A program made the position numbers and the translations under genes. DNA of 49,125 nucleotides from Catajapyx aquilonaris (Eukaryota). Below, in pieces: positions 1 through 49,125 of the stretch. The notes beneath the pieces are model-generated. The model ran no database searches. It had not been told where the DNA came from and saw only the letters and a program-made list of their open reading frames with translations. How positions within the stretch are numbered: the stretch's first letter is position 1; every line of letters begins with the position of its first letter. The stretch spans positions 1-49,125 of the forward strand of contig KZ538761.1 in the NCBI GenBank assembly GCA_000934665.2, given 5' to 3'.

Positions 1-85
1 TTATAAAACGCACCGGGGTTGTCGCCACCTACGATTTTTCCCCACCCCCTCGCGCGCGCTTGACCCGTGACTCTGAAACACCCTG
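1..85. mobile_element. Right end of a CAGGG-type Tc1/mariner MITE, same family as 36008-36555
   Basis: Near-identical to 36473-36555 (ccggggttgtcgccacctacg...cttgacccgtgac...accctg). Confidence 0.85.
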
Positions 86-1229
86 ATGTATATATTGGAC
101 TTGCTTCTGGTAGGGGAATCCCTTAGCCAAATCAAAGGCCTGTACCAGCCTGTACTGTACAATGAGTGCCAAAAATGAGTTGTGGCATTGCTAAAACTTA
201 AATTTTATAATAGATAAGAACTCACCACGCAAGGAAAGGTACTCTACTGTACGTCAAAATATATAGAAGTCGTGCTCTTTCTCGGATTTTGGGGTTGCCG
301 CTTGCCCCCCCCCGAGATATCATGAAATGGTTATATAGTTCCCCCTACTTTGCCAGGACTGGTGTTTGTTCTACTGTCAGAATGACACTGGTTCAATCCA
401 ATCATGTGACCAACTAGGGTGCCATAGCCCATCCCCATTTGAGTATAATAGACTAAGTTAATAACTGCTTTAATCTTGCAGACAGTGCAATGTAGCGACT
501 ATGTACAGCACATGCATTTGAATGCCGTTACAGGCATGTTGGTCTATACTGGCCAAAGCGTCTTCTGTCTGATAACTCAGATCAGGTGATGGGATATACG
601 TTTGCGGCTTGCCTTTTCATAGGCACCGTACCAGTAAATCCGACGCCTGACACTCTCGTTGCTACAGAGGTAGCTCTGTGGTAAAATACCAATCTATTAA
701 ATTGGAGGGAACTGGGTTCAAATTTTCTGATGCAATTTTCGACAATGAACCCATGCATGATCGGAAACGTCTCGTGTCGACCCTATGGAGTGGTAAAGGG
801 TGGGTAAAGGCGTCAAATTAGCCCCTGATGGCAGGTAATAACCCACGCAACTGGCCAGTGTAGGGTAGGCCAGGGTCCCCTACATGGTTGCCTCCCCCAC
901 CCTAGCCAGGGTATTGTCTCCACGTAGTCCTTATGGGGCGTCCATATTGCAGCTAGATTGCATGCTGCAGGATAGGAAATTGGCAAGCGGCCAAATTTTT
1001 TTTTGTCAAGGACATTTTTTTCAATTAGCTCCAATATGTCGGAGAGACAATACCCTGTCTAGGTGGGGGAGGCATTCATGGAGGTTACCCTGGGGTAGTG
1101 CCTGCGTTCAAGTGTGAAGGTGACAAAAGTTGCCTCCTTGCCAGCAAAGTAGACAGACGTGCGAGGACGCTCTCCCCCAAGGCCAAACATTGGCATTTAA
1201 ATTCGTCAAAATGGGGCGGGTGTCCAAGG

Positions 1230-1620
1230 ACGAAATGGTCGATCTGTTGAAAAGCCTGGGGAAGAAGCTGGATACCAAGATTCAGGAGGCAATCGAGAAA
1301 TAACAACGGAGCTAACGAAGATCCTGGCGGATAAGGAGATGGAAGAGCAAAACGAAAAAGTGAACAAGCTCCAATCTATATGGTGTCAGACCTTTCGAAC
1401 CAGCTTGAATTCTAGACCTCCCAAGATTCTGGCACTTGAAACCAGAATCATCAACATGGAAGACCGAGGTAGGAGGAATAACATAATCCTTTTTGGGTTG
1501 AGTCCCGATGGCCAGGAAACATGGGGGGACACAGAACTCAAGGCGTGAAGGCTTTATCCCACCTCGGGGTCCTCCCGCTCAAACCCAATTTGCCTATCGA
1601 GCGCAGCGATTTAACCCCTA
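1230..1620 (+). pseudogene. LINE ORF1 fragment (L1-type coiled-coil/RRM)
   Basis: LETRIINMEDRGRRNNIILFGL...ETWGDTE resembles LKDRVVQLENQTCRQNLLFFGI...ETWDEAE in the ORF1 at 26276. Confidence 0.7.
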
Positions 1621-1657
1621 ATCGTCTGAGGCTGTTGTGAAATGTATTAATAGGTAC

Positions 1658-1871
1658 AGGGGCGTTCAGACGAGGCAACTTGGTTACAGCAACGTGGCTG
1701 CAACCTGGTTGCATGAAACCCGAAATACACACAGAGAATAGGAAGTTGCAGCTACCCAAAAAATGCTGCAACTTTCTGCAACCGGGGGTGGCAACCAGGT
1801 TCCTATTCTCTCCGTGTATTTCAGGTTGCAGTCACGTTGCTGCAACCAAGTTGCCTCGTCTGAACGCCCCT
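1658..1871. mobile_element. Palindromic MITE, PIF/Harbinger-like
   Basis: TIR AGGGGCGTTCAGACGAGGCAACTTGGTT with a 3-bp TSD (TAC) on both sides. Confidence 0.8.
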
Positions 1872-2165
1872 TACTGTACAAGGTTGGAAATAAAGGAGTG
1901 TGATGTCAGAAGGGGGACACACACAAGATGGCTGAACTGATCAGACTTGTTTCACTGGGGAGCACCTCTCCTCCTGGTTTTGTTTCACGATCAATCCAAA
2001 TTGCCCATGCCCAGTGCAGTGGTGCAGACCCTATAGGTGCAGACCTGACACACAATAGAGTACTCGTGGCCATCAATAATGATATACAGCCATAAAAGAC
2101 ATAAGTGGGGATACAGAAGTGCTTGGAGGCGCACTTCAGCAGGCGCTATCATTACATTTTTACAG

Positions 2166-2180
2166 ATGCTGGGCTTCTGA
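2166..2180 (+). CDS. Terminal micro-exon (MLGF*) of a probable second CENP-X paralog; its upstream exons lie outside the window or are lost
   Basis: ttacattttttacAG|ATG CTG GGC TTC TGA. The following ~390 bp (to 2566) align with the sequence downstream of 44684 (to ~45045). Confidence 0.6.
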   Translation: MLGF

Positions 2181-2566
2181 TAAGATAAGATCAAACTCCA
2201 CAACAGATGCCTCATGGTTTCTGCAACATTTATTTTGTTAAATTGAGATTTCTGAATACATAAGTTTTACACACAATAGAATAGAAGTAAGAAAATGAGA
2301 TTCACAATTTGGTGAAGATAGGATTAATGTTCATGGTTTCACAGGTGTAATTGGATGTTATGGTTAGCAACCCTCCCAAAATCTTGGGGTGTCTTTCAAG
2401 AAGTGAGTGTAGTGAATGATAAACAAATTGTTAATATTTCACCCAACTTCCTCCCCGTTTAAAAAAATGCTCTGCAACCCACATGCCCAACTTATGAAAC
2501 TTAGTAGGTTGGGAACTTATTTTCTCTCCCACATTCTCTGAAAAGCCTCATAAGGGTCAACTAATA

Positions 2567-2773
2567 CAGGGTGGTCCAAGTTCAAGTGTCGTTTTATAAC
2601 GGCGAGTAATAGCAGTGATTTTGCGATGACGTAGCAGCGACGCGTAAAATGTCCCACTTCGGCGCATCTTCGGCGCAATCGAAGTGGGCAATTTTACATG
2701 TAGCTGCTATGTCATCGTTAAGCGCTTCTATTAATCGCCGTTATAAAACGACACTTGAACTTGGACCACCCTG
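2567..2773. mobile_element. Tc1/mariner MITE
   Basis: TA|CAGGGTGGTCCAAGTTCAAGTGTCG...GGACCACCCTG|TA; almost fully palindromic. Confidence 0.9.
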
Positions 2774-3255
2774 TATACTGGTACTGCCAATTGTCTGTTT
2801 AACATCAGCCTTTGGCTGAACATGAGACAACTGTACAACAAATCATTTGTGGCAAGGAATATGCATAAATTACACATCATGGCACTACAGTAAATTTGCC
2901 AACTTTTTGTCTGAAAAAATAACTGCTAACTTTATATCTTGTACTATGATGTACAAGCCTGTAAAATTTTGTGACTAAAACAAGTATACTTGAGTCCCTC
3001 TGAGAAGCTACTCAGTTTCTCACAACAACAACAACAAAACATGGGGCAAGACACTACTACAACGAGACATAAAGAGAGACTAATGCTAAAAAACAAATAA
3101 ATATGCATAATCAATCATGCAGAGAGCAATCCATTTTGACAGCTGGGACTTAATGGGTTGAGGGAGTTTATACCACAGGATGACATTTTGTAGCTGGAGG
3201 GTCAACTTCAAAGAGATTCTTTCTTTACAAGAGAACATATTCCATGACTCCAATC

Positions 3256-4054
3256 ATGGCCACCAAGAGACAAGGCCGGGGCGCCGGAATCATGGCGTCA
3301 TGATAGGAGGAGAGCTCCTCCGTAAGCGGACTATGGCGGGAGCACATTTTTGTACACGTTTTCCCTATTATCTTCATACCAATGCATCGGAGGATCACAA
3401 CAACCTCTAACTGATATCTGGGAAATGATTTGGTGATTCCAAAGATGTGAAAAAATCGTACATGTTTTTGTTTGACAGTAGTAAATGGTGGGGGAGAACC
3501 CAGCTGTCCGTCACTTCCCTTGGAAGCTAATTGGGTTCATACCATGCACGGCTTGATAACTTTCAGATGTTTTTAACTTTCACACATTCTGTAGACCAGT
3601 GTTTCATGAGAAAGCAGTGTTGGGTATGTACTGTATGCAGTGTAATGGGCTTATTTTGCTTCAATGCTTATGAGTATAACTTGCATGTTATGTTTGGACT
3701 CTTTCCACAAAATAGGAAAGATGAAATAATATTAAAATTAAAATTTTATAATGTAAAACCCCATTGTTATTATTTTATTCCTGCACTTTCTTCCTCATGC
3801 CTAACATCCTTCGTCTTATGTTGCCGAATATGCAGACACATTGCACGCATACTAAATCGAATTTGGTGCCGTTGGAATCCCGACTTCAATTAGAGGGTGT
3901 CATAGGCCTCTGATGCATTGGTATGATGAAATTCGCGGAAATGTGTACAAAAACGTGTTCCCGCCATAGCCCGCTTGTGGAAAAGCTCGCCTCCTATCGT
4001 GATGTCACAGCGTTCCACCTGTTCCTGCACCTGGCCTTGTCTCTAAGTGGCCAT
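3256..4054. mobile_element. Old non-autonomous TIR element
   Basis: Diverged inverted arms of more than 100 bp (ATGGCCAC..AGAGACAAGGCC...TTTTGTACAC versus its reverse complement at ~3940-4054). Confidence 0.65.
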
Positions 4055-4686
4055 CATACTCCAATACACAAAAATATCCCTTTAAAAATTGCTACCTTCT
4101 TTCACAGCTGAGGGTGCCATTTGTCAGAAATTGCTTCCCTATATGTTAAACTGTGTGAGCCACTTTGTGTCACAGTCACAATTCCCCATAATTTAAAAGA
4201 ATGACAAACAAATTATAAGCAGCCTGCAAGATGTAAAACAGATGTCGCTTCCCTTGTAGACAGCCACTTGCAAAGGACAAAATCATTAGTTACACTAACA
4301 ACCAGTAGGAGGAGCCTGCATGGTATGTAGCCCATATCCTGCCATATGTCCAATGGCACTGTGACCGAGGCAACCACATCTGAAAGGGGTGCAAGTTCAT
4401 TTCAATGAATGTGCAAACATGCTGCTCACTAGCACTACAGAAAACAAACCATGATATCAACGTCACTATCTAAGTACACAAGGTAGGAGAGAGCGGGGTA
4501 CTGTGGTCCTTTCTATTTTAAAAACATAAGAAACTGGAAGAACTTCATCTGGTACCTCGTGAAACAAGTCACTATTGTGCGACCTGCCAACATGACAACC
4601 ACCTCTGAGATGCCTGCGATCCTGCTGTATTAGGGGAAAGCTACTTGCTTGAAGGGTAGTGAAGTTACTTCTAACCCTCAGTTTAA

Positions 4687-5762
4687 CCCCTGCGCTACCA
4701 GATAGGCCCGAACAACGTAGATTTCGGCTTACGCCTACTCCGAAGATATTTTCCCAATAATAATAATAAATAATAAATAATATAATAAATAATAATGGAT
4801 ACCCCGTGATAGGCCCCTTGGGCCTCTTAGGGGATCATCTTTTGAATAACCGACTTTAATCATTTGCCTGTAATGTGATGGATTTTGATAGTGGGAGGAA
4901 ACGGGAGAACCCCGCGAAAATCACGCGAACACGGAGAGAACCCATCGAAACTCTATCCACATAAGTATCCTCCGTCCGACCCGGGGATCGAACTCAGGAC
5001 CTTAGAGGTGGAAGGCTGCGGCGCTAACCACTCCGCCACCGTGTCGCCCTTTTCCCCAATAATAACAGGTATACTTACCAGATCTGGGAAAACACTATGA
5101 ATGTGTCTGGAACAATTTTACTTGTCTAGAAGTCCCTAAATTAATTTCCAAAAGAGGCCTATAAAACTCTAAATTAGGCTGCCAACCAACTGTTAGGCCG
5201 ATTTAATTATGAAATGTGTGAAAATATGCGGAATAACAGCCTTGAGAACCATGCCAGACGAATTTGCTGAAATTGTCGCACTTATATCGTCGAGAATAAA
5301 AAATTTATTTGCAGCTTTCTGGCACTCAGGAAAACTCCAAAATGAGTATGAGATGGATTTGCTGAAATCATCGCACTTCATGAGAAGCAAATAAATTTCG
5401 GAGCTTTCCGAAGTCCCAGAAAGCACCAAATAAGTATTAATTTATTTCTCGCAAAGTATGACGATTCCAGCAAATTCTTCTGGCATGGTTCTCAAGATTG
5501 TTATTCCGCATATTTTCACACATTTCATAATTAAATCAGCCTAACAGTTGGTCGGCAGTACTCTAATTTAGAGTTTTTATAGCCCTTTTTGGAAATTAAT
5601 TAAGGGACTTCTAGACAAGTAAAATTGTTCCTGACACATTCATAGTGTTTTCCCAGATCTGGTAAGTAAGGCTGTTATTATTGGTAAAATATCTTCTACG
5701 AAACTTCGGAGTACGCGCAAGCCGAATTCTATGTGGTTCAGGCCTATCTGGTAGCGAAGGGG
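4687..5762. mobile_element. piggyBac-like palindromic MITE
   Basis: TTAA|CCCC.GCGCTACCAGATAGGCC ... GGCCTATCTGGTAGCGAAGGGG|TTAA, with long inverted arms. Confidence 0.85.
4757..5049 (-). mobile_element. tRNA-derived SINE, family A
   Basis: Minus-strand head GGTGGCGGAGTGG (A box) and GAGTTCGATCCC (B box); ATT-rich tail; TSD-like tttc(c)ccaataataa. Confidence 0.85.
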
Positions 5763-6335
5763 TTAAATGCCATGCCAGACGTAGATGCTGGGCATGACCC
5801 TGATGTAAAAATGTTGTTGCATAGTGTCATCCTTTGTGCATAAATGCTGGAAATTTTGAAAGCTTCATTTGCAATGGAAGCTATGATTCATAACATCATG
5901 TCAGTTGCTGCCCTCTGGGGCACAGTGGTCCATCGTCAAATGTGCACCTCTTTTGACCGTGCCCCCTTTTGCCTCTGTACAGAAATTAATGTCATCATAG
6001 GTGTATAATGTATATGCTAATGGTTTTGATAGACACTTATGAAATAAATTCATGCGCTGGAGGATGTGGCCGGTCAAGGTCTACTTTCCGCAGAGAGACA
6101 ATGTTTCACTTGTGTCCACAGGTTGCAGTAACAGAAGTCCCTTTTTATTATTTCCTATTTATTTAGAGGGGTTAGAAGTACGATTTAAAAATATATATTA
6201 CTTCTTGAGTGAATGAGGGGTCCCAATCACTTCTGGGCCCACTGTGCCCCAGGCATCAGGGTACAGTGGTCCATTTGCATAGGGAAGCTTCTAAAATATT
6301 TTAAAGCCAAATGGATGGCACTGCATGTGAATATA

Positions 6336-6697
6336 CAGGGTGTTTCTAACTAGTCCAGCCAACGCCCATCAGCGTATTCCTTGGGCCAAAACAAGTCGAA
6401 AATGTAGGGGGCAGGAATGTGGGGACCAACCGTTAATGAGGTAGAACACCAGAAACATTGGTCAGTGATTGCCGAAGTTACAGGATATGAACGGTGATAA
6501 TCACTTCTATGAAAGAAGTGACCTTGCAAATCCCAACAGTCGAGATTTTCACGCTCATATTCTGCTCCTTCAGGCGACCATTGACCAATGTTTCTGGTCA
6601 AGGTCATTTTAGCAGTTGCTCCGCCATATTTCCCCGACTTCTTGTGGCTCCAGGAATACACTGACGGCAGTTGGCTGGACTAGTAACAAATACCCTG
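6336..6697. mobile_element. Tc1/mariner MITE
   Basis: TA|CAGGGTGTTTCTAACTAGTCCAGCCAAC...GTTGGCTGGACTAGT..TACCCTG|TA. Confidence 0.85.
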
Positions 6698-8099
6698 TAT
6701 TAGTGACGTGTATTACCATGCTGGAAAATATAGGGTGTGGAGGTATAACAGGAACTCTGATAAAAATTCAAATGTGCAAAAGTGGACCACTGTGCCCCGT
6801 TCTCCCCTACTGGACAACATGAGAAATCCCACCAGATTCCAGGTGAACAAGTTAGTCACTAAAGCTTTGTTCACCTGTCCAGCCTGAAAGCAGATACTTT
6901 GCTGACCACAAATAGATCCTTGTGATAGATGACTTGCCCAATTCATACTGTCAAAATACCTGTCCCCACTGAATGGTGAAACTCGATGTCTGTTCAATAC
7001 TATTGCCATACAGGATCTGACCAGTTTACAGTGGGTGAATCACTACTTTCAGATCGGTTTTCAAGCTTAGACAGTAATGAAGGAAAACCAAATCCATTTG
7101 AAAAGCCCCTCCTTGTCTGTCCCAAATATCAAGCTCAATCAAGGTCAAATTGAGCAATATCATGACAAAATAGTGAAATTAACATGGCTGTCAATGCCAC
7201 TCCTTGATTTCAGTTTATGCAAGTTGCAAAAATTTTTATTTCTTTGTAAATGCAACATATGACTCAAGCAACTTTTCTCGTTGCCTTGAAAAATGGACAC
7301 CTTGGTTCCTGAACCATTTCAGTCCAGGAACGCTCAATTGGGCTGTTGCCATTAGTTTCCTATCAGGTCCTTCATGCTCGCCTTTGGATGACCTGAGTCA
7401 CAACAAAATTCCACCCCTGAATCATAACCAGCAAGGTTGAGGCTGCTAAATGGGCAGCTCTAATCTGGGGCAATTTTGACTCGACTACTCTCACTATTCA
7501 AAAATTATAACCACTATGGTGGATCAATTTGCAAGGAATTGCATATTAAAATCCATGTTATTCGTTGTGTTGAATTCATATACAGTATATGCTATCAGAA
7601 ATCATGACATTCCATTATTTATGGAAATAAATTCAGAATGATGAAGCCAGTGATGAATCATCTGCTTATTGCCCATTAGTCGGGAACCAACACACTTATC
7701 TTACAAGAGGTGTCCAAACGTGGTGTATGTGGTGAAGTAACTCTGCAAACAAATTGACTTTATTCATTCAGTGTGGTCCAAACGACCCAGACTGAGAAGG
7801 TTAAAGCACTAATGACAAAGAATAAATCTCAGAGACACTTTCAGACTTTCTGAATATTCGCGAGACCCATGGCTTGCAGAGGCGCTGAAGTCGAATCCAA
7901 GATGGGCGACAGGGGGGGTAATCGCCTAGTCGAGCAGTATAAATACATTGGCATGAGGCAGGGAGAGCAGTAGACAGGGCTGAGCACACCCTATGTGGGC
8001 AGGGAGGGGTACACATATGGGCAGGGTGGGCCGGTGGGGCAGGCCCCGGGCCGAGGCAGAGAGGTAGCCGAAGCGGTACCTACGCAAATAGCTGGGAGA

Positions 8100-8720
8100 G
8101 CGGCTAGGCTGTATAGGGGAGTGGGTCCAGACGTACATGGTGACATTTGGGAATTAATTGGGGCCAAACTAGAGGTGGGAGGAGGGTGACAGTGCCCCCG
8201 TCGTCGAGAGGAGATTTCGATTGTTCCGACGACGTCCAATTTAGTATTACATACCGGGCGGCTAATTTACGGGGAATTAAATAGCTAATATCTAGACAAA
8301 AACCGCTGGGGCAAGAGAGGTCTGCTTGACTGTAATTGTCTGGGTCCAGAATGCAGGGTGACCTTTGGGAATGCATTGCTGCAAAACTAGGGGTTGTATG
8401 TGTGTGACAGTGCCCTTGTCGTTGAGAGGAGATTTCAAATGTTCTGACGATGACCATATTTGCTATAAATGTCCACAGGTTACTTTACGGAAGAATTAAA
8501 TAGGGAATATCCCTGCAAATCTCTGGATGAGAGGTCTGGCTGACTGTAACCATATGGGTTCAAAATGGAGGGTGATCTTTGGGAATTAATTACAGCCAAA
8601 CTAGGATTCGGAAAAGGGTGACAGTGTCCCCAATGTTGAGAGGAGATTTCGATTGTCCCGACAATGTCCATAAGTAAAATAAATTCCTACGAGTAATTCT
8701 GCGGGGGAATTTAATAGCGA
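8100..8720. repeat. Three diverged ~215-bp tandem units
   Basis: The motif gtgacagtg.ccc...gagaggagatttc recurs near 8186, 8404 and 8618. Confidence 0.75.
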
Positions 8721-8961
8721 CCTTCTCGGCAAAATGTGGGGCTTTGTCTCTGGACGACGCAACGACTGATACTTATGGACGTCGTGACGTCCACAAACAG
8801 CAGTCCCACTCATAAAGAATGGAATGACTCTATGGACGATGTTCATCCACAATGCCCAGCAGTTTTCCCTACCTTATTTCGACGTAACCCTAAGGACAAG
8901 CTTTTCTGGACCTCTATCCCGAATTTTAATAAAAATTTTAATTACCAAAATGTTCAACCAA

Positions 8962-9108
8962 GTATAGTGCGGAAAACTAAACAACGATCTGCCGTGAAGG
9001 TTTCCATGGAAATACCCTCACAGAAGACAGAACAATATGAGTAAACCAAAAAAGCAACAATGTAAGAAACGATGACGTCAGATCATCGTTCGGTTTTCCG
9101 CACTATAC
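8962..9108. mobile_element. Small MITE; a related copy lies at ~32722-32870
   Basis: TIR GTATAGTGCGGAAAAC; internal similarity (caatatgagtaaac..aaaagcaacaatg) to 32722-32870. Confidence 0.7.
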
Positions 9109-10210
9109 AATGCTTAGGTAGATTTCATGTGAATTTTCTCCCTAAAATTTTCCCACTTTGACTTGTTTTTTTTTTCTTATCCTTTTTACTTTATTTTGAT
9201 TCCCCTTTCCCAGACTTCCTTGCAACACTTTATAAACATTCTGGCGACCCAGGGGTTGGGAACAGGATAAACATTTCGTCCATATCGAGTAGTACCATTC
9301 TTTATGAGTGGTAGGCTACTGGCACATAAGAACTTCGAGTTTCATCCCACCACTTTACTCTTTTTTCCCTCATTCCCACGCATGGCAGGACTCGGACAGC
9401 AACTCCCCTTGTCCGCCATTAATGAGCTTCCGAGACAGCCGCCAGGTGTCAGCCACTTCAACGGCTCTTCCCAATTAAGATATTCATGGGAAAAAACAGG
9501 TTTACAAAGTATATTCAGGACAAGTGGGACTTAAAAGTTGCTCCGTAAATTGAAGAAGACCATCACTGTACTTTCATAACAGGCAACTGGCACTCACCAA
9601 TGCTCCTACCCTTAGTTTCAGCAAATTATTCCAGAATCCGAAAGTAAATGCCCAAATCAATCAAGTTGGAATCTCAAAGGCGCAAGAAAGGATCCCTTCC
9701 AGGATTGTTGTTGGTTCCAATCACTATAATTTTTAGTGAGGGTATTCCTTCCACCTAATACGGCTAATTATTTTGTACGTCTAGAATCGGGAAGCAGGCC
9801 TTTATTGATAAATGTCTTTAAAATTACGCTTAAATGGCTCATAAGATTATCCGAAATGCCAGACCGGTTTAGACCGGTTTAGACCGGTAAAGAAGCGATC
9901 ACTGTACAAAAACAACTGGATTAACAAAGTCGACGCGCTTTTGATTAAAGCGGGCAGTACATGGAACCATTGGACGAATTCGCCATCCTTAGCTGCAGCG
10001 GCCATGCTGACCACCCAATATATAGATGTTACTATTCAAACTGATTACACGGAATTGGGGGGCTCTTCCAGATACCAGAATTACGCATCATACAAAAATT
10101 CACCCTTACGCAAGCCTTATTTTTTATATAACATCCCTAGGGGAGAGCTGGGAGGGTTCGGATGCGCGGTGAATCTGGACACCTTCAAATTTCCCACTTC
10201 CTGCATAGTA

Positions 10211-10977
10211 CAGGGTGCGCCAGAAGTAGTCTAACACGTTTGTGAATTTTTTTCTTGGTGCAGTGATTTATTAATTTGAAACTGAATGAATCACACAATA
10301 GCACATACTCTGATAATGCATCCAGGTATTTTTTTTATACATGATGCTGTGATGTCTGACTGTACAGGAGGTCACAAAACTTGTCTGCCATCACCGCCGA
10401 GGCACTCACGTAGTCGACCCTGGACAGACCTGCACACTTTGGCACAAAAGTCCGGAGAAATTGTTGCAAAGCTCTCCCGGATCTTCTCTCGTAATTGTGG
10501 AAGAGTTTTGGGCTTCTGGGCGTATACTTTCTCTTTCAATACACCCCACACAAAAAATCTGGAGGTGTCAGATCGCAGGATCGTGGTGGCCAGTCCAACA
10601 TGGCCGCCGGCGGCCATGTTGGGCCAGCATGTAGCGCTTCCCTTTTGTACCTATAAAGTTCAGCCTAGTCCGGTAGGGTCGCCACATAATTGCTCTGGGA
10701 AATGTCTCATGGCGCTCTCAGGTGAGCACCCGCTGCAAAACTCATCGGCAGGCGATAAGCTCAGAATGTAGTATAAGTGTCCGGGGGCTGCACTGAATGC
10801 GGTCCTCTAGTGACAAGCGCCCGGCCATCTTTCAGGTGGCGATGACATCGTCGCTATTGGAATCCTCAGGCACTATCGACATCGCCCCATACTATTATGT
10901 TAAAATTTTACCTGAATTGCAGTTGCGAGGACGTAAAAAAATTCTCAAACCTGTTACACTACTTCTGGCGCACCCTG
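10211..10977 (-). mobile_element. Internally deleted Tc1/mariner element retaining the transposase C-terminus
   Basis: TIR CAGGGTGCGCCAGAAGTAGT with TA flanks. Minus strand reads WPPRSCDLTP..FFVWGVLKEKVYAQKPKTLPQLREKI (frameshifted). Confidence 0.9.
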
Positions 10978-11297
10978 TATATTGACATCTAGCGGGCCAC
11001 ACTGGAACATCTACATCATACGCATTACCCATTGTGCTGTGGTTGAGATCAGTCCATCAGTTTCACGGCAAGAATAGTTTTTCGTTTTTTGACCTCTCTG
11101 ATGCAATATTTCGTGACGGCATCGTAAGGTTCTGACGCCTCGCTTCGCATCATAGGTGCGCGGGAAGTCGTACATGCCGAAGTATGCCTACCTGACATTG
11201 AATCGGGTGTGTTATCTGTGGCATGCTTTCCTTAACAAAGGCGCGAGAAGCCATGTTTACTGCGAATGCGCAGTGGGGAGGAATCGGACGCAGTGTC

Positions 11298-11419
11298 AGC
11301 AGTGTCCGAATCCTCCCCACATGCATTGACGCAGTGTCCGAATCCTCCCCACATGCATTGACGCAGTGTCCGAATCCTCCCCACATGCATTGACGCAGTG
11401 TCCGAATTCTCCCCACATG
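11298..11419. repeat. 32-bp minisatellite, about 4 copies
   Basis: Unit gcagtgtccgaatcctccccacatgcattgac, related to the TIR motif of the host element. Confidence 0.9.
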
Positions 11420-12324
11420 AGTCCTAACTCATGATATAGCCACATGATATAGCCTATGTATTCAGTTTCAGAGTAATAAACTAAAGGATATAAATTTCTA
11501 TCCCATTAGCACTCGAATGTAGGCCTATCATTCTGTCCGAAACCGCCCCACATCTTGTCCGGATCCACCCCATATATGGGGAGGGTTCGGACACTTTACA
11601 TAACTGCATTTAAAAATTTGTAACTTAATAATGGACTTATATAAGGACATGCCTTAGTGATAATTTTGAAGATTAAGGATGTACCATTTATGTCATGCAT
11701 AAAACGTTACTTGAGAAGGTTAAATTTAAGTATAAAAAATTAAAACGTAAAAACTGTCCGAACCCTCCCCGCTCTCCCCTATCCAAATCACAGGGGTACT
11801 GGCTAACCTACGGAACGAATCTCTGTATCTGCTAATTCAAGGCTATAAATTTTATATTCACCCATTTAATAACTGTTTGTTCACTGTGCTATCCGCCTAG
11901 TCTCGCTAGTCTCCACCATGTATTGTACACATGCTCTTTTTTAAATTTGCCAAGTAGAATACATCTTTCAGAATGGCCCAGTCCCTCCTCATAAGATACA
12001 TTATAATACTCCTCCACATTCTCTACACCAATTGTATTCCTTTTTTGTTCATTCTACCAGATTATTATGCCATGAAGATATCGTTTTACAAGCCTAATAT
12101 GTTGCTGTATATCTGGACCCCCCCCCCCCCCCCCCCNCCCCCCCTCCACCCGGTTGTTAAGGTAGCATCTGTCTTGGAGGCCTTATTACCAAACGATACT
12201 AGCCTATAGCATTTCCACTTTTCTTTTCTTTCTTTTTTCTTTCCTTTTGCTCCCTTGCATACCACAGTTTGCATATCTTCACCAATTATTTTTGCTCAAT
12301 GTATTGGAGCGTTTTCGATATATA

Positions 12325-12756
12325 CAGGGTGTTCATGAAAAACACGACAAACCTATACCACCCCCTATCTAGGCACCAGAGGATCACATTATGTAGAGGA
12401 GTGATTATTGGACCGCCTCATTACTGAGATAATTGACTATTACTGTAGGACAAGTATCAAGGCATCGTTAGGGGGTATCCACGTGAAAACCAAAAATGTG
12501 CTGTAGAAAAATTTGCCAATAGCGATTATTCTAGCTGCTCCAGAACGGCGATGCGATTTTTGCCTAATCACTCCTTCTGACTGGGGGAGGGTTCGTTGGG
12601 TGGCCTGACTTCCAGGATATTTTATACTACCTGCTTAAAGGCAATTTGCGCGGTAATGAGGCGGTCCAGGCATAATCACTCCTCTACATAATGTGATCCT
12701 CTGGTGTCTAGGTAGGGGGTGGTATAGGTGTGTCGGTGTTTTTCATGAACACCCTG
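12325..12756. mobile_element. Tc1/mariner MITE
   Basis: TA|CAGGGTGTTCATGAAAAACAC...GTGTTTTTCATGAACACCCTG|TA, with ~100-bp arms. Confidence 0.9.
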
Positions 12757-13568
12757 TATTTGTAACAAAGGTACTGTACTATCAGGATGCTTTCCCCTGT
12801 ACATGGGATTTTCCCGAGGAGAATAAAACACTTACCTACTTACTTAGAGGGTATTCCTAATGATATTGGATAAAAAGTGAAAAACAGTTTTCGCTTAATC
12901 AGATCCCTAATCGAGAAAGGTGAGTTTGAAAATCAGGATTGAGTAATTATTTCCAACTTTCTCTGGCCATAGAAAGTGCCTTTTGATCAGAATGAGGTTT
13001 AGCAAAGATAGCTGCGTTTAGCAGCCACCTCTTCAATTACTGACAGGATATTGTGATTGTAATACTGTAAGAGCAGAGGACCACCTATCAATCTCGTCAC
13101 CATGCAACTAGAAAGTGCTGGCCTCCTCTTACCTATGCCAACTCTCTAATTAATATCAGAATGATTGCAGGAAGTAACTGGCTACATACTCTAAATTGAC
13201 AACAAGGATAAGATCTAATTTGCAAGCACAACAACTATCTACAGTAGGATGGCATCTTGTCATCTACACCTGCCCTGTAAACAATGTAATTCAGCATGAC
13301 TCCCAATTACCCATCACCAGATGTGCCAAAAACTACTTTAGAGACACCATAGTCACAATACCTGAACCCGAAATAAAGAAAATCACCAACTGTTCATTGT
13401 CAGATGTTATGATCAGATCATAACATCTCTTATTACTCTTACACTGTAACACTGTATAAATAAACAACACTGGTGATTCCCCTCTCACCTAACCAAGGTG
13501 GGAAGAGATGGGAGGTAGAAAATAAATAAGTTCAAATAAAATTAATTGGTGTTATGTACCTTGCCAAA

Positions 13569-14267
13569 TCACACTCCTTTGGCTGGCTGGGTGTTAAATC
13601 GGACAAGCTTGTCCAGCAGCACTTGAAGCCTTCGAGACATAATTGTGAAGGGGTCTTCCCAAAAGGAATATTTCACTTCCGCCAGTGGTGGCTCACCTAC
13701 AAAGTGGGGTGTCGTGATGCACTTGGTGTGAATATTATCCTTGGCTTCTTCCAGTTCAATGAATAATATTGAAAAGTGGTGGGGCAAAAACAGACTTCCA
13801 GGTCCCACTTCTGTTGTCAGGATGCGGGTAAGATTATTTACTTGCTGGCCACTGGTTTCCCATGACTTCAGAAAGTCAGCTACCTCCTTCATATTTAGAA
13901 GCATTTGTGCTTCTAACTTAGTCATCTCCGCTTTCAGCTGGTCTATCAAGAGGCTAATGTTGCCACCACAATTGGACACACCATCAATAAGTTGCTCATG
14001 CTCAGCCAAAAACACACGTGCCTGTAAGATGTGGCATGCCAAGTGCGTAATGTTGGAATCCTTTACAGACGGACCCGAAATTTCTTCATCTGAATCACCA
14101 AGCACGATGCATTCAATTTCGGGGGGACTTTCGGCTAGTTCCATCCCTTTTTGTGCATCATCCATGGTTCTTTCTGCACTGTCTCCTTCGCCTTCCTTCA
14201 TGCGCAGTCCTGGTAGCACATCAGACCTAAGTGGGTTAATTTTGTTGCTGTTGAAAGTTGTCTTCAA
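13569..14267 (-). CDS. Unassigned 232-codon ORF or exon with an acidic N-terminal part, a SIM-like motif and a coiled-coil-like segment
   Basis: Long stop-free frame with protein-like composition, outside any recognised TIR element. No family recognised. Confidence 0.4.
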   Translation of the reverse strand: MKTTFNSNKINPLRSDVLPGLRMKEGEGDSAERTMDDAQKGMELAESPPEIECIVLGDSDEEISGPSVKDSNITHLACHILQARVFLAEHEQLIDGVSNCGGNISLLIDQLKAEMTKLEAQMLLNMKEVADFLKSWETSGQQVNNLTRILTTEVGPGSLFLPHHFSILFIELEEAKDNIHTKCITTPHFVGEPPLAEVKYSFWEDPFTIMSRRLQVLLDKLVRFNTQPAKGV

Positions 14268-14385
14268 AATTATGAGTGCAAATTAGGACTCTCTCTTAAG
14301 AAAAAGAGCACTGTCAGTACTGTACAAGGGCCTTTCAATAAAGACTGATCATGATTTTTTATATGAGCATGTATGGGAAGTACTA

Positions 14386-15256
14386 CAGGGTGTCCCACTC
14401 GCTACTTTACCTGTCATTTCTTTAATAACTTGAACACGAATGAAGATATAGCAACGAAATTTGAACTGAACTACCCTCATTATGTGAGAAAAGAAATGGC
14501 ATCACAACATGTGGTAGAAATGGCCACAAAATTGCGTCCAGGCAGGCCTGAACATGCCTCCACATTTTGACAATTTGGAAGGTCCTGGCCAGCATGTCCT
14601 GAGGCACCGCCTGAATTTCTTGGATGATTATTTCTTTGAAGGTGTTGATGGATTGTGGTTTGTTTTGATACACTCGCCTTTACAGTAAGGTCCATAAGAA
14701 GTAATCAGGCGGCATAAGATCAGGCAACCATGGTGACCTAAGCCCCTTTGAAATGACTCAATTGCCAAATAAGCCATTTTGGCCATGCTGACATGTGATG
14801 TGTGCCACATGTACCAAATTTTTTTGTGGGTAATGCTTTCACCCCTTACGGGGTATATCGCATGAACCTTTATTTTCCAGTTTTTCTCTTAAATTCACTC
14901 CGGTGCAAGGAATCAAGGAGATTGGGTAAGGATAGGGATTTTCGGGGAGGGAACATGGGTGCAAGTGCATTGTCTGAAAATGGGTCATGTGCTGTTCCCT
15001 AGGAGGTTAGGTTGCCAGACACCTCCTTGGTGCAGGTCAGAGACCCTCCTGACGCAGGTGAAAGGAAAGTTCCCCAGGCGGGGATCGAACCTATGGGGCC
15101 TTTCACTCAGCAAGCCGAGACGTTACCATCTCGGCCATCACACCTCCCCTGTACCAAAATAAACCACAATCCATTGTTCAAATTTTGTTGCAATATCTTC
15201 ATTTGTGTAAAAGTTATTACAGAAATGCTGGGTAAAGTAGCGAGTGGGACACCCTG
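14386..15256 (-). mobile_element. Deleted Tc1/mariner element nested in 14325-16059
   Basis: TIR CAGGGTGTCCCACTCGCTACTTTA with TA flanks. Minus-strand remnant PDLMPPDYFLW..VYQNKPQSINTFKEII. Confidence 0.85.
14820..15149 (-). mobile_element. tRNA-derived SINE, family B
   Basis: Head TGGCCGAGATGG / GGTTCGATCCC; TSD-like tgtaccaaa; near-identical to 18725-19064. Confidence 0.85.
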
Positions 15257-16385
15257 TATAATGATGGTGATCTATTCTAGTACTGCTGTCGAAGATGGAT
15301 GTGCATGCTTATGTGCAGAAGTCTACTGCACACCATGTGGGTGTGGTGGCAGCACAATTGCCGACTCCTCCCGAGTCATGGCGGCGACACTTGAGGAGAA
15401 GTATTCCAAGCTGAAATTCTGCTTTTGCCTCAAGAAGATGGCCAGTGAGTCCTACTCTACATGCACTGCCTAACAGTACAGCACGCCATTGGCTTAAAAT
15501 TTTCAAGGAGAGTTCTGCAAACAGGTGATCCGGGAGCTCCTCAGTCATCGTGAGGGAGGATTGTTGTGTAATATTGACTATCCTAGCTGATATGTTCATG
15601 TATCTATTGGTGGTGTGCACATAATTAAGCATGACCACCTGCATATGAGGCGTGTATCAGCTGTGGCAGGAGCTCCTGAAGCCCCATGTTTGCAGGTGGA
15701 TTCGGGACACTCCTTGAACACCTTAAAACAAGGGAGTGTCGCAATGTCAGGCAGTGCATCTTCTCCATACGCCTATGTCAGTATGGAGTAGGACTCGTTG
15801 CCTGCCTTCTTGAGGCAGAAGCAGAATTTAAGCTTAGTGTACTACTCCACACATGTCAATACCATGTCTCAGGAGGTGATTTCATGGGGGTAGGCGATTG
15901 TGCTGCCACCACACGATATGAATAGACTTCTGCACATAGGCATGCACATCCATCTTCGACAAGAGTACTTGGATATAATTATCACCATCATAGTTATAGT
16001 ACTCCCTATGTACTTTCTCATTTTAAAAATCATGATCATTCTTCATTGTAAGGCCCTGGTACTATCAGCACAATATTATCTAACCGTAAGTCACTTTCAC
16101 ATTTAAGAAAATGAGAGCGTTTCCTCAATAATTTTTTGCCCATTACACCTGCTTAGATGCCACAAGGCTATGAGGATACACACACACAGAGAGAGAGAGG
16201 GAGAGAGGGAGAGAGATAAATGGGAACTGGGGGCATATCTGGGGAAACAAAAAGGACTACCCTCCCTTTGAGTAAATAATTATGGGCTAGCATTTCTAAA
16301 ACACTCTATCTATTGAAAGAGGAATTTCACTTGTGGCATGGTTTATTGCAGATTTATGCCAAGCTCCTACATGGCAATTATGGTA

Positions 16386-16520
16386 CAGTGGTGGAAATTA
16401 ATGGAGAAGCACAAGTATTGCCTCCTGGCATAGCTTTTGCTTTACATGAAGCAGCTTCATGTAGAGGAAAAACTCAGCCAGGAGGTGATACTTGTGCTTC
16501 TCCATTAATTTCCACCACTG
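16386..16520. mobile_element. 135-bp hairpin MITE with CAGT termini
   Basis: TA|CAGTGGTGGAAATTAATGGAGAAGCACAAGTAT and its reverse complement, ending |TA. Confidence 0.9.
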
Positions 16521-18724
16521 TACAAAACTTGTCCCATGCTTAAGTGCTTGCATGAGAGTGGCCTTTAGTGTGAAACTAATGAAAAACTGGCCACTCAAGT
16601 AATTAGGTGTACACTTGGTCAAGTAATCACACACAATCATGGTTCCAATGCTTCCTCACAGAAAATGATGATGTGTCATTGTATGGAAGCCAGAAGGACC
16701 ACCATACACTTTTCTCCACCACACACACACTTGTCCGGATGTGGATTCTTTGCAACCGTGTGTGTACTTTTCCATAAGCGCACCTTTCTCTTTCCGTCAC
16801 ACTTTCTTTCCAAGACACACTTTTTTTCTGCCATGAGGGAGGAAGAAGGAAAGGACAACCATGACCATTGGTCTGATTGTCTTGGTAAACATTTTGGCCA
16901 GACCATGCTGGATCCACAGACCCATTCAGTTGGTTTGACCCCCTTTGACTGTTGAAATTTCAAATGCGGAAAATTTCATTGCTCAATTAATGCTGGAATT
17001 CTGAATTGATTTTTTAAAAACATGCAGTATGTCAAATGAAGCCATTGGTTTCTGAGGTCACATTGTTATATTCCTCTCACCCGTTTACCGGGGCCATCAC
17101 CATAGCCGTGAATAGCAACTGGAGGAGGAGAGAAAGGAAACATCAAATGACAACTAATGCAATGGTCTTGTCTCCAACAACAAGGTCACCCAAGTCTTTT
17201 TGATCACTTTCAGTTCTCCTCATCGAGGTTATTATTTTCTGATTGTAAGCAGACAGTCCCCTGGCATATTTGCCCATTCTGGTCCCACATTATTGGCTTC
17301 TGTTTTCTCTCTTAGGGATCCGTGCTGGGGAACGTGCTGGAAAATCTCGAAAGAACGATCTAAGATTCTAAGGCATACAATAATTACTTGACCCCTACCT
17401 ACACTGTTTTGTGTTTTCTGGTTGCAGGCCTATGCTGATGATCATCATATCATATATTGAGAATGGAGAAGTGTCTGTCCTTCCACCACATGCACTTATT
17501 CACCTCATCATCCCCTAGGTGCCCATATTCACAATTCACCTCGCCCTACGGGATGAAATCACGGGAAAGCAGCAGTACACCAGGTGATAGTGGCATATGC
17601 CTGGGGTTTGGGTGGAATGTTGTGTCAGACAGGGATTGCTTCAGGTCGGTGGAGAGCGACCGAGGACGGCCTCGGGGCCAGTTTTGATGTGCGTTCTGTT
17701 AGGTTGGCTTTTTCACAGTGTCGACAAAGAAACGCCCATCTACAATAACAGGGGACCCCTACTTTGGAATAAATTGAATCCCATCAGACACTGCGAAACA
17801 CCCCCCTTGCACAAAAACATACAAACTTGTGAGTTATGCCCGTTACAATGGGCATTGATTACTAGTGGTACAGCATGTGCTGGAAGAAGTGGAAAGGGGA
17901 ATTTACATTGCTTTAGCAAATCACAGTGTCTGGGCTTTCCAGAGGTAACAATTAAGAATAATTACAGATAGCCCCCGGGTTTTAACATCTTCTCACATTA
18001 ACGACGTTTTCAGATACAGGCACTGCCGTTTTACGCTGGGGATGGGTTCCAGCAACATAGCAGCATAAAGTGAAAACAAAACAAAATTATAATATAAGGA
18101 AATGATACATTCAAAAATTTCCCCACAAGCAGTACAAATATTGACAAATATTGATGTTTTTAATGCTTAGAAAAATAATTGGAAACCTTTAAAACACACG
18201 TTTAATAGGAGGTTCCAGGTTGAGTGTAGTCGGTTTATATGAATCCGTCCCTCTTTTTGTCTAGAACAGCAATACTGTAGACTTTACAACATTACACCAT
18301 CATTCCACCTGCTAAGGGACTGGGCTGGCTGGGAGGATTCAATATGGTGCAATAGAATCGGGGATTGGCTTACTTGTTATTGAGAGTGAGGTGGCAATCC
18401 CGGAAGAAGTTGCTGTATTTATTGTTCTAAAAATACAGACAGTAGAGTACAGTACTGCATATCTTAATCTATAAATGAGGAAGCTTCATTGTTAGTTAGT
18501 TTGTCCCTTATAGAAATCCAGGGGAAGGCCCTTACACCGCCTTCAATTAGCACATCGGGGGTTACTTTTTCCAAGGAATCTAACGCCGCATGTTTCAGCT
18601 TCCGAAAATGAACCTAATTCCCACAACACGCATATTCCCGAATCTTCCCCCTACTCGCGCCTCAACAATTAACATAATTACATAAACTTCTATAGCAACG
18701 ACAACAATTTATCTTTTCCCAAGT

Positions 18725-19064
18725 TTATATATACCCCGTGATAGGGCCATGGGCCCTTATAGGGGAGTGGTATACCACCATTTTCCCTGCAATTTTCCGC
18801 TTTTTCTTCCAACTCCGGTGCAAAGATGAAAGGACATGGGGTAAGGAAGGGAATTTTTGGGGCGGGAACGTAGGTGCAAGTGCAATGTCGACAAATGGGT
18901 CATGTGCTGTTCCCCAGGAGGTTAGGTTGCCAGACACCTCCTTTGGTGCAGGGCAGAGACCCTCCCGACGCAGGTGAAAGGAAGTTCCCCAGGCGGGGAT
19001 CGAACCTGGGGCCTTTCACTCAGCAAGCCGAGACGTTACCATCTCGGCCATCTACACCTCCCCC
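18725..19064 (-). mobile_element. tRNA-derived SINE, family B
   Basis: A and B boxes on the minus strand; second copy of 14820-15149. Confidence 0.85.
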
Positions 19065-19719
19065 AATACCTATCAAAGTATTGCATTTGCATTGCATCTA
19101 TATAATTATCTTGCGCCTCTTTTTTTGTTTTTTACAAGGCCCATCGCCGTAAATTATTCAACTCATCCGCCAATTACGCTAATTGGCCACCTCACGTGAG
19201 TTCATATGGTATGGTCATTCTGGGATTTTGTAGATTTGAAATTAGACTTCCCGACACAAATAAATACAAAAAAATGAATTTTTAACAAAATTACTCCGTG
19301 TTGGAAAAAGAAATTCCCACCAGGCATCTGTATGTACATTTCTCAAGTTCTTCAGGGCAAACAGTTAGAACGAGGTGGGGGTGTGAGGTGGGGTTGAGGG
19401 GTCATGGGGTCAAATATTCTGGGGGAAAACGTGGCTGTGCAGTCTTTTCCTGGGCCAACTCCATACCCATTCCTCTTTTTACACATCCAATCAGAATTGA
19501 CTACGCTATAACCAAAGAAGGCAATCTATCACAGATAGTGACAAACTTTGGCTTATTGTAACTTGGCCTTATTTTAAGGTGTATCGAGTTCCAGTGTACG
19601 GAACGCAAATATTTACAAACAAACAAACTTCCTAAAATATATGTACCCGTACCTTTAAGGCTTTAACAGCATCCCAACACACCCGGGCAAGGCCGGGTAA
19701 CCTGCTAGTCTAATATATA

Positions 19720-20254
19720 CAGGGTGATTCTCTCGAATGGAAACCCAAACATTCCTGAATAACTTTTTATCTATGGTATGGTTCCTGATGAAAATTGACA
19801 TGTGCTTACCTTGTATCATGCCAAACAAGGTCTGACTAAAGAATATACCAAAAGTGGTCCCCTCCAGCATGCAAGAATTTTTAAATCCGAGTCTGCATTT
19901 GGCCTAAGACTCCTGTAGATTGCCGGTGGGAATGGCTCAATTCCCGCCCGCCCACCTGCTTGGTGACAGGGCATCGCAAGGCCTCGGTCCCGGTGGCTCG
20001 AGATCCCCTCTCGCCAAGCAAGCGGGCGGGTGGGAATGGATGGGATTGCCGCCATCAATCTGCAGGAGTCTTCGGCAATATGCAATATGCATTAAAATTC
20101 TTTTGGATGCTGGAGGGGACCACTTTTGGTATATTCTTTAGTCAGACCTTGTTTGGCATGATACAAGGTAAGTACATGTCAATTTTCATCGGGAACCATA
20201 TACCATAGTTAAAACGTTATTGAGGAATGTTTGGGTTTCCATTCGAGAGAATCA
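19720..20254. mobile_element. Tc1/mariner MITE with a truncated right end
   Basis: CAGGGTGATTCTCTCGAATGGAAACCC arm of ~200 bp mirrored at ~20050-20254. Confidence 0.85.
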
Positions 20255-20260
20255 AGTATA

Positions 20261-20900
20261 CAGGGTGAATACTGTAACTTTGGCAAAAATCACAGGGTGG
20301 GTAGTGTGGACCAAGACAAGTATTTTTGACATAGGAAAAAAAGCCCCTAAACGAGGAGGAGGATACATAGGAGGAGGATGGAAAAGATTTCGCACTTCCC
20401 GAGGTCGTAGAAACCTCGGACTTGCACCGTTGGATTCCTTGCCCCCGGTTTAGTGTTTACAAAAATCCTCATAATTGAAAAATTCCCATAAATCGGTGTT
20501 GTGCCTAACCCCTCAGGCATGTCTGGGGTCACCATTGTGATCATATCCCACAGGTGTTGGAGATGCTGGATCTTTTCATCATGCATGTATCTCCAATAAA
20601 AAGGCCATCGGGGTAAGATCTGGGCTTTTAGGGGGACTAGGCATAGGGAAACTTCTCATTCAAGACTTCGCACACTGGGAGGTTGAACAAATGAAACTTT
20701 CATACGGCAGGTTTGTTTCATGGATGAGGCGACTTTTTATGTGCAGCATCAAGAAAGAAGTGTGTGGTGTAAAGACTTGTCATATCACAATAGGATCACA
20801 ACAGTGACTCCAGATATGATTGAGTGGGTTTAGCGCGAGACCGAATTCTGCCATTTTAAGGTGGATATGAACCTACAGGTCACTATCTAACAACTCAATG
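20261..20900 (-). mobile_element. Degraded Tc1/mariner remnant; right boundary approximate
   Basis: TA|CAGGGTG start; minus-strand KSPDLTP motif near 20610-20630. Confidence 0.55.
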
Positions 20901-21373
20901 AAAGTCACACACGTCATAGTTTAAGAGGTCTTCCTCCCAAAGGCACCAAAAAAACTACCCCTTCCCATGCAAATTAGCTCACAGGGTGACTCGGAAGTTT
21001 CCAATTAACATTGAGGCTTATGGGGAATTAAAACTTTCCTGGAAAGCGTCTTACTGTTAGATATCTAAGACCTTTAAATTAAAATGATGAAAATATGAGG
21101 GATAATGCATAGAGAGTAATTCTGAAAAGAAAATGACACCTTGCCATGGTATTTAAACTGTTGTCGACGAAAAACTCTCCAGTGACGTTACATTGCCTCA
21201 GGCGAGGAAGGAAGTGGCAACACCGCGTTTACAGTAGCGAGATACGGTTGCATACGACAGCGAAATATGAATGCAAGTGAGATGGTTATGAGTCGTATGA
21301 CAATGGCGCACGCAGGATTTTTGTTTGGCAGGGGGGGGGGGGGTTTGTAAGATTAGCAAGTATTAGTTTATAG

Positions 21374-21413
21374 NNNNNNNNNNNNNNNNNNNNNNNNNNN
21401 NNNNNNNNNNNNN
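21374..21413. other. Assembly gap
   Basis: Run of N next to poly-G tracts. Confidence 0.95.
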
Positions 21414-21641
21414 NGGGGGGGGGGGGGGGGGGGCTGTAACGCGTTCAACTCCCCGCCCCTCCCACCATGGCTTGGGTGTGCCAGTGGTTATGTCGTCGCT
21501 CTCTTTTTATAGTATATGGATAAACATCCAATACAATAATTACGTTGCTGCAGAACCTTGGGTGGAATTTTAATCCCACTGCTGGTTACTGCTAACTGAG
21601 CTATTCCAGTACCAACACTGGTACTGCTAAGTGAGAAGTAA

Positions 21642-21807
21642 AGGTGGCTACACACGGGCAGGTTGCATCCGCAGTTGGAGTTGGACTCCACCCGTCAATG
21701 AGCACGAGGCGGCACCTGTCGCGAGAGCGGCCGCCTCGCTCTCATTGGCGGGTGGAGTCCAACTCCGACTCCAACTGCAGATGCAACCTGCCCGTGTGTA
21801 GCCGCCT
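21642..21807. mobile_element. PIF/Harbinger-like hairpin MITE
   Basis: TAA|AGGTGGCTACACACGGGCAGGTTGCAT...GTGTGTAGCCGCCT|TAA. Confidence 0.85.
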
Positions 21808-23248
21808 TAACTCGCAGTGGGACGAAATCTTTGCCTTCCGGTGGCGACAGAAGGCAGGTACGAGGGAGCGGGAGGGACGGCGGACCTTGATGCGTTGCCA
21901 CTTCTATCTGTGCACACGCATAACAACACAATGTGTACCAAATCCGGCACAAATGAAGAGCTACTGGCTCCCCTTTCAGAAATAAACTTGTAAAAATGTC
22001 ACGACAAAGTGGGACCTTGTAATTAAGACCGGATAAAATTGATTTCCATCCAAAATAAAAAATATTCAGAATACCTCCAAATACCATGTTACAGTTGGCA
22101 GGTGTGAAAATAGCAAGGAAAATAGCCACTGCGCACGAAAATTTCCACCCGGTAATTGGCCCATATTAAATCGAGTTTAAAACGCAGATTCGAATGGAAT
22201 GCATAGGATTGAACAGCATTTACTGCTGCATCAGGTGCACATGTTTCCCTGATTTTAGCACTTCTTATTAACTTTCCCATTCTAGACTCTCAGTTGATTA
22301 GAGAGTAGGTTCACATCCACCTTAAATCTGCCAAGCGACAAAAAAAAACTCATATCAAAACAAACTAAGGCCAGACCAAAACTTTAGAGCATTCTTAGCA
22401 TTTCAAAACCTAAATCATTAAGATATGTCTACAGGTTTTCGAGTTATAGGGGGTTTAAAATCCCCGCATTCTTTTTCGAACACCCTGTATTTATAGGTCC
22501 TGCCACAATGCACCACAAAAAAAAATTAGCGCCTATACTGTAGTTTATTGGGACACACAAGTGTTGCAGTGATGTGTTTTTGCTTATTGTGTTACTTTCA
22601 AAATTCTCTGAATCAAAATATTTTCAAAAGTAATTTTGAAACAGGCATTACTAACAGTGTAAAATGAAGCGGGGTAAAACGGGTACTTCCTGTACTGCAT
22701 ACAATAGGCCTACTTTATTGTTTGTCTCTGCCCTATCTGAAATGTTGTAGTCGTTTTTATTAGCAAAGAGTTCTCAAATGACGTGCACATTGCTTTTCAC
22801 AGCCACGGGGATAGTCCTGGACAACGAGTGAGAGGAATACAACGTGGCCTCATAAAACAATGGCTTCATTTGATATACTGCATGTTTTTTTTTTAACCAG
22901 TTCAGAATTCCAGCATAAATTGGGCAATACAATTTTCCGCATATGAAATTCCAACATTCAAAGGGGGTCACACCAACTGAATGGGTCTGTGGATCCAGCA
23001 TGGCCTGGCCAAATTGTTTACCAAGATGGTCAGACCAAGGGTTGTCCTTTTCATCTTCCTCCATCCTGGCAGAAAAAAGGAAAATAAGAATGTGCCTTGG
23101 TGAGAAAGTGTGACGGGAAAAGAAAGGCTTGACGATTGCAAAGAATATGTGTCCAGACAAAAGTGTGTGCGTGGTGAAGAAGAGTGTGTATGGTGGCCCT
23201 TTCGGGCCTCATGATGATCCCTCATTATTAGTATTGTAATCACATGTA

Positions 23249-25603
23249 CTATTGACCGCAAAAGTAATGTCGCGACTGTTTATGTGTTTTTGTGTTTATG
23301 TGTTGGTAATCCTGGCGCTGCCAGGTTACGGCAAGGGTTACGGACATGTTGATTTGGCGATGTTCCGGAATCCACAAGACCCTGCTCACCGGTCACGGCC
23401 GCGGTCCCTTGGTCGCACAGTCCCGCAAGTGGCCGCACGGTCTGGTTCGCTGTTTGAGAGCGCCGCTACTAGTCGTGCAGCTTATTTCTAGTTTGGGTAA
23501 AATTCCATGTGAGATCGTACTGTACAACGATGTTCACCCGACTTTTTATTACTATTATAATTTTTTATTTTTAGAAAATCGAAATTTGGCACTTAGGATC
23601 GTATTTTGTCAAGGTCACAGGGACATATTTTTCAAACCAGATAACCGCTATCCGCTATAGGTCACGAGAAATGACGAGGTCAAAAATGGGAACTTTTCCA
23701 TTCCGATGTTTACAATAACGCGATACCTTCTCTAATTATGTGTCCCATATGCATGCAAAATGGGGCTTTAAATTCTATACAAGGTAACGCCGAAGCCGCA
23801 GATAACCTCCAAAAAATTCTACAATTAAAATTACGTGCCATTTTGGGAGATCATATCCCCTTCAGTATAGTGCAAGTTTCATTTTGGCCCTCGTATTAGG
23901 GTCCCAGATATCAAATACAGTAAATAAGGAGGCGTGGCCACCCGCACCGAGTCCAATTTTCCGAAAAATTTTATGAGTAATCATCTACTCATACCCTTTC
24001 AGTGGTATGCATTTCCATTGTTGTGTTCGTATTAGGTTCCGAGATATAAAATAACTAGTGTGACTGGGTGCGTCTCTGTCATTCTGTGACAAGCCAGCCA
24101 AGTTGGTGGCTCGGCCCTCTCAGAATGTATTATTGTAACCCCATTATATTATACGTATATCAAATGAACGGGCGTGAAATGAGGAACATTTTGGAAGCAG
24201 CCGTTTTAACCTAGAGCGTAAAATGGAAATACAAAAAAATTCCCAATCCTAATATGTCCGTTTATCCATTATTTGGTCATTTTTGGTTGTTTTTTCCCCT
24301 CTTATGTGACACTGGGCAAATTTTAAATTTACACGTGTTAAAATAAGCGTCATGTCATGCTTGGCCTATCTATTAAAGAAAGATTCAGTTCCCCTGAGCG
24401 CCTCACGAGCAGAAAATCCGTCTCTAAATTCACCACCAACATGACCAAATGATGGAAAAAAATGACATTTCAGGATTTATTATTTCCAAGACTGCCAGAC
24501 TTGTGATGTTGTCCTTCTCCAGGGGCAATGAGTAGGTGACCATGTACTCACCATATTAATTTAATACTCTTAGCATGCGGTTAACAATTTCATTGGACAA
24601 CCTGAAATGTCACAACAATGGGAATTTTTTTGGTATTTCCATTTTACGCTCTGGGTTAAAACGGCTGCTTCCAAAATGTTCCTCATTTCACGCCCGTTCA
24701 TTTGATATACGTATAATATAATGGGGTTACAATAATACATTCTGAGATGGCCGAGCCACCAACTTGGCTGGCTTGTCACAGAATGACAGAGACGCACCCG
24801 GTCACACTATTTATTTTATATCTAGGAACCTAATACGAACACAACAATGGAAATGCATACCACTGAAAGGGTATGAGTAGCAGATTACTCATAAAAATTT
24901 TCGTAAAATTGGACTCGGTGCGGGTGGCCACGCCTCCTTATTTACTGTATTTGATATCTGGGACCCTAATACGAGGGCCAAAATGAAACTTGCACTACTG
25001 AAGGGGATATGATCTCCCAAAATGGCACGTAATTTTAATTGTAGAATTTTTTGGAGGTTATCTGCGGCTTCGGCGTTACCTTGTATAGAATTTAAAGCCC
25101 CATTTTGCATGCATATGGGACACATAATTAGAGAAAGTATCGCGTTATTGTAAACATCGGAATGGAAAAGTTCCCATTTTTGACCTCGTCATTTCTCGTG
25201 ACCTATAGCGGATAGCGGTTATCTGGTTTGAAAAATATGTCCCTGTGACCTTGACAAAATACGATCCTAAGTGCCAAATTTCGATTTTCTAAAAATAAAA
25301 AATTATAATAGTAATAAAAAGTCGGGTGAACATCGTTGTACAGTATGATCTCACATGGAATTTTACCCAAACTAGAAATAAGCTGCACGACTAGTAGCGG
25401 CGCTCTCAAACAGCGACCCAGACCGTGCGGCCACTTGCGGGACTGTGCGACCAAGGGACCGCGGCCGTGACCGGTGAGCAGGGTCTTGTGGATTCCGGAA
25501 CATCACCAAATCAACATGTCCGTAACCTGGCAGCGCCCAGGATTACCAACACATAAACACAAAAACACATAAACAGTCGCGACATTACTTTTGCGGTCAA
25601 TAG
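23249..25603. mobile_element. TA-flanked fold-back element with ~1-kb inverted arms
   Basis: TA|CTATTGACCGCAAAAGTAATGTCGCG...CGGTCAATAG|TA. Arms at ~23249-24246 and ~24617-25603 are nearly identical and give mirror ORFs in the track. Confidence 0.9.
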
Positions 25604-26047
25604 TACACTACCGGCCAAAGGGTCAGAATCACCCCCAAGCAAAGGTTTTTTATTTCTCAAGCCTAAACTTACAGTACAAATTGAAAGTGTGAGGCACCAT
25701 TGCAAGTGTCGTAAATAACGCTACAAACCAAAAAAGGAACGGTCATTCTAGATTCAACAGAGGCGCAGATATTACCTATTTTGTTAAAAAAAAAATCTCG
25801 AAAACCTACATTTTCAACTATAAATATTAATGTATGAAGGTAATCATCACGAATTCATGGTTTATTATTTTTATTTATTATGGCAATAAGTAAACGCCGA
25901 ACACAAAAAAAAATTAACACAACAATTTTAAAAATTTATCAATCGAACTGGAATTTTTAAAATTTGCGGAATTTCTTCTTACATGCACCCAACAATTTAC
26001 CTATTGTCAACAGCGCATGACTTCAGAACTGATATTCCTACAGAAAT

Positions 26048-29012
26048 CTCACACGCTCCGAGGAGTTTGGCTGGTTAAGTCGTGTCAAATACTCGCTCCC
26101 GTTTTGCCTCATCTTGTCGAGTCCCGTTGAGAGTCAAATAGGGCCTCACCTGCGGTTTTGACTCCTGTGGTGGACTGGTGGATCAGTTTCGATCACGTTT
26201 CGGACATGGGGTCAATTACAGCAGTCGACCTGAGGGAAGCATTGACCATCCTTAAGGTGCACTTATGGGCCGAAATTGGCCAGGATCTCCCGCAGTGTGC
26301 GTTGGAATCAACACGGGCTGGCAGAAGGGTATGGAGGCGCTAAAAAGGGAGCTGTCCAAAGACAGAGTGGTGATACGCAGCTTACAAGAAGTCCGGTTTT
26401 GCATGAAGAGGTGTCCTTTTTGAAGGATAGGGTGGTGCAGCTGGAAAACCAGACATGTAGGCAAAACTTACTGTTCTTCGGCATACCTGATGTGAGGGGA
26501 GAAACGTGGGATGAAGCGGAAAGCAAGATCCGGCGGGTGATAGTAGAGTACGGCCTTCACCCTTACCCCAAGCAAATGGAGTTTCAAAGGGTGCACCGTA
26601 TCGGTTCAAGGGTGGGGCAAAGAGCCATCATCGCATTCCTGCTCAGATATAAGGATAAGAATGACATCCTATTGAACACTCGGCATCTAACGGGGACTGA
26701 CATCCAAATCAGCGAAGACTACACGACCAGAGATGCTCGGAGGGACTTGCTGCCCTTCCTCAAATATTACAAATGGAGGAACCACAAGGCCTACTTGTGC
26801 GTCGATACTCTGTGGTGGACAATGTTTCATACCGCCTGCAAGAGGGCAAACTCGTCAAATGCAGCATGTCCCAACCCCCTTTTGCCGCGGCGGTTACATC
26901 AAGCGCTACGGGAGGAAATAGGTTGGCAGGTTCGTCAAATCGACAGTCATCCACATCGCCCGCATTGCTTGCTGCCCCCCAGAAGCAACACAAGGTGGAC
27001 AACTTAACAGCCTCCAGTAACGACAATGAATGGTCGTCAGGCAACCTCGGCCAAGACCCGGTGCCTCAGCATCTTCGGGATCAACCGACGTCGAAATGAG
27101 GAGAGGATAGGGAGCTGACCTCACCAAGTTTGATATCAAACTTGATGAGGCAGCCAGACTCATTTATTTTTGGCGGAAAGTGATATTTTTTAAAGTGGTC
27201 AGAATGGTGTTTCTAGTGTCTCCCCCCCTCAGTGCAAGGAGCATCAACTGCATCCCAGTGTACCTAAAGGAAGAAGTAAAAAAGACAGGAAGGCTACACT
27301 GGTTCTCAAGTGCCCACGCCCCGTATCTCTGCTTCCCCAATCGCCTCCACCAGAAGTGCTGTCCCTCCAGGGTCCATCTGCAACCCGCCCATCCTGGAAA
27401 CGGCCTTGGACAGTGTTATTTCATGGAATGTTGCAGGCAAAGTGTGTGGGGCGGTATCGGACATTTGATCTATCGCCTCTGATCCCTTAGTAGTGGGCTT
27501 GATAGAAACTTGGGCAAAGTCAGTTAAGGTTTCACCATTTTTGCCCCCTCGTTACTCTGGCTTTCATAGCCCGGCAGTTAAAAGGTTCAATATGGGCCGC
27601 TCCTCAGGGGGCCTGTCCTTGTTTATTAGAAGAGCTACTTGTAACCCTAAGCTTTTGGCAAAAGATTCCCACTATATTGCTGTTACAATGTCTTAGCCCC
27701 TTTTCTTGTCCCCGATTTTGCTCATTCTAGTTTATATGACGTCAGCCTTGAATTTTGAAGATATGCTAGCCTCCCTGTGCAATACCTCCTCAAGTTAACC
27801 CCCAAGTTAACTTTTTATTGGGATGGTACCCCTTTAGAGTGGACGAAAAAATATATTTATTTGGGCGTTCCTTTTACATCTACGGGGAAATTTTCGCATG
27901 GAAGCAAGCATTTTAAAACTAAAGCTTTGGTTGAAATCAATAGCCTGTGACCCGTATTATTACGTCTTAAGGTAAGGGACATCCAAACCGCTACTAAATT
28001 ATTATTCAAAGCTCAAATTGCTCCGATTCTGCTCTACAGATCGCAAGTTTGGGGATTAGCTCAGATCAATGTGATTGACCAGGTTCAGAACTACTTCTTA
28101 AAAAAATTCTTGTGTCTCCCAAGAAACACGGCTCAATATTTCCTCCATCTTGAGACAGGCGAGCCCACCTTGTCGGTTGGATTTTTAAGGCTCCTCTGTA
28201 AATTCATAGTTAAGTTACAAAACCTACCTGAGGAAAGATTATTGAAAATTGCCTTTCGCTCAGCATTAAAGGATGCCGAAGCATCGATACACTGTACAAA
28301 CTGGGTGTCATGAGCCCGAAGTTTGTTGTCAATTGTGGATTCTCATGATTGGAGTTCATTTGACACCATACTCCCATTAACTGTCCAAAAGTATTCAGAT
28401 CTTCAGCTGGAAAGGAGTGAGCAGGCCTTGTCCATCTCTGTTCATTATTCCCATTACCGAGAGAGCCGCCCGTTAGTGTCCCCGGCATACTACCTCCAAT
28501 ACCTTACTCCGATTAGAATCACTCGCTTGTTGGTGAATCTTCACCATTGTTCACCTACCCTGTATTTGTCGGGTTGTAGACTTCAGTTTGACATGAAAAT
28601 GATTGCACATGGTGTAATATAAGAGAACCTTTTTCCCCTCATCACATTTTTTTCATATGCCCATTTTTCTGTATCCCCCGCCATCAGTTCTTGTTCAACC
28701 TTCCTTCTTTTCCCCCTGATAGATTTCACCTACTATTTGACCAATTACCTAAAGATTTAGCTTACAATTTATATAATTTCCTGGAGAACGTCGCAAAAAG
28801 AATAGAGTTTTGTGATTAATTGAAGGCTGTACTTTATTCACTTATACTTTGTTAAATATGTACACATTTTCCGAGCTTTTGAAAACGGTATTCTGTTTCC
28901 TTTGTTCTTTCTTCTTTACTTTGTGTTGTATAATTCAGAGCTGCGTCCCCCCAAGAGGGCCCCAGCCCTATAATGGGGTAATCAAAATAAATAAATAAAA
29001 ATAAATAAATAA
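26048..29012 (+). mobile_element. Internally deleted LINE: ORF1, 5' part of APE endonuclease, RT tail and Cys/His motif
   Basis: 16-bp TSD ATATTCCTACAGAAAT (26032-26047 and 29013-29028). ORF1 RRM-like region (QRVHRIG..ISEDYT); SWNVAG at 27421, LIETW and GRSSGGL; YLGVPF near 27858; CTWCN..HIFFICP near 28604; (TAAA)n tail. Confidence 0.92.
26276..27007 (+). pseudogene. LINE ORF1p, frameshifted
   Basis: L1-type ORF1 motifs RQNLLFFGIPD, RVHRIG, RAIIAFLLRYKDK and IQISEDYT. Confidence 0.8.
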
Positions 29013-30698
29013 ATATTCCTACAGAAATGAGGTTTGGACCAGCCGATTTGTTAAAGTTTTCCACATCGTCTGGTCCAAACCTCATTTCTGTAGGAGCATC
29101 TGTTCTGAAGTTATGTGCTGTTGACAATATGTAAATTGTTGGGTGCATATAAGAAGAAATTCCGCAAATTTTAAAAAATTCCAGTTCGAGTGATAATTTT
29201 TTTACATTTTTGTGGTATTTTTTTTGTGTTTGGCGTTTACTTATTGCCATAAATAAAAATCATAAAGCATGAATTCGTGATGCTTGGGGATGATGTTAAA
29301 CTTTTGACCGGTAGTGTACATTGAAAAATGAGTGGCTAACCCCTCAATTTATTACATGTGTCCCCTCCTTCTGCTACAAGACTGAAATTCCTTGGGTGGG
29401 CTATGGTGTGGCGTAGTCGTGAGAGTGGGCTGCAGGGTGAGGGTGACATTGGTAAGGTTGACATTGGTAAGGTTAACTTGGACACATTTAACCATAGAAA
29501 CAAAGTAGTGCCAGGTTGGTCACCTTGCCATTCATAGCGTCAGTACAGGCAGCACAATCCTGTCAGGGCGGTTTATGTAACCCCCTGAGTCCAGGTGTTC
29601 AAAGGTACAGTAATGTCAAAAATGGTATATATATATGAGGCATTCCACGTCAAGCGGGCCACCTTCTGACAAATCTTTGAGGACCTTGACCAAAATTTAG
29701 TGACATGTACTACTCATCGACCTATGCAGGAATCAAAATTATTATACCGCTGTATTGCATGGTTGCAGAACTACAGGGTGTCAGATGGGATAGTTTTTGG
29801 ACATTTTTGCTACGTTCGCTGTGACTTAGATGGCCATATCTCCTAGAAGGTCAGGTCAAATCTTATATTTGATATGTGCATTCGAAATATATTTTTATGT
29901 TCTGGGAGATGGTCATATCCAAAATTGAAAAATCCAAAAACTTTACATGAAAGATGGCAGCCAATATTTTGATTTTGATATTGATCAATAATAATCGACC
30001 CATACGATTTCTTTTGAATGGCACTAAAATGATCAGGGTAAGATTTACTTGAGATTTCCACAAATTGTGGAGAACCGTTTTTCGATATTCGACAAATATA
30101 AAATTATTTTAGGGTGCAAGACGCGTACGGAAAATTTACTCACCTCAATTAACAATAAATTACTCCAACTTTATAGTGATAAAAATTCATGCTGTACATC
30201 ATGAGGATGCCTGATTTAAGCACTCGACATTGGTAATAATAAAAACCGATTTTAGTAACATACTAAAAATATTAGCCGCATAAAGGTAACAGAGACATCA
30301 ATTTTTAAAAAGCCTGCATGAACTTTGTGCGGCTTATCTTTTTACCACGCAATCTAAATCGGTGTTTATTATATTCTATAGAGAGTGCTTATATCAGGCA
30401 TTCTCATAATGTGCAGCATGAATTTTTAACGCAATAAAATTGGAGTAATTTTATTGCTAATTGAGGTGAGTACATTAACGGTACGCCTTTTGCACCCTAA
30501 AATGTTTATATTTGGCAGATATTTAAAAAAAAAGTTCTCCAGATTTCCATTTTCGCACACTTTCTCTCTGGCGGACCAGCTAAAAATGCTTGAAAACAAT
30601 GTATCTCTACAGATACATTGCCAATAATTAAAGGGTTAAACCTATTATTAGCTCTCCTGTAAAATTTATAAAATGGTCTATTCGCCCTTTCTCCTTAA

Positions 30699-31445
30699 GG
30701 GCGCACGATCACGACGATTTTTCCCACTCGCGGAGGCCAAGTTGGGCCGAGGGACGGGTGCAGCGTTGTGTTCGCACCGCCGGTGTGGCCGTCTCGCTGG
30801 AGGTGCGGACCTGAAATTGTCACAGCATGGCGACGAAGAGCCAATTGAGCCTCCCGACCAAGGCTCGATCAGTTCGGATAATAATTGCGCGATCTAGAAG
30901 GGGAAGAGTTTTTAAAAAACGGGTCACGGCATCTTGGCCCAGGATGCGAATTTGGGAAGAATCTCGACGTCCCACGATGGCCTTAGCCCTCCTCTTGCTA
31001 CTCCTCCAAAGCGCGATTTTTTTGGGCCGGTGGTTTTTGCGCAAGTAGAAAAATCCCGTCACCCCCGCAACAAGTAAAATAGCCGGGAGAACTCGCTGAC
31101 GAGGAGCGGTTGGTAGTGCAACCGAGCCCCCCCACCCCACCTCAACCAACCCTACTCTCCAAGTCTTGCTTGCTGCAGGGGGGAACCGGATTGGGATGGT
31201 TTTTGGGCTAAAAGGGTACTGACGATGTCTGGTGTTCTGCGTAATCGTGGAATGCATACCATAGAGAATATCACTGAATATGACTTATACATTATTTTCC
31301 CCGGAAAATGCATTGAAGCGCTGGCCAATGGACGGAACAAATCGACTTGCTTCTTGCGGAAGCGAATCACTGCTATTTTTACTATTTCTTTCCATTTTTG
31401 TTGGTGGTGGTGGTGTTGTTGTTGTTATTATTATTATGATCGTTA

Positions 31446-31490
<45 letters not shown>

Positions 31491-32624
31491 CTAATAATGC
31501 GGTCACTCGCATTGTACGTGTGGGACCAATTTTTCTGACGCATATGCAACCAAACTTGTCAATCGAGTTCAATAATCCTTATATACCCCGGGGGTAGGTA
31601 AGTTGGGGGTCCTCCTGTCGCCTCAAGTGCTCCACCCTCTTCGGCCCTCCAGGGCGATGTGTGGACCTTCCCAGATGTCATCCAAGTGCACGAGGTCATG
31701 GGCCGATGCAGAGAAAGGGAGCAATTAGCAGGAGGACCCCCAACTTACCTACCCCCGGGGTATAAGGATTATTGAACTCGATTGACAAGTTTGGTTGCAT
31801 ATGCGTCAGAAAAATTGGTCCCACGCGTACAATGAGAGTGACCGCATTATTAGCATCATCATCATTAACGATCATAATAATAATAAAAACACCACCACCA
31901 CCACCACCACCAACAACAACAACAAAAATTGAAAGAAATAGTAAAAATAGCAGTGATTCGCTTCCGCAAGAAGCAAGTCGATTTGTTCCGTCCATTGGCC
32001 AGCGCTTCAATGCATTTTCCAGGGAAAATAATGTATAAGTCATATTCAGTGATATTCTCTATGGTATGCATTCCACGATTACGCAGAACACCAGACATCG
32101 TCAGTACCCTTTTAGCCCAAAAACCATCCCAATCCGGTTCCCCCCTGCAGCAAGCAAGACTTGGAGAGTAGGGTTGGTTGAGGTGGGGTGGGGGGGCTCG
32201 GTTGCACTACCAACCGCTCCTCATCAGCGAGTTCTCCCGGCTATTTTACTTGTTGCGGGGGTGACGGGATTTTTCGACTTGCGCAAAAACCACCGGCCCA
32301 AAAAAATCGCGCTTTGGAGGAGTAGCAAGAGGAGGGCTAAGGCCATCGTGGGACGTCGAGATTCTTCCCAAATTCGCATCCTGGGCCAAGATGCCGTGAC
32401 CCGTTTTTTAAAAACTCTTCCCCTTCTAGATCGCGCAATTTTTATCCGAATTGATCGAGCCTTGGTCGGGAGGCTCAATTGGCTCTTCCTCGCCATGCTG
32501 TGACAATTTCAGGTCCGCACCTCCAGCGAGACGGCCACACCGGTGGTGCGAACACAACGCTGCACCCGTCCCTCGGCCCAACTTGGCCTCCGCGAGTGGG
32601 AAAAATCGTCGTGACCGTGCGCCC
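30699..32624. mobile_element. TTAA-flanked fold-back element (Kolobok-like) with ~0.9-kb arms
   Basis: TTAA|GGGCGCACGATCACGACG...CGTGCGCCC|TTAA. Arms ~30699-31615 and ~31728-32624. An empty-site equivalent occurs in reverse at ~46537-46570. Confidence 0.9.
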
Positions 32625-32658
32625 TTAATGCCGACGATGGACCTTCTGCTTCTAACAA

Positions 32659-33020
32659 TTTAGGAAGAAGAGCGAATATCCATTAAATTTATTACACTTA
32701 AATAAATTGAATAATTTTCTAATACAGTGTGGAAAAAGAAATGGCGATCTGACATCATCAAGGATTCCATGTAAATATCTTCACAGTACAATATGAGTAA
32801 ACAGAAGCAACAAAAAGCAACAATGCAAGATACGATGACATCAGATTGTCGTTTGGTTTTACGCACTTTAGTGACTGTCAAAGTACATCAATGCATTGGT
32901 CCAATGCTATAAAATTTTTGAGTTTATACAGTGATACTGCGATTTGTGAGGGCAATTTTAAACCTAATATTAGCTCTCCTGTAAAATTTATAAAATGGTC
33001 TATTCGCCCTTTCTCCTTAA
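32659..33020. mobile_element. MITE with TAGGA.AAGGGCGAATA-type TIRs; family fragments also at ~30640-30698, ~46545 and ~48320
   Basis: Inverted ends ttaggaagaagagcgaata / tattcgccctttctccttaa, with repeated copies in the window. Confidence 0.6.
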
Positions 33021-33173
33021 CACCGATAATATATCAGTTTGAGTTTTCACCAGTCTTACTTAGCTGAGTCGAGGGGAAATATTAAACTCTGTATGAGTGT
33101 GTCTGTGATAGCCTCTCAATGTTGTGGGATGTTTATAAATCAGATGAGACATGATGCTCAGTGCTGTTGAATA

Positions 33174-33744
33174 CTTACAAGGGAAGTGTAAGTGTTGTCA
33201 GTGGAGTTCCTGAATGCAACTTGGCACAATAATAGTTATTAAAGACAATGCAAACAATTTAGGCGAATGCCCACAAGGTCAAAAGTTATGACCTCTCGAA
33301 CTCACAAGGGACACTTTCCAAGGTCTCGACGATTTTCTTGAAATTTGGTACAAGGGATGAAAAACGCACCTAAAGTGACCTGCTCAAAATGACCCTGTGA
33401 CCCCTTTTGGGGGCTACCAATGCACCAAATTTCAAGAAAATTGGTGAGTTTTCGGCATTTAAGACTTGATCTCTGTCCCCCAAAAAGGGGTCACCGGGTC
33501 ATTTTGAGCAGGTCACTTTAGGTGCGTTTTTCATCCCTTGGGGTGGCCTACCGATGTACCGAATTTCAAGAAAATCGGTGAGACCTTGGAAAGTGTCCCT
33601 TGTGAGTTCGAAAGGTCATAACTTTTGACCTTGTGGGCATCCGCCTAAATTGTTTGCATTTTCTTTAATAACTTACCTGCCTATATTATTGTGCCAAGTT
33701 CCATTCAGAAACTCCACGGACAACACTTACACTTCCCTTGTGAG
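33174..33744. mobile_element. Palindromic non-autonomous element of ~570 bp
   Basis: acaagggaagtgtaagtgttgtc...gacaacacttacacttcccttgt; the arms pair almost to the centre. Confidence 0.8.
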
Positions 33745-33819
33745 CTTGGCAAAAGATGAAGAGAAAAACACAAAATCCCATATTCAGTCATTTCCAAAAG
33801 AAGCTGGCAAGCATGTGTA

Positions 33820-33981
33820 CAGTGCTGGCCATATATCGAGGCAACCGCCAGCGACATTTTTCCGAAGCGGCAGAAGAAGGAATCTTGCTCGCCCGGCTTG
33901 TAGCATGCTTATCTTCGATTCCTTCTTTTGCCGCTTCGGAAAAATGTCTCTGGCGGTTGCCTCGATATATGGCCAGCACTG
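33820..33981. mobile_element. Tc1-type hairpin MITE
   Basis: TA|CAGTGCTGGCCATATATCGAGGCAACC...GGCCAGCACTG|TA. Confidence 0.9.
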
Positions 33982-34915
33982 TACCCAGGACCCATACCCT
34001 TACAGCTGGCCAGACCTCTCTCGTCCAACAGCAATGCCCTACCTTTTCCATACATTCCCCATCTACAGGGATTTCGCCCCACGGAGGCTGCCATCCTTTA
34101 CCCCTCCTCCATCCCTTCCCCCTTAGTGTATCTCCCATTTTCGACACGACTGACATTGATATGAGTGAAATTTTGACGTGACTCTACCTTCCATTGTCTG
34201 GACCCAAATGGTTACATTATTCGATGCGCAATTAAAATGCAAAGGTGTTTCCTCAAGGTCTTACGCACATTTCACCACATACCACGCAGCAGCAACTGAA
34301 GAGGAATGTGCCGGTAGTACAGGTCCACGGTACAGGACACACTGGGACACACTCTGCTCGTTCCACCACGGATCCAGGCAAGTGCGTGAAAGCTTCCTGG
34401 TCGAGGTCGACGCTGGCTGCTAGTGACTCATCAGCACCTGAGCCTTTGTTCCTGCAAGACCCTAGCAGTGAGTGGGAGGAAGTCAAGGAGGAGGGGTCAA
34501 AGTGCAGCTCTGCACCGTCTGCACCACGCCACCACGCTGTCTGCCTGCCCGCCAAAATGCCAGATCGTGTGCCAGATTGCCAGATGATCCGGATCTGAAC
34601 GCACCCACGGGCCTTTCCTCCTCCTCCCCCTCCCCCGACGGAACGTCCCCCCCGTTCGCATACAGTAAATGTTTTTGTCAAATCATTGGTTTGGTATAAA
34701 CGTAAACTTGAAGAAGTAATTTTTAAAAGGGAATTATAATGCAACTGAAACTTTTCATGTATGTCAAAGGCCTTCACTTGGCAACTCTGTCCCGTGGCGA
34801 GAGGTTAAGAAGGCCATGGTTTAAGAGTTGCAACCTGAGGGTACCGGGTACGTGTGTTCGTTCTCCTCTTCCGGCTGCCCCGTGTCGTTGCCTGGACGTT
34901 AGGTACTCCCTAAAT

Positions 34916-35347
34916 CAGTGGTTCTAAACCTTTTCGGGCCTCCGCACCCCTTTGAAGACAGTTGGTCCTTGTCGCACCCCCTATACCAGGGGTGATTCAT
35001 TCAGTTCATGAATGAATCACCCCTGGTATAGGGGAGAGCTTCATAGTTAGACTAAGTCTAGAGCAGCGGTTCTCAAACTGTGTTCCGCGGAACCCTAGGG
35101 TTCCGTGACACCAGCATAGGGGTTCCGCAAAAGATTTGGAAAATATAAAAAATAAATTTTTGTACCTAAAAAACAATAGCATGATTGGCTTGAAAAAAAA
35201 TTTAACATAACCTTGCCCTAATACTTATAGGTATTCCTAGCACAAATTACGAGTTAAGATTAGGGTTCAGGGTTCCGCGAAAGAATTATGAGGTAAATAG
35301 GGTTCCGCGGCCCAAAAAGTGAGAACCGCTGGTCTAGAGAACCGCTG
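34916..35347. mobile_element. hAT MITE, outer element
   Basis: CAGTGGTTCT...AGAACCGCTG, flanked by 8-bp ccctaaat / ccctaaag. Confidence 0.75.
35064..35331. mobile_element. hAT (Charlie-like) MITE, inner element
   Basis: CAGCGGTTCTC...GAGAACCGCTG with a perfect 8-bp TSD GTCTAGAG. Confidence 0.9.
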
Positions 35348-35750
35348 CCCTAAAGAATGTGGATCCACCTGGGGTGCAAAGGATTCCAGTTTTGTGTCTG
35401 TTTGGATTTGGACAAATATATTGCATGTTGATATGAATGCAGTGCAATATGTCATACCTTTTAACATTTTCTCTCTCTCTCTCCCTCTCTCTCACTTGGC
35501 TGATAGTGTAGTGGGCATACAAGTGAAACACTCCCAAGTCCAAAAAAAAAAAAAAACAGTTTTGAGATCATGGAATTGACCTTGCCCTTGCTTAGACCCA
35601 CATGCTAGTGAAGGCAGAAAATCCCGGCTTGCTGGCTCATCATGAAACTTTATGACTAAATGGACTTGACTAGGCAGCATAGCAGTAAAGATGCGACTTC
35701 AGGGGGGTTAATTGTAAACATGAGTTAAGATTAACTATGAAGTTAGTCTA

Positions 35751-36001
35751 TATGAAGACCTCAAGGGGAGAATAACCAAGGTCCACTTTTGGTCACACAT
35801 GAGTTACATATCTCAGAATATAGTTTCACTAGCGTAGAATATGATGGTTTGTTCATGATTGTGGAGTAATGATCATAGGTCACTAGCTATGGAAAGCCAC
35901 GAAAGTGGGATTTACAATAGAACCGTATGGGCCTTTGAAATTTGAATATTTCAGTTTCACCTGAGGTGGACCTTGATTGTTCTTCTCCCGAGGTCTTCAT
36001 A
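35751..36001. mobile_element. MITE
   Basis: TATGAAGACCTC...CAAGGTCCAC / GTGGACCTTG...GAGGTCTTCATA. Confidence 0.7.
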
Positions 36002-36007
36002 TGTATA

Positions 36008-36555
36008 CAGGGGGTTTCAGAGTCACGGGTCAAGCGTGTGCGAGAAGGTGGGGAAAAATGGTAGGTGGCGACAACCCCGGTCGGTATTATAAAACAATTA
36101 GAAATACGGCAGTAATCAATTTAATAATACGGCAGGACGTCACATCCTTTCTGTTTGAATCGAGTGGTGCGGACTGGCAGGTTGAACCTGGTAGAGCGGC
36201 TTTTTAGCCTTGCGGGTTGCACTGAAAAAGTCGCTCTCATGCTACACCGGCAGGGTACTGTACAATGTAGTGTACTACTGTTCAGTACCCTGCCGGTGTA
36301 GCATGAGAGCGCCTTTTTCAGTGCAACTCGCAAGGCTAAAAACCCGTTCAACCAGGTTCAAACCACTGAATCTGCCAGTCCGCGCCGATCTATTCCAATA
36401 CAGGAAGGATGTGACGTCAAGCCGTACGGCCGTAACAAATAAATTGATTATACTGCCGTATTTCTAATTGTTTTATAAACCCAACCGGGGTTGTCGCCAC
36501 CTACGATTTTTCCCCACCCCCTCGCGCACGCTTGACCCGTGACTGAAGCACCCTG
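36008..36555. mobile_element. Tc1/mariner palindromic MITE
   Basis: TA|CAGGGGGTTTCAG...GAAGCACCCTG|TA; pairs to a centre near 36268. Confidence 0.9.
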
Positions 36556-37421
36556 TATACCAGAGCTAACTGTACAGGTGACCTTAAATCACGTTAATAT
36601 CCATAGTGGTGTAAATAACTCAAAACTGACAAAATAGGCCCTAGTGGACTTCTCCTGTAAGCCGACACTATGTATGATTTGTGGTTTCTCACATTCTTAA
36701 CAACATACCTCTTTGCCTCTAGCGTATGCCAGCAGTTGACACCAGCAAGACCAAGGGTCTGATTCTTCAAGATGCAACGCTGGTTGGTAGGTATTTTCAA
36801 TGGTTTTGGATTCCAAATAAGTGACAAATGAGACCAGGGCTGACTTCCTAGGCCAGGGCTATATTTGATCTTGTCTTCTGCATCCACTTTCCTATTCTTC
36901 ACGGGTGCCCCAAACGACCCTTTTGACTCGCACCACACAAGAACTGATCACTTGGAAAATCAGCGACTATCTGCACCAAGACCTCTGAGAAGTCCCAATG
37001 TAGAACCAAGAATGAGAAAAAAGGAAATGCGGCTGATAGTTTCCGTCCTTTCCCAGTAGTGGGCCAGTAAATGGATCCCATATGGTACCCTACCCCTCTC
37101 CTGCACACGACGGGGAGGGGTTCTGGTCTATTAGGCATCATTTCTTGGGAGTGAAAACATGTACAGAAAGGGTCAAGGGCCTAGCTTAGGCAGGATATGT
37201 TGAAACATTTTTATATTTGTGATATGACTGTAGTTGTATATCGTCGTGGTTCGGACAAAATTGCGCCACTGTCCGGACCCAGACTGCTGTCCCTCAGTTG
37301 AATAGCCCTGTCCTAGGCCAAGTAGAGTCTTGAGCTATATTCACAAGCATGGAATAGGAGGGTGTAACTTTTATTCTTGTGGGAATATGCAAGTCCGCAA
37401 AATAGTACTATTCAGAAATAA

Positions 37422-37776
37422 GGGGAGACGGAGTGGCGCTGCGGTAACGTGCGCGCCCACGGATGTTAAGGTTCCGGGTTCGATCCCAGCCCGGGGACAC
37501 CCCCTCGTGCAGAGTTCTGGAGTCGTCTCTGGCTTCGTCTCGGGTGGCATCTCCACAGGCTAAACCACCCGGGGAGTTCACAAAATGACCAAGCACCGTT
37601 ACCGCACTGCACTTGCACATCCCCTCCGGTCATCCTGCCCCTGGGCCCGGGCACTTCGAATATGGTTCCACAATGTATACTGTTCGATTGAAAAATAAAG
37701 GTCCGTGCGAATACCCTCTGGGTGAGCACTACCCCAACAATTATTATTATTATTATTCTTATTATTATTCTTATTC

Positions 37777-37820
<44 letters not shown>
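37422..37820 (+). mobile_element. tRNA-derived SINE, family D; its (ATT)n tail resumes at 39886-39950
   Basis: A box GTGGCGCTGCGG and B box GGTTCGATCCC. TSD TATTCAGAAATAAGG at 37409-37423 and 39948-39962. Confidence 0.85.
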
Positions 37821-37821
<1 letters not shown>

Positions 37822-37822
<1 letters not shown>

Positions 37823-39884
37823 GGCATTTTTGCGATAGAGCGGACATGAAGCGACGATTATTTTTTAAGTTGAATACCGCATTTGATCACACCAATCGGA
37901 TGCTCAGCATCTCTACTAAACATTGCCAACCTTAAAATTGGCCAGTGTTGCTGTTCTTTGGCCCCAGCTGCTCATACGTTCAACTGTGCGCGCCAAAGGC
38001 CTTTTGGTGTCTGGGGACACGAGCGGCTTTTGGCGCCTCTGTAAGCATTGCCATTCATTCGATCACTTCTCAAGTGTGTCTGTTGGATGCAGCTTGATGT
38101 CCTCTTTCGATCGGTGTGCTTAAATTGTCGGAGGGTGATCTCTGTGTGCTTCAGTTTCAGTAACTAACCAGAGTCATCCGAAAGCTTTGGTTCGTTACCA
38201 AAAATTACACAAAATTCCTGTATACACCTTATGCCAATGATTTGGAGCGTCAAACTTGGAAACCCCTGTGGGAGTCGCGTAATACAACAGTGTCCCAAGA
38301 TTCAGCCCAATTCCATACCTCCATGTATTTATTTGGACGGTAACGAACCAAGCCATTTTCCTGCCGCCGAGTGTGCTCCCTCCGATCTCGGCTCAGATAA
38401 TAAGCAAATCCACGCCCAATAATGCAGAAATTTTTATGTAATGGTTTTCAATGGCGCTGCTTTCAGATCCGATGTCAGAAATTCAAAAATCAAAATGGTT
38501 GATCCAATATGGCAGACAGCATGTGCAGAGAATTGGACAGATATGCAGTATTAGCGTCAGAATTAGTTTACGGCGGCTTTAGAGGGCTCTGATTTCAAAT
38601 TCAATGTAAAAAAGTTACAAATCAAAGTGGCGCAATGTGTTATCCTGATATGCCCTGATGCTACCGCCGATTTTATTGGGAGGAAGGGGGAGAGATGCAG
38701 CTCTTCAATAGTTCTTATTTATGATGCTGAAAACAAATTTTCACGAATCCTTCATGTTATAAACAGTTGCCTCTATTTACAATGCCACTGCAAGGTGGGT
38801 GGTCCGGAAGTTAATTGTCTCTAGCGGTCAAGGTGGCAGGTGGTGGCAGCTAGTCTTTGGTTCTTCTCAGTCATGAGAGCCTCCCGCTTTTTATAGGCCG
38901 TAAATCAAAAAAATTTGCATTTATCTGAAATTTTGCAGGTCTGAATTTATTGGAAAATTGACTGAAATGACCCATTTTCAAATACCTTCATTTATAGGCT
39001 TAGTAAATTTTTATAGATTGTCACATTATAACTCCTTATACAGTCATATGCATATGCATTACAATGTGGTGCAGCTAAAATGGCTGTGCTCAGAGGTCAG
39101 AGGTTATAAATTTTTGAATAAACCATTATTAAAATGTTTTCCCCTCTAGTCAGTTCATAACTTCATTGATGTGTCTGTGTCAGCCTGGTCCCCAAAGGCT
39201 GGTGTGTAGGCAGGCAGCACCCTTTTCATATAATGGGTTACATCTTGGTTACATCCAACATACACAATCATCACGGCATAGTCCCATGATGAGGTATAGT
39301 CAGCGATGACCAGGTCATACGACCCAGCCATCTCAATCGACCAATACACGAGAATCCTCTGATGACTGGTCAGTGTCATGATGTGTCTCGTTTTAATTAT
39401 GTACGCCCTGAAGTGGTAAAACAGCTCACAAATACTACCCGTGAAAAGGTTCTGAACGGTGGAAAATCGCACGCCTTGGTTCGTTATTTTTTTTCTTGGT
39501 TCGTTACCGAGAGTTTTGTTGCGCTACGACGCAAAGAAAAGCAGATACCGGTTTGGCAAGGTGGCCAATGGATTCCTCGCACTTTTCTTCTCTAGAGCAT
39601 CTCTATACTGCCATCAAAACCACTTAGAATTCGCAGAGTTATTACGCAATGTAACCCGGTGCAGAAATGCGTGTCCTCGAAGGTTCGTTACCGTGTTTGT
39701 TCTCGCTCCTCGGCCGCTATTGAATGATATATTTGGTGTCGGATTTGTGGCAAAATTCAGCCCTCTGTACCTGGAACTCTATAGAAAAAAAAAAGTATCC
39801 CCAACGGTTTACCACAAGCATGGAAAATCACAATGAAAGTTGAAAAAAATCGTCCGAACCTTGGTTCGTTACCGCAAAAATGCC

Positions 39885-39885
<1 letters not shown>
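37822..39885. mobile_element. ~2-kb TIR element inserted in the SINE tail
   Basis: GGCATTTTTGCG ... CGCAAAAATGCC termini; repeated TTGGTTCGTTAC motifs; (ATT)n on both sides. Confidence 0.75.
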
Positions 39886-39951
<66 letters not shown>

Positions 39952-40456
39952 CAGAAATAAGGTAGGCTTAAATCCACCTAGCCTGGGGATATCATGAGTC
40001 AAAAAAAAGTGAGACCAGGGAAGGGCGTAGTTTACCAAATAATGGAGGAATTTGTTGTGACATCACTCAACCTCTCCTTAACTGATGTCACAATACTTCT
40101 AATTCATGTGACATTTTATCACAAAACTTTTCAAGTCGCCACAATATATTTTTTGTCAGTATCATCATTTTATTATTCAAGTCCTAACACTGCATTTTAA
40201 ATGACATAATGTAATGTTCTGCTGACATTTGCATCATGGCCACGTTGAGCCTGGGACTACCCAGGAATAATTTGGAACATGCTTCTGAATAACACCTTTT
40301 AATGGCACTATAGATCCTTCCTAATATGCCCTAGTTCCCCTTATCCCCAAAATACCTGGGAACACCAACAATGTTTCTGAATATGCCCCTTTTGATATTG
40401 AGAAAGATAGAGAAGCCAACTGGCTAGTGAATTTATTTAGCTGCAGTGTGGCACTA

Positions 40457-40459
<3 letters not shown>

Positions 40460-40492
<33 letters not shown>

Positions 40493-40772
40493 TAATTCAT
40501 ACCCCATTATCAGCCTTTTTCGGCTCTTTAGGGGGGAAGTTTTCTTTTGTCTGGAACTCTTTGCTTTCATTTTACTGCACTTTTTGGGATGGGATAGGGA
40601 CGGAAGGAAGCGGCTGTGGCCTGTTAGTTACGGAAACAACTCCGGAATTTTCCTGGATGGACCGTGGGAAACCACAGAAAACCACGGTCAGAGTTGCCGG
40701 CCCCGGGATTCGAACCCAGGACCTCCCGATTAGTAGTCGGACGCCTTATCCACTATGCCAACCTGCTTCGGT
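40460..40772 (-). mobile_element. tRNA-derived SINE, family C
   Basis: Head TGGCATAGTGG / GGTTCGAATCCC; 14-bp TSD GTGTGGCACTAATT; (ATT)n tail. Confidence 0.9.
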
Positions 40773-41458
40773 GTGTGGCACTAATTTAGTGGGAGCTAAT
40801 TAGTCAGCTAGTGGCCTGAAAAGTTAGCGAAAACAGCTAATCAGCTAACGAAAAGTTAGTTCAGCTGTTAGCTGATTAGAGGAGCTAATGCCCACCTTTG
40901 ATTGCATGTAAAGTGAAGCAACGAGTGGAGAAAGTCTTATTCGGATTGTTCTAACATTCTATACTGTATATATGATGCCTTATATCGTCTGTCATAATTA
41001 AAATTTTACACTGAACTATTTTTTTCTGTCATAGTTTCCGCCTTCTAACGCATGCCTTAAAATATTATGAAAATATCATCAGTAGATCAACCTCAGGAAC
41101 AAATGGGTTAAGCAGGAACTTTAGAATTGTTACTTTTAATGGTTATCAAAAATATACATAGGTTGCCAATATTAGGTACTTTTTAACACCTGCAAAGGGG
41201 CTTGACCTGAATAAGGTGGGATCTACCATTAAAGTTTGATGCCAGTTTTTCCAATCGCCATTCCCAATAATAAATTCATTGCAATTTTGACCTTGGATGG
41301 GTGATTCCATTTGGTCTAACATTAGCAGCTAATATATTTGATAACCATTAAAAATGACAATTCCAAAGTAACTGCTTAATAATTAGTTTAATACAAAAAA
41401 TAGCTACAGCAATCAGACAAGTATTTTGGATCACCCTGTAGATATATACCTCAAATGA

Positions 41459-41732
41459 ACCGAAGCAGTTTGGAGTAGGGGATACGGTGTCCGACTGCTA
41501 ATCGGGAGGTCCTGGGATCAAATCCCGGGGCCGGAAACTCTGACCGTGGTTTTCTGTGGTTTCCCACGGTTCTTCCAGGAAAATTCCGGAGTTGTTTCCA
41601 TAATTAATAGGCCACAGCCACTTCCTTCCGTCCCTATCCTATCCCAAAAAGCGCAGTAAAATGAAAGCAAAGAGTTCCAGGCAAAACAAAACTTCCCCCC
41701 TAAAGAGCCGATAGGCTGATAACGGGGTAGGA

Positions 41733-41801
<69 letters not shown>

Positions 41802-41812
41802 ATAATAATATT
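41459..41812 (+). mobile_element. tRNA-derived SINE, family C
   Basis: Inverted copy of 40460-40772; TSD TCAAATGA; long (ATT)n tail. Confidence 0.9.
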
Positions 41813-41836
41813 TCAAATGATGACAAACTTTTCCAG

Positions 41837-42283
41837 CTTCCCATCCCAACAAAAAAGAAGAAAATCAATAAAGGTGATGAAGGCACCAAGGATAGACCTG
41901 AACATAGTCAAGTGCGAATTAAGCAAGAGCCACTTGATATTGATGTGGATGAAGGTGATGTGTTCTGCCCCGAAGTACTCTATTCATTAACTGGGAACAC
42001 GTCTTCTGCAAAGGAAGATTTCAAGGAACTCAACAAACAAGTACAAATTAATCAGGAGCCATTTGACATCGAGGAGGATGAGGGCGATGTATTCCACCCC
42101 AAGGGACTTGATGCATTAGCTGGGAACATGCCCTGTCTCCAGGAAGAAGCCACGGTAGAGAATGGCAAGGGTGGCAAAGGCAAGGGACTATCCCGCAAGG
42201 CAGCAAAAGCACCTTCTACTACATTAGAATGTGAAAGAGTTGCCAAGCCTATGAACATACTGCACACACCAGGATTTCGTCGT
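41837..42283 (+). CDS. CENPX: CENP-X-like gene, upstream coding exon (Lys-rich/acidic region ending ...MNILHTPGFRR); 5' extent uncertain
   Basis: Acceptor ttttccAG|CTT, 149 open codons, then donor CGT|GTAAGT in phase 0. GFRR spliced to ATISAVL matches the CENP-X N-terminal motif GFRKELVSRLL. In-frame ATGs at 42128 and 42251. Confidence 0.75.
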
Positions 42284-42429
42284 GTAAGTATAGTCTCACT
42301 GACAGTACTTGTACATGGCTGTATGGGTACTAGCAGCATGGAAATGGTTCGGACACTTGTCAATGGTCAGTCTGCCCACAAGGGTCTGGACCATGGTCTT
42401 AGAATACTAAGGTCTGGTCACTCCCTCTT

Positions 42430-42730
42430 ATTGCCTGCTGGGGCGTTTTGCATGAGGTGCTCACTTGAGAGAGCCATGAGACTCTTTCACTGCTACATTA
42501 TGTGGCGACCCTACCGGACAGCGCTGAACGTTATAGGTACAAAAGGGAAGATCTACATTGGGGGACCCAACATGGTCGCCGGCGGCCATGTTGGGCCAGC
42601 ATGTAGTGGCTTCCCTTCTACGTAAGTTTAGCACAGTCCGGTAGGGTCGCCACATAATGTAGCAGTGAAAGGCCGTCTCATGGCGCTCTCAAGTGAGCAC
42701 CTCATGCAAAACACCCCGGCAGGCGATCAG
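42430..42730. repeat. Intronic hairpin, transposon-derived
   Basis: Palindrome centred on CCAACATGGTCGCCGGCGGCCATGTTGG; the right half matches ~10595-10790. Confidence 0.8.
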
Positions 42731-43239
42731 ATCTGATTATAGGGGTAGTGTCCGGGGGCTGGTCTGGACCCTTTCCATGCCAATAGTACCTATAATGTCT
42801 AGAATTCCGGAATCTACCATTTTGACCTTGGGTTATTGAATTACACTGCGCGGATGATCCATGTTTCGGATTATCCTTGCATCGCCAAAACAAGGCAAAT
42901 AAATAAAAGTCTGGAAAAATGTCAATATGTCTTGCAAACAAAGAAATATAACTGACTTTTTCCAGAAGACAAACTGAAAATGTGTGGGAAGTTTCATTAT
43001 TTTGATAAAATCATATTTAAAGCAGTTTACACTATGTACAGTACCGTAGTTCATTTAAAACCTCTTAATATCTCACTTTTACGGTATCTAGAACCATTTT
43101 CCGATTATGCATGTTTTCAAATTATCTGGCAACACTTGTGCAGTCATTAGCCTGGATAATCTGGAGTACAGTGTCACAGCTCGTCACTGTAGGCACATAG
43201 AGGTTCTCCCTTATTTAGAATTGGGAAGGTACACTGCCT

Positions 43240-43358
43240 GTTAAACAGTACTCGCAAATAATTTAACCGGTGGTTGAACAGTACTCGCAAATAATTTAAC
43301 AGGAGGTTAATCAGCACTCGCAAATAATTTAACAAGAGGTTAAACAGTACTCGCAAAA
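43240..43358. repeat. 33-bp minisatellite, about 3.5 copies
   Basis: Unit gttaaacagtactcgcaaataatttaacaggag with variants. Confidence 0.85.
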
Positions 43359-44155
43359 CTAATATAAGGATGTACAAGTAGTTTTACCGTTGGGTACCGT
43401 TGTGTAGTTAATGCCTTTAAAGTTTTGTGACTTCACATCTCCTCTGCCAGTTTCAAAGAAGCAAAAGTCAGCTCGAGGGCCTCCAAATAATCCAACCTTG
43501 AGTCTGTAATGCATCGCCCATGTACAATAGGGGATAAAATCCCGTCAGAGTAAGAATCTGGGTGTGACACCCGTGCACTTTGTCTTTGCTTGCCTTATAT
43601 GCCACCATCTGACACTCTACACTTTAAAGGCTCCGTACACATTAACTATGCAACGGAGTCCAAACCTAATTGCACATCCCTAGATTAGTTTTACGAGTAG
43701 GCCTACTGTCAATCTGCCTGACGATTGTCTGTGAGAATTCCTTCACCCTGTATATTGACTGACCCTCGTAGTAACCAACTTTTATGATAATAATATTGCA
43801 GACTTGAGGCACATTTACAGCACAAGACAATTTCTGGCCATTTAATATGGTCACTGCTGAGCCCCATGAACCTTCTCAAATAATAAAAATTTGAGATATG
43901 AAATGCCAAAATTATACACATAGGTTGGAAAAGTAAAATTTTTGGCCATCATGCTTTGTCATCTCAGGCCACTCACATGTAACAAGCAGCAATTACTTAT
44001 CTCAACTACTACATATTATACCGTGACTATTTTTGGAATCTTGGAAAAATAATGATATAAGCAGAATTTTTATAAATGGTACACCTTCATCGTCTATCCA
44101 TCCACCCTGTATTTCATATCATAGTCATTCCATTCACTTCTTAATTTTTCACCAG

Positions 44156-44350
44156 GCTACCATCAGTGCTGTGCTAAAATTGGGCTTCCAGAAGAAGCAG
44201 CGCATCATAAAGAAACCGTCTCTAGTCATGATGGCAGAAGTGGTCCGCATATTCGTAATTGAAGCCTTTTTTAGAGCGATTAAGGCAGCAAATCAAGAGA
44301 GCTCAGATGCTGTTAGTGTGGAGCACTTGCTCAAAATAACACCTGGATTG
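44156..44350 (+). CDS. CENPX: CENP-X/MHF2 histone-fold exon
   Basis: Bounded by ttaatttttcaccAG| and TTG|GTAAAT. Encodes ATISAVLKLGFQKKQRIIKKPSLVMMAEVVRIFVIEAFFRAIKAANQESSDAVSVEHLLKITPGL, which is colinear with CENP-X as recalled (ELVSRLLHLHF...LMVELLKVFVVEAAVR...VDVDQLEKVLPQL). Confidence 0.9.
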
Positions 44351-44669
44351 GTAAATGTCTCCTTTGCAATCTAGCTAGTTGATAAGGGGAGGGTCAAGTC
44401 TCGTTTGCAAAGAATGAAGTGGCGAGCCCTCAAGCACAGTGGCAAGAGACGGGGTGATCCCTAAAAAATGGATGCCACATCTTAGTGACCATCTAGTAAT
44501 GTAGTAGTGCTTTTCATCTCTCTTGGGGTATACAGTATTACACAGAACATTATTAATATCGTTTCTTGTGTACAGTTCATTGAAATAGGGAAGGGGGAAG
44601 GTTTCCAAATGACAATGCTACAATGGGGGGAAACTTTGCAGCCTTGTCTTACATTATTTTCTGTTTCAG

Positions 44670-44684
44670 ATGCTCGACTTCTAA
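44670..44684 (+). CDS. CENPX: CENP-X terminal micro-exon MLDF*
   Basis: ttattttctgtttcAG|ATG CTC GAC TTC TAA in phase 0. Completes the conserved CENP-X C-terminus (LLDF*). Confidence 0.88.
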   Translation: MLDF

Positions 44685-45283
44685 TGAACATGAAACTGCA
44701 CAACAGACACTTCATGATTTATGGAACATTTAAAAATATCTGAGACTGTTGAGTACACAAGTTTTGTACACAATTGAGAGAATAATAGGAGATTCACAAT
44801 TTCGTGAAGATGGGATTAAAATCTAGGGTTTCACTGGTGTAATTGTTGTGGCTAGCAGGCTTTCAAAATATCGTGATTTTTTTTTTCCAAAGTGACCAAT
44901 GAGTGAAAAAGGTTTCATTAATTTTGCTGTTTCTTTTTGTTAAAAAAGCTTTGCAACCCACACATGCTCAACTTCCAAAACTTTGCAGGTTGTGAACTTT
45001 TTTCCCCCACTTTCTATGAAAAGCCTCATGAGGGAAGACTAATAGTCTATACCAGTTGTTCCCAAAGTTAATGGGATACTTTAGGCATGCCTATCCGACT
45101 CATATTCCTATTTAACTTAGGTTCAGCCACTACCTGCAGTGGCATGATTTTATTCTGGGTTAGCTTGTGGTTCCCGTCATCGCTGACTACCCCTTTATAG
45201 GGAAATGTCGTGATGGTGTTGTTGTTGTTGTTGTTTAAATTACCTATTTTGGCGTCAGAACCTAAATGGAATATTAGCAACTA

Positions 45284-46190
45284 CAAGGTGTGATCAAAAA
45301 GTTCCCGGACTGTCGATATACCGTGCAAACCAGTGGAGCTACGAACTTGTGACGTTAGGGGGCGCTAGGTACTTTCATCTATTAGTCTGAAAAATCTCGT
45401 CTTCATAGGTGCACATGTTTCCGAGTTTCGGCAGTTTTCTTGACACCGTGTTGTTGTGCTTCTGCGATTTTTCGAAATGGCTGATGTTAGGGAGCAAAAG
45501 ATTTGTATTAAATTTTGCTTCCAGCTCAACAAAACTTCGGTTGCAACCAACCGAATGCTGAACAAGGCTTTTTATGAGCAAGTTGTAAGACAAGCATTAA
45601 CATATGAGTGGTTTAACAGCTTCAAAGGTGGCGCGCCAAGTTCGCGGCAAAATCAACTCAATGCTGTTCATTTTCTTTGACGTTATAGGAATTGTGCATA
45701 TGGAGTTTCTCCCTCCTGGTAAAACTGTCAACAGCAAATGTTACTGCGATGGTTTGAGACGATTTAGCCTCAAATGGCCGGAGATGTGGAAGAACATAGA
45801 CTGGTTGCTGCACCATGACAATGCCGCCTGCACACACCTCAAGTGTAGTCAGGGACTTCCTGATAAAAAATAACATGACCACTGTTCCCCACCCTGCATA
45901 TTCGTTTGTCCTGGAACCACGTGATTTCTACCTCTTCCCTCAAATGAAATTTGGGTAGAAAAGGAGGCATTTTGAATCCACTAAAGAGGTCTAAGCAAAA
46001 TCGCAGCAGGTGTTGAACACACTACTGTTGGTCAAATTTTTTTTAGGTGCTTCCAAAAATGGGAAATTCGCTGGAATTGTTGTATACGTGCCCAAGGTGA
46101 CTACTTTGAAGGTGGCAGTGGAAATTAGGACTTAAAGTAAATATTAATGTTTTTATGAACACAGTCCGGGAACTTTTCAATCACACCTCG
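45284..46190 (+). mobile_element. Internally deleted mariner transposon
   Basis: TA-flanked TIR C(A/G)AGGTGTGAT..AAAAGTTCCCGGACTG. Transposase remnants EQKICIKFCF, MLFIFFDVIGIVHMEFLPPGKTVNS, LLHHDNA and PHPAYS. Confidence 0.95.
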
Positions 46191-46755
46191 TATGTGCACG
46201 TTTTTGACCCCGTTCTGTACGATTTTCGAGAGTTTTCGCGGGTTTTCCATTCAAGACATCCCTGCCCATTCAACCTGCGAAGGGCGAAGAGTATTAAGAT
46301 GTATTGTCATTTGTCAGTCAGGGGTTGCTTACTAGCCAACGAATACATGGAACAAATCTGGAGTGTTCCTGTGCTACAAAATTCCATGGCCAAGAGTAGG
46401 CTGTATAAGGATTTTTTAAAATTAGGACCTGCTTGATTTTTACTGCCTATTTAAGAACCTATTTTGACTGTTTTTAGGACCTATTTGGGGTTTTATTAGA
46501 ACCTAAAAATTCGTTCTTTACTAATGAGGCATTCATATCGTCGGCATTAAGGAGAAAGGGCAAATAGACAATTTTTCACAAAATTGCGAAAATGTATAAG
46601 TACATTAAGTTGACATCACCTACCACATGTTTTGGTGAAACAGCCGATGTGTAGGTGGAACAATGTGCCTGTACAGGAGTGGTTCCAGCGAGTATCCAAA
46701 AAAAGTGTAAGGAGAAAGGGCAAATATACGATGTGCTAAGGGAAAAATTTGGCCC

Positions 46756-48291
46756 AAACTTTGCATTTTGTGATAAAAATGTGAAACTCGGTACTCTCGT
46801 TCTTTGGACACTTATGAGCATATTTGGACGTGTGGCGATGCTGGGTGACCCAGCTGGAGGTCACTTTAGCAGGGTTGCCAAATTGAACTAGTGCAGCATA
46901 CCTTTACATGAATAAGGACCTTGCATTTGGTGATAAAGACGTGAAACGTGGTACACTAGTTCTTTGGACATATATGAACATATCTGGACGTGGAGCCACG
47001 ATGTCCGACACTGCCAGGGGTCTCTATCGCAGGATTGCCATACTAACAGACTGTGCAACATGAGTTTTTATTTGGATAGTGAGCTTGCATTCGGTGATAA
47101 AGACATTAAACTCGGTTACACCAGATATTTGGAGCCTTCTAAACATATCTGGACGTGGAGCCACGATGGCCGACCCCGCTGGGGCTCCCTATTCAAATAT
47201 AAACGCATGTTTCACAGTTTTTAAATATGGTAACCCTGCGAAAGTGATTATCAGCTGGGTTGGTGATCATGGCCCCACGTCCAGATATCTTCAGAAGTGT
47301 CCAAAGACTAATCGTGGCGACATTCACGTCTTTATCACCGACTTCAAGCTCACTATTCAAATATAAATGCATGTTTCACAGTCTGTTTGATTTTTTAAAT
47401 AAGTAATATTTGTTTATTATTATTATTTGTTTTACCCCATGATAGGCCTACATAGGCCCTGTTGGGGGGTGGTACACCACCATCAATTTTCTTGTATTAT
47501 TTTTCTTTCCTCCAGTGCAAGGAGACAGGATAGGGATAATGAGGGGGGGACACTGGTGCAGGTGCAATGTCTCAAGTTGGGGGTCGTGTGCAGTCCCTCA
47601 GGGGGCCCGTTCACCAAGATGACCCGCTGGATGCTGGTCAGAAACCCCCCACCGACACTGCATCTCCTCATGGACAGGACAAGGGTAGGAAAGGAAGGAA
47701 GCGGCTGTGGCCTATTATTTAGGAAGCAATCCCAGAATTCTCTTGGGGGGACCGTGGGAAACCACAGAAAACCACGGTTATGATTGCTGGGCCCGGGACT
47801 CGAACCCAGGACCTCCCGATTAGCAGTCGAACACCTTATCTACTCCACAAACTGCTTTGGTAGTTTGTTGAATTTGGCAACCCCGCGATAGTGAGCTCCA
47901 GCGAGGTGGGCCATTGTGGCTCCATGTCCAGATATGTTCAGAAGTGTCCAAAGAACTAGTGCACCGAGATTTTTACGTCTTTATCACCGAATCGAAGCTC
48001 CCTATTCAAATAGAAATGCATGTTGCGCTTGTCAGATATGGCAACCCAGTGAGTGACTCACAGCGGGGTTATCCATCGTGGTCTCACTTCCAGACATGTT
48101 CATAAGTGTCCAATGACCAATTGCTGCGAATTTCAAGTTTTTATCACCGAATGCAATGACCTAATTCATGTAAGGTCTGCGTTGCATCAGTTGGATTTGG
48201 CAATCCCGCGAAAGTGACCTCCAAATATGCACAGAAGTGTCCAAAGAATGAGTGTCCAGAGTTTCATACTTTTATCCCAAAATGCAAAGTT
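46756..48291. mobile_element. Fold-back element built from diverged direct sub-repeats in each arm
   Basis: Unit ttgcatt.ggtgataaagac.tgaaac...tctttggacac recurs near 46760, 46920 and 47085, and in reverse between ~47230 and 48290. Confidence 0.7.
47392..47861 (-). mobile_element. Chimeric SINE: family C head with a family B-like 3' part
   Basis: 47690-47861 matches 40600-40772, while 47432-47600 resembles 18732-18920. Confidence 0.75.
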
Positions 48292-48375
48292 AAAACCCTT
48301 AGCATCCGGACTATTATAAACAATTTAGGAAGAAGGGCGAATATCCATTCAATTTGTTCACTTAAATATGTTATA

Positions 48376-48560
48376 CAGGGTGTATCTGAACTCACAAGGG
48401 AATGATCCGCACCAACATGTCACCGATCGGACCCAAAATTACAGGGCTGGTCAATTGTAGGCCAGGTATGAATATGTGAAAGTGACAACCGTCACTACTC
48501 AAGCATTGTCGAGTAATTAGCAATTACAAGTGGCCCCTTAACCAAGGCGACGGGGATAAT
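48376..48560. mobile_element. Left end of a CAGGGTG Tc1/mariner-type element; right end not found
   Basis: TA|CAGGGTGTATCTGAAC terminus like the other MITEs in the window. Confidence 0.45.
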
Positions 48561-49125
48561 TGGCGAATTGGAACGTAATAAACAAAGTCTATGTCGAGTG
48601 GCCCTACTGGCCCAGTTGGTAACGCTGCTGTTTACATATAAAAGCACGGTCTTAGAAGATCAAAGGGTCGTAGGTTCGAGCCTCATCGGAGACCCGTTTC
48701 CATTTTCGATTTTTTTTTTCTTCCCCCTCCCCCTTTTCTTTCGTCTTTTTCGTCTTTTTCTTCGTGTCTTCCTCTTTTACTCCCTTTCTTATGTCAACCA
48801 GGTATAATTTCTTGACTCTCGCAAACAACCGACAGAAAACTTGTTAGATTATTCTTTTCCTTCTAACTCTACATATCTATACCAGCATAGGCCATTCTGT
48901 AACACTTTTTGGCACTCGGGTCGAAATGTTACGTCAGTTACTGCCGCGGGTAAGCAGGTGCCTGTCCCGCTCCCTATATAGTAGCCTACTTTGCTATGGG
49001 AAGACGTATTAATTTGTAAGTCCCAACGGAGCAGTCAATGAATGGTTCGGCGTACAGGTCTTTCCCTCACAGGTCACAAGGTAGCCGGTTGTAGCAGACG
49101 AGTTATAGCTCACTGTTCCTGCCTG

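Follow-up and report, generated by a model that had tools for sequence, protein, structure and literature searches.

The window, meaning the whole stretch of 49,125 nucleotides that was analysed, contains a CENP-X (MHF2) gene on the plus strand, organized in five exons, U1, U2, E1, E2 and E3, which presumably belong to one molecule (Table 1). In human naming, MHF2 is called STRA13. The last three exons (41837-42283, 44156-44350 and 44670-44684) build a 218-codon open frame. In translation, E1 yields 149 residues, is stop-free and ends in GFRR, E2 yields 65 residues running from ATISAVL to PGL, and E3 provides MLDF and the stop. All introns have GT..AG ends. The coordinates, frame and GT-AG ends given for these three exons in the initial annotation, with a product of 218 residues, were reproduced by translation, and the same holds for the KKKK basic patch in the first of them. 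The good acceptor that had been noted at 41836 is indeed pyrimidine-rich, and it is used in a spliced transcript contig. The duplicated acidic module described there is found as two tandem copies (41909-42018 and 42038-42147), which are 74% identical and lie 129 nt, or 43 codons, apart, so that the frame is kept. An ATG at 42251 stands in the main frame, 138 codons downstream of 41837. On the spliced form including the upstream exons, the longest open reading frame (ORF) starts at ATG 36772 and counts 223 codons (5 + 149 + 65 + 4).

Table 1. Features of the CENP-X locus, with positions in the window.
Feature	Position	Strand	Description and evidence
U1	34792..34847	+	Non-coding 5'UTR; 5' end open (contig begins there); contig joint 34846/7 -> 36722/3, GT..AG
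U2	36723..36786	+	64 nt, almost all 5'UTR; two joints in one contig
SINE-like repeat, then (ATT)n microsatellite	41459..41814		Intronic, directly upstream of the 41836 acceptor, outside the mRNA
E1, extension part	41837..42250	+	138 stop-free codons; KKKK patch, two acidic tandem modules, Gly/Lys-rich basic patch
Acidic module, copy A	41909..42018	+	Direct repeat; codon alignment, dN/dS
Acidic module, copy B	42038..42147	+	74% identical to copy A, from which it is offset downstream by 129 nt (43 codons)
E1, canonical part	42251..42283	+	Start of the conserved CENP-X part, 11 codons from the ATG on; GFRR donor at its end
E2	44156..44350	+	65 codons, CENP-X histone-fold core; Pfam, 3b0b_C, contig with 0 differences
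E3	from 44670 (coding 44670..44684)	+	Last four codons MLDF and TAA; contig continues 76 nt past the junction

Sequence comparison indicates that the locus encodes CENP-X. Exon E2 alone matches the Pfam family PF09415 with 49.9 bits (E 4e-13, cut-off 25) over profile positions 3-70 of 74. Compared by sequence only, it also matches the solved chicken CENP-X (3b0b_C, E 4.4e-07, query 2-64 on chain positions 13-75 of 81) and the human CENP-X structures 4ndy, 4dra and 4e44 (E about 2e-05). All solved CENP-X chains that are matched by E2 have a length of 74-84 residues. A search of a representative library with the same exon returned four weak matches (E 3e-4 to 6e-4). The CENP-X call of the initial annotation is therefore borne out by the Pfam profile, and the chicken and human structures add to it.

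The exons were then joined by coordinates, and the spliced product was compared by BLASTP with 28 CENP-X proteins, 26 of which align at E <= 1e-3. The alignments start at residues 150-178 of the 223 in 25 of these 26 cases and at residue 135 in the remaining one, and most of them end at 219-223. Most span the region from 150-157 to 219-223, and the homology thus extends over the GFRR|AT junction as well as the PGL|MLDF junction and stays out of the extension. Both conserved ends, GFR[KR] at the start and the LLDF type (L-x-L-D-F) at the C-terminus, are present and are reached across the splice junctions; the MLDF of E3 aligns with LLDF in other CENP-X proteins. Residues 144-223 of the ORF correspond to a CENP-X of canonical size, the last 80 residues having been recognized as such from the start. 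In comparison, members of the CENP-X/MHF2 family (PF09415) normally consist of a bare fold of about 80 residues, whereas the ORF described here carries 143 additional N-terminal residues, which are common to none of the CENP-X proteins compared.

The upstream exons became visible in transcript contigs. The public run X1, for which the kind of library is not on record, contains 0.82 of the sampled words of the exon 41837-42283. Its contigs, aligned over positions 32700-45300, skip canonical GT..AG introns, and the run was therefore read as cDNA-derived. In one 512-nt contig, 34847 is spliced to 36723 and 36786 is spliced to 41837, both with GT..AG ends, and the contig then matches 41836-42227 of the extension with 0 differences. 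The junction into 41837 from upstream exons, by which the initial annotation proposed to recognize a longer transcript, is present in this contig (36786 to 41837). The further upstream exons suspected there also exist, as U1 and U2, although they add only five codons to the frame. This transcript support for the extension consists of a single contig of low depth (about 3) from one run. A second contig, of 276 nt, matches 44156-44349 without a difference and crosses the junction from 44349/50 to 44669/70, again with GT..AG ends; its start, six letters ahead of 44156, is in line with a splice at that site. Among the contig pieces listed for X1, a shallow run, none joins 42227 to 44156 or covers 42228-42283. 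The extension and the histone-fold exons would nevertheless lie on one continuous mRNA. The 5' ends of the transcripts cannot be read from the contigs.

The upstream exons limit where translation of the long frame could begin. In U1, a three-codon mini-uORF (ATG-GTT-TAA, 34816-34824) is found, the TAA of which (34822-34824) is a stop in the main frame. In U2, a uORF of 31 codons begins out of frame with the uATG at 36726, overlaps ATG 36772 and stops at 41869-41871; U2 also contains an in-frame TGA (36760-36762). The in-frame ATG at 36772-36774, with an A at position -3, follows this stop and contributes the five codons of U2. Because of the in-frame TAA at 34822 and TGA at 36760, the 223-codon ORF cannot extend further in the 5' direction. 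ATG 36772 is separated from ATG 42251, whose context is weak (C at -3), by ten further ATGs, of which nine are out of frame. With such an ATG-rich leader and the weak context of 42251, a scanning ribosome would rarely reach the canonical start. Judged from its sequence, ordinary scanning of the mRNA that was seen would lead to the long protein or to uORF peptides, not to the 80-residue form. The two uORFs preceding ATG 36772 are a point against translation of the long form.

Several signals in the extension suggest that it is most likely protein-coding. Stop-free frames of 138 codons are rare elsewhere in the window (259 of 47296 starts on the plus strand, 0.55%, and 189 of 47296 on the minus strand, 0.40%), and when the exon was shuffled by mononucleotides 20000 times, only three of the shuffled sequences had such a frame. 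Stops are found in each of the remaining five frames of the stretch, 3 to 16 per frame. The composition by codon position, G-rich at first and A-rich at second positions, gives a chi2 of 33.4 (p 9e-6), equalled or exceeded in 0.24% of 1243 background segments of the same length, although an acidic, repetitive composition by itself inflates this statistic. For the coding sequence of the CENP-X core, the corresponding chi2 is 19.3.

In place of orthologs, the two tandem modules were compared with each other for dN/dS. In the 19-codon module core, dN/dS is 0.08 (7 synonymous and 5 non-synonymous changes), and 9 of the 12 differences fall at third positions (binomial p 0.004). The value rises to 0.25 over 30 codons and to 0.46 over the whole 43-codon unit, and it lies between 1.1 and 2.2 in the two shifted frames. 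The cores are short, the samples are small, and the boundaries were picked after viewing the alignment. In the module cores, a dN/dS well below 1, together with a dS near saturation (0.76-1.5), points to long constraint since the duplication.

These signals are hard to reconcile with the main rival reading, in which the gene encodes an ordinary 80-residue CENP-X starting at ATG 42251 and 41837-42250 is the long, possibly regulatory 5'UTR of one form, the main mRNA coming from an unseen promoter near 42251. A UTR has no reason to hold 138 stop-free codons in the exact frame of CENP-X, and neither the codon-position bias nor the frame-specific synonymous excess between the modules would be expected in it. 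On the form that was seen, the ten intervening ATGs and the weak context of 42251 also oppose it. This reading is unlikely in our view, but it agrees with the size of every solved CENP-X structure (74-84 residues), with a homology that begins only at about residues 150-157 of 223, with an extension devoid of relatives in the collections searched and with the uORFs upstream of ATG 36772, and transcript starts are not visible in the contigs. If the tail were untranslated, the CENP-X gene would be an ordinary one, with a long 5' leader rich in AUGs.

Relatives of the extension were sought in several collections. Among proteins of 81-261 residues, none of 31 candidates is a relative at E <= 0.01, and among those of 262-2000 residues, none of 514 candidates is one at E <= 0.1. 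The ESM Atlas gave no usable match to the extension, and the sequences of the PDB gave 0 matches at E <= 10. In metagenome contigs, 594 pattern matches to the extension were found, 0 of which could be confirmed. As the collections searched are mostly microbial, these blanks say little on relatives in animals and are weak evidence of novelty. The Pfam profiles yielded nothing above threshold on the extension; one chance match stayed at 12.3 bits (cut-off 25). The initial annotation had also considered a fused CENP-X. However, no second known domain was found in the Pfam, protein, ESM Atlas, metagenome and PDB searches, no confident fold is predicted, and so nothing marks the extension as a fusion.

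The extension falls into segments of differing charge. Along the tail, the net charge is +4 for residues 1-20, -5 for residues 41-60, -6 for residues 81-100 and +3 for residues 121-140. The first acidic module opens with psi-K-x-E followed by acidic residues, an arrangement that we take to be a SUMO-type consensus; in the second module, an N replaces that K. The Gly/Lys-rich patch adjoining the fold is presumably histone-tail-like in composition. A single-sequence AlphaFold2 model of the extension, of a kind that is often poor, has a mean pLDDT of 51.3 and a pTM of 0.11 and shows no secondary structure except one three-residue turn. This model is consistent with an intrinsically disordered extension but tells nothing more than that a confident fold is lacking.

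Orphan sequence, low complexity without a confident fold, an origin partly by recent internal duplication, and a SINE and a microsatellite adjoining the acceptor would all suit a tail that is translated but young, lineage-restricted and functionless, a tolerated piece of exonised or duplicated sequence next to a histone fold doing all the work. The module-core dN/dS, well below 1 at a near-saturated dS, makes such an idle tail improbable. Very improbable is the assumption that U1, U2 and 41837-42227 represent a different, overlapping transcription unit or a chimeric assembly unjoined to the CENP-X histone-fold exons: it fits the end of the upstream-joint contig at 42227, the missing link to 44156 among the contig pieces listed and the shallowness of the run (contig depth about 3), but the frame leads, without a stop, to the 11 codons at the end of E1 that are conserved in CENP-X and required by the homologs, the E2 contig begins 6 letters before 44156 as after a splice, the frame past the 42283 donor enters a palindromic intron repeat, and the upstream exons show no sign of another domain or gene.

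We favour, with a probability of about 0.58, a lineage-specific extended CENP-X with a disordered coding N-terminal tail that is not a domain fusion. The lineage-specific extended CENP-X considered in the initial annotation gains partial support from the coding signatures and from the splice into 41837. We infer that ATG 36772, as the first AUG in good context, opens the 223-codon ORF, and that the protein consists of the five codons of U2, 138 lineage-specific codons and an ordinary 80-residue CENP-X, in this order. The tail would begin with the KKKK patch, continue with the two acidic modules, apparently under purifying selection, and reach the histone fold through the Gly/Lys-rich patch. 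The C-terminal histone fold would still pair with CENP-S, as in the CENP-T-W-S-X and FANCM-MHF complexes. The tail, probably disordered, may add nuclear targeting or a charge-based control of the binding of DNA or partners.

CENP-X is among the smallest and most uniform subunits of the kinetochore and of the Fanconi pathway, and structural models of CENP-T-W-S-X and FANCM-MHF show it as a bare histone fold. To our knowledge, it is a subunit without a tail in the CENP-T-W-S-X and MHF complexes known so far. Disordered charged tails are carried by other histone-fold proteins, such as the core histones, CENP-T and, at its C-terminus, CENP-S. The extension resembles these in being a predicted disordered, charged tail that could modulate binding to DNA or to partners, but no sequence kinship with them was found (0 PDB matches at E <= 10). 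It is tempting to go further and to propose that an otherwise tail-less CENP-X has gained a selected, disordered tail of 143 residues, with an NLS-like patch, two acidic modules, the first of them with a SUMO-type motif, and a histone-tail-like Gly/Lys patch beside the fold, through which CENP-T-W-S-X or FANCM-MHF would touch DNA or chromatin in a new way that is open to regulation. This proposal is tentative, and possible rather than probable. An extended form under selection, if true, would mean that this subunit is able to carry regulatory or DNA-contacting tails, and it would offer a natural test case for the effects of tails on a nucleosome-like particle. For annotation, the corrected gene model has five exons, its probable start codon being placed at 36772; an automatic 80-residue call at this locus would probably omit most of the ORF.

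Long proteins named CENP-X do exist in databases. Among 5517 candidates, 25 such entries with a length of 152-2000 residues were found at E <= 0.001, including two unnamed transcript-derived ORFs. The vertebrate entries named 'centromere protein X isoform X1/X2' and the fusion entries (152-875 residues) likewise have a C-terminal CENP-X histone fold behind extra sequence. However, they are mostly automatic isoform predictions, several of which combine CENP-X with an adjacent RRM or TMC gene, and none resembles the extension, whereas the upstream splice of the gene described here was seen in a transcript contig. In the partial texts covered by the literature search, no description of an N-terminally extended CENP-X or of a long CENPX isoform was found. 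The 'N-terminal extension' mentioned in passages of PMC7333888 concerns CENP-O/P, not CENP-X.

GT-AG introns, many trinucleotide microsatellites, and repeats of SINE-like and mariner type mark the window as eukaryotic. In 10 neighbouring ORFs, Pfam identified mariner fragments only, and no other domain or gene was detected in the upstream exons. Read-through past the 42283 donor, which would prolong the frame to 300 codons ending at 42625, was rejected as coding, as this frame enters a palindromic repeat, another copy of which lies at 10595-10790. An origin of E1 from a transposon or repeat was likewise rejected within the window, where E1 matches only itself and neither the SINE nor the intron repeats. 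Further copies of the SINE-like repeat were found by blastn at 47682-47861 and, inverted and 92% identical, at 40459-40772, the latter with a tRNA-like head at 40695-40766.

The intron immediately 5' of exon E1, the CENP-X exon that starts at 41837, holds two copies of a SINE-like element in inverted orientation (copies 1 and 2 in the table). Three copies of this element, sharing 82-92% identity, are present in the window, and a tRNA-Ser-like head was identified by ARAGORN in copy 1, at 40695-40766. Contigs of X1, a public sequencing run read as cDNA-derived, reach a depth of hundreds to thousands over these copies. The intron between E1 and E2 carries a palindromic, MITE-like element with a self-complementarity of 82%, of which a second copy lies at 10595-10790. 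Directly downstream of the gene, the degraded mariner fragment gives Pfam matches to HTH_48 (E 2e-4) and Transposase_1 (E 9.6e-10), which are located in separate frames.

Repeats and other features of the window
Feature	Coordinates	Strand	Remark
Open frame, 237 codons	13569-14282	-	
Large inverted repeat	30695-32628		arms 30695-31478 and 31845-32628
SINE-like element, copy 1	40459-40772	-	
SINE-like element, copy 2	41459-41769	+	
Palindromic, MITE-like element	42426-42731		within E1-E2 intron
Mariner (Mos1-type) transposase fragment, degraded	45444-45873		directly downstream of CENP-X gene
SINE-like element, copy 3	47682-47861	-	

The arms of the large inverted repeat are 784 nt long and 95% complementary. 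It includes a nested pair (31479-31592 and 31752-31865) and (GAT)n-type microsatellites, and may represent a palindromic duplication or two repeat copies placed head-to-head.

On the minus strand, run X1 has a 685-nt contig whose end falls at 34927-35043, within a short palindromic repeat closely 3' of the upstream exon U1; it shows a 33-nt skip (35009-35043) without GT..AG ends. This contig may derive from a repeat or represent an antisense transcript.

The 237-codon open frame has a protein-like composition and may be an exon of another gene; its Pfam scan returned no match. The non-ACGT letters of the window are a single ambiguous base at 12137 and a 41-nt run at 21374-21414, the latter probably an assembly gap.
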